A DNA stretch of 64,000 nucleotides from NCBI GenBank assembly GCA_016839765.1, contig JAEOTP010000015.1, positions 98,282 through 162,281 of the forward strand, given 5' to 3'. Both the position numbers and the translations under genes were made by a program. Origin of the DNA: Promethearchaeota archaeon. GTDB lineage: Archaea; Asgardarchaeota; Lokiarchaeia; Sigyniarchaeales; SOKP01. Under the pieces are notes generated by a model that saw only the letters and a list, made by a program, of their open reading frames with translations, ran no database searches and was not told where the DNA came from. This document shows positions 1 through 64,000 of this stretch, piece by piece; the stretch's first letter is position 1; each line of letters starts with the position of its first letter.

Positions 1-276
1 ATATCTTTATCGGGAAATCAATTTATGAAAGCTATCTCAGAACTAAACGAAGCTAACTTCAATTTAAAAGAGACGATCATTGGAACAAAATATATTCCGA
101 TAATTAAAGAGAAAATTAATGCTTTTAAGAAAGAATTAGGTATTAAAGTAGAAACAGAAGAGAAGGTGAAAATTGAAAAAGCTGAGGATGAAGAAGATTT
201 TCTGAGAGTAAAAATCGCTGCTCGAAGAGCCGAACGTAGAAAAAGAATAAAAGATTTGTTAGAAAAAAAGGAATAA
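1..276 (+). CDS. C-terminal part of a hypothetical protein (truncated by window edge)
   Basis: Frame is open from base 1 (ISLSGNQFMKAIS...). Charged helical tail, stop at 276. Confidence 0.7.
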   Translation: MSLSGNQFMKAISELNEANFNLKETIIGTKYIPIIKEKINAFKKELGIKVETEEKVKIEKAEDEEDFLRVKIAARRAERRKRIKDLLEKKE

Positions 277-322
277 TTAGTTCTTTATTTAATTGAATCA
301 TAAGAAGAAAAAAAGAAAAAAA

Positions 323-538
323 TTATATTAATTCTTGAATTTGGTTTTCTATATCTGTTTGGATAATACTAGGATTGAGATTCCTTTTTACAGATTCTTC
401 TATTAGATATTCTGTTTTTATTAAATCTCTAATCCCCACTCGTATAGCTTCTGAGCGATTTGGGAACTTACCTTCTGCAACTAGTATCTCTAAAACTTTT
501 AAATATGATTCTGGCAAATTAACTGAGATTAACCTCAT
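323..538 (-). CDS. Ribbon-helix-helix (CopG/Arc/MetJ) regulator, CdrS-like
   Basis: MRLISVNLP beta-ribbon followed by GKFPNRSEAIRVGIRDLI, resembling the FPNRSEAIR motif of archaeal CdrS-type RHH proteins. Confidence 0.85.
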   Translation of the reverse strand: MRLISVNLPESYLKVLEILVAEGKFPNRSEAIRVGIRDLIKTEYLIEESVKRNLNPSIIQTDIENQIQELI

Positions 539-609
539 ATACTTTCACACTAGTATATCTGTTTATTTATATTTGATATTACTGACGTATTATATTATTA
601 TCACGCTCA

Positions 610-623
610 TATATAAAGTTTTC
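610..623 (-). promoter_or_regulatory. BRE/TATA promoter for the RHH gene
   Basis: Minus strand reads GAAAAC-TTTATATA about 70 nt upstream of the ATG at 538. Confidence 0.55.
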
Positions 624-824
624 AATGGAAAACGACCCCCAGAAATCCGACAAAAAAAACCTCACTATTTAAAATGAAGTTTACTTAAATTTGGTTAATA
701 ATTTTCTTATTTTAAACCAAGAAATTGAAATATTTAAATATTTTTTTATAGAATTAGAAAAATATATATATATGATATTATATGTAACATGTAACATAAT
801 ATAAATTATAAGGAAAAGATAAAA

Positions 825-1148
825 ATGTCAAGTATTCAAAATCAATTAAAAGATCATTTAGCTAAAGGCGCCGATTGGGAAAAGATGGAAACCCCAGTTC
901 CAGGAGTATATGTAGTTAAAGTCCCTGCAACTAAAACAAGACCAGCATTATTATTTTTAGAGGTTAATCCATTAAAAGATGACGGATCACCTATGAAACG
1001 TAAAGGATTATTTGTAGGATCTAAAGAAATGTTGATTAAATTCGGTGAAGCTTTAAATGATGATAAGGTTTTTCAATTAATTGGAGAAGTTGAAAAAGTT
1101 AATCCTAAAGAAACAAAAGTTAATTCTACTAAGAAGCTTGAAATGTAA
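825..1148 (+). CDS. Conserved archaeal hypothetical protein
   Basis: 107 aa ORF with DWEKMETPVPGVYVVKVP and LEVNP...KRKGL motifs. Purine-rich RBS upstream. Confidence 0.8.
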   Translation: MSSIQNQLKDHLAKGADWEKMETPVPGVYVVKVPATKTRPALLFLEVNPLKDDGSPMKRKGLFVGSKEMLIKFGEALNDDKVFQLIGEVEKVNPKETKVNSTKKLEM

Positions 1149-1285
1149 TTTCATTTATTTGTAAATTATTTTCTATTTTATTTCAAATTAATTATGTAAA
1201 TCATTTAATTTTAAAAGATATGCTCTATTAATAATTTAAAGAACAGTTATTATTAATACGTATTTAATAAAAGCGAGGAGAAAAA

Positions 1286-1567
1286 ATGACCGAGGATTTT
1301 GATGGAAAACACTGCCAGCAGTGCGGTAGTGAATCATTTCGGCTCGTACATGACGAGTGGATGGCCAGAGCATTTCGATTTGTTGAAAAAGGACAATTAA
1401 AAATGTGTGATAGCTGTGGTGCAAAATATTTGATTTGTCAACAATGTGGATCATTATTTACACGGGTACATCCAGCCTTAGAAGCATGGGAGGTCAACCA
1501 AAAGTGCGCAGTATGTGGTTATGAGGATCCTGAAGTAAAAGCTTGGGATGGCGTATCTGCTCGCTGA
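1286..1567 (+). CDS. Small double zinc-ribbon protein
   Basis: Four CxxC(G) motifs (CQQCG, CDSCG, CQQCG, CAVCG). GAGGAG RBS. Confidence 0.85.
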   Translation: MTEDFDGKHCQQCGSESFRLVHDEWMARAFRFVEKGQLKMCDSCGAKYLICQQCGSLFTRVHPALEAWEVNQKCAVCGYEDPEVKAWDGVSAR

Positions 1568-1783
1568 ATGGTTAATCCAAAATTATTGCATTACTAGTTA
1601 TTTTCTTTTTCTTATTTTCTATTAACTTTTTGAATGGGTTATTAAATTTGATATAAATTGATTAACTGAAAAAATTAAAATTTATAAAAGATTAGGAAAT
1701 AAGTAATTAATTAAAGGTCAAGTAAATTTAAATTTTGAAGGAGTATATAATATTTTATTATCCATAAAAGAAAAGAAAAAAAA

Positions 1784-2257
1784 ATGTCAATAAAAATAGA
1801 TCTTGCCAGTCCTGAACAAATTGATGCCTTAAGAAAACTTACTAGGCAGCTTGTGGAAGGGTTGGGCCAAGAATTTGATCATAAAAGATTTGATTGGGGC
1901 ATCTCTAGGAGAATTTATGATAAATTGCAAAGGCATGGAATATTAATTGCTATTGATGAGGATAAAGACGATGAAGTAATAGGTATGATTGTGGCTGAAT
2001 TGCGAATTGATCCTTTTGGAACCTCTGAAGGATATATTAAACAAGTATTTCTTAAGGAGGATTATCGGGGAAAAGGTATTGGAGAATTGCTTATAAAAAA
2101 AGCCATTGAACATTTACAAAAAATCAAAGTTGAGAAAGTAAAGGTAAATATTAAAGAGAAAGCAAAAGTAGCAGCCAACCTCTATTCTAAAATGCATTTC
2201 AAAAAGGTTTATGAAGTTTTAGAATTGGATTTATCAAAAGAAAGATTTGACGATTAA
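1784..2257 (+). CDS. GNAT family N-acetyltransferase
   Basis: Acetyl-CoA motif A (VFLKEDYRGKGIGELL) and motif B (AANLYSKMHF). Confidence 0.9.
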   Translation: MSIKIDLASPEQIDALRKLTRQLVEGLGQEFDHKRFDWGISRRIYDKLQRHGILIAIDEDKDDEVIGMIVAELRIDPFGTSEGYIKQVFLKEDYRGKGIGELLIKKAIEHLQKIKVEKVKVNIKEKAKVAANLYSKMHFKKVYEVLELDLSKERFDD

Positions 2258-2283
2258 ATAAATAATATTAAAAAGTTATAATT

Positions 2284-3261
2284 TTGAATAAATTAGAAAA
2301 ACCCTGGGTAGAAAAGTACAGACCAAGGAAATTCGATGAAATTGTTAGTCAAAGCATAGCAGTAAATAATTTACGTAAGTTTACTAATTCTGGAAATATG
2401 CCTCACTTGATTTTTTCTGGACCGGCTGGCACTGGAAAAACAAGCACTGCATTAATTATTGCAAGGGAGATGATTAAAGGGGAGAAGTATATTAGAAATG
2501 TGCTTGAATTAAACGCTTCAGATACAGTTAGAATGGACTATGTTAGGAGCGTAATTAAGGATTTTGTAAGTCAAAAAATGATAATAGAGGAAAATTCTTT
2601 AAAATTTATAATCCTAGATGAGGCAGACAATATTCCAGGGCAAGTTCAGCAGGCTCTTAGGAGAATAATAGAACAAGCGTCTAGCAATGTTAAATTTATA
2701 TTATTGTGTAATTATATTAATCGAATTATTGATCCGATTGTTTCTAGATGTGCTGTATTTAGATTTGTTAATCTGCCTGAAAGTGAAATAACTGAAAGAT
2801 TGAAATATATTACTAAACAAGAGAAAATTAAATTTCCACAGGATAAGCAGGAAATCTTCTATAAAATGCTTTTCTTTATATCTGGTGGTGATCTAAGGAG
2901 AGCAATTAATACTCTACAAATGTCTGTAGCACTTGAATTAATAGAGAATTTAGATCTGAATGAAATTTTAAGAATATCAGGTTTCTTAGATAATACAACT
3001 TTAGATAAATTAATTAACACAATTAAAACTAAAGATTTTAAAGCTTCTAAACAAATTATTGAGGGTGTAGGTAATTTTGATAGTCGCAATTTCATAAAAC
3101 AGCTAATAAACGTCCTTCCCAAACTTAACATTAATCATCAAAATTTGAATTCGATATTATCATATATTGGTACTATTGATTATCGAGTAAATCAAGGTGG
3201 AGATAAAAATATTCAATTAACCTCTCTTATTGCTGAAATAATTAAAAGTATTAATAATTAG
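2284..3261 (+). CDS. rfcS: Replication factor C small subunit 1
   Basis: PWVEKYRP, Walker A GPAGTGKT, ELNASD, Walker B DEAD, SRC arginine finger, GDLRRAIN. Confidence 0.95.
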   Translation: MNKLEKPWVEKYRPRKFDEIVSQSIAVNNLRKFTNSGNMPHLIFSGPAGTGKTSTALIIAREMIKGEKYIRNVLELNASDTVRMDYVRSVIKDFVSQKMIIEENSLKFIILDEADNIPGQVQQALRRIIEQASSNVKFILLCNYINRIIDPIVSRCAVFRFVNLPESEITERLKYITKQEKIKFPQDKQEIFYKMLFFISGGDLRRAINTLQMSVALELIENLDLNEILRISGFLDNTTLDKLINTIKTKDFKASKQIIEGVGNFDSRNFIKQLINVLPKLNINHQNLNSILSYIGTIDYRVNQGGDKNIQLTSLIAEIIKSINN

Positions 3262-3279
3262 CCTTTTATAGTGTTTTAA

Positions 3280-4326
3280 TTGAGTAAAGAAATTCCGATT
3301 TGGCGAGTTAAATATTTTCCAAACACATTAGAACAAATATGTGGAAGGGAGAAATTAAAAGGAAGGTTAAATAGTTTTATTAAATCAAACAACTTTCCTC
3401 ACCTATTACTAGCTGGTCCAGAGGGTATTGGAAAAACCACTATAGCTACATTATTTTCAAAAGCATTTTTAGGTGATTTATTTAATCCAAATTTCAGGAT
3501 AGTATACGCAGATATACCTCTGACAAGCGAAGAAAGGAAACAAGCTCGGACTGAAGCATATGTTTCAAAAAGCAAAATTGGGAGCTTAGCAGGAAGGACA
3601 ATTACTACTCCCGCATTTTTACAATTGAAAATTAAACCATTTATCCAATTAAAAGTATTTGGAGGTGCTTCGTTTAAAATCTTAATTATAAAAAATTTTG
3701 AAGCGTTGGGTTCAAATCAGCAAGGATTTCGACGTTTAATGGAGAGTTATGGGACTAATTGTCGTATGATTTTAATCACAACTAACATTTCAAGTATTAT
3801 TGACCCTATTATCAGTCGTTGCCAACTTTTAATAATTTCTGCAGCCGATTATACCTCGTTTAAAAATCTAATTCTTGATATTGCTAATAAGGAATCATTA
3901 ATCGTTAAGAATAAAACGATTGAATTGCTTTATAGAATAACCGAGGGTAAAATATCTAATGCTATTGATTTATTGCAACTAAGCAGCATAAATAGTAAAA
4001 ATGTTGATCTAAATAAACTATATGATAATTTAATTAGCTCACAAAACGAATTAATTAGAAGTTTATTATTATTATCCTTTAAGGGAGATTTTTCAAAAGC
4101 AAGAGAATTATCTCGTAATATTCAAGCTAGTTACAGATATACAGCTCATGAAATTTTTAAATTATTACTCAATGAGTTATTAAAGCTACCACTTAGTACG
4201 TTTAGCAAGTGTAAATTAATTGATTTAATTGCAAACGCAGATTTTAGAGCAATTGATGGTTTAGATTCAGATATTCAAGTCTCTAATCTAATAGCTAAAA
4301 TTTGTTATTTTTCAGAATTTATATAG
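3280..4326 (+). CDS. Replication factor C small subunit 2 (divergent Walker B)
   Basis: WRVKYFP, PHLLLAGPEGIGKT, Walker B replaced by IIKNFEAL, SRC retained, collar-like C-terminus. Confidence 0.88.
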   Translation: MSKEIPIWRVKYFPNTLEQICGREKLKGRLNSFIKSNNFPHLLLAGPEGIGKTTIATLFSKAFLGDLFNPNFRIVYADIPLTSEERKQARTEAYVSKSKIGSLAGRTITTPAFLQLKIKPFIQLKVFGGASFKILIIKNFEALGSNQQGFRRLMESYGTNCRMILITTNISSIIDPIISRCQLLIISAADYTSFKNLILDIANKESLIVKNKTIELLYRITEGKISNAIDLLQLSSINSKNVDLNKLYDNLISSQNELIRSLLLLSFKGDFSKARELSRNIQASYRYTAHEIFKLLLNELLKLPLSTFSKCKLIDLIANADFRAIDGLDSDIQVSNLIAKICYFSEFI

Positions 4327-4334
4327 GTGATTTA

Positions 4335-5696
4335 GTGCCAAGTAAGCTTAAAAAAAATATTCCTTGGGTAGAAAAATACCGTCCTCAATCTATTAATGAT
4401 ATGGCTTTACCGACAGCTAAAATTAAAGGGCATAAAGTAAAACTAAATGAAGATTTAAAAAATTTCATCGAGTATTTCTTCAAAGAAATAGAGCAAATTA
4501 ATATTAAGAATAGAAAAATTAGGCAATTTAATCGAACTCATCTGGAAAAAGAGCAAAAAGAGGTATTAAAAATTGCCCCAGAAAAAGCCGCAATCCTTCT
4601 TGAGGGGCCTCCAGGAGTCGGTAAAACTTCTATAGTGTATGCTTTGGCCAATGATTTAAATATGCAGGTCATCGAAACTAATGCCTCTGATACTAGGACA
4701 AAAGCTAACTTAGAAGCTAAGTTAAAAGAAACTGTAAAAACTAGAGGAATAATGGATTATATTATGGAAAGTAAACGTAAATTAATACTTATTGATGAGG
4801 TTGATGGTATTTATGGAGTTTCTGATCGAGGAGCATTACCTACTATTTTAAATTTAATTGAAAGCACTCAGTTTCCAATAATTTTATGTTCAAATGAATA
4901 TAAACAGAATTTACAACCAATATATAATAAAATTAAAAAGTATGAGATTAATCCTCTTCCAGATCAAGAAATTTTAAGAGTTGCGAAAAGAATACTTAAA
5001 GAAGAAAAGATTTCTGATTTAAGTGAGGAGGATTTACATTTAATTATTGAAAAAAATAATGGAGATCTTAGAGGAACCATTAATGATATACAAGCATTAA
5101 GTCAGGGGGTTATGGATAAAGAATATAAAGATTTAATATTGAAATTACACAGAGATAGTTATGAAGAGATTTTTAAATTAATAAGAGATTTATTTCAAAA
5201 AGTAAGAACCCTTAAGGAAGCTCGCGGTTTAACTGATAAATCTGATGTTGATTATAACTTTCTTTATAAATGGGTGAATGAAAATCTACCTAATTTTATT
5301 AATCTTAAGAATGAAATTACCAATGCATATGATAATCTATCAATTGCAGATGAAATTTTTGGGAGAATAAGGAGAAATCAATATTGGTCACTTTTACCTT
5401 ATTTCTACGATCTTTTTGCTGGGGGTGTTGCTTTATCCAAGTCTGATAAATCTTCCAAACCCGGATTTCGAAGAGTTTCCTTTCCTCGATATAGAACCTC
5501 TGGGTTTTTCGCAGTAACAGCCACTGAAAAATTATTTACTGAAAAAATACAAGAAAAATATAATATTTCTGAGAGGGAAATAATTCAGGATTTTCTCCCA
5601 TTTTTAAGGACACTTTGTAGAAGCTCAAGAAGACAGTTAAAAGAGATAGCAGAATGGCTAGAATTAGACGCAAAAGAGAAAAAATTATTAAAATAA
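4335..5696 (+). CDS. rfcL: Replication factor C large subunit
   Basis: PWVEKYRP, GPPGVGKT, ETNASD, DEVDG, GDLR, no SRC. Start moved to GTG 4335 behind an AGGTGA RBS. Confidence 0.92.
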   Translation: MPSKLKKNIPWVEKYRPQSINDMALPTAKIKGHKVKLNEDLKNFIEYFFKEIEQINIKNRKIRQFNRTHLEKEQKEVLKIAPEKAAILLEGPPGVGKTSIVYALANDLNMQVIETNASDTRTKANLEAKLKETVKTRGIMDYIMESKRKLILIDEVDGIYGVSDRGALPTILNLIESTQFPIILCSNEYKQNLQPIYNKIKKYEINPLPDQEILRVAKRILKEEKISDLSEEDLHLIIEKNNGDLRGTINDIQALSQGVMDKEYKDLILKLHRDSYEEIFKLIRDLFQKVRTLKEARGLTDKSDVDYNFLYKWVNENLPNFINLKNEITNAYDNLSIADEIFGRIRRNQYWSLLPYFYDLFAGGVALSKSDKSSKPGFRRVSFPRYRTSGFFAVTATEKLFTEKIQEKYNISEREIIQDFLPFLRTLCRSSRRQLKEIAEWLELDAKEKKLLK

Positions 5697-5962
5697 AGAA
5701 GAGTAATTTTTGAATTTAATTATCTCTCCATTTATGAGTAGATGCAAATTTATATTTTATTGCTGAAATAATTATAAAGAATAAATATTTCAACACTTTC
5801 AATTAAATATATGCCCTTATTATAGATAATATAAAAATATTCAATAGATTTTTAATTTAAAATCTTTTCGAGAATATAATTAAAAAGTTTTAACTACCCA
5901 AATTTTTTTAAATATTGTATTTATAACTTCAATTAATACAAATCAATTTTCTTAAGCTTAAA

Positions 5963-6640
5963 ATGCAAGTTAAAATAAAAGAAACCAAAGAAAAAGAGGC
6001 TAAGAGATCGATTAGGTCTCAAACTACTTTGCAAATTTCCGGAGCCGCCTTATTTGGTGCTCTTTCAATTGTTGTTGGAGCATTAATAACTCCAACTTTG
6101 ACTGAATTACTAAGAGTTCCAGGTTGGCATATTGCAATCATTGATTTAATATCTTTAATATGGGTTACATGTTTCTTTTTATTTGGGGAAAAAGCAGGAT
6201 TATTATGTTGTGTAATTGGTGCATTAGGATTAATGCCATTTGATACTACAGCACCTATAGGGCCTTTAATGAAGCTAGCAGCTACTGTTTCTTTAATAAT
6301 TGTCCCAATTTTGTTTTTAAAATTGTATAGAAAGGAAGAAGGAATAAGAAAAAGTCAAAAATTGAAAAATCCCCGAAATATTATTATTTATGGATTATTA
6401 GGTACAGCACTTCGAATTATTATTATGCTCTTATTAAACATTTTAATAGGTTTGACAATTTATTCAATGTTTCTTGATTCTATCACACTTGAGTTTATGG
6501 GCTTACCAGGAATTACTGGCATAACGGCAATTATTATTGGAGCTCCGATAATTAATGCTTGGCAAAGTGGCTTAGATTTAATTATTCCTTATATAATTGT
6601 ATTTGGGACTAAACTTGATCAAAAGTACGAAATTTGGTAA
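5963..6640 (+). CDS. ECF transporter S-component-like membrane protein
   Basis: Multi-pass hydrophobic protein with ISGAALFGALSIV first helix, typical of S components. Confidence 0.65.
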   Translation: MQVKIKETKEKEAKRSIRSQTTLQISGAALFGALSIVVGALITPTLTELLRVPGWHIAIIDLISLIWVTCFFLFGEKAGLLCCVIGALGLMPFDTTAPIGPLMKLAATVSLIIVPILFLKLYRKEEGIRKSQKLKNPRNIIIYGLLGTALRIIIMLLLNILIGLTIYSMFLDSITLEFMGLPGITGITAIIIGAPIINAWQSGLDLIIPYIIVFGTKLDQKYEIW

Positions 6641-6834
6641 TCTATTCCTTAAATTCTCTCTTTTTTTCTTCTATCATATTATTAAATCAATTTTTTATTT
6701 CGATTATATTTAAAAAATATTAGAACTCATGATTTTGGGGATGGTGAGAAATCATTTTTAAAAAAAGAGAACCCAAATTTAAAGGAAGAAAGAAAATTTA
6801 TTAATAATATCTTTAAAACTAAGAATGATTTATA

Positions 6835-8097
6835 ATGATTGTATCAAAAGAAATTCAAGATTTTTTATTAAATGATGCATTAGAAAGATTTTTAAGATAT
6901 GTTAAGGTATGGACAACCTCGGATGAGAGCTCTACTTCTTTGCCATCGACAAATAATCAATTAGAACTTGCAAAAAAGTTAGTAGAAGAATTAAAACAAC
7001 TTGGTTTAGAAGATGTTATTCTAGATGAGTTGGGATTTGTTTATGCTTATCTTCCACCAAATCAAGGTTTTGAACACGCTAAGCCTATAGGTTTTTTAGC
7101 ACACTTAGATACCGCCTCTAGCGTAAGTGGTAAAGACGTAAAACCTGTTATACATAGAAATTATAATGGAAGTGAAATTAAATTTGCTGCTGATAAGGAG
7201 TTACTCTTAACTACTAATGATTCACCTCAATTAAAGGAATATATTGGTCTAGATATAATTACCACACAAGGAGATACTCTGTTAGGAGCTGATGATAAAG
7301 CTGGAATTGCTGAAATTATAGCCGCGTGTTCCGCTTGGAAAAAATTCCCAGAATTAAAGCATGGTCCAATAATTATATGCTTTACTCCTGATGAGGAAAT
7401 TGGCAAAGGTATTGATAATATCAATGAGAAAAAATTAGCTAAAATTTGTTATACAATAGATGGAGGAGAAATGGGAGAATTAGTATTTGAATGTTTTGAT
7501 GCATGGCTCGCTACTATTAAATTTAAAGGTTTAAGTGTTCATCCGGGGTATGCTAAAAGTTTGATGATTAATACAATCCAAATTGCTAGTAGATTTTTTA
7601 GTGAACTTCCTGAATCTGAATCACCTGAGCATACAGAAAATAGAGAAGGTTATTTTTATTTAACAAGATTGCAAGGAACAACTGAGGAATCAAATGCGCG
7701 GTTATTAATTAGAGATTTTGAACAAAAAAATAACCAGAGACGAGTTGATTATCTAAAAAATTTAAAAAAGACTTATGAAATACGCTATCCTGGTTTAGTT
7801 ATCGAAATAGATTTTCTTCATCAATATGAAAATATGTTAAAATTTATAGAAAAGAAACCAATTATTGTTAATTTAGCTAAAAAAGCAATTGAAAAAACAG
7901 GGTTAAAAGTAAAACTTCAACCAATAAGAGGAGGAACAGATGGAGCTCGATTGAGTGCAAAAGGAATTCTTACGCCAAACATTTTTACAGGAGGATTATT
8001 TGCTCACTCCAGAAAAGAATATATACCAACTCTAGCCTTACAGAAAACTGCTGAAGTTATACTTTATTTAGCTGAATTATGGACTGAAGATCAATGA
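6835..8097 (+). CDS. pepT: Peptidase T (tripeptide aminopeptidase, M20B)
   Basis: AHLDT, TLLGADDKAG, FTPDEEIG, HPGYAK, IRGGTDG, HSRKE motifs. Confidence 0.95.
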   Translation: MIVSKEIQDFLLNDALERFLRYVKVWTTSDESSTSLPSTNNQLELAKKLVEELKQLGLEDVILDELGFVYAYLPPNQGFEHAKPIGFLAHLDTASSVSGKDVKPVIHRNYNGSEIKFAADKELLLTTNDSPQLKEYIGLDIITTQGDTLLGADDKAGIAEIIAACSAWKKFPELKHGPIIICFTPDEEIGKGIDNINEKKLAKICYTIDGGEMGELVFECFDAWLATIKFKGLSVHPGYAKSLMINTIQIASRFFSELPESESPEHTENREGYFYLTRLQGTTEESNARLLIRDFEQKNNQRRVDYLKNLKKTYEIRYPGLVIEIDFLHQYENMLKFIEKKPIIVNLAKKAIEKTGLKVKLQPIRGGTDGARLSAKGILTPNIFTGGLFAHSRKEYIPTLALQKTAEVILYLAELWTEDQ

Positions 8098-8117
8098 AAA
8101 TAGAAAAAATTATTTTA

Positions 8118-9341
8118 TTATTCTCCTTTCTTAATAATTTTAGAGAAATCTGTAAGGACAAATATTATAATACAGATAAATAATAGAATTGATATATATA
8201 TAAATGCCCATGTAAAAGAAAATATATCATAAATTAAGCCAAAAATTAGAGATTCTGCCAAAGATATAAGGCCTACTGAGAGATAATAATATCCATAAGC
8301 ACGTCCCCTTTTTTTCTTACCTGATAAATCTGCAATATAAGCTCTTGAAATTGGATCTACAGAGGCTAAATAATATCCGTATACAATGAAAATGATAAAT
8401 ATCAATATTATTGAAAGAAAAGAAATTTCAATAGGAAAAGCCAAAAGAATACAGGAGATTAATAATACCGACAAACCAATTATAATAATTGGTTTACGAC
8501 CAATTTTATCAGAAAAAGTTCCGGTTATAGGAGAAAAGAATGCATAAACAACATTGCTAATTAAGTATAAGATAGGAATAAAAGAAATTCCTGGGATGTA
8601 ATTTAAAGCTCTGATTTGGAGGAATGCGATATCTAAGCTAGCAAATTCAATAACTCCTAAAACAATAATTAATTTAATAAAATTTCTATCAATTTTTTCA
8701 TCTTTAGGTTTTTCTTCCTTAAAACCTAAAATTTTATCAATTTCATTAGGATCGACATCTTTTACTGTAAATATCAAAGCAATTGCCAGAACACCCGGTA
8801 CGATTGAAAAATATATAATTTGTGAAAGTGACCATGTTAAATATATGAAAATAAATGCTAAAAGTGAACCTATTACTGCGCCTAATGTATCCATTGCCCT
8901 ATGTAAACCAAATGTTTTACCCCTATCAATAGCATAGTAAGATATGAGGGTGTCTCTTGAAGAAGTTCTGATTCCCTTTCCAAAACGATCAATAGATTTT
9001 AATCCTAACACAAATTCCCATGATGGACTCAAACCGATAAGAGGTTTGGATAAATTAGAGAGGGTATACCCGGCAACAACAAAAGGTTTCCTTCTATTTA
9101 TCTTGTCACTTAACCACCCTGTAATACCTTTTAAAATATTTGAAATGGCAATAGTAACACCTGAAATTAAGCCAATAATTACAACAGTCCCCCCAATTTC
9201 CCGAATAAATAATGGCAGGATACTTTGGATCATTTCACTTGAAATATCTGTGAATAAAGACACCAATCCCATGATAAATACTTGAACAGAGACTCCCAGA
9301 ATTAACTTTTGTGAACGATGAGAATTATTCCCTTGTGCCAT
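8118..9341 (-). CDS. MFS transporter
   Basis: About 12 TM segments. Motif A GWLSDKINRRK / FSDKIGRK, GLHRAMDTLGA. Confidence 0.92.
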   Translation of the reverse strand: MAQGNNSHRSQKLILGVSVQVFIMGLVSLFTDISSEMIQSILPLFIREIGGTVVIIGLISGVTIAISNILKGITGWLSDKINRRKPFVVAGYTLSNLSKPLIGLSPSWEFVLGLKSIDRFGKGIRTSSRDTLISYYAIDRGKTFGLHRAMDTLGAVIGSLLAFIFIYLTWSLSQIIYFSIVPGVLAIALIFTVKDVDPNEIDKILGFKEEKPKDEKIDRNFIKLIIVLGVIEFASLDIAFLQIRALNYIPGISFIPILYLISNVVYAFFSPITGTFSDKIGRKPIIIIGLSVLLISCILLAFPIEISFLSIILIFIIFIVYGYYLASVDPISRAYIADLSGKKKRGRAYGYYYLSVGLISLAESLIFGLIYDIFSFTWAFIYISILLFICIIIFVLTDFSKIIKKGE

Positions 9342-9399
9342 TTTTAGTAACTTTTTTTATTAGAATAAATATATTAAAAATAATTGAAAAAAAAAAATT

Positions 9400-10035
9400 A
9401 TGATTCCAATGTCTGAAAAAAATACTTTAATGATTATTGATGGAACGCTTAAAAGTGTAGAAGACAATTTTAAACAATTTATTGATGTTTTGGAAACCGC
9501 AAAGAATGAGTTAATTAATTTTGAAGAGGCTACTAAACTGCTAGAAACTGAAAAGCTAGCACTGGAGCGAGAAAAAGCAGAATTAGAACTAGAAAAGCAA
9601 AAGTTAGAAGCTGAAAAGGCAGAAAAAGAACAAAAAATAGGGGAATTAACGAGTGAACAGTTACGATTATTAGATGAATATAAGAATTTAAAAATTGAAT
9701 TAAAAAAATTTATGAAAATTGCTCAGGATCAAGAAGAATCTGAATATAATTTTGATAGAATTAAAGCTTTATTATCCATTACTATGTTACTAATACAGGA
9801 AATATGGCAGGGCCAGCCTCATTATAGAATTCTATTGACACTCCATGGTGATAAAGAAGAAATGACACGCGAAGAAATAAAAAATACTACTGGGATTTCT
9901 GGAGCAATGGTTCTAAGGGCTGTTCATGAATTAGCAAATATAGATGTATTGCAATACGATGAGGAAAAATCTCTCGTTAAATTGAAAAGAAGACTATTTG
10001 CAAAAAAAGCTTTAGAAAAAAAACCAGAACAATAA
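9400..10035 (+). CDS. Coiled-coil protein with C-terminal winged-helix-like domain
   Basis: Long E/K-rich heptad region followed by MTREEIKNTTGISGAMVLRAVHELANIDVLQYD (HTH plus wing). Confidence 0.75.
   Translation: MIPMSEKNTLMIIDGTLKSVEDNFKQFIDVLETAKNELINFEEATKLLETEKLALEREKAELELEKQKLEAEKAEKEQKIGELTSEQLRLLDEYKNLKIELKKFMKIAQDQEESEYNFDRIKALLSITMLLIQEIWQGQPHYRILLTLHGDKEEMTREEIKNTTGISGAMVLRAVHELANIDVLQYDEEKSLVKLKRRLFAKKALEKKPEQ
9541..9624 (+). repeat. Four degenerate 21-bp tandem repeats encoding LExEKxx heptads
   Basis: LETEKLA-LEREKAE-LELEKQK-LEAEKAE. Confidence 0.7.
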
Positions 10036-10064
10036 AAAATTTCTTTCTTTTATTTAAGGATTTA

Positions 10065-11129
10065 TTATTTTACTATTACCATCTCATGCAAGGTATTTCC
10101 CTGTTCTTTGTAACGCGTACCATTATGAGTCAATTTTATCTCAAAATCTGAATTGAATCTGAAATATCCTGGGTTTAGTTTTAAAATATTTTTTGCTAAA
10201 AACCGTAATATAGGATTAAATTCGGAAAGTAAATGATCAGCATCAATAATTTCATTAACATTGAGAATAATTTCATTTTGTTCAGAAAGTTTGAACTTTA
10301 AAGTTTTGGGATAATTATTTCTTGCTTTTTCATTATATTGAAAATTTTCTTCTATCAATTCATATTCACCTGTGCTAAGAAGGATATCCTCATTTTTTGC
10401 GAGCATAAAAACTTTAATAGCATAGTCATCCATTTTCTTATTACATTTAATATGTGCATATATGATAGTAAAATTTTCTGAATAAACACGCCCCCAATGC
10501 CAATAATCAACAACTTTAATAAGATTAAAATTAATCCAGTTGTGGTCGTGGTACCCAATCCCTTTCACTGATATTGTCTTACTATGTATTTTAATTGTTC
10601 CTTCTACTCTTGCTCTTGGTAAAGGTATAACCCATCCAAATTCACCTAAAGTACCAAATAGAGTATATCCACTACCAGGCATCCATCCAGGAACTTGAGC
10701 AGTGTATTTTAAATGCAAACCAAATTCACCTTCATCTATAAGTATTTCATAAGCAGGGAATTTCTCATTTGAATAATCAACTTTTATATAATTATTTCCA
10801 ATTCGCACATCTGCGATTTCACGAGACACTTTCAAATCAGAACGGCTATAATTGTATACATTTTGTATTTTTTCTCCATTGGGTTTATAGATTGTGATTT
10901 CTACCCCAGTTTTCCCTGTACGTTCATGTTTTGCTCGAAAAAACCCAACCACAGTATAGCCTCCTTCAAGTCGAGCATCAAAATACCACCATTCAGTATT
11001 CCCTCTTTTTTTCATATTAATATGCAAAGCATCAAATTCGGGTTTAAAGACAGCTATACTTTTGTCTTTTCTTCCTGGTCCAGACCATGCTTCAAGTACT
11101 TTAGGCTTATTATTTTTCTTTTTTCCCAA
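10065..11129 (-). CDS. CrtC/AttH-like (lipocalin-like double beta-barrel) protein
   Basis: EWWYFDA, GYHDHNW, WHWGR motifs of the hydroxyneurosporene synthase / tocopherol cyclase-like family. Confidence 0.8.
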   Translation of the reverse strand: MGKKKNNKPKVLEAWSGPGRKDKSIAVFKPEFDALHINMKKRGNTEWWYFDARLEGGYTVVGFFRAKHERTGKTGVEITIYKPNGEKIQNVYNYSRSDLKVSREIADVRIGNNYIKVDYSNEKFPAYEILIDEGEFGLHLKYTAQVPGWMPGSGYTLFGTLGEFGWVIPLPRARVEGTIKIHSKTISVKGIGYHDHNWINFNLIKVVDYWHWGRVYSENFTIIYAHIKCNKKMDDYAIKVFMLAKNEDILLSTGEYELIEENFQYNEKARNNYPKTLKFKLSEQNEIILNVNEIIDADHLLSEFNPILRFLAKNILKLNPGYFRFNSDFEIKLTHNGTRYKEQGNTLHEMVIVK

Positions 11130-11168
11130 TTTTTATACACCTTTAGTTATTATTTAATTAAAAAAATC

Positions 11169-11585
11169 TTACTTTTTTATAAGTTCAAAAATTTTTAGTA
11201 GAGAGAGTAATTTCAAAATCCCCTTCATTTTCACTTTTCCTAATAACCAGCTACTTACTATATTTAATAAGGAAATTCTATCCATTGCTAGCGCGAGAAA
11301 TATTTGTGAGTCCATAGAGATAAAACCATCCCATCCAATAATTTTCTTCTTCAAATTAGATTTGGGTTTATTTGGAATACTTTCAACCTTTAGACGCCCC
11401 TCATTGATAGTTACTAGTGCGGCATGATTTAAATTAGAAGCATTGATTAGATATTTTTTCTTAACATTTTTGAACTTTTTTTGGAATTCTCGATTCTCAT
11501 TTAGAGGTTCCATTATATTTTTTATAAGTCCTGCAAATCCTCTTGCTTCTGGATTAATTAATTCATTTTTATTCATTTGTTTCAC
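11169..11585 (-). CDS. SCP2 (sterol carrier protein 2)-like lipid-binding protein
   Basis: WLLGKVKMKG motif and overall size typical of SCP2 domains. Confidence 0.7.
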   Translation of the reverse strand: MKQMNKNELINPEARGFAGLIKNIMEPLNENREFQKKFKNVKKKYLINASNLNHAALVTINEGRLKVESIPNKPKSNLKKKIIGWDGFISMDSQIFLALAMDRISLLNIVSSWLLGKVKMKGILKLLSLLKIFELIKK

Positions 11586-11604
11586 TTACTTTATATTTTA
11601 CTTT

Positions 11605-13164
11605 TTATTTTGCAGAAATATAAAATCCCGAATCGGCAATTCCATTCGGATCAAAAGCTTTCTTTATTTTTCTTAACCATTTATGATAATCCATCATATG
11701 TGGACCAAACTTATCATGCATCCTATCACCTTCTACGAAAAATGGAGCTCCAAGATGTTTGATTAAATCAAATTGATAGTTTTCTTCCATATTTTCAGCC
11801 ATTCCCTTAACGCTTTTCTCAGTGGTTTGATCAAACAATGTAGGAGATTCAACATGGAAATAATGTCCTGATTCGTAGGAAGTCATCCATACACCCTCTC
11901 CAAAATCATTTGCAATTACTCCTTTCTTTATATATTTCTTTTTTAAAGGGATACTCATTTTGGTAGTATTTAAACACAATGGTGCTGAGTCGCATTGACC
12001 CTTCGAGGATTGAAAACCTCCTGTTGCGATAAATCCGTGAAGACCTAAATTTGAACGTAATGCTTCTGCATAAAATAAGGAATTGGGAGTATATTTAGTT
12101 CCAATTATATTTTCTAATTTAAATTCTGCCATTATCTTATTCATTACTTTTTGCTTATATTCAAATTCACGACTAGTTCTTGCTGCTATGACTATTACCA
12201 AGGGTGCGTGGGTACTAGCGATTGGGATTTTATCCATTAATGATTCAATACTATTAGAAAATATTGCTCCTAAACCATAACCTGATAAATGACTACAAAT
12301 GAATGAGATTTCCTCCTCTTCAACCGCTAAAAAGACTTTTTCAAGATATTTATAGTTTTTACAATCCATAACGTATAATTTCATAAAATCAGGAATTTCA
12401 AATTCATAATTAGGAGAAATTCCTTTTAATTTAAACTTGGTACTGCATGGATACGGAAAGAGTTTAAAAGCAACCTTTGTAAACACACCTATACCTGATT
12501 TTGCTCCCGCCCAACCACGCATAATTCCTCGCAAACTTGGTCCCGGCCCGTCTCCACTAAACCAATCGGGATGGTTTTTAAGGCCAGTAGACCCTAACCT
12601 TAAGATTTCTCCATCAGGTAATACCCATTCAACACCTAAAACATTTCGAGCACTGTGTCCTGTGTGAGGAGAGGTAAATCCTGGTCCATTCATGCTAGTA
12701 GCGCTAGCTAAGGGTGAAACTTGAGGTCCTGCTCCCGGCATATGAACAGTTAAATCATATTTCATAGTTTCTGCTTGTAATTGTGCGCCACTTACATACG
12801 GCTCAACAACAGCATAAAGATTTTTATCATCAATTTTTACAATCTTATTCATTCTTCGTAAATCAAGAATAATGCAATTTTCTGATGATGGTTGATTCCA
12901 TGGACCGAGTCCAGTAGATTGAGCTTTAAATTGAATATGATATTTATTACAGAGTTTAACAATTTGTTGAACTTCTTCTACACTAGAAGGTAATATTATG
13001 GCTTTTGGAATAGGAGAAAAAGGAATAGGCTCTTTTTCTTCCATACAATTTACTAATTCCATACACCAATTATATGCATATGCATTTGTCATTACTTCAC
13101 TATCATCTATGTTTTCTGGACCAACTAAGTTTTGAAATTGTTCTAATATCTGTTTTTTTAACAT
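11605..13164 (-). CDS. FAD-binding oxidoreductase (VAO/PCMH, GlcD-like)
   Basis: PSSVEEVQQIVK, STGLG, LDLRRMNKI, VVEPYV, KKAFDPNG. Confidence 0.9.
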   Translation of the reverse strand: MLKKQILEQFQNLVGPENIDDSEVMTNAYAYNWCMELVNCMEEKEPIPFSPIPKAIILPSSVEEVQQIVKLCNKYHIQFKAQSTGLGPWNQPSSENCIILDLRRMNKIVKIDDKNLYAVVEPYVSGAQLQAETMKYDLTVHMPGAGPQVSPLASATSMNGPGFTSPHTGHSARNVLGVEWVLPDGEILRLGSTGLKNHPDWFSGDGPGPSLRGIMRGWAGAKSGIGVFTKVAFKLFPYPCSTKFKLKGISPNYEFEIPDFMKLYVMDCKNYKYLEKVFLAVEEEEISFICSHLSGYGLGAIFSNSIESLMDKIPIASTHAPLVIVIAARTSREFEYKQKVMNKIMAEFKLENIIGTKYTPNSLFYAEALRSNLGLHGFIATGGFQSSKGQCDSAPLCLNTTKMSIPLKKKYIKKGVIANDFGEGVWMTSYESGHYFHVESPTLFDQTTEKSVKGMAENMEENYQFDLIKHLGAPFFVEGDRMHDKFGPHMMDYHKWLRKIKKAFDPNGIADSGFYISAK

Positions 13165-13166
13165 GA

Positions 13167-14486
13167 TTATGCTACCTCTGCTAATACGTGTTTCAATTTT
13201 TCAGGTTCTAAGCCCAAGGCCATTAATATTAATTCACTAATATCATAATATTTTAATTTTGAACCGCTCTCACTTATTCCATCTTGTAAATTTGTAGAGC
13301 AAAATGGACAAGCAGATAATATAACATCAGCTCCAGTATCTTCCGCCTCTTCTATTCTTATTTTTGCGGTATTAAGTGCCATTTCAGGAAATGCGGATTT
13401 TACGCCTGCTCCAGCTCCACAACAGTAAGCATATTCTCTAATTCTTTCCATTTCTATAAATTTTAATCCAGGAATTTTTTTTAGGATGTTTCTAGGAGGA
13501 TCGTAGATACCAGCTTTACCAGTACGTTTGGGTTTAGGAGGTATGTTAATAGATATTAAAGGTATTAATTTAACCTCTTCTCCATCCCATTGTTCATATC
13601 TCTCTGCATTCCTTCCTAAATGGCAGGGATCATGATAAGTTGCTGATATTGGTATTTCTTTAGTTAACTTTAATTTACCCGCTTCAAGTAACTCATTAAA
13701 GAATTCTACAGTATGACACACTTTAAAATCATAATCTCGATATAAGGGATAATCAACCTTGAAAGTATCGTAACATCCTGCACAGCTGAATACAACTGTT
13801 TCTATTCCTTTTGATTCAATGATATCGACATTCTTATTTAGAAACTCTTGAAAAGTATGGATTTCACCGGTTCTTAATATTGGACTACCGCAGCAATATT
13901 CTTCGTCTTGTAAAATACGAAATGCTACTCCTGCTGCGTTCATTATTCTAGCTGCAGCTATTGCCATTTCTTTTCTCCTATATGATGATGTACATCCAAT
14001 GTAATAGAGTAATTTGGCATTAGGATCAATTTTAATATCATCAGGGAGCCACTTCATTCTATTTTCATGCGGTTCGCTATATGGATTGTTAACATTTTTA
14101 ACTGCGTCGGTATAGGCTTTCTGTTTTGGCATTGGACCACAACCAGCTTCAACTAATTTCTCCCTTAGTCTCATTATTATTTCAAGTGGTTCTAATGTAT
14201 TAAGAAATTTACAAGCAATAGCACAATTACCACATTCAGTACATTTATATACGATATCACGTAGTTCCTCAGAGGGTTTAATTCTGCCCATTTCTAACGC
14301 TAGAGCTAAAATAATCTTTCCACCTCCACTATAAGGATGATAATTATAAAGATCAATAGCAGGGCAAGCTGTTGCATACTTTTGACTCTTAATTTGGACT
14401 TGAGGAATCCATTTACAAATAGAACAGCGCAAACAACGTTTTATCATTTTTTGATATTCTTTTTCATCCATCTTTATCCTATTCAT
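13167..14486 (-). CDS. Fe-S oxidoreductase with CCG domains (HdrD/GlcF/GlpC-like)
   Basis: CxxCxxC...CP, CxxCxxCxxxC, CCGSP, YHDPCHLGR, CCGAG, ACPFC. Confidence 0.92.
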   Translation of the reverse strand: MNRIKMDEKEYQKMIKRCLRCSICKWIPQVQIKSQKYATACPAIDLYNYHPYSGGGKIILALALEMGRIKPSEELRDIVYKCTECGNCAIACKFLNTLEPLEIIMRLREKLVEAGCGPMPKQKAYTDAVKNVNNPYSEPHENRMKWLPDDIKIDPNAKLLYYIGCTSSYRRKEMAIAAARIMNAAGVAFRILQDEEYCCGSPILRTGEIHTFQEFLNKNVDIIESKGIETVVFSCAGCYDTFKVDYPLYRDYDFKVCHTVEFFNELLEAGKLKLTKEIPISATYHDPCHLGRNAERYEQWDGEEVKLIPLISINIPPKPKRTGKAGIYDPPRNILKKIPGLKFIEMERIREYAYCCGAGAGVKSAFPEMALNTAKIRIEEAEDTGADVILSACPFCSTNLQDGISESGSKLKYYDISELILMALGLEPEKLKHVLAEVA

Positions 14487-14513
14487 TTTCTTTTTTTTTG
14501 ATAAAATCTAGAA

Positions 14514-15983
14514 TTAATCATCAAAACAGAGAACCCCGGGATTTAAAACATTATTTGGGTCAAAAATACGTTTAATTTTTTTTAAAGCTATCGATGTTTG
14601 TTCAATATGTCTTGAATACATTTCTTTTGCCCAATAACCATATGGGCGATTAAAGAACGCTCCAGAATCCATTAAATCAATGCTAATTTCTGAGAATTTC
14701 CTTTTGATTTCATTTAATTTAATATCATTGTTTGGATCGTAAAAATAATCAAATTCACAATGGTATGAAGTCCCTTGATTAATAGGTTGAATATATATAC
14801 CTAAATCTTCAGAGTAATTAGATTCTACCATCAAGATATAATTAGAGATATTCTCAAAATTACTAAGAAAGAAAAGATCTTGATAATAACCTTTATATCT
14901 CGTTCTCCATGGTTTTGAAGTAGATTCATTTACACACCTTAAAATAACGTCGGAATTAATTAGATCAGATTTCTCTAAATGGACCAAATTAGATTCTCTT
15001 ATAAGATCATTAATATCTCCTTCAAGATAATCCAATTTATCCTCAGCCAAATCTCCTCTCCCAGATATTATAAAAATCATATTCCATTTTAAAAGAGATT
15101 TGGCTAAATTTTCTATTTCTTCACTTGTGTTTCTAACTAAACTTGCTAAATTTAAATTATTTAAAATAAAAGTTTCATCACATAATCTATACTTTGCTAG
15201 TTGTTTTTGAAAATTTAATAATTCTTCAATATTATTCGATTGATAATGGAATACTTTTTGGATTGTAGGAATTAATTCTAATTTCAAAGTAGCCCATGTG
15301 ACAACTCCTAAACTACCTTGTGCTCCTTGTATCACTCTAAAGGGGCTAAATTGTGTAGGTCCCATAGGATTCAATTGAGCTTGCCCAGCTTTTCGTTGCT
15401 GAGAGATTGTTCCTGGTCCTGCAGCTGTTCCCGTTCTAAACAAATCTCCTGTGCCAAAAACGACTTCCGTACACAACAATGGATCTGAGCTATCCCAATG
15501 ATAACGAGGGATAACGATAGGTTCCCTTTCTAGTGCGCTTGTAAGTACTGATTTTGTTCCAGTAGGATAGAGCGGTAATAATAATCTCAAACCTTTTTGC
15601 TTAAGTTTAGGGATTAGATCTCTAAAAGTAACGCCTGGTTCAATCATAACAACACGATTTTTCTTATCAAGGGAAATTATTTTATTCATCTTAGATAAAT
15701 TAATAATAACACAATTATCTTTCCTAGGAACTGTATCTCCATGTTGCTTAAGTTTAGAGCTTGAGCTTACAGGAATGATATAAAAATTCATTTGATTGGC
15801 TAATTTTAAAATTTTTAATATTTCTTGCGTTTTAGACGGCCAAATAACAAATTTTGGCACTTCTCCCATAAAAAAACTCATATCTGTAGAATATTCCTTT
15901 AAAATCTCTGGATTATTTGTAATTTTTTTAGAACCGCAGATTTTAGCTAATTGTTGAGATAAAATAAGCTCGCTTATCTTCAT
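14514..15983 (-). CDS. FAD-binding oxidoreductase (VAO/PCMH family)
   Basis: NLSKMNKI, IEPGVT, GAQGSLGVVT, FDPNNVLNPG. Start moved to ATG 15983 behind an AGGGGA RBS. Confidence 0.9.
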   Translation of the reverse strand: MKISELILSQQLAKICGSKKITNNPEILKEYSTDMSFFMGEVPKFVIWPSKTQEILKILKLANQMNFYIIPVSSSSKLKQHGDTVPRKDNCVIINLSKMNKIISLDKKNRVVMIEPGVTFRDLIPKLKQKGLRLLLPLYPTGTKSVLTSALEREPIVIPRYHWDSSDPLLCTEVVFGTGDLFRTGTAAGPGTISQQRKAGQAQLNPMGPTQFSPFRVIQGAQGSLGVVTWATLKLELIPTIQKVFHYQSNNIEELLNFQKQLAKYRLCDETFILNNLNLASLVRNTSEEIENLAKSLLKWNMIFIISGRGDLAEDKLDYLEGDINDLIRESNLVHLEKSDLINSDVILRCVNESTSKPWRTRYKGYYQDLFFLSNFENISNYILMVESNYSEDLGIYIQPINQGTSYHCEFDYFYDPNNDIKLNEIKRKFSEISIDLMDSGAFFNRPYGYWAKEMYSRHIEQTSIALKKIKRIFDPNNVLNPGVLCFDD

Positions 15984-16119
15984 AACATCCCCTTTAAAGT
16001 GCAATAACTAACAACATTTTTTAATCAATAAAGATGTTTTGATTACTATAATTAAGTGAATTTTATATATAGATTAAATCTAATTCTTTTTATACTAAAA
16101 AAATGTGGGTGGAAAATGA

Positions 16120-17526
16120 TTGAAAACTTATGACTTAATTATTGTTGGTGCTGGACCTGGTGGTTCTATGGCAGCTAAAACTGCTGCTGAAAATGGGCTT
16201 AAAACAATATTTTTTGAAAGAGGTAGAAAGCCTGGTGAAAAGAATTCTTCTGGTTGTGGATTAGGACCACGTATGTGGAAACAATTCCCATCCATGATGA
16301 AAGATTTAACTCCAGAAAAATGTCCTTCTCTGAGAGCAGGAGCAGCGGCTAGAAATTATTTCATTAATGAAGAAGGCATAGTTGTTGGCTATGTTATGAC
16401 GCGTCCAACTGAATCAGTATCTTATGAACCGGCCAAAAGCTGGATTACAATGAATTGTTATAGAAGCGAATTTGACCCATGGATTGCTGAATTTGCTACT
16501 TATGCAGGTGCTGAGTTAAAAAATTCAACTCTAATTGTGAATCTCTTAAAAAAAGATGGAAACATTTGTGGGGTGGTTGATGAACACGGAGAAAAATATA
16601 AAGCACCTATTGTTATTGGAGCAGATGGTGCTGTTTCAATGGTTGCGAAACAGAGCGGTTTAAGGACAAGATGGGCTCAGGATCAAATTACAGTTACTCC
16701 CCAATATGATTTTTTTGCTCCCCCAAATAAAATTGATGATATTATGGGAGATGAAGCACTTGCTGTTTGGTGGTCTGCAATATTCCCCGCATCATATCAA
16801 GTTTTCTTTCATGATGGTTTTCATCAAGGTTTAGGAAATTGGTTGAATAAATGGGATAAGAATCCGTTATTTTATCTAAATCGTGTTATAAACCTGAAAT
16901 ATTATCAAAGATTATTAAAAATTCTAGATGCTAAACCAAGAGAACTACAATCGCATCTTCTTCCTTGGTTAAAATATCCCTACAACACACACACCGATGG
17001 TGTTATTTTAATTGGAGATGCTGGCGGATTTCCTTGCCCTCTCGAAGCTGAAGGAATTTATCCTGCAATGGTGACAGGAAAAATTGCAGCAGAAGTTGCT
17101 GCTGAAGCAATTACATCTGAAGATATCTCAAAAAGTGCCCTCTCCAAATTTGATGAAATGTGGAAAAAAACAAGTGTTGGGGAAGAATTTGAAGCGGGAG
17201 AGGAATTATATAATATCTGGAAAGCATTGCCCTTTAGTCCTAAGGAGACGATGAGTTGGTTTGTACCGATGTTCATGGAAGTAATGGGAGGGATTTATGA
17301 TTGGTCCCAGCCACACGCGAAGCGGGTTCGCCAGATTGCTGCTCATGTCAAATCATATATGCCAAAAGCTTTACCGTTCATTATGAAATATGTATTTCCT
17401 CTAGTGGCAAAAATATTTGAGAATGATCTTGATAAAATAATGGACCCCCAGAAGTTAATGTCTGTAATTCCAAAAATTATGGATTTGCTCCCGAAAAAGA
17501 AAAAGCAAAGGAGGGAAAAATTATGA
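16120..17526 (+). CDS. FixC / geranylgeranyl reductase-family flavoprotein
   Basis: GAGPGG, ERGRKPGEKNSSG, GADG, GDAGG...EGI. Overlaps a downstream ferredoxin as in fixCX. Confidence 0.85.
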   Translation: MKTYDLIIVGAGPGGSMAAKTAAENGLKTIFFERGRKPGEKNSSGCGLGPRMWKQFPSMMKDLTPEKCPSLRAGAAARNYFINEEGIVVGYVMTRPTESVSYEPAKSWITMNCYRSEFDPWIAEFATYAGAELKNSTLIVNLLKKDGNICGVVDEHGEKYKAPIVIGADGAVSMVAKQSGLRTRWAQDQITVTPQYDFFAPPNKIDDIMGDEALAVWWSAIFPASYQVFFHDGFHQGLGNWLNKWDKNPLFYLNRVINLKYYQRLLKILDAKPRELQSHLLPWLKYPYNTHTDGVILIGDAGGFPCPLEAEGIYPAMVTGKIAAEVAAEAITSEDISKSALSKFDEMWKKTSVGEEFEAGEELYNIWKALPFSPKETMSWFVPMFMEVMGGIYDWSQPHAKRVRQIAAHVKSYMPKALPFIMKYVFPLVAKIFENDLDKIMDPQKLMSVIPKIMDLLPKKKKQRREKL

Positions 17527-17792
17527 AGATTGAAATTGATGGATTAACGAAACATATTCTAGGAACTGGTGATTTTATTTCAATCGATATTAGTAAATGT
17601 AATAATTGCGGTAGTTGTATTCTTGTTTGTCTGGTAAATTTATGGGGTAGAAAAGATAATAGGATATATATTTCAGAGGATTATAAAGAGAAATGTTTAG
17701 AATGCGCTGCTTGTTATCAGGTTTGCGATGCTGGTGCTATAAGTTTCCAGTATCCAGCGGGTGGTACAGGAGTGATTTATGAAAAAGGCTAA
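17523..17792 (+). CDS. FixX-like 2x[4Fe-4S] ferredoxin
   Basis: CNNCGSCILVC, CLECAACYQVC, YPAGGTGVIY tail. Confidence 0.88.
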   Translation: MKIEIDGLTKHILGTGDFISIDISKCNNCGSCILVCLVNLWGRKDNRIYISEDYKEKCLECAACYQVCDAGAISFQYPAGGTGVIYEKG

Positions 17793-17899
17793 TTTCCTTT
17801 TTAACTCTATTTTTTTACAAGAATCTAATTTTAAAATAAACAATTAAATAAGATATTAATTAATTTAAATTAATTTAAAACCAAATTAATGGGGATTTT

Positions 17900-18280
17900 A
17901 TGAATAAAAAATTGTACTACAAATATTTGTTTATTGTTGCTGCCCTTTATAACATAGTGAATTCAGTGATTTTTATATTTATTTCTATTTTTGCTACTGA
18001 GCTCTTTCCTCTATTTGGAGTAGCTCTTCCACCTAGTATGATCTGGTTGCAATTATCTCTGATTTTAATTTTAATTTTTGGAATAGGGTATTTTATAGTA
18101 AGTAGAGATTTAGAGAAGAATCATGGACTTGTTCTTATTGGTGCTTTTGCTAAACTAATGTTTTTCATCTTAACATTAATGTATTTCATATTGGGAGATG
18201 TAAATATTCTAATTGTTTTATTAGGTGGTATTGATTTAATAATGGTATGTTTATTTATTGAATTTCTATTGAAATTTTGA
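17900..18280 (+). CDS. Small 4-TM membrane protein
   Basis: Four hydrophobic segments in 126 aa. GGGG RBS. Confidence 0.8.
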   Translation: MNKKLYYKYLFIVAALYNIVNSVIFIFISIFATELFPLFGVALPPSMIWLQLSLILILIFGIGYFIVSRDLEKNHGLVLIGAFAKLMFFILTLMYFILGDVNILIVLLGGIDLIMVCLFIEFLLKF

Positions 18281-18294
18281 AATTCTTGATTACG

Positions 18295-18399
18295 ATGAAT
18301 TATCCAAAAAACAAATTTAAACTTTTATTTTTTACTCCACATGCAGATGATATTGAGCTAGGCACACCTTTTATGTATTTAGATGCTTTAAGCTTCTAG
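18295..18399 (+). pseudogene. N-terminal remnant of a PIG-L/LmbE-family deacetylase
   Basis: Hand translation MNYPKNKFKLLFFTPHADDIELGTPFMYLDALSF*, which contains the PHxDDxE Zn motif and then stops. Confidence 0.7.
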
Positions 18400-18450
18400 G
18401 ATTATAATATTTAATAAAATAAAATTAATTTATTTTATATAAAAAATAAA

Positions 18451-19443
18451 TCAGCTTATATATTTTGCTTGTCCTGAAGAGCCTAAGACTTCTTTATTCT
18501 TTCTTATTATCATTTCAATTAATTCTTGACGCGCAGTTCCAAGATACAGTCTTGGATCAAAATGATCTACGTGTTCTTTAAAATATTTTCTTATCATAGC
18601 TGTAAAAAGTATGCGGCTATCTGTAGCTACATTAATCTTACATACACCATGTTGCGTCGCTTTTCTTAATTGAGTTTCTGGCACTCCAAAACTCTTTTTT
18701 AAGGATCCTCCATAATTATTAACTATGTCAACATATTTTTTTGGGACTGAGGATGCTCCATGAAGTACTATTGGAAATTTTCCTAATCTCTTTCTTATCT
18801 CTTGGAGAATATCAAATCTTAGTTCTGGTATATCTTCTGCTCTTTCTACCTTAAATTTATAGGCCCCATGAGATGTTCCTATAGCTATTGCCAAGGAATC
18901 ACATCCCGTTCTATTTACAAAATCTTCCACTTGTTCGGGGTCGGTATATTGTTGAATTTCTACTTCTTTACCTTTATCTTCTCTGCCTATAATCCCTAAT
19001 TCTGCTTCTACATTAACGTTTCTTTGATGAGCATAATTTGCTACTCTTTTTGTTATCATAACGTTCTTCTGATATTCTAAATGACTTCCATCAAACATTA
19101 CACTAGAAAAACCGATATCAATACATGCTTTACACGATTCAAAGGAACTTCCATGATCTAAATGTAGTGCAATTGGAATATCATACCCTAAATCTTTTGA
19201 CATTTTAACGCATCCTTCTCCCATATATCGAATCATTGTTTTATTTGCATACTTTAAGGAAGTTTGGGTAATCTGAATAATGACGGGTGAATTTGAATCT
19301 CCACAACCAATAATAATTCCTTGTAATTGCTCAAGATTACTTGCATTATATCCAGGTATAGCGAATTTCCTTTCCAAAGCTACTTCAAACATTTCTTTTG
19401 TATTTGAAAGCCCCAATTCTTCAAATGAAACCATATTTATCAC
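18451..19443 (-). CDS. fba: Fructose-bisphosphate aldolase class II
   Basis: ALHLDHG, SVMFDGS, VEAELG, IGTSHGAYK, VLHGASS, KINVATD. Confidence 0.95.
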   Translation of the reverse strand: MINMVSFEELGLSNTKEMFEVALERKFAIPGYNASNLEQLQGIIIGCGDSNSPVIIQITQTSLKYANKTMIRYMGEGCVKMSKDLGYDIPIALHLDHGSSFESCKACIDIGFSSVMFDGSHLEYQKNVMITKRVANYAHQRNVNVEAELGIIGREDKGKEVEIQQYTDPEQVEDFVNRTGCDSLAIAIGTSHGAYKFKVERAEDIPELRFDILQEIRKRLGKFPIVLHGASSVPKKYVDIVNNYGGSLKKSFGVPETQLRKATQHGVCKINVATDSRILFTAMIRKYFKEHVDHFDPRLYLGTARQELIEMIIRKNKEVLGSSGQAKYIS

Positions 19444-19535
19444 TTTTTATATTGTTAAAATTAATTATATAATATCAGTATAAAAAAGCTTAAAAATTGA
19501 AGAGTTAAATTTAGATTAAGTATAATTTTGTAATT

Positions 19536-20465
19536 ATGATAAAACCACATCGAATTGATATTCATCATCATATTCTCCCTCCAGAATATTTAAAATCATT
19601 AGCTAATATTGGAATTACTACTGTCACTAATATATCTTTTCCTAAATGGGATCCAGAGCATAGCCTTGAGTTAATGGATCGCCAAGGTATTGCAATAACA
19701 ATAACCTCCATATCTTCCCCAGGTATATATTTTGGAGATATTGAATTTACAAGAAATCTTGCGCGCATTTGTAATGAATATTCAGCCAACTTAATAAAAA
19801 AGTATCCAGAGCGTTTTGGGGGTTTTGCCACCTTACCTATTCCTGACTTTAAGGCTTCACTACGAGAGTTGGAGTATGCCTTAGATACATTAAACTTAGA
19901 TGGGGTTGTACTACTCACAAATTTTAATGGCAAATATATTGGGGATCCTGAATTTGATGAGCTCTTTTTAGAGCTGAATCGGCGAAATACAGTAGTGTTT
20001 ATTCATCCAGATATTCCCCCTAAAGAAAAATTACCTAATCTTAAATTACCATCCTCTGTTTTAGAATTTGTTTTTGATACAACACGAGCAATTTCAAACC
20101 TTATGCATCAAGGTATTTTTAAAAAGTATCCTAAAATTAAATTTATTTTTGCCCATGCTGGAGGAACAGCGCCCTATATCGCATGGCGAATTACCTTTGG
20201 AAATAAAAGATTAATTAAACAATTCAAGGAACTCTATTATGGTACAGCATTAACTGCAACAAGGAATGTTTTTCAATCTATCATCGAATTAGCGGATCCT
20301 TCTCATCTACTCTTTGGCAGTGATTTTCCATTTGTGCATGAAATAAAGATAAAAGAAATGATTCAAGGAATTAAAAACTATAGTGAATTTAACGAGCAAA
20401 CACGCCTAGCTATAGAACAAGAAAATGCATTATTACTTTTCCCTAGGCTTAAATCTTATCTCTAG
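19536..20465 (+). CDS. Amidohydrolase-2 family (aromatic acid decarboxylase-like)
   Basis: IDIHHH, VFIHP, FDTTRA, AHAGG, LFGSDFPF. Confidence 0.9.
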   Translation: MIKPHRIDIHHHILPPEYLKSLANIGITTVTNISFPKWDPEHSLELMDRQGIAITITSISSPGIYFGDIEFTRNLARICNEYSANLIKKYPERFGGFATLPIPDFKASLRELEYALDTLNLDGVVLLTNFNGKYIGDPEFDELFLELNRRNTVVFIHPDIPPKEKLPNLKLPSSVLEFVFDTTRAISNLMHQGIFKKYPKIKFIFAHAGGTAPYIAWRITFGNKRLIKQFKELYYGTALTATRNVFQSIIELADPSHLLFGSDFPFVHEIKIKEMIQGIKNYSEFNEQTRLAIEQENALLLFPRLKSYL

Positions 20466-20534
20466 AAATTATACTAAAAATTATCTTGAGATTTTGATAA
20501 AAACTCTCAATTAAAAAAAAGAAGATTGTAAATT

Positions 20535-21422
20535 TTACAGAGAAATATTAAGTTTTTGTCTTAATTCTTTATATCTTGAACGAAGTGTTACCTCAGTCAC
20601 CCCAATTGAATCTGCGATTTGTTTCTGAGTATAACTTTTATTCTTTATTTTACATGCTAGATAAATAGCTCCACCAACTATCCCTTTCGGATCTTTTCCA
20701 CTACTAGAAAATTTGGAAATGAAAGTTTTTACTATTTTTGTAGCTAAATTTTCAACTTCTGAAGATAATCCTAATTCAGCAATATATCTTGGAATTAGAG
20801 CACTTGGTTTAGTATTTGGTGCTTTTAAATTTAATTCTCGAATTAAAACTCTATAACATCGTCTAACATCTTTATCCTTTTCAGCAGTTTCCTCTAAGAT
20901 TTCGTGCAGAGTTCTAGACAACCTATATTTTCTAATTGCATAATATAAACACGCTGCAATCATAGAGTTTATTGATCTACCTCGAAGTAATTTTTGCTTG
21001 AATACCTCTCTATAAAGGCGCATTGCTTCTTCTTTTATATGATTTGGTAAATTCAAATTAGTACTAATTCTTTTGAGTTCTGTGGTGGCAATTAGCATGT
21101 TTCGCTTTTTCCAAGGCATTCTAGTATCCCATTTTGCTGCTCTTTTTAAATCAGGATTATCTATTTTTTTTTTATCTATTGTAGTAGTTAATCCAATATC
21201 TGGGACAAGACTTGAAATGGGTGACCCGGTTCTTTCCCTTTTGGATTTTTCCTCATTACTATAAGCTCTTCTCCCACTATGAGAGAAGTCAACATTTCTT
21301 TCTTGCAAAACTAAACCACATTGATTACAAACAACATCTCCAGTTTCCTGGAGTGAAATAATATTACCCCCACATTCTGGGCATAAATTGATGGTTTTAT
21401 TCAAATTATAAACAACATTCAT
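20535..21422 (-). CDS. tfb: Transcription initiation factor IIB paralog
   Basis: Zn ribbon CPECGG...CNQCG, two cyclin folds (GRSINSM, GKDPKG), GVTEVTLRSRYKEL. Confidence 0.95.
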   Translation of the reverse strand: MNVVYNLNKTINLCPECGGNIISLQETGDVVCNQCGLVLQERNVDFSHSGRRAYSNEEKSKRERTGSPISSLVPDIGLTTTIDKKKIDNPDLKRAAKWDTRMPWKKRNMLIATTELKRISTNLNLPNHIKEEAMRLYREVFKQKLLRGRSINSMIAACLYYAIRKYRLSRTLHEILEETAEKDKDVRRCYRVLIRELNLKAPNTKPSALIPRYIAELGLSSEVENLATKIVKTFISKFSSSGKDPKGIVGGAIYLACKIKNKSYTQKQIADSIGVTEVTLRSRYKELRQKLNISL

Positions 21423-21483
21423 TTCAACATCACTTTAATTATTTTATAAAAAAAATTATAAAAAACAACAAAAAAAATTAAAT

Positions 21484-24117
21484 TTATAATGATAAATCCC
21501 TCGAAATTTTACCTATTTTTTCAAAAACAAAAGCTCCATGTTTATTTAAATCGACTTTAATAAGATCTTCGTCATCTATATCTCCTTCTAAAATCTTGAG
21601 TGATAATGGATTTTGAATTAAATTTTGAATTGCTCTTTTTAGAGGCCTTGCTCCATAATCAGGATCAAAACCTTTTTTAGCGAGCACCCCTTTTGCTGCA
21701 TCTGATAATTCTATTTGAATCTTTTGTTCTGAAAGAATTTTATTTAAATTCTTGATTTGTATATCTACAATAAACTTAATTTGTTCTTCTTCTAAAAAGT
21801 TAAATATGACAATCTCATCAACTCGATTCAAGAATTCTGGTCTGAAGTAATTTTTTAGAGTATTTAATATCAATTCTTTGTTCTGATCTTTATCCTCCTT
21901 CCTTGATTCGAGGATGTATTGACTACCGATATTACTAGTCATAATAATTATTGTATTCTTAAAATCTACAGTCTTTCCATGTCCATCTGTCAATCTTCCA
22001 TCATCCATAATTTGTAGAAGAATGTTAAAAACTTCAAGATGTGCTTTTTCAATTTCATCAAATAAAATTACTGAGTAAGGTCTCCTTCTAACTGCTTCTG
22101 TTAAATATCCTCCTTCTTCAAATCCCACATAACCAGGAGGAGCTCCTATTAATCTAGCTACACTATGTTTTTCCATAAATTCTGACATATCAACTCTTAC
22201 CATGGCATTTTCATCATCAAATAAAAATTCGGCTAATGCTTTTGCGGTCTCGGTCTTCCCTACTCCAGTAGGACCCATAAAAATAAATGTCCCAATTGGT
22301 CTATTTGGGTCTTGAATCCCAGCTCTTGCTCTTCTAATAGCATTTGAAATTATGCTCAATGCTTCATCTTGACCAATTACTCTTTTTCTTAAACGATCCT
22401 CCATTTTTAATAATTTATCACGCTCACCTTCTAACATTCTTGAAACAGGAATTCCTGTCCATTGCGAAACAATTTTTGCGATGTCTTCCTCATCAACTTC
22501 TTGCTTTAACATTACTTTATTTTCTTGAATCTCGTTTAATTTAGAATTAGATTGCTCTAAATCTTTTTTTAGTTGGTTTAAAACTCCATAGGTTAATTCC
22601 GCAGCTTTTTCAAGATCCCCTCTTTTTTCAGCTCTTTCAGCCTCAATCTTAGTCTCTTCCATTTTCTTTTTAATTTCATTGATTTTTGATATGAAATTTT
22701 TTTCATTATTCCATTGAATCTTTAGCTTATCACTTTCTTCTCGAAGATTATGTAGTTCCTCATCCAATTTCTTCATCTTTTCTTTTACTGATTTGTCGCT
22801 CTCTTTTTTTAAAGCTTCTTTTTGAATTTCTAATTGAATTATTTTTCGCTCTATTTCATCTATCTCCGTTGGCATACTATCAATCTCAATTCGCAATCTT
22901 GATGCGGCCTCATCCATTAAGTCAATAGCTTTATCTGGTAAAAAGCGATCAGCAATATACCTATGTGATAACATAACAGCTGCTATAATTGCTGAATCAG
23001 TTATTCTTACTCCATGATGGATTTCATACTTCTCTTTTAATCCCCTCAAAATAGCTATTGAATCTTCTACATTAGGTTCTTCTACAAACACAGTCTGAAA
23101 TCTTCGTGTTAATGCGGCATCTTTCTCAATATACTTCCTATATTCATCTATAGTAGTTGCTCCTATTGCCCGTAATTCTCCTCTTGCTAATGCCGGTTTT
23201 AACATGTTTGATGCATCAATAGCCCCTTGAGCAGCACCTGCTCCGATTAAAGTATGCAATTCATCAATAAATAATATATATTTTCCTGCTCCCTTTTCTA
23301 CTTCTTTAATAAATGCTTTTAACCGATCTTCAAATTCTCCGCGATACTTAGCGCCCGCAACCATCGCTGCTAAATCCATCGCAATTATATCTTTATTCTT
23401 TAAAGATTCTGGAATATCATTATTAGCAATGCGTTGGGCTAATCCTTCTACAATTGCAGTTTTTCCTACACCAGCTTCTCCTATTAAAACGGGATTATTT
23501 TTGGTTCTTCTTGAAAGTATATGCATTACTCTTCTTATTTCATCATCTCTTCCAATAACAGGATCAATTTTCCCTCTTTTCGCTAAATCCGTGAGATTGC
23601 GACTATATTTTTCAATTGCTTGATACTTCCCTTCTGGATCTTGATCATTGATAGTTTGGCTTCCTCGTATAGAAGTTAATGCTTGTAAAATCCTACCGTT
23701 AGTTATTCCAAACTTTTTTAAAATGGAGTATATAGGTAAAGATTGGTCTTTAGACATAGCTATTAATAAATGTTCTGTGCTTAGATATTGATCTTTCATA
23801 GATTCAGCTTCTTTCCAAGCATTATCAAATAATTTTCCAGAATTTCGTGATAAAACTACATCAGTTGCTCCTGATCCAGTAACTTTCGGTAATTTCTCTA
23901 AATCTTTATTCAAATCGTGCAATAATTGTGATATATTAATTCCTAGTTTCTGTAATAAGGGAGTTGTGATACCATCTTTTTGTTCTATTAAGGAGATTAA
24001 TAAATGAATTGGTTCAATTTGCTGATTATCATTAGTTTGAGCTAATAATCTTGCAGCCATAAGAGCTTCTTGTACTTTTATCGTAAATTTATCAAATTTC
24101 ATCATTTTTTTTATCAC
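21484..24117 (-). CDS. clpB: ClpB disaggregase
   Basis: Two AAA+ modules ([16 protein letters not shown]) with a long coiled-coil middle domain. Confidence 0.97.
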
Positions 24118-24121
24118 CTAT

Positions 24122-25135
24122 TTATAATCCCGCTGCTTTTAATTGTTCAATTATTTGTTTTTGAGTTTTATTTAATCTTTCAGGAACTTGAATTTTTATT
24201 CTAATTAATAAATTCCCTCTTTCATTTGAATTAATTTTGAAAAATCCTTGATTTTTTAATCTTAATGTGGATGAATCGCTTGTTCCAGGAGGTACTGTTA
24301 CATTTAACGTTTTTTCAATACCAGGAACTTGAATTTTCCCTCCCAAACTTGCAACTGAGAAAGGAATTTTATGTTCTATAGAAAGGTCATCACCTCTTCT
24401 TTCAAAAAGAGAGTGATTCTTTATGTGAACTGCAATATACAAATCTCCAGGAAAACCTCCATTTTCTCCTGGCATTCCCTTTCCCTTTAATCGTAATTTT
24501 TGGTCATCCCTAATACCTTTAGGTATATTAACTGTTAAGTTCTTCATTTGACCAGATAATGGATCTTTATATTGAATCTTCTTTTTTCCACCATAGAACG
24601 CATCCATAAAATCAATCTCCATATCATATCGTAAATCATCTCCTTCTCTTGGATAATTATATGATGGGGAACGAGCTCTCGTACTACCAGTGCCTCTTTT
24701 CGTAAAAACATCAAAAATATCTCCCAAATCGTTGAAAAAATCAGAACCTCCAAATCCCCCTCTTGAAGTTTTATTATTTCCAAAAATTTCACTAAAATTA
24801 AATCCTCCTGGGTTACCAGCGGTTGAATAGTAATACGTTGTACTTCCATTTGGACTTCTATTTGTTCTTCCGCTCCCAGGAAACCCCTGCGCCCATTGTT
24901 GATATGTTGATGGATCCCCATCTACTACGCCAAATTTATCATACATTTCTCTCTTTTTATCATCACTTAAAATACTATAAGCCTCGTTTATTTCTTTAAA
25001 AGTTTCACCTGATTTTAGTTCATCTGGATTTACATCTGGGTGATATTTCCGAGCCATTTTTCGAAATGCTCTTTTTATTTCTTCTTTTGTAGCATTTTTT
25101 GGGATCCCTAAAATTTTATAATAATCTTTAGCCAT
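24122..25135 (-). CDS. dnaJ: Class B J-domain chaperone (DnaJ/CbpA-like, no Zn finger)
   Basis: DYYKILG, HPD motif, G/F-rich linker, C-terminal domain. No CxxCxGxG repeats. Confidence 0.93.
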
Positions 25136-25215
25136 TTTTAACCCCTTTATTTAATAATTATCATAATAATCGTGAATTAATATAAAATAAAAAAATAAAA
25201 TTAAAAAAAATGGAA

Positions 25216-27102
25216 TTATTCATATTCTGCATCTACAACGTTATCTTGACCAGTAGCACGTCTAAATTGCTCTTCTTCAATTTCATCTTGAGATTTTCCT
25301 TGATGTTTTGGACTTGTTCCACCCATACCTCCAGGTGGGACTCCCTGATGTGCAGTTTGCTGTTGTCCATAAATCCGAGCTGAAACTTCATGTAATGAAC
25401 TTTGCAAAGCTTCTGTTGCGCTTTTAATCCTGGAGACATCATCTGATTCCATAGCACTTCGCAAATCTGAAATTTTCTCGAGAATCCTTGATTTCAAATC
25501 TCCGATTACAGCCTCGTTTTCTTTAATAAGTTTCTCCGTTTGATATATCAGAGCTTCTGCTTGGTTTTTAGCTTCTGTTAGTTCTTTGAACTTCCTATCT
25601 TCTTCAGCATTTCGCTCCGCTTCTCTTACTTTTTGTTCGATATCATCTTCAGACATTTTTGTTGAGGCTGTAATAGTTATACTTTGACTTTTTCCCGTTC
25701 CTTTATCTTTTGCAGATACATTTAAGATACCATTTTGATCTATATCAAAAGTAACTTCGATTTGAGGCATGCCCCTTGGTGCTGGAGGAATACCGGTCAA
25801 ATGAAACTTACCTAATGTTATGTTATCTGCAGCTCTAGGTCTCTCTCCCTGTAAGACATGAATTTCTACTGCAGGTTGATTATCAGCAGCTGTACTAAAA
25901 ATTTCAGTTTTTTTAGTTGGAATGGTAGTATTTCTTTCAATCAATTTAGTAAAAACTCCTCCTAATGTTTCAACTCCTAATGATAATGGAGTAACATCTA
26001 AAAGTAGCAAATCTTTGACTTCACCAGTTAAAACTCCACCCTGAATTGAAGCACCAATAGCAACACATTCCATAGGATCGATACTTCTTTCCGGTTTTCT
26101 ACCTAAGAATTTCTCAAACTTCTCTTGAATACTTGGCATTCTTGTGGGTCCACCTACTAATATTACTTTATCAACTTCACCTTTCTTCAGATTTGCATCG
26201 TCCAGAGCTTTAATAATTGGAGCCTCTAATCTTTTCAAAACAGTTTCAATCAATTGTTCTAATTTTGCTCTTGTAATTGACATATTAAGATGTTTAGGCC
26301 CTGAATCTGTGGCTGTAATGTATGGTAGATTTATATCAGTTGTAATTGAAGTTGATAACTCAATTTTAGCTTGTTCCGCAGCTTCTCGTATTCTTTGCAT
26401 TGCCATTGAATCTTTTCTCAACTCAATACCTTCTTTAGCTTTAAACTCATCAATTATGTAGTCAACAAGAATTCTATCCATGTCTGTGCCACCAAGTTGA
26501 GTATCTCCAGCCGTGGAAATAACTTCGAATACTTGATTATCCATTTCCATTATAGTGACATCAAAAGTACCGCCACCAAGATCTAAAACAGCAATTTTTA
26601 GCCGAGCGTCTTTCTTATCTAATCCATAAGCGACGGCGGCGGCAGTAGGTTCGTTGATTAAACGCTTAACGTTCAATCCCGCGATCCTTCCCGCATCTTT
26701 CGTAGCTTGTCTTTGATTATCATTAAAGTAAGCTGGAACAGTAATTATTGCCTCAGTAACTTCTTCACCTAGGTAAGCGCTAGCATCCTCTTTGATCTTT
26801 CTTAAAATCATTGCTGAAATTTCTTGTGGTGTATAATCCTTTCTATCAATTGTTACCTTGTAAGAAGTGCCCATTTTACGTTTAATAGCTGTTATAGTGC
26901 GATCTGGATTTGAAATAGCTTGTCTTCGTGCGGGTTCACCAACTAATCTCTGTCCATCTTTCGTAAATGCTACAACTGAGGGAAATGCCTTACCTCCTAA
27001 TGTATTACCTTCTGCACTAGGAATAATGGTTGGTTTACCACCAATCAATACGGCAGCAGCAGAATTTGAAGTTCCTAAATCGATACCAATTATTTTTCCC
27101 AT
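25216..27102 (-). CDS. dnaK: Hsp70 chaperone DnaK
   Basis: [33 protein letters not shown]. Lacks the Gram-negative-type N-terminal insert. Confidence 0.98.
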
Positions 27103-27132
27103 ATTTCTTCACTTTTTTCTTTTTTTTCGTTT

Positions 27133-27807
27133 TTAATTTTTTATATTAAATTTTAATTTTGATACTTTAACCCCTGCGGGTTTCAATATAGCGTTATTAA
27201 AATAATAACCTTTATCTAATTCTTCAATAATAGTATTTTCAGGGAGATTGTCGTTCGCTTCAACCATAAGAGCTTCATGTTTATAAGGATCAAATTTTTG
27301 TCCTTCACATTTCATCTCTCTTACTCCCTCTACTTCGAGAAATTTTTCAAAGTTCTTCATAATCATCTCAAACCCTTTTTTTACTTGCTCACTATTTTCT
27401 AAGGTTTCTAAGATTTTTAATGCCCGTTGTAAATCTTCATAATGTTTAATCAATTTTTTTAGTATTTCTTCCTTTATTCTCATCTTGTACCTTTCATTTT
27501 CACGATGATTTGATTTCTTATAATTTTCGAAATCAGCTTGTACTCTTACGAGTGAATTTAAATATTTTTCTGTCTTCTCCTCTAAATCTTTAAGCTTTCT
27601 ACCATCATCTCTCATTTCCTCAAGTTGTCTGTGTAATTCTGATTTTTTAGCTTCGATGTCTTTAAATTTCTTAACTAAAGTCCCATATTTTTCAGCAATT
27701 TCTCTCAATTGCCTATATTGGTTTTTAGATATTGTAATCTTGCTATAAGGGTCCTCTAATGACCTCCGAGCATTGGAAAATTCATCATAAAAGTCTTCAA
27801 ATACCAT
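27133..27807 (-). CDS. grpE: Nucleotide exchange factor GrpE
   Basis: ADFENYKK, FDPYKHEA, KGY...LKPA. ATG at 27807 is preferred over TTG at 27816. Confidence 0.93.
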   Translation of the reverse strand: MVFEDFYDEFSNARRSLEDPYSKITISKNQYRQLREIAEKYGTLVKKFKDIEAKKSELHRQLEEMRDDGRKLKDLEEKTEKYLNSLVRVQADFENYKKSNHRENERYKMRIKEEILKKLIKHYEDLQRALKILETLENSEQVKKGFEMIMKNFEKFLEVEGVREMKCEGQKFDPYKHEALMVEANDNLPENTIIEELDKGYYFNNAILKPAGVKVSKLKFNIKN

Positions 27808-27823
27808 TTTTTTCAATTTATTT

Positions 27824-27896
27824 TTGTCAATTAACTTTTATTGTCAATTCATGGTTGACAATTAATGTATGTTGAAATAAGTATTTAAAGGTTTCG
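27824..27896 (-). promoter_or_regulatory. Heat-shock cluster promoter with candidate operator
   Basis: Minus strand CGAAAC-C-TTTAAATA (27896-27882). Perfect inverted repeat ATTGTCAA-N7-TTGACAAT at 27840-27862 and a third half-site at 27824-27830. Confidence 0.65.
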
Positions 27897-28207
27897 ATTT
27901 TAAAAAATAATGCGTAAAAAGTTGCTTTTTGATTAAGATTAATACGTTTTTGAATATATCTTAAAAGATATTATTTAAAATTTTAAAATGTATTTTATAT
28001 ATTAAAATTAATAAACTTTTAATCGATTAATGTTTTCAATTAAACAGTAAGAAAAACGAAGTAGTTTGATTCCTCTTTTTGATTATTATTTTGGAATTAT
28101 AATTTATGGTAAAAATATAATAGAACTTTTAAGTTTTTACAATTTTTATAGATTTAATAATATAGTTATATAATATAAGATAATGATTAGGAAAAAAGAG
28201 AAGAAAA

Positions 28208-28378
28208 ATGAAGGTTAAATGGAAAACATTTAGGAAATCATATCCATATATTTGTACTAATTGCGGAGAGTTTTCTAATATGGAAAGAGAATATTGTGAA
28301 AACTGCGGTCAAAAAGATTGTCTTAGGGATACCAATAAAGAAGATTATGAGAAGCATCTAGGGATAATAAAAGAGTAA
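28208..28378 (+). CDS. 56-aa zinc-ribbon micro-protein (not in ORF track)
   Basis: MKVKWKTFRKSYPYICTNCGEFSNMEREYCENCGQKDCLRDTNKEDYEKHLGIIKE, two CxxCG motifs. Confidence 0.8.
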   Translation: MKVKWKTFRKSYPYICTNCGEFSNMEREYCENCGQKDCLRDTNKEDYEKHLGIIKE

Positions 28379-28614
28379 ATCATTAAAACTATGAATATGA
28401 TTATAATTTACTTCTAATTTATATTTTTATGGAAATCTTTTTGTCAATTTCAGGTCTATGTTTTTTTTTCCCACGAATTTTAGAAAAACGCTTATATCTT
28501 CAGTTCTACTAATTGGTGGATAAAAGTTATCCCAATGTATAAGAATCACTTTTTTAGAAAATAAAAATTATTATTAGTAATTGGTGAAATTATAATAGTC
28601 TTGTATACTTTCGT

Positions 28615-29448
28615 TTAATCAACCCAAAAATGTCTCGCTAAACTTCTTCTTTTTTCCCATAATTCATTTTTTTTAGAGAAAGCTATAATCCCTAACCCTT
28701 GATCTGCATCTTTTATTTTCCACATACCGCTTACAGCACCAGTAAGACCTGCTGATAAAACTTCAAATCCTTGAGCAGTATAAAGATCACACTCAACTCC
28801 ACGGTTTATTATGAACTTTAATTGTCTTAAACCCTGTTGATTTTTAGATTTAAGCACTTCTAGTAATTTATTTACTTCAGCATCAATTTTATCATTTGGA
28901 ACTATTCGATTCCAGAGATTCCATTCTACAGCACATTTTGCAGTATGTAAAGCACCAATAAGGTTTATTTCTTTTGCTCTACGTCTTCCGATTAAACGTG
29001 CAAGTCTAGTAGTGCCACCCCAACCTGGAGTGATTCCTACATCTACCTCAGGCATTCCCCATTTAGCTCGCTCTGTGGCAATAACAAAATCACATGCCAT
29101 AGTTATTTCTAAACCACCGCCAACAGCATATCCATCTACAGCAGCAATTGTTATTTTATCTAATTCTTCAAGTTGGTTGGCCATATTTTGATAATACCTA
29201 GCTCTTCTAGTAATATCGTTCGCATCACCCCAGTTTATCATTTCAGTAATGTCATCACCTACACAGAAATTATTTCCAGCTCCTTTAATCACTAAAAATT
29301 TTATTTTGGTAGATTGTCGTACTAATTCTATTGCGCTTACAATTTCGTCAGAAAGTTTCATACTTAAGGCATTTAAAACTTTAGGGCGATTTAGGGTTAT
29401 ATATGCTACTTGTTCTTTTTCTTCATAAATTAATTGTTCAAAATTCAT
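28615..29448 (-). CDS. Enoyl-CoA hydratase/isomerase
   Basis: TLNRPKVLNAL, AVGGGLE, MPEVDVGITPGWGGT (both catalytic Glu present). Confidence 0.92.
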   Translation of the reverse strand: MNFEQLIYEEKEQVAYITLNRPKVLNALSMKLSDEIVSAIELVRQSTKIKFLVIKGAGNNFCVGDDITEMINWGDANDITRRARYYQNMANQLEELDKITIAAVDGYAVGGGLEITMACDFVIATERAKWGMPEVDVGITPGWGGTTRLARLIGRRRAKEINLIGALHTAKCAVEWNLWNRIVPNDKIDAEVNKLLEVLKSKNQQGLRQLKFIINRGVECDLYTAQGFEVLSAGLTGAVSGMWKIKDADQGLGIIAFSKKNELWEKRRSLARHFWVD

Positions 29449-29534
29449 GAAATAAAATTGAATTCATATAAATATAAGCCTTTCTTTATTCAGAACAATT
29501 ATAGTTAAAAAAAAAAAGTTTTAAAAAAAGTTTA

Positions 29535-29984
29535 CTATTCTTTTTTCCAATTATACTTCTTTGGACCAGCAAACAATAGCAAGAATGCTGGAACTAAAAT
29601 AAGTATACCTGCCCATCCCCACATACCAAATATAGTGATAATAACGCCCCAAACTAACATCCATGGCATTCTAAGTTTCCCAAGATTTAGTACCCAATCA
29701 TATAAAGCATCCCAATCTTTCGCAGCACATTTGTTTGAAAACTTTGGTTTTATGATTGCAACTGCTATAATGATTATTACTACTCCCCAAATCATACTCC
29801 AAACTGGGAAAAATAGTGGCCTCCGAAGATATGATGGCATGGTCGCATTCCATGCTATATTAACAAATAAAACCCATGTATAATAACTCACATCTATTAT
29901 TCCGTTTATAAGTACAACAATCCACGCCCATTTACCCATACCAGAGGCAAGTGATTCATGTTTCCAACCAGTTGATTCTCCCAT
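29535..29984 (-). CDS. Trp-rich membrane protein
   Basis: 149 aa with 3-4 hydrophobic segments. GAGGT RBS. Confidence 0.8.
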   Translation of the reverse strand: MGESTGWKHESLASGMGKWAWIVVLINGIIDVSYYTWVLFVNIAWNATMPSYLRRPLFFPVWSMIWGVVIIIIAVAIIKPKFSNKCAAKDWDALYDWVLNLGKLRMPWMLVWGVIITIFGMWGWAGILILVPAFLLLFAGPKKYNWKKE

Positions 29985-30160
29985 ATCTCTTATTACCTCA
30001 ATCCTTCATTTTCGATTTTAAATTAATTTTATATAATATTTAGGTTTTTTATATTTTAAATTTTCACTTATACTTAAAGTGTTAATTTATTTGGGAGAAA
30101 AAGTATAATACGTCAATGAAATCAAATAAAAGGAATTATAAATAGAATTATGTAATGTTT

Positions 30161-31627
30161 TTAATCTGAGTTTGGTTCAAGAATTTCTCCTATATAATAA
30201 AGACCTACTAAATTTCCCCTCTTTTGAAATTTTCTTGAAACTAATAAGATAATGACATGTTCATTTTCGTCTAAGTTTCCAGTTTCAACTCCATACTTAA
30301 CAGATTGTTCTATTAAGCTTTCTACATCTAAATTGAAGAAATCTATATTTTCAATATGGATTGGTTGGACTCCCCACACTAAATGTAATTCTCTAGCAGT
30401 TTTTATAAATGGTGTCATAGCGATTATCGGTAATGGTGGACGGAATTTTGAAATCATACGTGCACCATAACCTTGTCGAGTTATCACTAAGATTTTTCCT
30501 CGAAAATTTAATTCTTCCATTTCTTTAGCTAAGGCATGGATTGCATGGCCAAGAGTTTGAGTATGCGTTAATCGATCAGAGTCATAATCATCTGGTGATC
30601 TTAAAGGAGTATGTTGGCTAGCTGTAGTAGCGATTTTATTCATATATTCGACAGAGTTTATAGGAAACTTACCAACAGCAGTCTCAGCAGAGAGCATTAC
30701 CGCATCAGTTCCATCTATTACAGCATTAAATATGTCATTAGCCTCCGCGCGAGTTGGAACAGGAGTGTTTGTCATCGATTCTAACATTTGTGTAGCTACA
30801 ATAACAGGCTTTCCCTCTTTATTACACTTATAAATAAGCTCTTTTTGTTTAACAGGGACTTGATCTGGAGATATTTCTACTCCTAGATCTCCTCTAGCTA
30901 CCATTATTCCATCAGAAACTTCTAAGATTTGATCAAAATTATCTAATGCAATTGATCGTTCAATTTTTGAAATTAATTTTATTTTATTATTACCATAATT
31001 TTCAAGAAGTTTCTTTACTGTTAGTACATCATCTCCTCCAGAAACAAAAGAAATTGCCACAAATTCAGGATTTAGTTGAGAAATAAATTCAAGATCTTTT
31101 ATATCCTTTTCAGTGGGAACTCTCATTTCTAATTCACCACGGGGTATATTTACTCCTTTATTGTTACTTATTAACCCACCTGCAATTATTTCACCTATGA
31201 AATGATCCTTTTCTTTACTTTTTACTTTGATCTTAATAATCCCATCATTAACATAAAAAAAGTCTCCTTTCTTCATGGATTTTAGAAATCCGACTAAGGG
31301 CACGGAAAACTGAGTTTGGTCTCCTCCACCATCTATTTCGTTCTCATAAATTTTTACTTCTTGACCTACATTTAAATTATATGCCTCATCATTTTTGAAT
31401 TTGCCAACCCTTATTTTTGGTCCTTGAATATCTGCTAAAATTCCCATATAATTATCAATTTCCCTAATTCTTTCAACTAATTCTCTTTTTTCATCATGTG
31501 TTCCATGAGAAAAATTTAATCTGAATATATCTACACCAGCGTCTATTAAACTTTTAATCATATTTTTGGAATTTGAAGCTGGACCTAAAGTAGCTATTAT
31601 TTTAATAGTATTTTCACGAAAAGACAT
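30161..31627 (-). CDS. pyk: Pyruvate kinase
   Basis: IATLGPAS, RLNFSHG, MVARGDLG, ATQMLESM, MLSAETA. Confidence 0.97.
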   Translation of the reverse strand: MSFRENTIKIIATLGPASNSKNMIKSLIDAGVDIFRLNFSHGTHDEKRELVERIREIDNYMGILADIQGPKIRVGKFKNDEAYNLNVGQEVKIYENEIDGGGDQTQFSVPLVGFLKSMKKGDFFYVNDGIIKIKVKSKEKDHFIGEIIAGGLISNNKGVNIPRGELEMRVPTEKDIKDLEFISQLNPEFVAISFVSGGDDVLTVKKLLENYGNNKIKLISKIERSIALDNFDQILEVSDGIMVARGDLGVEISPDQVPVKQKELIYKCNKEGKPVIVATQMLESMTNTPVPTRAEANDIFNAVIDGTDAVMLSAETAVGKFPINSVEYMNKIATTASQHTPLRSPDDYDSDRLTHTQTLGHAIHALAKEMEELNFRGKILVITRQGYGARMISKFRPPLPIIAMTPFIKTARELHLVWGVQPIHIENIDFFNLDVESLIEQSVKYGVETGNLDENEHVIILLVSRKFQKRGNLVGLYYIGEILEPNSD

Positions 31628-31674
31628 CTAAATCAATTTAATATTATTTCTTTTTTCTTTAAAAATTATTTATT

Positions 31675-32148
31675 TTATATTAGATTTTTTATTTTATCTA
31701 ATTTTTTTTTAAAGTTTATCCTTAAATCTTTCAAGATTTTAACTGATTTCAAAAAATCTTCCTTATCTCGAATTTCTTTCAAGGATAATAAACTTATTCT
31801 AAAGTTTTTAGGATAGATTGAGAATTGAATTAATTTTATATTACTAATCTCTTTTATTGGCTCTTTCGCAATTGATACTAAAAAATCAGAGCTTTGAGAT
31901 GCTAAAATTATTGCTAGAAAATGTCTAAATTTTGGTTCGTTGTTATAATTTTTGACTTTAATAAGATAGTAGTTTTTAAATTCTTCTTTCATTTCATAAA
32001 AATTTTTAATTTTTAAAATTCTTGGAGTTCCTTCTACGATTTCTGAAATAGAGGGATATCTACCTTTTAATTCCATAGCTTTTTTAATTATTTCAGTTTT
32101 AAGAAATGATTCCAAAGATTCTCTACTAGTTGATGTCATGTCTTTCAA
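31675..32148 (-). CDS. Hypothetical protein
   Basis: 157 aa ORF co-oriented between aor and pyk. Confidence 0.7.
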   Translation of the reverse strand: MKDMTSTSRESLESFLKTEIIKKAMELKGRYPSISEIVEGTPRILKIKNFYEMKEEFKNYYLIKVKNYNNEPKFRHFLAIILASQSSDFLVSIAKEPIKEISNIKLIQFSIYPKNFRISLLSLKEIRDKEDFLKSVKILKDLRINFKKKLDKIKNLI

Positions 32149-32206
32149 GTTAATTTAACTCTATAGTTATTTTTTTAATGAATATTAATAATAGAAAAAT
32201 TAATAT

Positions 32207-34171
32207 TTAATATAAATCCTTGATAACAAAATTCAAATCAAGATCTTTTAGAGTTTTTTCCAATGGATACCCATTTTCTGGATTCCATCCCATTTCAGTA
32301 CAATATCCTTTATAGAAATCTTTATACTCAACAGATATACCTTTAGCAGGCCCTTTTTGATCAGGTGGATGTCCAGTAATTCTACCGGGCAATTCATTTC
32401 TACTGATTTCTACACCCTCTCGTAACGTAAATGATTGCCTCAAAGTTTGAATTCTCTGTCCTATTTCAATAATATCATCCATATTGAGATTCCAACCTGT
32501 CAAAGAATTGATAAGATCCATAAATGGATATGGTCCAAATAGAGTTGAAAACATACATAAACCTGCACTGCATAAAGTTTGATGGAAACACGTTGTTAGT
32601 TTCTGGGCTTTTTGTTTAATCTTATCGCTTTTGTTCCAACCTTTCGGTAGTTTAAATGTTTTTTGGAATTTATCAATCGGGCCAATATCAATAAAATCTA
32701 CACTTGCTGCTGTATGCCTACCAGGAGTGGGATCAAAGTTATATGTAAATGCTAAGGAACGAAACGTTCTTGGATTATGCATAGCAACTTCAGAACCAAG
32801 GGATGTCATAGCATATTTTTGGCTATCCTTTCCTATTTTATTTGCTGCAATATTACAACCATCAGCTAAAAGATTACCTATTCCTTCTCGATTAATTATT
32901 TTTTTTACTAACTCAACTATAGCTTTTGAGTTTCCCCATGTTAATTCTAAACCATTAGTATCTTCTAAGCTTAAAATACCATTTTCAAAACATTCAATAG
33001 CAAAAGCAACTGTAGCTCCTGTTGAAATAGTATCAATTGCTGCACGGTTGCACAAATCATTAATCTCCAATATTGATATTAAGTTATCATTTAACAAAAG
33101 CGTTCCAAATGAGCAGCAGGTCTCATACTCAGGTAGAAATGTTTCTTCTAAATTTAGTTCTGGAACTTTTAAAATTGCTCCACACTGAATGGGACAACTA
33201 AAACACCCATAATCTCTAACCTTATAATCATGGATGAGAAGTGTAGAAATATTTTTTGATTTTGAGAATGGAAAATCATACATACCAATTCCAGACCAAT
33301 TTTTAACAGGAGAATCGCCTGTTTCTGCAGCAAGAGTGTTTCCAATACTAGTTCCAAATTTTCGATAGATATGTCTAATCATTCCTGCAGGACCTGAAAA
33401 CTTTATTCTAAATCTCCGTATTAATTTTGCAAAATTAGGAACTTTATTTAAAACAGATTTAATCAGTTTTCCTGGTTCCTTTTTTACTCCCATTCTATTA
33501 TAATTTTTAACTAAATTCATGAAGTGCTCTTTATTATAGATATTTAAGTTCTGATTTCCTTTTAAAACAAGTGCTTTAAGGTTTTTCGATCCCATTATCG
33601 CCCCTAAACCTGATCTGGCAGCAATTCGGCCCTTATCATTTGCAATTCCAGACATTTTAGATAATTTTTCACCTGCTTGTCCTATTCCTGCTATTTTAGC
33701 AGATTTCCCATATCTTTCTTTTAAAAGTTGTTCTGTCTTGACAAAATCTAGTCCCCACAAATCTGAAGCATCTGAAATTTCTTTATTGCCATTAAAAATT
33801 GATATATATACTGGATTTTGTACAATTCCTTTTACCAAAATCGCATCATAACCACATTTCTTTATCTCAGGTCCAAATGTTCCACCACTATTAGCATCCC
33901 CCCAAGTTCCAGTTAAAGGAGATTTTCCTACAATCATATATCTTCCAGATAAAGGAGCGGTTGTGCTAGTAAGTATTCCTGGGAAAAATCCCAGAATTGA
34001 TTCAGAGCTTAGAGGATCAATTCGAGGTTCCATATTATCATATAATATTTTACAGCCTAAACCATACCCCCCCAAATACTGATGATACAATTTATCTGGT
34101 AAGTTGACTTCTTCAAATTTACCATTTGATAAATCAAACCATAATATTTTACCAAAAAATCCGTAAGACAT
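32207..34171 (-). CDS. aor: Aldehyde:ferredoxin oxidoreductase (W/Mo)
   Basis: YLGGYG, KSPLTG, GRIAARSGLGAIMGSKNLK, CFSCPIQC, PEYET, DTIS. Confidence 0.95.
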   Translation of the reverse strand: MSYGFFGKILWFDLSNGKFEEVNLPDKLYHQYLGGYGLGCKILYDNMEPRIDPLSSESILGFFPGILTSTTAPLSGRYMIVGKSPLTGTWGDANSGGTFGPEIKKCGYDAILVKGIVQNPVYISIFNGNKEISDASDLWGLDFVKTEQLLKERYGKSAKIAGIGQAGEKLSKMSGIANDKGRIAARSGLGAIMGSKNLKALVLKGNQNLNIYNKEHFMNLVKNYNRMGVKKEPGKLIKSVLNKVPNFAKLIRRFRIKFSGPAGMIRHIYRKFGTSIGNTLAAETGDSPVKNWSGIGMYDFPFSKSKNISTLLIHDYKVRDYGCFSCPIQCGAILKVPELNLEETFLPEYETCCSFGTLLLNDNLISILEINDLCNRAAIDTISTGATVAFAIECFENGILSLEDTNGLELTWGNSKAIVELVKKIINREGIGNLLADGCNIAANKIGKDSQKYAMTSLGSEVAMHNPRTFRSLAFTYNFDPTPGRHTAASVDFIDIGPIDKFQKTFKLPKGWNKSDKIKQKAQKLTTCFHQTLCSAGLCMFSTLFGPYPFMDLINSLTGWNLNMDDIIEIGQRIQTLRQSFTLREGVEISRNELPGRITGHPPDQKGPAKGISVEYKDFYKGYCTEMGWNPENGYPLEKTLKDLDLNFVIKDLY

Positions 34172-34338
34172 CGTTTATTTTTGAATTTTATTTAGATTTT
34201 TAATTTAAAATTAAAAAATATTGGTTTAAATATTTCATAAAAAAGAAATGAAGTTAGAGAAAAAAACTTTTCATAAATTCTTAGATTTTAAGATTGAACT
34301 AATATTAATTGAATTAAATATTATGCGATGTTATTTTT

Positions 34339-35436
34339 ATGTCACCAGAAATCTACCATGAAAATGATGGAAATTTATCATTCTTAGACGGAAAACTTAT
34401 AGGAATGATTGGATATGGAAATCAGGGAAGATCACAAGCATTGAACATGAGAGATGCTGGATTGAAAGTAATTGTTGGTAATAGAGATGATGATTATAAG
34501 AAAAGAGCAGAAGATGATGAATTTGATACCTATTCAATTGCAGAAACTGTAAAGCTTGCAGATTACTTATTTCTTCTAATCCCTGATGAAATTATGAAAG
34601 ATGTCTATAAAAGTGAAATGCTCTCAAATCTTAAAGAAAAGCAAGCAATAATTTTTGCAAGTGGTTATAATATTGCTTTTGACTTGTTAGAGCCTCCAGA
34701 AAACATTGATGTTTTATTAATTGCTCCAAGAATGATAGGGATCGGGGTTAGAGAACGGTTTTTAAATAAAAAAGGATATTTTAGCTTTATAGGAGTGCAT
34801 CAAGATGCTTCAGGTAAGGCAAAAGAAATTTTATTAGCTTTAGCAAAAGCAGTTGGTGCTCTTAGTAAAGCAGGAATTGAAACTAGTTTTAAACAAGAAG
34901 CAGTTCTCGATCTTTTTACAGAACAAGCATTTGGTCCCGGTTTTGGTCAAATTTTAATGAATTCTATTAATACGCTAGTAGGAAAAGGATATCCCCCAGA
35001 GGCAGTTTTTGTAGAGTTAGTTTACTCTGGAGAAATGAGTTATACATATGAAAAAATGACGGAAGTTGGTTTGATAAATCAAATGAATTACCATTCTCAA
35101 ACATCCCAATATGGATCAATAAGCCGTGCGATTAAATTTCGAAAAGTATCTAAAGATATAAAAGAACTGCAACAAGATGTACTTGAAAACATTGAAAGTG
35201 GTGAGTTTGCTAAAGAATGGGAGGGTAAATTAAGTAAAATTAAATTTAAGTTATATAAATTCTTCAGAACTAAAATTCCATTTGCTAAATTAGAAAATAA
35301 AGCACGAAAGAACCTTGATCTTCCCATAGTCGATCTATTTGAGGATATACCTTATCCTAAAGAAGAAGTGATTAAAGAATTTGAGGAAATAGAAAAAGAA
35401 ATCGAAGATTTTAAGGAATTTTACAAAGATTTTTAA
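34339..35436 (+). CDS. ilvC: Ketol-acid reductoisomerase (class I)
   Basis: GYGNQG, LLIPDE, APRMIG, DLFTEQ, HSQTSQYG. Confidence 0.9.
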   Translation: MSPEIYHENDGNLSFLDGKLIGMIGYGNQGRSQALNMRDAGLKVIVGNRDDDYKKRAEDDEFDTYSIAETVKLADYLFLLIPDEIMKDVYKSEMLSNLKEKQAIIFASGYNIAFDLLEPPENIDVLLIAPRMIGIGVRERFLNKKGYFSFIGVHQDASGKAKEILLALAKAVGALSKAGIETSFKQEAVLDLFTEQAFGPGFGQILMNSINTLVGKGYPPEAVFVELVYSGEMSYTYEKMTEVGLINQMNYHSQTSQYGSISRAIKFRKVSKDIKELQQDVLENIESGEFAKEWEGKLSKIKFKLYKFFRTKIPFAKLENKARKNLDLPIVDLFEDIPYPKEEVIKEFEEIEKEIEDFKEFYKDF

Positions 35437-35538
35437 TTTTTATAAATTAGTTTTTAAAATTTTCTTCTTATAATTCCTTTTCTATTGTTTTAAATTAAAA
35501 ATATGGCTTTTATTTAACAACTCTTTTAATCAAACGGT

Positions 35539-35552
35539 CGAAACTTATAAAT
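35539..35552 (+). promoter_or_regulatory. BRE/TATA promoter for the 35721 ORF
   Basis: CGAAAC-TTATAAAT, the same BRE hexamer as the grpE promoter. Confidence 0.6.
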
Positions 35553-35720
35553 ATGTCGTTTTTTATATTATAATCGATTAGAGATTTATCAGAGATTTTT
35601 AGTTAATGCCATTAGTTTATTAGGATTTAATGGTTTAAGGGTAATCTTCGGAGAAATCGATCAAAAGCAAAAAATTGATAAAATTAAATCATATTTTCAA
35701 GAATATTTTGGAGGTATGAA

Positions 35721-35936
35721 ATGTCTTTATTCGCAACTACAAAAAAGGATGAGTTAATGCTAAGTAAATTTATTGATTGGGACAAGTTTGAAAATTGCTT
35801 TTACAATAATATCTATTTAGATGATTATAAGATTGTAGTTAAAATGCCTTTAATTCCAAGAAAAAATTCTAAAAAAGATATAAAAATTAAGAAATTTGAT
35901 TTAACTAAATATATTTACCTTGTTTCTTATGATTAG
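35721..35936 (+). CDS. Small hypothetical protein
   Basis: 71 aa ORF, GGAGGT RBS, upstream promoter. Confidence 0.7.
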   Translation: MSLFATTKKDELMLSKFIDWDKFENCFYNNIYLDDYKIVVKMPLIPRKNSKKDIKIKKFDLTKYIYLVSYD

Positions 35937-35982
35937 TATATATTTAGAACCCAATCTTATTAAGAAGAAATTTTGAGTTAAA

Positions 35983-36111
35983 TTAGTTAATTAGTTTTTT
36001 CTCTCTAAGATATTTATTCCAACATGAAAAGCAGATATAATCTCCGCCCTCATATTTAACTAAATCTTTAGTAGATCTAATCATTCCGCACTTTTTGCAT
36101 TTCTTTTTCAT
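35983..36111 (-). CDS. 42-aa C4 zinc-finger micro-protein (not in ORF track)
   Basis: MKKKCKKCGMIRSTKDLVKYEGGDYICFSCWNKYLREKKLIN, CxxC-x18-CxxC. Confidence 0.7.
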   Translation of the reverse strand: MKKKCKKCGMIRSTKDLVKYEGGDYICFSCWNKYLREKKLIN

Positions 36112-36217
36112 AAATAAAATGAATCTTATTTTTAAATTAACTCTAAGATATCTAATATCTTACATTTTTTAATTTTTCTGGAATTATATTTGTATGAATC
36201 TTAAGTTTTATAAAAAA

Positions 36218-36336
36218 AAGCGTAAGGATCCATAGTTCGAGCAAAAATTATAAGGTTTAGAAATAATTAAGCATTTCTGCTTAATAGAGGGCGAAATCCA
36301 ATGTTTAGCTCGAGTTAATGGAATCCTTCCGTTTCT
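36218..36336. ncRNA. Candidate structured RNA (long multi-helix hairpin)
   Basis: Nested complementary arms AAGGAT/ATCCTT, CCAT/ATGG, AGTTCGAGC/GCTCGAGTT and inner ATTAAGCA/TGCTTAAT. Confidence 0.45.
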
Positions 36337-36534
36337 TAATTAGATCTCTGTTTGTATATTGTTAAAGTTTATTTAAAAAAAATATTTTACGTGATGATAG
36401 AACGGAATATTAGTTCCTTGCGACAAAAATCTCAAAACAGCTTCAATTTTGGCAAAGAGCAGAATTGTATGATAAATGAAAATGAATAATGTAATCTTTT
36501 TTAGGTGAACCTAGATTTTTTTTAAATATATATA

Positions 36535-37098
36535 TTGATCACAGGTCATATTAGTTTGAATGTAGATGAGTGGTTGAATAAAAAAGCTGAACTTATTTTA
36601 AAAGAAATTGGAATTAAAGCAGGCTTTAAAGTATTAGATTTTGGCTGTGGTTCAGGTATTTATACTACGATTATTTCCAATATTGTAGGAAATAAAGGTA
36701 AAGTCTATGCTCTTGATTATGCTGATGATAAACTGCAAGAATTAAATTCTAAGATTAAATCCTATAAACTGGAAAACATTGAAATAATTAAAACCTCAAG
36801 AGAAATATCTTTTCCTTTTCAAGATAGCTATTTGGATGTAATATTACTTTATGACGTATGGCATCTTTTAAGCGATAATGAGCGATTAGAGTTTTTGAAA
36901 GAAACTAAACGTGCTTTAAAAAAAGGAGGATTTGTCTCTTATTTAGCTACTCATTTGCATGATCCTAATGTAAGCGTGGAAAAAGTTCATAATTTAATGA
37001 AAGAAAATGATTTAATATTGTTAGAAAAATTCAATAAACCAATGTTTCATTGGAGTTGGATTGAAGAATATCAAATTTTTAATTATTATAAAAAGTGA
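36535..37098 (+). CDS. Class I SAM-dependent methyltransferase
   Basis: VLDFGCGSG, VYALD, LKKGG. Confidence 0.9.
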   Translation: MITGHISLNVDEWLNKKAELILKEIGIKAGFKVLDFGCGSGIYTTIISNIVGNKGKVYALDYADDKLQELNSKIKSYKLENIEIIKTSREISFPFQDSYLDVILLYDVWHLLSDNERLEFLKETKRALKKGGFVSYLATHLHDPNVSVEKVHNLMKENDLILLEKFNKPMFHWSWIEEYQIFNYYKK

Positions 37099-37260
37099 TA
37101 TATTAATTTTATTTCTTTTTAGTTTTGTTACTTCTCCTAGTCTTTCTAACTCATTTAAGATTTTTAGATTTAACATCATTTCTGATGCTTCAACGATAAC
37201 TATTGCATCAAGAAATTCAATCCTATGAAGATACTTTTCAAATGTTTTAATATATTCTTT

Positions 37261-37380
37261 AAATGTTTCTTCAATAATGATCAAATTGAATATAGTCAAT
37301 GTTTAATCGATCTTAATGATTCTTCCATAAATTGGACAATAGAATTATTTGAATGGTATTGGAAGAGAGAAAAAATCTGA
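37261..37380 (+). pseudogene. C-terminal remnant of an archaeal HTH regulator (DUF1724-like tail)
   Basis: Start-less frame FFNNDQIEYSQCLIDLNDSSINWTIELFEWYWKREKI*, resembling the W-x3-LFEWY tail of that family. Confidence 0.45.
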
Positions 37381-37453
37381 AAGCTTTTATTAAGAGAGAA
37401 CTTTAATCCGTTAATTAAAACGATTTTGACTATTCTGAATTAATAAAAATAAA

Positions 37454-37999
37454 TTGGTTCTTATGCCTAAAAATAAAAAAAAAATTTTAAAAAAGATAAT
37501 AAGAATCGAGCTTGAAATGTTTGAAAATGTTAGAACTAGTCAACCCTCTTTATGTCAAGAAAACCCTGTGACATTTAAGTTAATGAGGGAAATGAATCAT
37601 AGTGCCTTATCTTATAGCGTACTTAAATCATATCTTGAAGATTTAAAAACTGCAAAGTTAATAGGAAGGAACTTAATGACTGAAAAATATGCTCGCATGA
37701 ATAATATTATCCCCCCACTTAAAGTTAATCCATTAATCCAAAAAATTGTTTCTGTAGAATCAGATTGGATGAATGAGTTATCAAATCGATATCCATTAAG
37801 TATAAATCATAAACCAGAATATTTTAATAGATATCTCTCATGTGAGTTAGAAACTTATTCTGATAGATCAATTGAATTATATGAAAATAATATTGAATTA
37901 GCAAAAAAAAGTGGCATAAGTTTAGCAAAAGTAAGATTTGATTATCTTATTAAAAAATTGGGGTATTGCTCTTTAGAAGAATTCGAATCCAAAAGATAA
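37454..37999 (+). CDS. DUF4125 family protein
   Basis: ELEMFENV...CQENP..F..MR, GRNLMTEKYARM, YLSCELETYS. Confidence 0.85.
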   Translation: MVLMPKNKKKILKKIIRIELEMFENVRTSQPSLCQENPVTFKLMREMNHSALSYSVLKSYLEDLKTAKLIGRNLMTEKYARMNNIIPPLKVNPLIQKIVSVESDWMNELSNRYPLSINHKPEYFNRYLSCELETYSDRSIELYENNIELAKKSGISLAKVRFDYLIKKLGYCSLEEFESKR

Positions 38000-38175
38000 T
38001 TAAAGACATAGGTTAATTAATCTTTTACTTTTTATTTATCGAATAAATATCAAAACAACTTTTAAAAAACTACTGAAATACATTTGATTGTTATGATTTA
38101 TTAAACCTACTTTTATTATTCCTATTCTATCAGTATAATTAAATGATTTTAATTTAATTTATGTTTTGATGAGTT

Positions 38176-38775
38176 ATGTTTGAAACAGATATGGTAAAAA
38201 AGAGTTATAATAAAATTGCTGCGTCTTATTATTCACATAGAGATTTAAACAAGTTTAATGGTGAATTGGATAAATTTATTGATCTTTTACCTAAGAATGG
38301 GCATGTATTAGATGTTGGATGCGGTGCTGGAATCCCCACAGGAAAATATTTAGTAAGTAGAGGGTTAAAAGTGACTGGTATAGATATTTCAGATACAATG
38401 CTTGAGATGGCTAGAAAAAATGTACCAGAAGGCAATTTTATTAATAAAGATATGAATAAACTTGATTTTAATGAAAATTCATTTGATGGCATTATTTCTG
38501 TTTATGCCTTATTTCATGTTCCAAAAAAGAATCATCCGAATATTTTTAAACAATTTTTTAAAATACTAAAACCTGGTGGAATTTTGCTAATTAATACGGG
38601 AACTTCTGAGTCTGAAGGATTAAGTAAATTTTTTGGGGAATCTATGTTTTGGAGTAATTATGATCCTAAGAAGACATTGGAAATAGTTAAATCAGTTGGA
38701 TTTTCAATATTATTTGAAGGTGTTCTTGTTAGAGGTGGTGAATTCCAGTATTGGATTTTTGCCAAAAAACAATAA
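38176..38775 (+). CDS. Class I SAM-dependent methyltransferase
   Basis: VLDVGCGAG, GIDIS, SFDGI, LKPGG. Confidence 0.92.
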   Translation: MFETDMVKKSYNKIAASYYSHRDLNKFNGELDKFIDLLPKNGHVLDVGCGAGIPTGKYLVSRGLKVTGIDISDTMLEMARKNVPEGNFINKDMNKLDFNENSFDGIISVYALFHVPKKNHPNIFKQFFKILKPGGILLINTGTSESEGLSKFFGESMFWSNYDPKKTLEIVKSVGFSILFEGVLVRGGEFQYWIFAKKQ

Positions 38776-38789
38776 GCTTTAAAAAAAAT

Positions 38790-39575
38790 CTAATTTAACT
38801 TTAACAAGGCATCTTCAATCGCTTTTCTTAGTATACTTTTCTCTATTTCTGGGCCTATTTCTAGCATATTGCCATTCACATAGATTCTTCGAGAAATCCC
38901 ATATTGCTCTAATATTGATTGGTCCACTGCCGAAAATTCATTAAGAATAACATTATTTCCAAATTCTGAAACAACTTCTCGCACTCTTTGTTCCTCAATG
39001 TCACTTGTTAAACAAAATCTATTCCAAAATAGATCTACAATAACTTTTCCTTTCTCTGGTTTAAATTTATATTTTTCTTCTCGGAAATGAGGAGGTTCAA
39101 CTTTTTCATCAAATTTTTTCCAAAATATTGCTTCTTCGCCTCTTTTTTCTGCTACTTTAAAACCTAACTTTAGAAAAAAACTAGCTGGCATAAACCAGAA
39201 ATCCCAAAAGTAACCAATTGTTGCAATTCCTCTTCGTTTTTGTTTATAAGTTTCTTCTTCTGCTGCCTTAATCAATGCTTTTCCTACACCTTTGTCAGAA
39301 AATTTCGAGTGCGCCACTAAGCATGGAAAAACCATTAAATCTTTACCTTGAATTTGCCAAGGATTAATTTCAATAGGCATAATATATAAAAATCCTGCAT
39401 GAAGATCACCTAAAAGAGCTACTTTAACTTTCAATCCATATTTTTCCATACTTCTAAGCCAAGATATACGGCGTGGAGCGGACTTTTCTCTTTCAATATT
39501 ATTTTCATTTACATGAGTACAGGTACCAACGTAATACTCATCAACTTTAGTCATATCTCGAATAATGATTTGCAT
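38790..39575 (-). CDS. GNAT acetyltransferase with C-terminal thioredoxin-like (YoaP-like) domain
   Basis: DKGVGKALIKAAEE, FFLKLGF, then VDLFWNRFC...IYVNG. Confidence 0.8.
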   Translation of the reverse strand: MQIIIRDMTKVDEYYVGTCTHVNENNIEREKSAPRRISWLRSMEKYGLKVKVALLGDLHAGFLYIMPIEINPWQIQGKDLMVFPCLVAHSKFSDKGVGKALIKAAEEETYKQKRRGIATIGYFWDFWFMPASFFLKLGFKVAEKRGEEAIFWKKFDEKVEPPHFREEKYKFKPEKGKVIVDLFWNRFCLTSDIEEQRVREVVSEFGNNVILNEFSAVDQSILEQYGISRRIYVNGNMLEIGPEIEKSILRKAIEDALLKLN

Positions 39576-39618
39576 TTGGAATGATTCCTACATTTATTTA
39601 AATTAGTTTAATGTTTCA

Positions 39619-41112
39619 TTATAGTTCTAATTTTGATAGAAATCTAGGCGGTTTACGTATCCTTGTTGCTTGTTCAAAAGAATACGCGATTTTAAGTAAT
39701 TTTGGCTCCTGAAAAGCACCACCAAAAAATGAAATACCAACTGGTAAACCAAACACATAACCTACTGGAACTGTTATATTGGGATACCCCGCAACTGCTG
39801 CAGCAGAAGAGCTTCCTCCAGTGAAATGATCTCCATTAACATAATCGATTGGCCAGGCAGCTCCTCCACTTGGAGCTATAATAGCATCTAATTGATACTC
39901 CTTTAAAACTGCATCAATTCCTTCATCTCGAGCTAAACGATGACATTTTTCTAACGCTTTTTTATACTCATCACTCGTTAGGGGGCCTTTTTCGCTTGCC
40001 ATAATGAATATTTCTTGTCCAAAATAAGGCATAACATTCTCTTGATGTTCTTTGTTAAACTGGATAATATCATCTATATTCTTTATAGAATTAATTGGTC
40101 CATATTTGGCTAAATACTCATTCAAATCATGTTTAAAATCAAATAAAAGGAGTTCAAATTCGGGATCCTCTAAATCATCAATAGTTTTAATTTCGATTGG
40201 ATCTATTATTTCTGCTCCGAGTTCCTTCATTTTCTTAATTGCTTCCTCTATAATCATATCTATACGATCATTTTTACCAAAATAATTTCGAGCAACGCCA
40301 ATTCTTGCTCCATTCAAGCCATGAGGATCTAAAAATTTCGTATAGTCTGAAGGAATTTCTTTTTTATGCTTTATGGTGCTTAAATCATTAGGATCAACCC
40401 CTGCTATTATACTCAATAAAATTGCAGCATCTCGAACGGTTCTTGCCATAGTTCCAGCGGCATCTTGATTATGTGAAATTGGAATAATTCCAGTTCGACT
40501 AACTAATCCGACAGTTGGTTTAATTCCTACAATTGAATTAACATGTGAAGGACAGATAATCGATCCATCAGTTTCAGTTCCTATGGCTACCGAACATAAA
40601 TTCGATGCTACTGCAACAGCAGACCCAGAACTTGATCCACATGGGCTTCTATCCAATGAATAAGGATTAAGAGTCTGTCCTCCTCGACTACTCCAACCGC
40701 TAGTAGAGCGCGTTGAACGGAAATTTGCCCATTCACTTAAATTTGCTTTTGCGAGAATTATTGCCCCTGCTTCTCGTAATTTTTTAACAATAAACGCATC
40801 TTCTGAAGTATTATGGCCTTCAAAGGCTAATGACCCTGCAGTTGTTTGCATTTTATCTGCAGTGTTAATGTTATCTTTAATAATAACCGGAATACCATGT
40901 AAAGGTCCACGGACTTTTTTATTTTTCCATTCCTTATCTAAATTTTCTGCAATTTCTAATGCTTCTGGATTAATTTCAATTATTGAATTTAATTTGGGAC
41001 CAGATTTATCAATTTCATGAATACGAGTTAAGTACATCTTAGTTAGTTTCCTAGCAGAGATTTTCCCTTTTTTCATTAAAGCTTGAATTTCAGTAATACT
41101 AAATTCCTTCAT
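39619..41112 (-). CDS. Amidase (amidase-signature family)
   Basis: LHGIPVIIKDN, GSSSGS, GTETDGSI. Confidence 0.95.
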   Translation of the reverse strand: MKEFSITEIQALMKKGKISARKLTKMYLTRIHEIDKSGPKLNSIIEINPEALEIAENLDKEWKNKKVRGPLHGIPVIIKDNINTADKMQTTAGSLAFEGHNTSEDAFIVKKLREAGAIILAKANLSEWANFRSTRSTSGWSSRGGQTLNPYSLDRSPCGSSSGSAVAVASNLCSVAIGTETDGSIICPSHVNSIVGIKPTVGLVSRTGIIPISHNQDAAGTMARTVRDAAILLSIIAGVDPNDLSTIKHKKEIPSDYTKFLDPHGLNGARIGVARNYFGKNDRIDMIIEEAIKKMKELGAEIIDPIEIKTIDDLEDPEFELLLFDFKHDLNEYLAKYGPINSIKNIDDIIQFNKEHQENVMPYFGQEIFIMASEKGPLTSDEYKKALEKCHRLARDEGIDAVLKEYQLDAIIAPSGGAAWPIDYVNGDHFTGGSSSAAAVAGYPNITVPVGYVFGLPVGISFFGGAFQEPKLLKIAYSFEQATRIRKPPRFLSKLEL

Positions 41113-41279
41113 TTCTTTATATCCTTTTGAAAATAATCTTTTATTATCTCTATTTTAAAAAAAGTTAATGAAAATATGATAAATTTTAAAAATCTCTTGA
41201 AATCTACAATAGTTTCCCACCTTGTTTCTGAATAAAAAGACTCCTATAAGATTTTACAAGAACTAATTCAATTATTTGT

Positions 41280-41741
41280 TTATTCCTTAATTCTATCCTT
41301 TAATTCTTCAAATGCTTTTTTCCAAGCGTTTTCAAAGAAATTTCGAGCTTCTTGCCATTCTTGTGTTTTTCTCCAGCCTGTATGAAAAAAATGTATATTT
41401 GTGTTATTCGGGTTAAAATCGCTAACAGAAAAAAATACTATAACATGAGTTAACGGATCAGCAGAATTCATAAAGGATTTGAATTGTACAGGACCTTTCC
41501 AATCAAATGAAATAAATTTATTTAACTCAATTCCAGTAACTTTACAACCGATAGTGCTATTATCTTGGGGATTGCTTGGGTCCCAAAAAAGCTCATATTT
41601 TCCTCTATTTTTTGGTTCTACATCAGCCTTCTCAGTCAACCAAGATTCCAATAAATTATTTTCTGTAAACATCTTAAATGCTGTATGGATATCACAATTT
41701 AATTCTTCTTTAATCATAACGATATTTTCTATATCAAACAC
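41280..41741 (-). CDS. SRPBCC / AHSA1-like ligand-binding protein
   Basis: AFKMFTE...W, HTGW, C-terminal helix with W..AFEEL. Confidence 0.85.
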   Translation of the reverse strand: MFDIENIVMIKEELNCDIHTAFKMFTENNLLESWLTEKADVEPKNRGKYELFWDPSNPQDNSTIGCKVTGIELNKFISFDWKGPVQFKSFMNSADPLTHVIVFFSVSDFNPNNTNIHFFHTGWRKTQEWQEARNFFENAWKKAFEELKDRIKE

Positions 41742-41894
41742 CTATCAATTATTATTTGCATGTTTACATCTCTTTTAATAGGCTATATAAATCTCAATAG
41801 TTAAAATATTTATTACATATTAGATTGATAGTCCATTAGTAATCTAAAAATCATTTTATTTATATCTTTAATTGAATTTTAGGTGTGAGTTCTT

Positions 41895-42686
41895 ATGAGT
41901 AACCAAGATCTTATTTTATATGAAATAAAAGGGCGTATTGCTACGATTACAATTAATAGGCCTGATAAGGCTAACTCGTGTAATTTTGCAATGTTGAAAA
42001 AGATTCATGGGAGTTTAATTGATGCGGATAAAAATGAGAAAATTAAGTGTATATTAATTAAGAGTACAGGGGATAGGTTCTTTTCTGCGGGATATGACCT
42101 AAAAGAAATTCAAGGATCTCCTGAAAATGCTAAAATGATCCAAGAATGGGGAAGAAAAGTTAATGAAGCGATTGTTCTATTAAAGAAGCCTGTGATTGTG
42201 CAAGTTCAAGGTATTGCCGTTGGTTTCGGAGTATTAATAACCTTGGCGTCAGACTTACGAGTGTTTGCGGATAGACCTAAGGACAAGTTGTATTTAAGGC
42301 TTCCGGAAATAGCTATATCCGCCTTTCCACAAACTGGAGCTACCTTCCTTCCTTTAATAGCATTTGGATTAACTTACGCAAAAAATCTTCTATTCACTAC
42401 TGATAAAGTAGGGATACAAGAATTGCAAAATATTAATTTTCCAACCCGAGTGTTTCCACCAGAAAAACTTGAAGAAGAAACTCTTACTTTTGTAAAGCAA
42501 TTAACTAAATATCAAACAGAATTCTTATTTTTTATAAAATCGATGTTAGCAATCATGAATAAAAGATATATTAAATCATTTTTCGATTTAGAAGATGAAT
42601 GTGGGAAAGTTGCTTATGATACAGAAAAAAAATCCATGAAGGAACTTGATGACTTTATAAAGGGTTTACATGAAAAATATTCATAA
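41895..42686 (+). CDS. Crotonase-superfamily protein (one catalytic Glu missing)
   Basis: TINRPDKAN, FSAGYDL, AVGFGVL (no first Glu), LPE retained. Confidence 0.88.
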   Translation: MSNQDLILYEIKGRIATITINRPDKANSCNFAMLKKIHGSLIDADKNEKIKCILIKSTGDRFFSAGYDLKEIQGSPENAKMIQEWGRKVNEAIVLLKKPVIVQVQGIAVGFGVLITLASDLRVFADRPKDKLYLRLPEIAISAFPQTGATFLPLIAFGLTYAKNLLFTTDKVGIQELQNINFPTRVFPPEKLEEETLTFVKQLTKYQTEFLFFIKSMLAIMNKRYIKSFFDLEDECGKVAYDTEKKSMKELDDFIKGLHEKYS

Positions 42687-42858
42687 TCTTTTTTGAAGTA
42701 ATTAATAAAAAACTTTTTTTATTTTTTTTATCAGATTTTTTTTATCAGATTTTCTATCTTTTCAATAATCTAATATTGAAAATAAATTTGATATTATTTT
42801 TGGTGTTTAAATAACACTCTGTTTGTATTTAAAAAGGTTTAATTTAAAAAATTAATAA

Positions 42859-43743
42859 ATGCTAAATGGAAGAACCATAGAGGATTTTAATAAATTTAAA
42901 TCTGTTTTTTATGAAAAGATATCTGAGATCTATGGTACACACGATTGGATTGCTGATAGAGCTATTTTTATTCTTTATAACCAATTTCCAAATGACTTAT
43001 TGATAAGCTCTATCCGTCATAATATAAATCACATGCGAGTGTATTATTTATATGGAACTGAATTACCTGATCATATGACAAATCCTTTTAAATCTATTAA
43101 GATCACAACTGATTATGGAACTACATTAACAGAAGAAGATTTTTATAAGAGTCATAGTGTAATAATGCTTCCAAATGGTTGTATCAGTAAGAGAAGAAGA
43201 GGTTTGTTTAAGTCAGCTGAGTTGATTGAAAAAGTTTATAATAAAAATATTAATTTAAGAAAGGATTTTCAAGTTGCTTCCTTGTATCTAGGCTTTATTA
43301 GTCATTTAATTGGAGATGCTTGTTATATCCATCATGTCTATGAAGCTCCTGATGAATCAATAGGGCAACAAACTAAAGGTGAAATCTTAAAGAGAACTAG
43401 AAATACTCCAGAAGATATTTTGTGGCCTAATACAAAATCGATAAGAAATTATGAATTAGCTAAAAATGAATTTAATGGACAAATGTATTCATTAGAAAAA
43501 ATTCTTTTTTATTGTGTTTGGCATACTTTTTTTGGAAAACCACATAGATGTGGTGCATTCCAAAATATTATTATTCCTGATTGGAAATGGTATTCTACTA
43601 TTAAAATCCAAGAGGTAAATAAATTAAAAGATTCATTCTTATACAGAAAATGGTGGGAGGGTATTGAGATTCACCTCAACCTAGCTATTTTTTACACTGC
43701 TGCTGCAATAAATAGTTTAAGATGTTTAGAAAAAATTTCTTGA
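42859..43743 (+). CDS. Zinc-dependent phospholipase C / P1-nuclease-like protein
   Basis: GTHDWIA, YGTELPD, LGFISHLIGD...HH metal-ligand pattern. Confidence 0.65.
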   Translation: MLNGRTIEDFNKFKSVFYEKISEIYGTHDWIADRAIFILYNQFPNDLLISSIRHNINHMRVYYLYGTELPDHMTNPFKSIKITTDYGTTLTEEDFYKSHSVIMLPNGCISKRRRGLFKSAELIEKVYNKNINLRKDFQVASLYLGFISHLIGDACYIHHVYEAPDESIGQQTKGEILKRTRNTPEDILWPNTKSIRNYELAKNEFNGQMYSLEKILFYCVWHTFFGKPHRCGAFQNIIIPDWKWYSTIKIQEVNKLKDSFLYRKWWEGIEIHLNLAIFYTAAAINSLRCLEKIS

Positions 43744-43776
43744 CTTTTTAAAATAAATTTTACAAAAATAGATATG

Positions 43777-43831
43777 TTTAAATATAAATTGAACTTATAT
43801 TCTCATATGGAATGGTCTCATATGAGACTAT
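43777..43831 (+). promoter_or_regulatory. Promoter with tandem palindromic operator for the PadR operon
   Basis: TTTAAATA at 43777, perfect palindrome GTCTCATATGAGAC at 43815-43828, near-palindrome ATTCTCATATGGAAT at 43799-43813. Confidence 0.75.
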
Positions 43832-43858
43832 ATTATTTAGTGATTTATTAATATAGAA

Positions 43859-44452
43859 ATGTCAACACAAGAAAAGAGTAATACTAAATTATCTCTAAAT
43901 CATGCAGAATTCATTGTTCTGGGATTGATAGCTGAATATTCTAGTCATGCGTATGATATCAACAAAAGAATTGAAGAACGTGGAATGAGAGACTGGACTA
44001 ATATAGGTAGATCTTCGATTTATCGAGTAATCAAGAGTTTAGAAAAAAAAGGATTAACAAATAAATGGATAGAAGAAGTTGATAATAGAACACTAAAGGT
44101 TTATAATATAACAGAAAATGGTTCAAGAATTTTGAAGAAAAAGGTTTTTAATGTTATATCTGAATTCATGGGGAAAAAAGATGAGGATTTCTATGTTGCC
44201 TTTTCAATGCTTCCATTATTAACACAAGAAGAACAAATCAAGGCAATTAACCATTCATTAGACAAAATAAAGAAACATAAGAAAGGATTAGAAAGGATGT
44301 TAAAGCAGAATTCTCATACACCATTAAATGTTAGAGGTCTTTTTGAACATCCTATTAGGATATTAGGAACTGATATTGAATTTTTGGAATGGGTTTTAGA
44401 AGAAATTAAGAAAGGAGGAGGTCAAATTGACCCAGAATCATATGGTAAATAA
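43859..44452 (+). CDS. PadR family transcriptional regulator
   Basis: IVLGLI...HAYDI, SSIYRVIKSLEKKGL, KVYNITENG, helical C-terminal dimerisation domain. Confidence 0.92.
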   Translation: MSTQEKSNTKLSLNHAEFIVLGLIAEYSSHAYDINKRIEERGMRDWTNIGRSSIYRVIKSLEKKGLTNKWIEEVDNRTLKVYNITENGSRILKKKVFNVISEFMGKKDEDFYVAFSMLPLLTQEEQIKAINHSLDKIKKHKKGLERMLKQNSHTPLNVRGLFEHPIRILGTDIEFLEWVLEEIKKGGGQIDPESYGK

Positions 44453-45563
44453 CTTTATTCATAAGGTCGGCTCTCATTGTGAGTCTTCCGCAATGAGAGA
44501 TATGTTTGAATTTTACGGATTTCCCATGTCGGAACCCATGGCATTTGGACTTGATGGAACAATGGGATTCGCATATTTTGATAGCTCCACTAGAACAGCT
44601 GGATCAGAACCTTCAGATATGGCTATTTTTGTTGGTGGAAAACAAGATACAATCACACCAAATTCCTTAGCCTGTCGGCTTTTAGGCATTACTTTAAGAA
44701 AGCAATCATTTACAAGTGCAGATAAAGCATGGGAGGAATCTAAAAAGTTACTCTTGCAAGGTATTCCATTATTAATTCAAGTTGATTTGGGCTTCTTGAC
44801 TTATTTTGAAGAAGAGGAAGAAATACATTTTGGGGGGCATGCAATAACTCTTGCTGGATATGATGAAGAAAAAGGTATTGCGTACGTAGGAGATACCGAA
44901 TTTAAAGGCTTTCAAGAAGTATTAATTGAAGATTTGAAAAAAGCACGAAGTTCTAAACATGGTCCAAAATATTTACACCCAAACAATACCCAATATTCAA
45001 TGCAACGTCGTGTGGACGGAAAACATCCTCCATTTGCCGCGGGAGTAAAGTTAGCAATCCAAAAAGTTGTAGATCATATGTTAAGACCATCAATGAATAA
45101 CATTGGAATTCAAGGATTCAAACGGTTTGCAAATGCAATATTAAACTGGAATGAGACACTAATGGGTCAAATTATTAACCCTTATAATGGAAAAGAAGAG
45201 TCATCTGCTAGATTAACCTTTGAATTAATACATGGTTATATTGAAACTTGGGGTACTGGGGGTGCAAGTTTTCGAAATTTGTATAAATCCTTTCTCGAAG
45301 AACTCTTAGATCACCCGGAGTTAAAAGTGGGTCAAAGAGCATGGAAAACTGATGAATTGAACATTTTAAAGGACTCTATTCCACACATATCGGCATCTGC
45401 CCAAAAATGGACATTATTAGCAGAAACTTTAAAGAATGCTGCTGATGAATACAAAAGCGAATGTTTAAAGTATGTAAATCTTGATGAATTACATAATCTT
45501 ACTTTAGAAATGTTATCAGAAGAGGAACAACTCTTTAAGAAATTATCTAAAATTAAAATTTAA
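44427..45563 (+). CDS. BtrH-like papain-fold peptidase with DUF4872 domain
   Basis: HCESS (catalytic Cys), SEPMAFGL, HFGGH, GYD, GTGGASFRNLY. Confidence 0.88.
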   Translation: MTQNHMVNNFIHKVGSHCESSAMRDMFEFYGFPMSEPMAFGLDGTMGFAYFDSSTRTAGSEPSDMAIFVGGKQDTITPNSLACRLLGITLRKQSFTSADKAWEESKKLLLQGIPLLIQVDLGFLTYFEEEEEIHFGGHAITLAGYDEEKGIAYVGDTEFKGFQEVLIEDLKKARSSKHGPKYLHPNNTQYSMQRRVDGKHPPFAAGVKLAIQKVVDHMLRPSMNNIGIQGFKRFANAILNWNETLMGQIINPYNGKEESSARLTFELIHGYIETWGTGGASFRNLYKSFLEELLDHPELKVGQRAWKTDELNILKDSIPHISASAQKWTLLAETLKNAADEYKSECLKYVNLDELHNLTLEMLSEEEQLFKKLSKIKI

Positions 45564-45583
45564 TTTATGGAGGTCAAATAACA

Positions 45584-46600
45584 GTGAAAAAATGGAAATC
45601 ATATTTGAACTCAGATCCAATTGATTGGTTATTAGAAGAAAATAATCCTTCAGTTCGATACTTTACGCTAACAGATATTTTAGATAAGGATCAGAACGAT
45701 GATGAGGTTAAAGAAGCACAAGAAAAAATTATGGCTGAAGGTATTGTTCCCAAAATTTTAAACAAGCAAAAAACTGGGGGATATTGGGAAACTGCCGAAA
45801 ATTTTTATATTAGAACAAAATATAAAGGAACAATATGGCAGTTCATAGTATTATCTGAACTTCATGCTGATAGTAATGATGAAAAGATTCAGAAAACTTG
45901 TGAATTTATCCTTCAGAATTCTCAAGATAAGTTAAGTGGAGCATTTGCTTATTATAGTGGAGAAAATGGTGGTGATCATAATAAAGTATTAGCTTGTTTA
46001 ACCGGTAATATGCTCTGGAGTTTGATTAGATTTGGATATTTGGGGGATTCTAGAATTCAAAAAGGGATAGACTGGATTACTAAATATCAACGCTTCGATG
46101 ATGGTGGAAAAAGGCCTCCAGAAGAATGGCCTTATAATGTAGGCTCTAAGAAAGGTGAAGCTTGTTGGGGAACACACACATGTCATATGGCGGTTGTAAA
46201 AAATCTAAAGGCACTAGCGGAGATACCCCCAGATAAAAGATCATATGACCTAAGAGGTACAATTAATAAAGCTGCTGAATACATGCTTAATCATCATGTT
46301 TATAAGCAAAGTCATAATTTGGATGCTGTTGCGAAGCAGCAATGGGTTCAATTTGGTTTTCCTTTATTTTGGAAAATCGATGCTTTAGAAGTTTTAGATA
46401 TCTTAACAAAAATAGGATTTAAAGATGATAGAATGAAAGAAGCCATTGATTTAATTGTATCTAAGCAAAATGAGAATAGTCGATGGATATTAGAGAAATC
46501 TTTTAATGGACGAATGCAAGCAAATATCGAACAAAAAGGAAAGGAAAGTAAATGGATTACACTTTTTGCCTTAAGAGTTTTAAAACGATTTTATAGTTGA
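45584..46600 (+). CDS. Alpha/alpha-toroid (prenyltransferase/squalene cyclase repeat-like) protein
   Basis: DWLLEENNPSVRY, QKTGGYW, QRFDDG, FGFP, ESKWITL. Confidence 0.75.
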   Translation: MKKWKSYLNSDPIDWLLEENNPSVRYFTLTDILDKDQNDDEVKEAQEKIMAEGIVPKILNKQKTGGYWETAENFYIRTKYKGTIWQFIVLSELHADSNDEKIQKTCEFILQNSQDKLSGAFAYYSGENGGDHNKVLACLTGNMLWSLIRFGYLGDSRIQKGIDWITKYQRFDDGGKRPPEEWPYNVGSKKGEACWGTHTCHMAVVKNLKALAEIPPDKRSYDLRGTINKAAEYMLNHHVYKQSHNLDAVAKQQWVQFGFPLFWKIDALEVLDILTKIGFKDDRMKEAIDLIVSKQNENSRWILEKSFNGRMQANIEQKGKESKWITLFALRVLKRFYS

Positions 46601-46638
46601 AATAAATTTTTAAAAACAAAAGGATAAGTGGAGATAAA

Positions 46639-47067
46639 ATGGTTGATAATAATTTAGCAGCGCCCTGCGGTATATTTTGCGGTGCTTGCAGGCAATACCT
46701 CCTCTGGAAAAAAGACTTATTAGAAGAAAGAGGGTATAAAATAGGTTGTAAAGGGTGTCGAATAAGGAATAAAAATTGTGTTTTTATAAGAAAAGATTGT
46801 TCTGCATTAAGAAAAAAAGAATTAGAATTTTGTTATGAATGTGATAGCTTTCCTTGTCAAAAGTTACAAAAAATGGATAATCTTTATCAAGAAAGGTATT
46901 CTGTCAATATGGTTAATAATTTAAAAAGGATTGAAGAAATTGGAGTCGAATTGTGGCTCCAAGAGCAAGAAAAACTCTATTCATGCCCAAAATGTAAGGG
47001 CGAAATTTGCATTCATGATGCGGAATGCTATGATTGTGGTAATAAAATTAATCCAAATATAAAGTAG
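46639..47067 (+). CDS. DUF3795 Cys-rich metal-binding protein
   Basis: APCGIFCGAC, CKGC, FCYECDSFPC, CPKC...CYDC. Confidence 0.88.
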   Translation: MVDNNLAAPCGIFCGACRQYLLWKKDLLEERGYKIGCKGCRIRNKNCVFIRKDCSALRKKELEFCYECDSFPCQKLQKMDNLYQERYSVNMVNNLKRIEEIGVELWLQEQEKLYSCPKCKGEICIHDAECYDCGNKINPNIK

Positions 47068-47078
47068 AAGGGAAAAAA

Positions 47079-48248
47079 ATGGTTAGATTAGTAATAGATG
47101 ATTTTAAACATATGGCCGGTGCAAATTGCCAGACTTCAAGTTTAAGAAAATTACTTGCGTATTATGGCATTGAGCTTTCCGAACCAATGATAATTGGATT
47201 GTGTTCGGGGTTGGGTTTTTTCTATTTTTACATGAAAAGAATGCCCTTTCCAATGGTGTTAGGATTGGCAGTTAAGAAAACCGAGGTTTTTGAAAGAGTT
47301 TTAAGCATTCTGGGAGGAAGTGTAAAAGTTACAGAAACAGCATCTGAAAATGCTGCCCATAATAATTTAATTGCATTATTAGAGAAAGGTCAACCCGCTA
47401 TAACATTTGTTGATTTTGCATACTTACCTTTCTTTTTTGCAGAGGGCACTCCCATCCCTAATGAACAATCGGGTCATTTTGGTGCCCATACATTTGTAAC
47501 ATATGGAATTGATGAGGAAAAAAATGAAGCTTATATCTCCGATCGATATGCTAATCCTCATATAATGTCCTATGAGCAATTAAAGGCAGCAAGGGGTAGC
47601 AAATACGCACCTTTTCCAGCCAAGAATAAATTAGTTGAGTTAAGCTTACCAAAAAAAGTTAAGAATTTAAAAGAAATTATTCACACTGCTATAAAGGCTA
47701 ATGTGAATTATATGTACAATCCTCCAATCCGTAATATGGGATTGACTGGTTTTGAGAAATGGAGAAAGATGCTTCCGACTTGGGCTACCGACTTTAACGA
47801 TGATAATCTATTGTTTGGTCTAATTTCTGTGTTTATTTACATGGAGACCGGAGGGACTGGTGGTGCAATGTTTCGAATTTTATATCGGGATTTCTTAAAA
47901 GAAGCAGGAAATTTATTGAATAATAATGGGCTTCTTAAAGCTTCAGATATGTTTGATGAAATTGTTTATAAAATTCGAGAATTAGAAACTATAATCTTGC
48001 CGGATGACCTTCCTAACCTTGGAAAATTAAGAGAATTATTCCTAAAAAGTAATGAGATTACGGAAAAAGGAGCAAGCGATTATCAAAAGCAATTGAAAAA
48101 GCTTGATGATGAATTTGAAAAGGTTACAAATGGAGCCAAAAAGGAAATAGATTCATGGAGAGACCGTATCCCCCATATAGATAAGGGAATTCATGAATGG
48201 GCAGAATTAGAAACTAATGCATGGGAAACAATAAAAAAATCAATATAA
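47079..48248 (+). CDS. Second BtrH-like peptidase with DUF4872 domain
   Basis: NCQTSS, SEPMIIGL, HFGAH, GTGGAMFRILY. Confidence 0.88.
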   Translation: MVRLVIDDFKHMAGANCQTSSLRKLLAYYGIELSEPMIIGLCSGLGFFYFYMKRMPFPMVLGLAVKKTEVFERVLSILGGSVKVTETASENAAHNNLIALLEKGQPAITFVDFAYLPFFFAEGTPIPNEQSGHFGAHTFVTYGIDEEKNEAYISDRYANPHIMSYEQLKAARGSKYAPFPAKNKLVELSLPKKVKNLKEIIHTAIKANVNYMYNPPIRNMGLTGFEKWRKMLPTWATDFNDDNLLFGLISVFIYMETGGTGGAMFRILYRDFLKEAGNLLNNNGLLKASDMFDEIVYKIRELETIILPDDLPNLGKLRELFLKSNEITEKGASDYQKQLKKLDDEFEKVTNGAKKEIDSWRDRIPHIDKGIHEWAELETNAWETIKKSI

Positions 48249-48267
48249 GAAGAGAAAATGTGTTAAG

Positions 48268-48939
48268 ATGTCACTAGATATTTTGAAAGAATTGGATGTT
48301 GAAAAAATGCGAGAGGTCTTTCTAAAATATACAAGAAAAGCATTTGAAATGCTTCCCGTGATGAAAAATCTAAGTATTTTAGATATAGGTTGTGGGTCCG
48401 GTACTCCAACAATCGAATTAGCAAGGCTTAGCGATGGAAAGATTACTGGAATCGATATTGATCAAGCTGCTTTAGATAGATTCAAATCAAAAGTCGAAAA
48501 AGAAGGTCTCTCAAGTCGTATAAAAATACTAAATCGTTCCATATATAATACAAACTTTTCAGCGGAGAGTTTTAATCTTATTTGGGATGAAGGAGTATTA
48601 CATATCCTAAATACCAAGAAGAGTTTAGTGGAATGTAATCGAATATTAAAGCTAAATGGATTTTTGGTCGTAGGGGAAGTAATAAAATGGATTAGTAATA
48701 ACTTAGAAGTCTTTCCTAAATGTGGTTTTAATCTCATGAATAAGTTTTTATTACCAGAGGAATGTTGGTGGAGAGAATATTATTTACCAATGGAAATAAA
48801 GATCAAGGAATTACGTTCTAAATTTAAAAAATCTAAAGAGCTAGAAAAATTGAAACCCTATGAAAGTGAAATTAACATGGTTAAGAAAAATCCTAAAGAA
48901 TTTGATGGTGCATTCTACATTTTTCAAAAAGTAAACTAA
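48268..48939 (+). CDS. Class I SAM-dependent methyltransferase
   Basis: ILDIGCGSG, ITGID, LIWDEG. Confidence 0.92.
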   Translation: MSLDILKELDVEKMREVFLKYTRKAFEMLPVMKNLSILDIGCGSGTPTIELARLSDGKITGIDIDQAALDRFKSKVEKEGLSSRIKILNRSIYNTNFSAESFNLIWDEGVLHILNTKKSLVECNRILKLNGFLVVGEVIKWISNNLEVFPKCGFNLMNKFLLPEECWWREYYLPMEIKIKELRSKFKKSKELEKLKPYESEINMVKKNPKEFDGAFYIFQKVN

Positions 48940-48959
48940 AAAAAGGGATGAGTTAGAAT

Positions 48960-51464
48960 ATGGATGAGATAAAAGTTGTTGGAGCAAGAATCCATAATTT
49001 GAAAAACATAAATGTTAATATCCCGAAGGGAAAGATGATTCTTATTACGGGAGTCTCAGGCTCAGGTAAATCAAGCTTGGCATTTGATATCATATTTGAT
49101 GAGGGAATGAATCGATATCTTCAATCTATCGGCTTTCCACCTAAGTTTGAAGATGAGAAGCCTTTTGATTTAATTGAAGGTCTAAGTCCCACGATAGCAG
49201 TGGAACAAAGAACTACACGTGTATTTAATCCACGCTCTACTGTTGGAACTAAAACAGGAATTTATGGTTTACTCAGAATGCTTTATGCTACTGAAGGTAT
49301 TTTGATATGCCCTATTTGTAAGGAACCAGTTAATAATAATCTAGAATGCGATTTGTGTGGGATGGTCGTAGAAAGGAAGCAAATTAAACATTTTTCGTTT
49401 AATGAACCCTCTGGTATGTGCCTATCATGTAAAGGTAGGGGGTATACTATGCATATTACGGAGGATTTAATCGTTCAAGATAATAATAGAAACTTAATTC
49501 AAATAACAAAAGCAGGTTCAGCTGTTTTTGCTGATCAAATTCGCTTTGTTGAACAATTACCAAGATTTTACGATTTTGACATTAAGACACCGTATAAAGA
49601 TTTACCAGATAATATAAAACAGGTGTTTTTATATGGTAGTGGTAAAAAATTACCTTTTGAGTGGGACTCAAAGACATTTACAGGAATATTAGAAAGAGTG
49701 TTTGAAGGAATTATTCCGCATGTAAAGCGTGCTCTCGCAGAGTCAAAAAGTGCATATAGAAGACATAAAATTCATGAAAATTTCATGTCAATGAAAAAAT
49801 GTGAAGAATGTGATGGTTATCGAATAAATGAACAAGCTAGAGAGGTTAAAATCGCAGGAAAACATGTTGGTGAGCTAGCTATGATGACTATGGATGAATT
49901 GATAGTATTTTTGGAAAGCATTAGTGAAGAACATGTGAGAAGTCCACAAGGTGAATCAATGTTAGATAGTTTATTAGAGGGTTTAAAACGTATGATTAAT
50001 GTTGGTCTCTCATACCTACATTTAAATCGTTCTTTACCTACATTAAGTGGTGGTGAACTACAACGATTATCTCTTATGACTCATTTAGATGCTGGTCTTG
50101 ATTCTCTTATTTATATATTAGATGAACCCAGCATGAGTTTACATGAAAAAGAGAAGGAATCATTAATTGATATATTAAAAGAATTGAAAGATTTAGGAAA
50201 TACGGTAATCATTGTTGAGCATGATAAACGTTTTATAGATATTGCTGATGAAATAATAGATATTGGTCCAGGAGCGGGTGTTAATGGGGGTGAGATAGTT
50301 TATCAAGGCTCGATTGATGGAATAATAGAAGTTGAAAATTCTTACACTGGTCAATTTTTAGCTGGTAATATTAAATTACCTGAAAAACCCATAGAAGAAC
50401 GTAAGATTATTAACACAAACACAAAATTTCTTACAATTAGAAATGTAAAAACAAACAACCTAAAAGATATTTCAGTTAAAATTCCATTGGGAATGATGGT
50501 AGGTATTGCTGGGGTTTCAGGATCTGGGAAAAGTTCTCTAATATTGGATACACTAGTACCACTGATAAAACCATTTTTCAAAAGAGGTGCTGAAATAAAG
50601 CAAATGAAAAAGGAGAATAATAATGAAAACGAGGAAAATGATAAAGACCTTTTAGAATATTCTGGAATTATAGAAGGATGGGAAAATGTAGATGAAGTCA
50701 TTGTTGTCAACCAAAAGCCAATTTCAAGGGTAAGAACCTCGACACCTTGCTCTTTTATCGGGATTTGGGAAAAAATTAGAAATATATTTGCTAAAACTCC
50801 TGAGGCAAAAAGGAGAAAATATAAAGCGGGACATTTTTCTTATAATTCTGATAACGGAAGATGTCCTGTTTGCCGAGGTAATGGTGTTCAAGATTTACAA
50901 ATATCATTTCTTAGTAGCTTCACAATCCCATGTAAGGAATGTAAAGGTATGAGATATAAGCCGGAAATCTTAGAAGTTAAATATAAAGAAAAGACGATTT
51001 CAGAGGTGTTGGACATGACAGTAAGTGAGGCATTAGAACTTTTTAGATCCCAAACAAATATTTCCAATATATTAAAAATCCTTGATAGTATTGGTATGGG
51101 TTATATCACACTTGGACAACCAGCTCCAACATTAAGTGGGGGTGAGGCTCAGCGTATCAAACTAGCGAAAGAATTAGGAAAAGCACGTAAAGGTAATTCA
51201 TTGTATATATTAGATGAACCTACAGTTGGTTTATCATTCTATGATGCTGTAAAGTTAATGGAATTACTCGAACAGCTTGTTAAAGAGGGAAATAGTGTCA
51301 TTATAATAGAGCATGATCCTCAAATCCTTGCTTATACTGACTATATTATTGAATTAGGACCTGAAGGAGGACCAAAAGGTGGAAAAGTTATTGCTAAAGG
51401 TAATCCAGAAGAAATAAAAAAATCTAAAGAATCTATAACAGCTGCTTATCTAAGTATAAGTTAG
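48960..51464 (+). CDS. uvrA: UvrA-like ATPase, class II (DrrC/Ecm16 type)
   Basis: Two ABC modules (GVSGSGKSS twice, LSGGE twice, LDEP twice) and Zn fingers. At 834 aa the region after the first Zn module is short, consistent with loss of the UvrB-binding domain. Confidence 0.85.
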   Translation: MDEIKVVGARIHNLKNINVNIPKGKMILITGVSGSGKSSLAFDIIFDEGMNRYLQSIGFPPKFEDEKPFDLIEGLSPTIAVEQRTTRVFNPRSTVGTKTGIYGLLRMLYATEGILICPICKEPVNNNLECDLCGMVVERKQIKHFSFNEPSGMCLSCKGRGYTMHITEDLIVQDNNRNLIQITKAGSAVFADQIRFVEQLPRFYDFDIKTPYKDLPDNIKQVFLYGSGKKLPFEWDSKTFTGILERVFEGIIPHVKRALAESKSAYRRHKIHENFMSMKKCEECDGYRINEQAREVKIAGKHVGELAMMTMDELIVFLESISEEHVRSPQGESMLDSLLEGLKRMINVGLSYLHLNRSLPTLSGGELQRLSLMTHLDAGLDSLIYILDEPSMSLHEKEKESLIDILKELKDLGNTVIIVEHDKRFIDIADEIIDIGPGAGVNGGEIVYQGSIDGIIEVENSYTGQFLAGNIKLPEKPIEERKIINTNTKFLTIRNVKTNNLKDISVKIPLGMMVGIAGVSGSGKSSLILDTLVPLIKPFFKRGAEIKQMKKENNNENEENDKDLLEYSGIIEGWENVDEVIVVNQKPISRVRTSTPCSFIGIWEKIRNIFAKTPEAKRRKYKAGHFSYNSDNGRCPVCRGNGVQDLQISFLSSFTIPCKECKGMRYKPEILEVKYKEKTISEVLDMTVSEALELFRSQTNISNILKILDSIGMGYITLGQPAPTLSGGEAQRIKLAKELGKARKGNSLYILDEPTVGLSFYDAVKLMELLEQLVKEGNSVIIIEHDPQILAYTDYIIELGPEGGPKGGKVIAKGNPEEIKKSKESITAAYLSIS

Positions 51465-51600
51465 ACATATCATTCTTTTTTACAAATCTGTTTAATAATG
51501 CGCCTTAAGTCCAATTTGATTCAACAATTGAGATAATAATTTAAAAAGCCTCCAGTATATAAGAGATTAACATAAATTGTTCTTAATCAGGGAATATTTT

Positions 51601-52725
51601 ATGAAATTTAATAGAATAATATTATTTATTTTAGTTTTTTCTTGTCTATTCACAAAAATCAGTATTACTAACGGTGTTAGTACCCATTCCCCTAATCCTG
51701 TTCCTCAATCCTGTACAATATTTACAGCTACAGTAGGGGATAAGGTCTTTTTTGGAAATAGTGAAGATTACGATATGGAAGGAGTATATATATGGCTTAT
51801 TCCAAGTCAGGAAATTGACCCAGGAACCCCTGAGGGAAAGCAGCTAATGCATGGAGCAATATTTTTTGGATTTTATAATAATTCTTTTATAGGTGATGGA
51901 GTACCGCAGGGTGGGATGAATGATCAAGGTTTGTGTTATGATGCAAATGGACTACCAATCGCTCCCCTGAATGACCACCCCGAGCGAAATGATACATACC
52001 CAGAAATACACGTTGGGTTTCAATGGTTATGGGAATTAACTACTGGTGAGGATGCTATTGAATTTTTTGAAAATTATTATTTTGGTACAGCCATTGCAGC
52101 TCAGACTCACTTTGCTGATGCTACAGGGGATGCAGTAGTTGTGAGTGCAGGAACTGATGGAGAATTCGCCTATACGCGTATAAATGATTCAAATTATTTG
52201 GTTTCAACTAATTTTAACTTAGCAAATCCATCAAATGGATGGTATCCTTGCGAGCGCTATGATACAGCATGTTCTATACTTGATGATATTAACTCCGAAG
52301 AGGATCTCACTATTGACATTTGTCGGGATGTTTTAAATTCTGTAGCTATGTATCAAACCTGGTATAGCAATATTTTCGATCCTGTTAATCGTGATGTTTA
52401 TCTTTATTATCATCACGATTTTACTAAAGTTGTTAAACTGAATTTAGATGATGAATTAGCCAAGATTGTCCCTGGGGCTCCTGAAGTTCAATATTTCGGA
52501 TTTACACATGGTAGAATCTATCCCAGTGGGAATAAAAGTGGAATTATTGGTAAAATGATTCCAATTGCTGACTTATTTAAACCCGAGCCAATTTACAGAA
52601 TCATTATCGATGAAGAGACCATCTTAATAATCTCTTTGGTCGCAATTGGAATTGTTGGTGCAAGTTCATTAATAGTCTGGGTATTTGTTGATGAAAAAAA
52701 GAAAGCGCGTGATAAAAGAAAGTGA
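51601..52725 (+). CDS. Secreted, C-terminally membrane-anchored Ntn-hydrolase (C45/C59-like)
   Basis: Signal peptide, S|CTIF nucleophile Cys, GNSED, GGMNDQGL, STNF, C-terminal TM plus basic tail. Confidence 0.85.
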   Translation: MKFNRIILFILVFSCLFTKISITNGVSTHSPNPVPQSCTIFTATVGDKVFFGNSEDYDMEGVYIWLIPSQEIDPGTPEGKQLMHGAIFFGFYNNSFIGDGVPQGGMNDQGLCYDANGLPIAPLNDHPERNDTYPEIHVGFQWLWELTTGEDAIEFFENYYFGTAIAAQTHFADATGDAVVVSAGTDGEFAYTRINDSNYLVSTNFNLANPSNGWYPCERYDTACSILDDINSEEDLTIDICRDVLNSVAMYQTWYSNIFDPVNRDVYLYYHHDFTKVVKLNLDDELAKIVPGAPEVQYFGFTHGRIYPSGNKSGIIGKMIPIADLFKPEPIYRIIIDEETILIISLVAIGIVGASSLIVWVFVDEKKKARDKRK

Positions 52726-52799
52726 AACTCTAAGTATATCTATTCTTAACTTTTTTTTATTTCCTTTTATAAAAATTAAATTAAATGTTGTGATAAAAT

Positions 52800-53414
52800 A
52801 TGCAAAATCTAAATAAGAAAGAATTTGAACCTGAAAGCCTTATTAATAAAGCAATAGAAGATCCTAACATATTAGCTGAATTGATAAATAATCTTGTAGC
52901 TAAAGATGAAACTATTCGATATAATAGCCATAAAGTCTTATTAATTATAAGCCAGAATAAACCTAAAGTTCTTTATCCCCATTGGGATTTTTTTTCTGAT
53001 TTGTTAAAAAGTCAAAACAATTTTCATAAAGTCATTGGAATTCAAATTCTCGCAAACCTTGCCAAAATTGACACTAAAAACAAGTTTGAAGATATTTTTG
53101 ATATTTATTGTAATTTACTTGACGCTAAAAGTGTAATGACAGCTGGTCATCTAGCAGCGAATTTAGGCATTATTGCTAAAGTAAAACCGAACCTGAGAGA
53201 TAAGTTAACTAATGTATTATTAAACATAGACAAGACACATCACGAATTAGGCCGCAAGGATTTAATAAAAGCATATATTATTGAATCTTTCTATGAATAC
53301 TTTAATGAAATCGAAGATAAGGGAGAAGTAATTGAATTTGTAAAAGCTCAATTAGATAGTAAAAGTCCTAAAACTAGAAAAGCAGCTGAAAAATTTCTTA
53401 AAAAATATAACTAA
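52800..53414 (+). CDS. HEAT/ARM-repeat helical protein
   Basis: Helical repeats (DETIRYNSHKVL..., SPKTRKAAEKFL). Confidence 0.7.
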   Translation: MQNLNKKEFEPESLINKAIEDPNILAELINNLVAKDETIRYNSHKVLLIISQNKPKVLYPHWDFFSDLLKSQNNFHKVIGIQILANLAKIDTKNKFEDIFDIYCNLLDAKSVMTAGHLAANLGIIAKVKPNLRDKLTNVLLNIDKTHHELGRKDLIKAYIIESFYEYFNEIEDKGEVIEFVKAQLDSKSPKTRKAAEKFLKKYN

Positions 53415-53439
53415 ACTTTATTTTTGAATAAGTATTCAT

Positions 53440-53480
53440 TTGTCGCATCACTGCGACAATCTTGTGACAACATTTAAATA
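53440..53480 (+). promoter_or_regulatory. Actin promoter with inverted-repeat operator candidate
   Basis: TTGTCGCA-N4-TGCGACAA (53440-53459), third half-site TGTGACAA (53463-53470), TATA TTTAAATA (53473-53480). Confidence 0.6.
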
Positions 53481-53492
53481 GTCAAATTTATT

Positions 53493-53634
53493 TTATTATA
53501 TTAAAATTATATGCTGTAATTAATCAATAGATGTTAAAGTAGTTCCTGGATTTAACAATAATTCAATTCTTATTAATAATTCAATATTTTAAGTTTCTAT
53601 TGTGAAGAATTAGCATATAAGTTTGATATAATAA
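53493..53634 (+). ncRNA. Candidate structured 5' leader of the actin gene
   Basis: Nested helices TTATTATATTAAA/TTTGATATAATAA, TTATATGCT/AGCATATAA, CAATAGA/TCTATTG, TGTTAAA/TTTAACA. Ends just before the GTGGAGG RBS. Confidence 0.5.
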
Positions 53635-53652
53635 TTCGTGGAGGAATAAATT

Positions 53653-54789
53653 ATGGAAGAATTGAAATTTAATAGGGCTATTATTTTAGATAATGGAACA
53701 GGAATTTCTAAAAATGGTTATGGAGGAGAAGATCAACCGCGCTCGGTTTTTCCTACCATGATTGGAACCCCAAAATATGGAACTGTGATGCCTGATGTAA
53801 AACACTTTTCTAGAGAATATTATATTGGAGAAGAGGCAATGGAACTTAGAGGACTTTTGAATCTTAAATTTCCGATCGAACATGGTATTGTAGAAGATTG
53901 GCCTGCTATGGAAAAATTATGGCACTATACATATTATACTGACCTAAGAATTGATCCTTCAGAACATCCTATACTCCTTACAGAAGCACCATTGAATCCA
54001 AGACAGAATAGAGAAAAAATAGCTGAAATCATGTTTGAGACATTTAATGTACCTGCATTGTACATTGCAATGCAAGCGGTGTTATCTTTATATGCTTCAG
54101 GAAGAACAACAGGAACCGTGATAGATATTGGCGATGGAGTGTCTCATATTGTTCCAATTTATGAAGGATTTGCATTAAGCCATGCTATACAAAGAATAGA
54201 TCTAGCCGGAAGAGACGTAACAAAATATTTGAAAAGGTTGTTAAGACAAAAAGGTTACTCATTTACCTCAAGTGCTGAAACTGAAATTGTAAGAGATATT
54301 AAAGAAAAGCTATGTTACGTGGCAATAGATCCAGAAAAAGAATTACTACTCTCTAAGAAAGTTGCTGGAATGGAAAAATTATATATGCTCCCGGATGGAG
54401 AAACAGTTAGTTTAGGAATAGAGAGATTTTTAGCTCCTGAATGTTTTTTCAATCCATCAGTGATAGGGAAAGAGTTAGACCCAATTGATGATCTTATTGT
54501 AAGCGCTATATCTGAATGTGATGTTGACCTTCGAAGAGATCTTTATAGCAATATCGTATTATCTGGTGGTTCTACTATGTTTCCAGGTATTAAGGAAAGG
54601 TTAACAAAAGAAATAAAGGAAATGATTTCTGAATCCGTGGAAGTAAGAATTGTTAGTCCCCCAGAACGTATGTATTCAGTATGGATTGGAGGTTCAATTT
54701 TGGGCTCATTAAAGACATTTCATAGGATGTGGATTACGCGACGTGAATATAAAGAATTTGGTCCTACAATAATACACAGGTGTTTTTAA
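53653..54789 (+). CDS. Asgard actin (Lokiactin-like)
   Basis: [86 protein letters not shown]. Colinear with eukaryotic actin. Confidence 0.97.
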
Positions 54790-54857
54790 TGATATGGTTC
54801 AATATTTTTAATTTTTATTTTATTTTATTTTATTTTAAAAAAGGAGGTTAAGTAGAA

Positions 54858-56063
54858 TTGGAAAAAATTATCAACAGATTAGATAAATTTCTTACACCTG
54901 AATCTAGAATAATCTCAACGATCATTGTTGAAGGGAAGAAAAAAATTTGTTATTCATCTGATAATTGGGATATTACTGATGATATAGAAGAAATTAATTC
55001 TTTATGGGATTCAAAAAAACTCGGAGAACTTTTTATTGATAATATTAAATACAAAATTATACAAGTCTCATCTGAAAGACTTGTTGCTATGAATTTAGAG
55101 AAAAAGGGTAGTATCATTGGATTTAAGGATGATGAGAGGAGAATTATCTCTAGAATAGAACCTGGAGAAACTTTATTCTTAGGTTTAAGGGATGCTTCAA
55201 GAACTTTAGGAGAGCTACGTAAAAAAGACCCTTATTTAGATCCGCATACAATTCTAGGCAAAATTAAAGAGATTAAATGGGCTACTCCAAAAGTCTTACT
55301 CAATGACACTCAAAACTTACAAAGATTAGGTTTATTGAAGGTTGGTTTAACACTTGAAGAGGCAAAAGTATATTTGGCTCTACTTCAGATTGGTGAAAAA
55401 GGAGAAAAGGTCGGAAATCTTAATAAAAAGCTGAATATTAAGAGAACGACAATTTATAGAATCATTGAACGCTTAATTAATAAAAGATGGGTTGATAAAG
55501 TCATGGAACGCCCAACAGGGACAACGATTTATGTTGCTAGACCTCTCAATGAGGTTATTGATAATATAATTAGTGAAAGGGAAGATGAGTTAAATATTCT
55601 TAAATCTTTTAGATATATAATGGGAGAGAGCTCAGAAAATGGCTGGATTGATGTTTCAAAAGAGTATAATACTTTAGGAATAATTGGAGTGGATAAAGAT
55701 TGTGGACTTATTATATTTGAATATGATAAAGCTGTGAAAGAAGAAGTCATCATTCAAGCAGCTTTACAACTATCATATGAGAAACTAAAAGGACATTTAC
55801 AGCCTGATTCTGAAAAAGAAGAATTTTCAAATGCGGATTTGAAGGATATCAAAATCACTCAAGTTACAATTGATAATTACTTTGGTGCAATTATGTATTT
55901 AAAATTTAAAGAGGGTTCTAAAACAGCAAACAATATCGGAACTGATTGGATTGTAGCGGCAAAACACCTTGCAATACCTCTAGAAGATAAAATTTATGTA
56001 ATTTGGGGTTCAGAAGAAAAATTTCCAATATTATTGAGTATAATCTTAGTGAAACTAAGATGA
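54858..56063 (+). CDS. Profilin-like domain + TrmB-type winged HTH + C-terminal alpha/beta domain fusion
   Basis: aa 1-120 have the Asgard profilin pattern (YSSDNWDI, IDNIKYKII, ERLVAMN..KKGSIIG). aa ~155-240 read GLTLEEAKVYLALL...IKRTTIYRIIERLINKRWV...YVARP. AGGAGG RBS. Confidence 0.78.
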   Translation: MEKIINRLDKFLTPESRIISTIIVEGKKKICYSSDNWDITDDIEEINSLWDSKKLGELFIDNIKYKIIQVSSERLVAMNLEKKGSIIGFKDDERRIISRIEPGETLFLGLRDASRTLGELRKKDPYLDPHTILGKIKEIKWATPKVLLNDTQNLQRLGLLKVGLTLEEAKVYLALLQIGEKGEKVGNLNKKLNIKRTTIYRIIERLINKRWVDKVMERPTGTTIYVARPLNEVIDNIISEREDELNILKSFRYIMGESSENGWIDVSKEYNTLGIIGVDKDCGLIIFEYDKAVKEEVIIQAALQLSYEKLKGHLQPDSEKEEFSNADLKDIKITQVTIDNYFGAIMYLKFKEGSKTANNIGTDWIVAAKHLAIPLEDKIYVIWGSEEKFPILLSIILVKLR

Positions 56064-56094
56064 TTTAAAAAGAAAAGATTTTTAAGAATTTTTC

Positions 56095-56559
56095 TTAAAA
56101 ATGAGGAATTTCGGGATGTTTCTTTGCCTCCTCATAAATAGGACCTTTAGCAATGAAACCAAGTGCCAAGCCACTGCCTCTTCCAACTAGTAAATTGTCA
56201 TTTATTTTAATTTTAAAAGCTATTAAAGTTTTTTGTGGAATTTTTATAATTCCCCTCTTGTAGATTCTAATCCAACAGTAATTTTTTTCTTTTATTTTAA
56301 ATAATTTTCCTTCTTCTAATCGGTGATTTATTAATTCAGGGAATCCTTCTAACATTTTTCCAATTGGACTACTTCTTAATAGACGACTTGAACTTAATCC
56401 AAAACCACCTGAACGTTTACTTCCAGACATTAAGATACCTTTTTCGTCTTCATTAAATTTATACTCAAAATAAGCTTCTTCTGGTATTATTATTTTACCA
56501 TTTTCCCCTACTTTTGACCATCCAAATATATATTTCCCACCTTTTACTAGTTGAGGCAT
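56095..56559 (-). CDS. Tandem AbrB/MazE-like swapped-hairpin protein
   Basis: Two repeats: KVGENGKIIIPEEA and RIYKRGIIKIPQKT. Confidence 0.65.
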   Translation of the reverse strand: MPQLVKGGKYIFGWSKVGENGKIIIPEEAYFEYKFNEDEKGILMSGSKRSGGFGLSSSRLLRSSPIGKMLEGFPELINHRLEEGKLFKIKEKNYCWIRIYKRGIIKIPQKTLIAFKIKINDNLLVGRGSGLALGFIAKGPIYEEAKKHPEIPHF

Positions 56560-56573
56560 GTAATCCTTCGTTT

Positions 56574-57143
56574 TTATTTTTCTCTGATGATACTTTTATA
56601 AAAAATAGATATTAATCTTTCACGTTCATTAGCAATTTTCTTTGAGACATCTAAATACATTTTATTTCTCAATTTCATTATTTTATTTTCCAAATGCTCA
56701 ATGACTTGATCAACTCCCCCCCTACTTTTAACCGTAAATCCTATTGTACGATATAAACCAATAGCTCCTAATGCATCTAATTTATCAGCATCAGATAAAA
56801 TTTTTGCTTCCAGAGTTTTAGGTTTTATCTCGTTTGAAAAAGAATGAGCCCTTATACAATGAATAATATTCTCAATATCCTCTTTAGGGAGATCAAAAGT
56901 AGCTAAAAAATTATTTGCTAGCTCTGCAGAAATTTCAGCATGATTTCTTTTAAAAGCTTTTACTCCTTCTTTATTTCTTCCAACATCATGAAGTAATGCC
57001 GCGATTTTCAGTATTTTAATATCCGCATCAAATTTTTTTCCTATTTTAAGAGATAAATCATATACTCTTTCAACATGAGGAAATCCATGAATATCATCAG
57101 ATTCGGAGTTTTCTCTCGCAAACTTACGAATTGTTTCCAACAT
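56574..57143 (-). CDS. HD-domain phosphohydrolase
   Basis: HGFPHVERV, ALLHDVGR, HS, DADKLDALGAIG. Confidence 0.92.
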   Translation of the reverse strand: MLETIRKFARENSESDDIHGFPHVERVYDLSLKIGKKFDADIKILKIAALLHDVGRNKEGVKAFKRNHAEISAELANNFLATFDLPKEDIENIIHCIRAHSFSNEIKPKTLEAKILSDADKLDALGAIGLYRTIGFTVKSRGGVDQVIEHLENKIMKLRNKMYLDVSKKIANERERLISIFYKSIIREK

Positions 57144-57246
57144 ACCTTATTTTACCATCAAAAGTCAAAATTATAAAATAATAAATTTCTATAAAGAGAA
57201 AAAGAATAAAAAAGAGTTGATTAAAAATTAATAGTTTTCGAGGAGA

Positions 57247-58935
57247 TTAAACTTCTTCTCCCCTTCTTTTTGCTTCAATATCTTTCAATTCTTTCCTTTG
57301 AACCTTACCAACTAAGGTTTCTGGAAGTTCTTTTCTAAATTCAATGAATTTTGGAACTTTATATGCAGCAACATTTTGTCTGCAGAATTCCTTAATTTCA
57401 CTTTTAATTTCTTCACTTTCTTGATATCCATCTTTTAATACAACATATGCTTTTACTTTTTCGCTGCCGCGGAGATCTGGGTCAGGAATTCCTATTATAG
57501 CAACATTTTCTATTGCTTCATGTTCAAACAAAACATCCTCAAGTTCTCGAGGGTAAACCTTAAAACCACTTACATTTATCATATCTTTCTTTCGATCAAC
57601 AATGTAAAAATAGCCATCCTCATCCATTTTTCCTATATCTCCAGTTAGTACCCACTCACCTTTCAATTGATTGGCTGTTTCCTCTGGCTTATTCCAATAA
57701 CCTTTCATTACTTGTGGTCCTTTTATCATTATTTCTCCTGCCTCTCCAAGAGGAACTATTTTTGTATAATCCTCAATATCGACTATTTTTACTTCGGTGT
57801 CAGGTATTGGCATTCCCACAGAGCCGATCTTTCTTTCTCCACCTATAGGATTACTGTGGGTTACTGGCGAAGTTTCTGTCATTCCGTATCCTTCTATTAC
57901 TTTTCCACCAGTTCTTTCTTCAAATTCCTTAATAACTTCAGGAGGCATTGGTGCTGCACCTGTATTGCAAATTCTTATTGATTTAAGATCTTTAGCATAA
58001 TCTTCTAAATCATCTCTTTCTAGTAAACGCATATACATTGTGGGAACTCCTGGAAACATTGAAGGTTGTGTTGATTTAATTATTTCAAATAACGATTTTT
58101 GGTCTCGAGGATCTGGATTTAAAGCAATTGTTGAGGCGTTATATATATGTATATTCATGCAGACTGTTTGACCATAGATATGAAAAAGTGGTAAATTTGT
58201 TAGGATAGTTTCTTTACCTCTGCTTGAATCTTGACCAATCCAAGCAAGTGTTGCAAGAGAATTTGAAACTAGATTATAATGAGTTAACATAGCGCCTTTA
58301 GGCACTCCAGTTGTACCTCCTGTGAATTGAAGACTTGCAATATCTTCTTTTGCGTTAGTTTCAAATTTAGGAGGATTTGGTTTTGTATCTTCAATTAGAT
58401 TGAGGAATTGTTTAGTTCCTGATATTTCAGCAGGATTTCGTGGAGCCATTGGAGAATAATCTAAAACATTTGTAATTATAACATGTCTTAGACGTGTTCT
58501 ATCCCTAACCTTATTAATTTTATCTACTTGGTTATCCCAAGCAATAATTATTTCTGCTCCAGAATCATTTAATTGATAAGCTAACTCATGTTCAGTGTGG
58601 AGAGTGCTCACACAAGTAGCTATTCCACCAGCTTTTAATATTCCATAATAACTCATTATAAATTGAGGAAAATTTGGAATCATTATCGCAACAATATCAC
58701 CTTTTTTAACACCTAAATTAATAAGAGCTGTTGCTAGTCTATCAGCTATATCTTTCAACTTTTTATAAGAAATCTTATTTTTCATAAACCATATTGCTGT
58801 ACGACTACTAAAATCTTTTGCCGCATTATCTAAAAACTCATAGAGATTTATTTCAGGATAATCTATATGAGCTGGAACGCCCTCGTCGTAGTTCTTTACC
58901 CAAGGCTTTGAAGCATATGGATTTTCTTCACTCAT
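57247..58935 (-). CDS. Long-chain fatty acid-CoA ligase
   Basis: FTGGTTGVPKG, EGYGMTE, TGD, DRKKD, VGKV. Confidence 0.93.
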   Translation of the reverse strand: MSEENPYASKPWVKNYDEGVPAHIDYPEINLYEFLDNAAKDFSSRTAIWFMKNKISYKKLKDIADRLATALINLGVKKGDIVAIMIPNFPQFIMSYYGILKAGGIATCVSTLHTEHELAYQLNDSGAEIIIAWDNQVDKINKVRDRTRLRHVIITNVLDYSPMAPRNPAEISGTKQFLNLIEDTKPNPPKFETNAKEDIASLQFTGGTTGVPKGAMLTHYNLVSNSLATLAWIGQDSSRGKETILTNLPLFHIYGQTVCMNIHIYNASTIALNPDPRDQKSLFEIIKSTQPSMFPGVPTMYMRLLERDDLEDYAKDLKSIRICNTGAAPMPPEVIKEFEERTGGKVIEGYGMTETSPVTHSNPIGGERKIGSVGMPIPDTEVKIVDIEDYTKIVPLGEAGEIMIKGPQVMKGYWNKPEETANQLKGEWVLTGDIGKMDEDGYFYIVDRKKDMINVSGFKVYPRELEDVLFEHEAIENVAIIGIPDPDLRGSEKVKAYVVLKDGYQESEEIKSEIKEFCRQNVAAYKVPKFIEFRKELPETLVGKVQRKELKDIEAKRRGEEV

Positions 58936-59020
58936 TTTTAATAAATACCTCTAAATTTTGTTATTTATATTAATTCAAATGATTCAATATAATTTAAAAA
59001 GATTTTGAAAATTAATTATA

Positions 59021-60517
59021 TTACTCTTCTGTTAAGCTGTCCAAAGTAAGTATAGCGGATTCACATACATAATCGCATTCGTCATGAATTAGATTTTTTA
59101 AACTTGAAATGACTTCTGGTGTATTTAAACCTATTTTTCCTAACGCTTCAGTAGATCTCCATCTAACATCTGGGTGCTTATCATTTAAAGCATTTATCAA
59201 TGATTGAACTGCCAATTTGGCATATATACCCATATTACCCAAAGAAAGTGCAGCCTCTCGACGTACAATGTCCGATTTATCACTTAAGGCATGTTCAAGA
59301 GCTTTTACGGCATCTTCTGAACCGATTCCAATGTTTCCTAACGCCCTTGCAGCTTCTACTCCAATAAACTTTTTTCCACTTTTCAATTTTTCAATCATAA
59401 ATGGGATAGCTTCTTTAGCATCTTTGCCAATTCCACCAATAGCAGAAATAATCAATATTTTTCGTTTATAGTTAGCCTTAAAATGATTTATCATAACCCT
59501 AAATGTAAAAATTAGGGAAAGAAATAAAGCTAAAATAAAGATGAAAATTTGCTCGAAAAGAAGCCAATATGGTACAGCTAAAAAGCTAATTATCCAATAA
59601 AGTATCCAAATCATTGGAAATTTCAGATTTTTATCATATGATTTAATTAGTAGAGGAATTGAATCTTTTCCAATATTACGGAGCGCATCAGCAGCTTTTC
59701 CTCGGACAATTTCTTCCGTATCGTTTAATAATAAATGTAAATTGTCAAGTATTTCAGGGTCTGATTTTTTAATTTCTCCTAAAGCTTCGATTGCTTCTTT
59801 TCTTACAATGGGGTTCTTATGATCTAAACTAACCAATAGACTTGGTATTGATTCCTCGCCTAATTCTGCTAATGTATTAACAACTCTATATCTTACTCTC
59901 CAATCTTTATCTCCAAGTGCAGAGATTAAACTTGGAATAGCTTTTGTATATCCTTTACCAATTTGACTTACCGCTTGCGCAGAAGTAGTTCTAACAGTCC
60001 AACTTATATCTTTAAGGTTCTTCATCAAATGGGGAATTGCAGTATACGCTTCAGGCCCTATTTTTCCAAGAGCGCTAGCAACTTCTGTTCTTACTTCTTC
60101 GTTTTTATCATCTAAAGCTTCAATTAGACTATTTAACGATTCAGTTGTAGGATTTCTTATTTTACCTAAAGCGATTGCTGCTTCTTTACGTATTGACTCT
60201 TCTTTATTACTTAATAATTTAGATAGTTCTGATACGGCTTCCTTTGCGTTAATTCCAATTCTTCCTAAAGATCGGGCAACTTCACGACAAATACTCCAGT
60301 CCTCATCTCCACAACATTTTATCAGACTATTAACTGCCTCTTCACCACATTTTTCACCTAATTCACCTAGTACATATATTGAATTAAAACGGATTGATCT
60401 GATATCACTATTTAAGTAATCTATCACTTCTTTGATAACAGTTGGATCCTTTTCTATACGAGCTAAAATTAAATCAACTCTAGCATCCCTCAATAATTTT
60501 TCTAATGAAGCAGACAA
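59021..60517 (-). CDS. HEAT-repeat protein with internal transmembrane hairpin
   Basis: Many VRxxAAxALG repeats interrupted by two hydrophobic helices at about aa 300-343. Confidence 0.85.
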   Translation of the reverse strand: MSASLEKLLRDARVDLILARIEKDPTVIKEVIDYLNSDIRSIRFNSIYVLGELGEKCGEEAVNSLIKCCGDEDWSICREVARSLGRIGINAKEAVSELSKLLSNKEESIRKEAAIALGKIRNPTTESLNSLIEALDDKNEEVRTEVASALGKIGPEAYTAIPHLMKNLKDISWTVRTTSAQAVSQIGKGYTKAIPSLISALGDKDWRVRYRVVNTLAELGEESIPSLLVSLDHKNPIVRKEAIEALGEIKKSDPEILDNLHLLLNDTEEIVRGKAADALRNIGKDSIPLLIKSYDKNLKFPMIWILYWIISFLAVPYWLLFEQIFIFILALFLSLIFTFRVMINHFKANYKRKILIISAIGGIGKDAKEAIPFMIEKLKSGKKFIGVEAARALGNIGIGSEDAVKALEHALSDKSDIVRREAALSLGNMGIYAKLAVQSLINALNDKHPDVRWRSTEALGKIGLNTPEVISSLKNLIHDECDYVCESAILTLDSLTEE

Positions 60518-60530
60518 ATTTTTAACCTCT

Positions 60531-61244
60531 TTATATTCCTAAATAAACTTTTTTAATTCGAGGTTCCTTTATTAATTGTTCTTTAGTCCCTCTCATTTCA
60601 ATTTTACCTTCTTCTAGAACATGGATAATTTCTCCTACTTGCATAGCTAATACAGCATCTTGTTCGACTAAAAGTGCTGTTGTTCCTTCTTTCTTGATTT
60701 TTGCAATGGCTTCGAATATGCTTGTCTTAATTTTAGGAGCTAAACCTAAAGATGGTTCATCCATTAGTAAAAGCTTCGGATTAGACATGAGAGAACGAGC
60801 GATTGCTAGCATTTGTTGTTCACCACCGCTTAAAGTTCCTGCTCGTTGCTTTCTCCTTTCTTTTAGGCGTGGAAATATTTCGAAAACGAATTCTAGCAAT
60901 TCTTTGATTTTTTTTTTATCCCTTAATGAATAGGCCCCCAGTTCAAGATTTTCTAAAACAGTCATATCATAAAACAACCTACGACGTTCTGGACAATGAG
61001 CTATGCCTTTTTTGGCAATTTTATATGCCTTTAAATCATCAATCCTCTCTCCGTTAAATTCAATTTTTCCACGATCGGGTTCCTCTAACCCTGAAATAAC
61101 TCTTAGAAGAGTTGATTTACCCGCGCCATTGGGGCCTATTACAACATCAAGAGCTCCTTCTTCCACATTTAAATTTACTTCTTCAAGTGATTTGGCTTTT
61201 CCATAATAATGATAAACTTTTTTTATTTCAAGCAAATACCTCAC
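60531..61244 (-). CDS. livF: Liv-type ABC transporter ATPase
   Basis: GPNGAGKS, LSGGEQQM, DEPSLGLAP, VEQD. Confidence 0.92.
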   Translation of the reverse strand: MRYLLEIKKVYHYYGKAKSLEEVNLNVEEGALDVVIGPNGAGKSTLLRVISGLEEPDRGKIEFNGERIDDLKAYKIAKKGIAHCPERRRLFYDMTVLENLELGAYSLRDKKKIKELLEFVFEIFPRLKERRKQRAGTLSGGEQQMLAIARSLMSNPKLLLMDEPSLGLAPKIKTSIFEAIAKIKKEGTTALLVEQDAVLAMQVGEIIHVLEEGKIEMRGTKEQLIKEPRIKKVYLGI

Positions 61245-61968
61245 CTTTACCTAGATATGCTTCTAATACAATTTTATTTTTTGCTACTTCTTGGGGAGTT
61301 CCATCCATAATAAATTTACCTTGGTGCATTGCTATTACCCTTGGTACAAGATGCATTAATTCTCGTAATACATGTCCCGTCATAAAAACTGTTACTCCAT
61401 CATCATGTAATTTTATAATTAAATCTGTTATGACTTCTTGTTCTTCGTGAGAAAGACCGCTAAATGGTTCATCAAGAAGTAATAGTTGGGGATTCGTCCC
61501 AAGAGCTTTACCAATTTGGAGCTTCCTTAAATCACCATGAGGTAAAATAATTGGAGGGATTCTAGCTTTATCCACCAATCCTACTGATGCCAATATAGTA
61601 CTGGCATATTCATCTATTCCATGACTCTTTGCCACTCTTTTACCTCTTGATGAAAGACAAGAAACAGAAATATTATCCAATAAAGTTAAAAATTTAAAAG
61701 ATCTTACTAATTGGAAAGTACGTGCAACCCCTAAATTAACTATCTTATAGGACTTCATGCCAGTAATGTCTTTTCCATCAAATCTAATAGTCCCTGAATT
61801 GGGTTTTTCGAAACCAGATATCAAATTAAAAACAGTGGTCTTTCCAGCTCCATTTGGTCCAATAAGGCCTAAAAATTCACCACGTTTAATTTCAAAACTA
61901 AAGTCATTAACAGCTGTTAAACCACCATACTTCTTCGTTAGATTTTTAACTTCTAAAATTACTCCCAT
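61228..61968 (-). CDS. livG: Liv-type ABC transporter ATPase
   Basis: GGLTAV, GPNGAGKT, RTFQ, LLDEP, AYLG. ATG at 61968 is preferred. Confidence 0.92.
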   Translation of the reverse strand: MGVILEVKNLTKKYGGLTAVNDFSFEIKRGEFLGLIGPNGAGKTTVFNLISGFEKPNSGTIRFDGKDITGMKSYKIVNLGVARTFQLVRSFKFLTLLDNISVSCLSSRGKRVAKSHGIDEYASTILASVGLVDKARIPPIILPHGDLRKLQIGKALGTNPQLLLLDEPFSGLSHEEQEVITDLIIKLHDDGVTVFMTGHVLRELMHLVPRVIAMHQGKFIMDGTPQEVAKNKIVLEAYLGKGEVFA

Positions 61969-61995
61969 TTTCAATTTCACTCTCACATATCTTAT

Positions 61996-63018
61996 TTACT
62001 TTCCTAATACCAAGTCCCATATATCTTTAAGTTTCTCTAATACTGGTTTTAAAATCCCATGTTCAGCAAATCTAATTACTAAAATTAAAATTATCGCAAA
62101 AATAAATACTGAGACATCAGGCCATTCGGCAAAAATTTCAGCAACAAACCAAAAGAAATAGGACCCTAATGCTGAACCCGAAATTGTTGCTATTCCTCCT
62201 AAAGATGCCATAACAATTGCATAAAATGAATAAAGAGGTTGAAATACTCCAGGATTTACTCCTCGATTATGCATAGCAAATAAACCACCAGCAATACCTG
62301 CAAAAAATGCACTTATCATAAAAGCGATTAATTTATATTTTGTTAAATTGATCCCTGAAGCTTCTGCTCCTATATCATCATCCCGGATGGATTTAAACAC
62401 TGTTCCCATTTTTGATTTACCAATCCATATTAAGATTAAAAAAGAAGTTATCATCAAAATTAAATGTATATAGTACGTCTCAACAGCATTCCTTGATATT
62501 TGTGGTATTTTTGAAATTCCTTCAGACCCCCCCAACCAAGGTTCAAACGCAACATTCAAGAATGTATAGAACATTATTAAACCGAGTACCATTGTAGCTA
62601 AGCCTAAATAAGGTCCTTTAAGCCTAAGGGCGGGAATTCCAATTAATAGCCCAAATGCTACTCCTACTAAAGACCCTATTAGGAGTGATGCCCACCAAGG
62701 AAAATTAAGATAACGAATGAAATATGATGTGATATAACCAGATATGCCAAAAAAAATTGCTTGCCCAAAACTTACTTGTCCTGTAAAACCCGCCAAAAAA
62801 TCCCAACTAGCGGCAAATATTGAAAAGATCATAGCAGTAATAAAAATTCCTAAATAATATCTATTTTGAATAAGTAAAGGTATGGCGAAAAGACCAATTA
62901 AACAAATAATTGTTAATCTTCCTCTAAAGGTTTTAGACCAATTGAAAAGGTATGATTTCGATCCTAATAATTTTTTTTTTACACGACCCTTACCTTTTGA
63001 CCAACTTTTTACTGACAT
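61996..63018 (-). CDS. livM: Liv-type ABC transporter permease
   Basis: GQVSFGQA, LRLKGPYLGLAT, SIRDDDIGAEASGI. Confidence 0.92.
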   Translation of the reverse strand: MSVKSWSKGKGRVKKKLLGSKSYLFNWSKTFRGRLTIICLIGLFAIPLLIQNRYYLGIFITAMIFSIFAASWDFLAGFTGQVSFGQAIFFGISGYITSYFIRYLNFPWWASLLIGSLVGVAFGLLIGIPALRLKGPYLGLATMVLGLIMFYTFLNVAFEPWLGGSEGISKIPQISRNAVETYYIHLILMITSFLILIWIGKSKMGTVFKSIRDDDIGAEASGINLTKYKLIAFMISAFFAGIAGGLFAMHNRGVNPGVFQPLYSFYAIVMASLGGIATISGSALGSYFFWFVAEIFAEWPDVSVFIFAIILILVIRFAEHGILKPVLEKLKDIWDLVLGK

Positions 63019-63046
63019 TTTTTAAAATTTCTCCTTTTCTAATGAT

Positions 63047-63904
63047 TTAATATACTTCTTTTTTTCCAAAAAGTCCTCTAGGTCTAATTATAAGTACTAA
63101 TATAATTACTATTATTGGTACTAAAGCAGAAAAAGCGGGATCGATGAAGTAATTCACAAAACTACGAGTATATCCAAGGATGAAAGCACCAACTACACTC
63201 CCTTTTAAACTTCCTAATCCACCAAAAATTACTATAGCAAATGAATTTGATAAAACATCCCATCCCATATGGGGTGCTATAGAAGAAGCAGGTACGTATA
63301 AAACAGCAGCTATACCCGCTAGAACTGCTGAAATCATAACAGTATACATAAGAGTTCTATCTGCATTTATACCCATTAACATTGCAGCTTCTCTATCTTG
63401 AGAAATTGCCCTAATAGATTTTCCTATTTTTGACTTACTTATAAATAATCCTGTTATAACTATAACAATAAATGAACCAATTAAAATAACGAAAAATTGT
63501 GATGGAAATGGTACCCCCAATATTGTAATTTTACCTCCTACAAAACTCGGAATCGTATGTGGTATAGCATCTCCAAAAACCTTTATAAATTGTTCAAAAA
63601 AGAATCCCAATGAAAATGTGATAATAAGAATTGCCACGTGATTTTCCTGTAACGGTTTTATTAGCAAAAGATAAGAAACTCCTCCGAGAATTATAATTAT
63701 GATTAATGCCAGAATCACTGCCCATATTATTCCTATTGTCTTAAATGTCCAAAATATAATATATCCCGTTAGTAAATAAAATAATCCATGAGACAAATTT
63801 AAGATTCCCCCAACTCCATATACTAACGAGAATCCCAAAGCAAGTAAAGCATAAACAGAAGCTTCAATTGTTCCGAAAATTAATACTTCAGCAATAGGTA
63901 CCAT
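63047..63904 (-). CDS. livH: Liv-type ABC transporter permease
   Basis: YALLALGFSLVYG, GKSIRAISQDREAA, GGLGSL, RPRGLFG. Confidence 0.93.
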   Translation of the reverse strand: MVPIAEVLIFGTIEASVYALLALGFSLVYGVGGILNLSHGLFYLLTGYIIFWTFKTIGIIWAVILALIIIIILGGVSYLLLIKPLQENHVAILIITFSLGFFFEQFIKVFGDAIPHTIPSFVGGKITILGVPFPSQFFVILIGSFIVIVITGLFISKSKIGKSIRAISQDREAAMLMGINADRTLMYTVMISAVLAGIAAVLYVPASSIAPHMGWDVLSNSFAIVIFGGLGSLKGSVVGAFILGYTRSFVNYFIDPAFSALVPIIVIILVLIIRPRGLFGKKEVY

Positions 63905-64000
63905 TTTTTATCCTCAATTTATTCCTTAAATTATTTATAAATTTAATTTTACTTTAAAGTTTATAAAGCTTTTCTTTAAGTTCCTCATTTCATTTAGTAA

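Follow-up and report, generated by a model that had tools for sequence, protein, structure and literature searches.

A profilin–TrmB fusion protein as a candidate regulator of a second lokiactin gene in Lokiarchaeia

Results

A second lokiactin gene is followed by a profilin–TrmB fusion gene

In the window (the whole 64,000-nucleotide stretch of DNA that was analysed), a gene for a second lokiactin stands directly upstream of a gene whose product joins a profilin domain to a TrmB-type winged helix-turn-helix (wHTH) and a C-terminal alpha/beta domain (Table 1). A conserved operator in the actin promoter hints that expression of this extra actin may be adjusted in response to actin. In this reading, to which we assign a probability of about 0.28, a one-component transcription factor would read the free G-actin pool through its profilin domain and switch the second actin through a BRE-overlapping operator, forming an archaeal loop independent of MRTF-SRF. 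The broader proposal is of a repressor that acts locally over the BRE and has a profilin domain in some kind of contact with actin; for this we see the chances as evenly balanced.

An earlier note on this DNA had described a full-length actin with catalytic Gln and His, a 68-nt gap, and a 401-aa protein composed of profilin, TrmB wHTH and C-terminal alpha/beta domains. The actin ORF matched Pfam Actin (E 1e-130) and contained MQAV and SHIV, the ORF coordinates gave a 68-nt spacer, and the three-domain architecture was confirmed. The same architecture was found in more than 110 homologues of at least 390 aa; with its single 401-aa ORF, the protein lies outside the size of canonical stand-alone profilins (~120–150 aa).

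Table 1. Features of the actin–fusion cassette, with positions in the window
Feature	Position	Strand	Basis or remark
Putative operator palindrome TTGTCGC-N6-GCGACAA	53440..53459	none	By conservation; family consensus TGTCAC-N6-GTGACA
Third half-site GTGACAA	53464..53470	+	Lies 11 bp 3' of the right palindrome half; overlaps the expected BRE
Predicted TATA box of the actin promoter, TTTAAATA	53473..53480	+	Aligned columns +9 to +16 conserved 0.78–0.98
Shine-Dalgarno-like GTGGAGG, 5' of actin ATG	53638..53644	+	Sequence
Accessory (second) lokiactin, 378 aa	53653..54789	+	83% identity to the housekeeping lokiactin on another contig (C55)
T-rich tract, candidate leaky intrinsic terminator ahead of the regulator gene	54805..54836	+	
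Shine-Dalgarno-like AGGAGGT, 5' of TTG start	54842..54848	+	Sequence
Fusion ORF, TTG start, 401 aa	54858..56063	+	
Profilin domain, aa 1–122	54858..55223	+	'Long-profilin' subfamily
Conserved linker, aa 123–149	55224..55304	+	PYMxPxxxLGK...WATP
TrmB-type wHTH, aa 150–229	55305..55544	+	Recognition helix KRTTIYRI nearly invariant
Long helix after the wing, aa 230–255	55545..55622	+	Probably a coiled coil for dimerisation, as in TrmB and TrmBL2
C-terminal alpha/beta domain, aa 270–401	55665..56063	+	Common to profilin-less TrmB paralogs

The cassette consists of two genes, often three with a small ORF of 65–70 aa, and was limited to one Lokiarchaeia family; it was present in 45 of 135 genomes, about a third. 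A spread across Asgard classes (Hodarchaeota, Odinarchaeota, Thorarchaeota, Hermodarchaeota), which record titles had suggested, was not supported: every full-length fusion belonged to the same family as the window, and one locus titled Hodarchaeota matched a genome of the same genus. The earlier note had allowed that the linkage to actin might be unique to this genome. Instead, it proved family-wide, with actin directly upstream of the fusion in 95 of 96 full-length loci; the sole locus without an upstream actin (L036) was also without the operator. Stress and resistance-type genes surrounded the cassette, and no other regulator gene recurred in it.

The N-terminal domain is a profilin

Sequence and fold comparisons with solved Asgard profilins bore out the earlier assignment of the first ~120 aa. 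Residues 2–103 matched Odin, Loki and Thor profilins by phmmer (E 9e-6 to 9e-5), and the fold of aa 1–122 aligned with Loki profilin-1 (5YED) over 122 residues (VIA Z 16.5, rmsd 2.5). When aligned by hhalign with the Loki profilin-1/2-type gene of the same genome, the domain gave a probability of 97.9. Profilins carry a three-strand motif in place of half the central helix of roadblock proteins (PMC10933270), and the predicted model has this motif as strands 57–60, 63–70 and 74–78 after helix 40–52. This insert, together with the higher VIA scores of profilins (Z 12–16.5, compared with 11.2 for the best roadblock), ruled out the roadblock, longin or GAF identity that the earlier note had named as the alternative.

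The domain did not reach the cut-off of Pfam PF00235, and the genome's stand-alone long profilin was likewise below it. Identity was 35% to the 204-aa long-profilin subfamily and 25% to the Loki profilin-1/2 type. LCM methyltransferases and an unknown domain were further fusion partners of the same profilin module, and the neighbourhoods retrieved for these fusions contained no actin. A profilin-domain tree gave the fusion group a support of 65, and its signal was insufficient for rooting or for placing events in order.

The fusion continues into a TrmB-type wHTH and a conserved C-terminal domain

The TrmB-type wHTH was recovered by PF01978 at aa 160–229, above the curated cut-off (44.8 bits vs 25.6). 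Helix 230–255 was present in the model and matched TrmBL2 (5BPD) structurally; this long helix after the wing is a probable dimerisation coiled coil. The first part of the linker was common to other proteins with this profilin module, and the linker was modelled at low pLDDT (whole-chain pTM 0.44). By simple pooled Nei–Gojobori estimates over non-independent pairs, the actin and all domains of the fusion were under purifying selection. The profilin domain was the most relaxed part of the fusion (dN/dS ~0.25, vs ~0.10–0.11 for the wHTH and C-terminal domain); the linker gave ~0.11 and stand-alone profilins 0.13–0.16.

The C-terminal alpha/beta domain seen in the earlier note was modelled with confidence (pLDDT 86.6). 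Its best fold matches, weak ones to Mog1/PsbP-like folds (Z 7.2, rmsd 3.9, 104 aligned; Foldseek E 0.008), stayed within what a common fold arrangement would give, and a longin/uDENN-like domain was rejected, there being no such fold among the matches listed. An Atlas structure search returned only the domain's own family at TM 0.78, with all other matches at 0.43–0.58. For a sugar- or effector-binding domain there was neither a Pfam match nor such a fold among the matches listed for the model, and fold and structure searches identified neither a ligand pocket nor a family, and no clear solved homologue. Feature searches with this domain and with the small cassette ORF gave no usable match.

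The linked actin is an accessory paralog

Sequence comparison showed that the cassette actin is an accessory paralog and not the universal, ultra-conserved housekeeping lokiactin. Housekeeping lokiactins were 99% identical among themselves, while cassette copies averaged 84%, and a 100-support branch separated the two groups in an actin tree that was a quick version with a long outgroup. Estimated dN/dS was 0.045 for cassette and 0.009 for housekeeping actins. Nucleotide-binding and catalytic residues were intact: DNGTG, Q137, GDG, H161 and GGST were invariant, and the Q137 and H161 equivalents did not vary across 60 cassette actins. The barbed-end cleft and the latrunculin site, which we take to be D157, R183, T186, R210 and E214, were conserved between cassette and housekeeping actins, so there was no sign of drug resistance. 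A toxin-resistant actin thus found no support, there being no substitutions at these assumed latrunculin residues.

A conserved operator marks the cassette promoter

The inverted repeat that the earlier note had seen in the actin promoter was confirmed, and it was conserved as a putative operator across cassette promoters. Within the window, TTGTCGC-N6-GCGACAA matched just once, and 100 shuffles yielded no match. The operator (consensus TGTCAC-N6-GTGACA) was found in 65 of 67 cassette promoters and in 0 of 20 housekeeping-actin promoters. Promoter alignment placed it over the BRE, with the last half-site ending 3 nt 5' of the TATA box in most of 63 aligned promoters. A sigma-70 promoter scan was set aside because its model is not applicable to archaea.

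The exact consensus site occurred in 28 of the 45 genomes with the fusion and in 3 of the 90 without it, always as one copy. One of these three fusion-less genomes carried an apparent cassette promoter cut by the contig end. The window's own genome contained no exact or one-mismatch consensus site, and its half-site plus TATA pattern was unique. A PWM scan of this genome scored the operator at 12.7, second to another site at 13.6, and thus did not by itself single the site out strongly. The earlier note had proposed control of cytoskeletal gene expression generally. This was not supported, as the operator was missing from housekeeping promoters, the exact site was single-copy and the linked actin was accessory. 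A genome-wide cytoskeletal regulon was rejected on the lack of any exact or one-mismatch consensus site in this genome and the unique half-site plus TATA pattern. Since the operator marked cassette but not housekeeping promoters and its exact site occurred at most once per genome, the regulon appears to be local.

Profilin-less paralogs consisting of TrmB and C-terminal domains carried similar palindromes, of the TGTC-N10-GACA type, in their own promoters, and this links the motif to the regulator family. These paralogs mostly adjoined methyltransferase genes; the profilin module is thus found exactly in the branch that stands behind actin.

A run of at least seven T preceded the regulator gene in 61 of 81 loci, compared with just 6 of 45 between actin and the small ORF; the longest run in the window's own spacer tract was T5. 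Because an oligo-T run so consistently precedes the regulator gene, co-transcription of actin and regulator is uncertain.

The profilin domain is predicted to contact actin

A complex model of the fusion with actin scored 0.63, compared with 0.01 for the best control; of the solved pairs 58 of 80 attained the pass mark, and of the mismatched pairs 2 of 110, figures that are rough with author-made alignments. Runs shared at least 81% of contacts, with partner pLDDT of at least 74, and the modelled interface on actin comprised residues 166–173, 286–289, 354–355 and 371–374. This pass may echo the solved Loki and Odin profilin–actin structures 5YEE, 5ZZA and 5ZZB.

Conservation of the 20 predicted interface positions in the fusion was 0.40, vs 0.50 at random positions (P ~0.025). 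In Loki profilin-1/2-type orthologs from the same genomes, the same positions gave 0.91 vs 0.78 (P ~0.002). The actin-facing sheet stayed hydrophobic in fusions (I68 99%, V76 100%, M78 79%), and Q69, T/S71 and E73 were conserved. We consider it slightly more likely than not that the profilin domain binds G-actin. Phospholipid sensing, which the earlier note had offered as an alternative input, found no support; the KY-motif lysine was K in 68% and E in 22%.

Discussion

Proposed mechanism and alternative readings

The regulator would dimerise via the helix after the wing, and the dimer would bind TGTCAC-N6-GTGACA over the BRE and block TFB/TBP loading, so that the spare actin is repressed. A TrmB site over the BRE/TATA represses by steric hindrance (PMC4706686), and it is solely the position of the operator that would point to repression rather than activation. 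We regard such a local repressor of the spare-actin operon as very likely. Given read-through of the T-tract, it would repress its own gene as well. It is most improbable that another factor binds the palindrome and that the fusion is merely a linked gene, since the exact site is single-copy and tracks the fusion, similar sites stand at the promoters of the paralogs, and no second regulator gene recurs in the cassette.

Whether actin occupancy would alter DNA binding is another matter, and we consider an actin-responsive fusion possible at best. G-actin as a co-repressor is slightly favoured, in which case the spare actin would be switched on when the free pool falls; a role as inducer is nearly as likely. 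The inducer version corresponds to an unlikely reading, which overlaps with the main one: filament collapse would raise G-actin, and G-actin would release the repressor and so turn on a divergent back-up actin that tolerates stress or toxins, comparable to Chlamydomonas NAP1 (PMC6541019). The faster evolution of this accessory paralog, the stress-type neighbourhood and the frequent role of TrmB effectors as inducers agree with a back-up actin, but the assumed latrunculin residues and barbed-end cleft are the same in both actins. The C-terminal domain, which is conserved and also present in profilin-less paralogs, is the obvious alternative sensor. TrmB proteins normally sense effectors with their C-terminal domain (PMC4158304), and the fusion may tentatively be read as a classical ligand-sensing regulator of this type, with the profilin as a relaxed passenger or a non-signalling actin tether. 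The occurrence of the strongly conserved C-terminal domain beside methyltransferase genes, the lack of special conservation on the actin face of the profilin and the resistance-type genes around the cassette favour such a regulator. However, the profilin domain is retained under purifying selection in nearly all actin-linked members, its actin-facing sheet remains hydrophobic, and neither a pocket nor a family was found for the C-terminal domain. The chain might also do two jobs, with the profilin as a private monomer chaperone and the wHTH autorepressing the cassette, fixing stoichiometry with no allosteric coupling. The low-confidence linker and whole-chain model, the passing complex model and the local regulon are consistent with this arrangement, but we think it improbable, as the linker is conserved and the T-tract suggests low expression, ill-suited to a stoichiometric chaperone.

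Novelty and meaning

Our literature search, whose coverage excludes most subscription journals, returned no published description of a profilin–TrmB fusion or of the cassette, and none of the regulation of actin expression in Asgard archaea. The cassette offers a regulator and its target promoter, a predicted 20-bp operator of which natural variants exist, a candidate effector and, in the profilin-less paralogs, a natural control, and the question is therefore answerable by work on the purified proteins. Should DNA binding prove to be modulated by actin, we would know of no earlier actin-sensing transcription factor from outside the eukaryotes, and the fusion would be convergent with MRTF-SRF. 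Even without actin sensing, the cassette presents a second lokiactin isoform, not described before and under its own regulation, and shows that profilin serves as a mobile module in multidomain proteins of archaea. Its restriction to one family and its frequent loss mean that little can be learned from it about the eukaryotic ancestor.

Comparison with known systems

In animals, MRTF-SRF couples G-actin sensing by a transcription regulator to control of the actin gene. The fusion possibly shares this logic, free G-actin being read by the regulator of an actin gene, as a functional analogy only. Domain searches detected neither an RPEL motif nor a MADS box in it; there is no homology and no nuclear shuttling, and the fusion is a one-component protein acting on an accessory gene, with hypothetical coupling. 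Among archaeal regulators, we know of no cytoskeleton-binding domain in CdrS. In the haloarchaeal CdrS-ftsZ2 system (PMC7439475), a transcription factor likewise controls a cytoskeletal gene, but CdrS belongs to the ribbon-helix-helix proteins and its target is of the tubulin family.

Stand-alone Asgard profilins (Loki profilin-1 5YED/5YEE, Loki profilin-2 5ZZB, Odin 5ZZA, Thor 7PBH and Heimdall; PMC8410842) share the fold, the NW/KY motifs and the three-strand, actin-binding motif with the fusion domain, and their binding surface on actin is the same as the one predicted here. In the fusion, however, the profilin is one domain of a 401-aa predicted DNA-binding protein and shows no special conservation on its actin face. 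The available part of a 256-profilin survey discusses only N-terminal extensions.

TrmB, TrmBL1/Tgr and TrmBL2 (PMC4158304, PMC4706686) have, like the fusion, a PF01978 wHTH followed by a long helix, and a palindromic promoter operator. TGTCAC-N6-GTGACA resembles the TGM TATCAC-N5-GTGATA, and its position over the BRE resembles that of P. furiosus TrmB at malE. The fusion differs in its extra N-terminal profilin, in having no detected sugar-binding domain and in serving a single actin cassette instead of a metabolic regulon.

Chlamydomonas likewise pairs a conserved main actin, IDA5, with a divergent second one, NAP1, whose transcription is controlled separately; NAP1 is a latrunculin-insensitive, induced, eukaryotic protein (PMC6541019). 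The cassette actin, in contrast, is ~16% divergent with unchanged drug-site residues, and its regulator is encoded next door.

Gene order and domains of the fusion regulator

The gene order put forward in the earlier note, an actin gene followed after a short spacer by a gene for a profilin-TrmB fusion, was present in the sequence. The window actin matched Pfam Actin at E 1e-130, and among solved structures its best match is the Asgard HC1 actin. The proposed TrmB-type wHTH was recovered as PF01978 at fusion residues 160-229, above the cut-off. Significant PDB sequence matches of the fusion were confined to the Odin, Loki and Thor profilins, all on the first ~100 residues. The profilin assignment of the N-terminal domain also held in fold searches, in which the AlphaFold model of residues 1-122 preferred Loki profilin-1 (Z 16.5) over the best roadblock (Z 11.2), with Foldseek concordant. 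These modelled residues contain the 3-strand motif, a profilin-specific, actin-binding feature (PMC10933270). The C-terminal domain had a confident fold, yet no clear solved relative was found in structure searches.

Features of the window and of related loci (L, locus; G, genome; C, contig; positions without a handle are in the window)
Feature	Position	Strand	Size or remark
Actin ORF	53653-54789	+	378 aa
Spacer between actin and fusion ORFs			68 nt
Fusion ORF	54858-56063	+	401 aa, TTG start
Inverted repeat at actin promoter	53440-53459		
Variable region	45584-53414, 56095-57143		
Small ORF, example	L021:4735-4941		
Downstream protein, example	L012:6250-6807		180-190 aa
Profilin-less TrmB-plus-C-domain regulators	L200:11139-12002, L019:8834-9745, L032:8470-9309, L037:7078-7959, L054:2483-3385		
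Long profilins	L189:5296-5904 (C91), L190:4653-5327 (C43)		~202 aa, ~224 aa
Profilin module + leucine-carboxyl-methyltransferase (PF04072)	L194:1290-2597, L195:3153-4460, L196:3447-4712 (minus strand)		
Profilin module + unassigned ~110-aa C-terminal domain	L193:4017-4793, L197:764-1534		256-258 aa in total
Housekeeping lokiactin and divergent second actin	L308:2620-6493 (G226:C48)		second actin 386 aa

A conserved, predicted operator at the cassette actin promoter

The inverted repeat described at the actin promoter was unique in the window and arose in 0 of 100 shuffles. Of 67 distinct cassette promoters, 65 contained TGTCAC-N6-GTGACA with at most two mismatches, 45 of them exactly; none of 20 housekeeping-actin promoters did. 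Its right half-site ends ~3 nt before a conserved TTTAAATA and therefore falls on the TFB recognition element (BRE). The window site is a compensated variant, TGTCGC-N6-GCGACA, with a third half-site 11 bp on, over the BRE. Exact operators occurred in 31 of 135 whole genomes, in single copy each, and a reversed control pattern in none of the 135. Fusions were present in 28 of these 31 genomes; one other site resembles a cassette promoter truncated at the edge of a contig, and the remaining two seem unrelated.

Assignment of the palindrome to the fusion regulator gains independent support from sequence comparison: profilin-less paralogs of ~290-300 aa, built from this wHTH and C-domain and in most cases divergent to a methyltransferase gene, carry related TGTC-N10-GACA-type palindromes beside their own TATA-like boxes. 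At the tabulated profilin-less loci (regulators of ~280-300 aa), the divergent gene encodes a SAM methyltransferase, the palindrome lies between two TATA-like boxes, and a cassette is often nearby. The cassette operator also resembles the TrmBL1/Tgr site, TATCAC-N5-GTGATA (PMC4158304). A TrmB site that covers the BRE/TATA shuts out TBP and TFB and so represses; one located upstream of the BRE activates (PMC4706686). Since the predicted site overlaps the BRE, we infer that the regulator represses the cassette actin promoter, with activation as the alternative.

Linkage to actin and transcription unit

The linkage to actin extended well beyond the window: of 96 full-length loci whose upstream DNA was long enough to judge, 95 have a same-strand actin 40-606 nt upstream of the regulator, which, as these loci are related, represents conservation and not 95 independent events. 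The sole exception, L036, also lacks the operator. About half of the loci, but not the window, have a 60-80-aa ORF between actin and regulator. It was seen in L021 and ~48 other loci (IKxIDGIPCI ... FTxxQxxKE ... VLxELKKKF), with no T-run found ahead of it; its 18 matches in 17 genomes were all inside cassettes, and Pfam and Atlas searches gave no match. Its product is a possible small partner that binds actin. In L012 and ~33 other loci, though not in the window, the regulator is followed in the same orientation by a gene for a 180-190-aa protein that has no Pfam match; this gene is a possible fourth member of the cassette.

In 61 of 81 loci, at least seven consecutive T stand ahead of the regulator gene, irrespective of whether actin or the small ORF comes before it; between actin and the small ORF, such a run was present in just 6 of 45. 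A strong Shine-Dalgarno-like sequence follows in the window and close relatives. This arrangement fits a leaky terminator that yields much actin and little regulator; a separate regulator promoter is possible.

In the window and related loci, the cassette is set in a variable region with genes for a UvrA-like ATPase, methyltransferases, DUF3795 and glyoxalase-family proteins, a convergent HD-domain gene, and an SBF-family transporter (probably Acr3) with an ArsR regulator.

The cassette actin is an accessory isoform

Besides the cassette actin, the source genome encodes another close actin on contig C55 (83% identical to it) along with three distant actins. Two close actins were found in most fusion-bearing genomes and one in most others. 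C55-type actins are 99% identical to one another across the family, whereas cassette actins average 84% identity both among themselves and to the housekeeping copy, and are set apart in a quick tree by a branch with support 100. Cassette actins are under purifying selection, but freer than the housekeeping actin (dN/dS ~0.045 vs 0.009), and keep the catalytic residues and barbed-end surface. Their separate branch, retained residues, selection and second close copy indicate that the cassette actin is a functional accessory isoform, distinct from the main cytoskeletal gene; the main lokiactin group is universal and the most conserved actin group (PMC9834061). Differences between the two are concentrated in the D-loop (G41, P45, K48), 196-203 and position 136 beside the catalytic Q137. 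Pro occupies position 45 in 94% of cassette actins, and Thr replaces Met at 136 in 84%, with Met retained in the window. A different actin duplication, without the fusion regulator, was seen at L308, where a short, possibly histone-like ORF and the divergent second actin lie within 1.6 kb after the housekeeping lokiactin.

Actin binding and possible regulatory logic

The fusion-actin complex model scored 0.63 (best control, 0.01), with contact agreement of at least 81% and partner pLDDT of at least 74 across runs; 58 of 80 solved pairs and 2 of 110 mismatched ones came up to this mark, counts that are rough with custom alignments. The modelled interface on actin covers 166-173, 286-289, 354-355 and 371-374, which we take to be the canonical profilin site. 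The model score may reflect likeness only, because Loki and Odin profilins have already been solved in complex with actin. Actin-facing strand positions stay hydrophobic in 117 homologues, with Q69, T/S71 and E73 kept. In the fusion, conservation of the 20 predicted interface positions fell below that of random positions (0.40 vs 0.50); in Loki profilin-1/2-type orthologs from the same genomes it was above (0.91 vs 0.78), a contrast that calls for caution on actin binding. Also against binding, selection on the profilin domain is the most relaxed within the fusion (dN/dS ~0.25 vs ~0.10). We put the probability that the profilin domain binds actin at roughly 55%.

Most likely, the fusion would repress a spare-actin operon by binding its BRE as a dimer, its profilin domain engaging actin. 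In the main rival, the actual sensing falls to the conserved C-domain, with the profilin domain as a tether or passenger. Actin-dependent control of DNA binding is doubtful. If the two were coupled, G-actin as a co-repressor, a top-up logic like that of MRTF-SRF, would be slightly preferred over G-actin as an inducer, which parallels the back-up logic of Chlamydomonas NAP1 (PMC6541019).

The individual parts are of known kinds. A search largely outside subscription journals found no published account of the domain combination, cassette, second lokiactin or operator. The cassette is real, conserved, undescribed and directly testable, and is a form of TrmB-type regulation; it would be categorically new only if actin sensing were shown.

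Origin of the profilin module

The fusion profilin is more similar to a 202-205-aa long profilin (C91; 35% identity), with which it shares W50 and the linker start, than to the Loki profilin-1/2 type (C67; 25%). Long profilins occur in most family genomes, the C91 type in 27 of 30 tested. The simplest history is that a wHTH-plus-C-domain regulator gained the profilin module in the actin-linked branch; the profilin-domain tree is too weak for ordering gain events. Stand-alone profilin-like genes number at least five in the source genome, and the long profilins L189 and L190 share a helical C-terminal tail. This profilin module also occurs fused to other domains (see the table). Because profilin binds near the actin C-terminus, actin carboxyl methylation by the methyltransferase fusion is a speculative lead.

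Distribution and decay

A protein search with the fusion gave 167 relatives; among the best 120 of these, nearly all were full-length and those named were mostly Promethearchaeota. Among 400 phylum genomes, the full fusion was limited to the window's family, in 45 of 135 genomes including the source (one copy truncated at a contig end) and 4 of 13 genera. The C-domain was likewise limited to this family, except for one genome with 11% contamination, and its profile matched only 33 proteins among 1.84 billion representatives. Contigs titled Hodarchaeota, Hermodarchaeota or Odinarchaeota (L003, on G259:C5; L004, L005, L011, L023) match genomes of the window's genus or family (compared by identity for L003, L004 and L005), so these labels look unreliable.

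C-terminal remnants without actin persist in three genomes (G225, G248, G200), and L008 and L044 carry a broken cassette actin. Together with the distribution and a mostly common downstream HD-domain neighbor (77 loci), these fit an optional, repeatedly lost cassette. Decay states at L199, L200, L201, L008, L044, L036, L101 and L108 comprise C-domain remnants without actin, loci in which the actin is broken and the regulator intact, a regulator that lacks both actin and operator, and actin-less regulators with a truncated profilin part.
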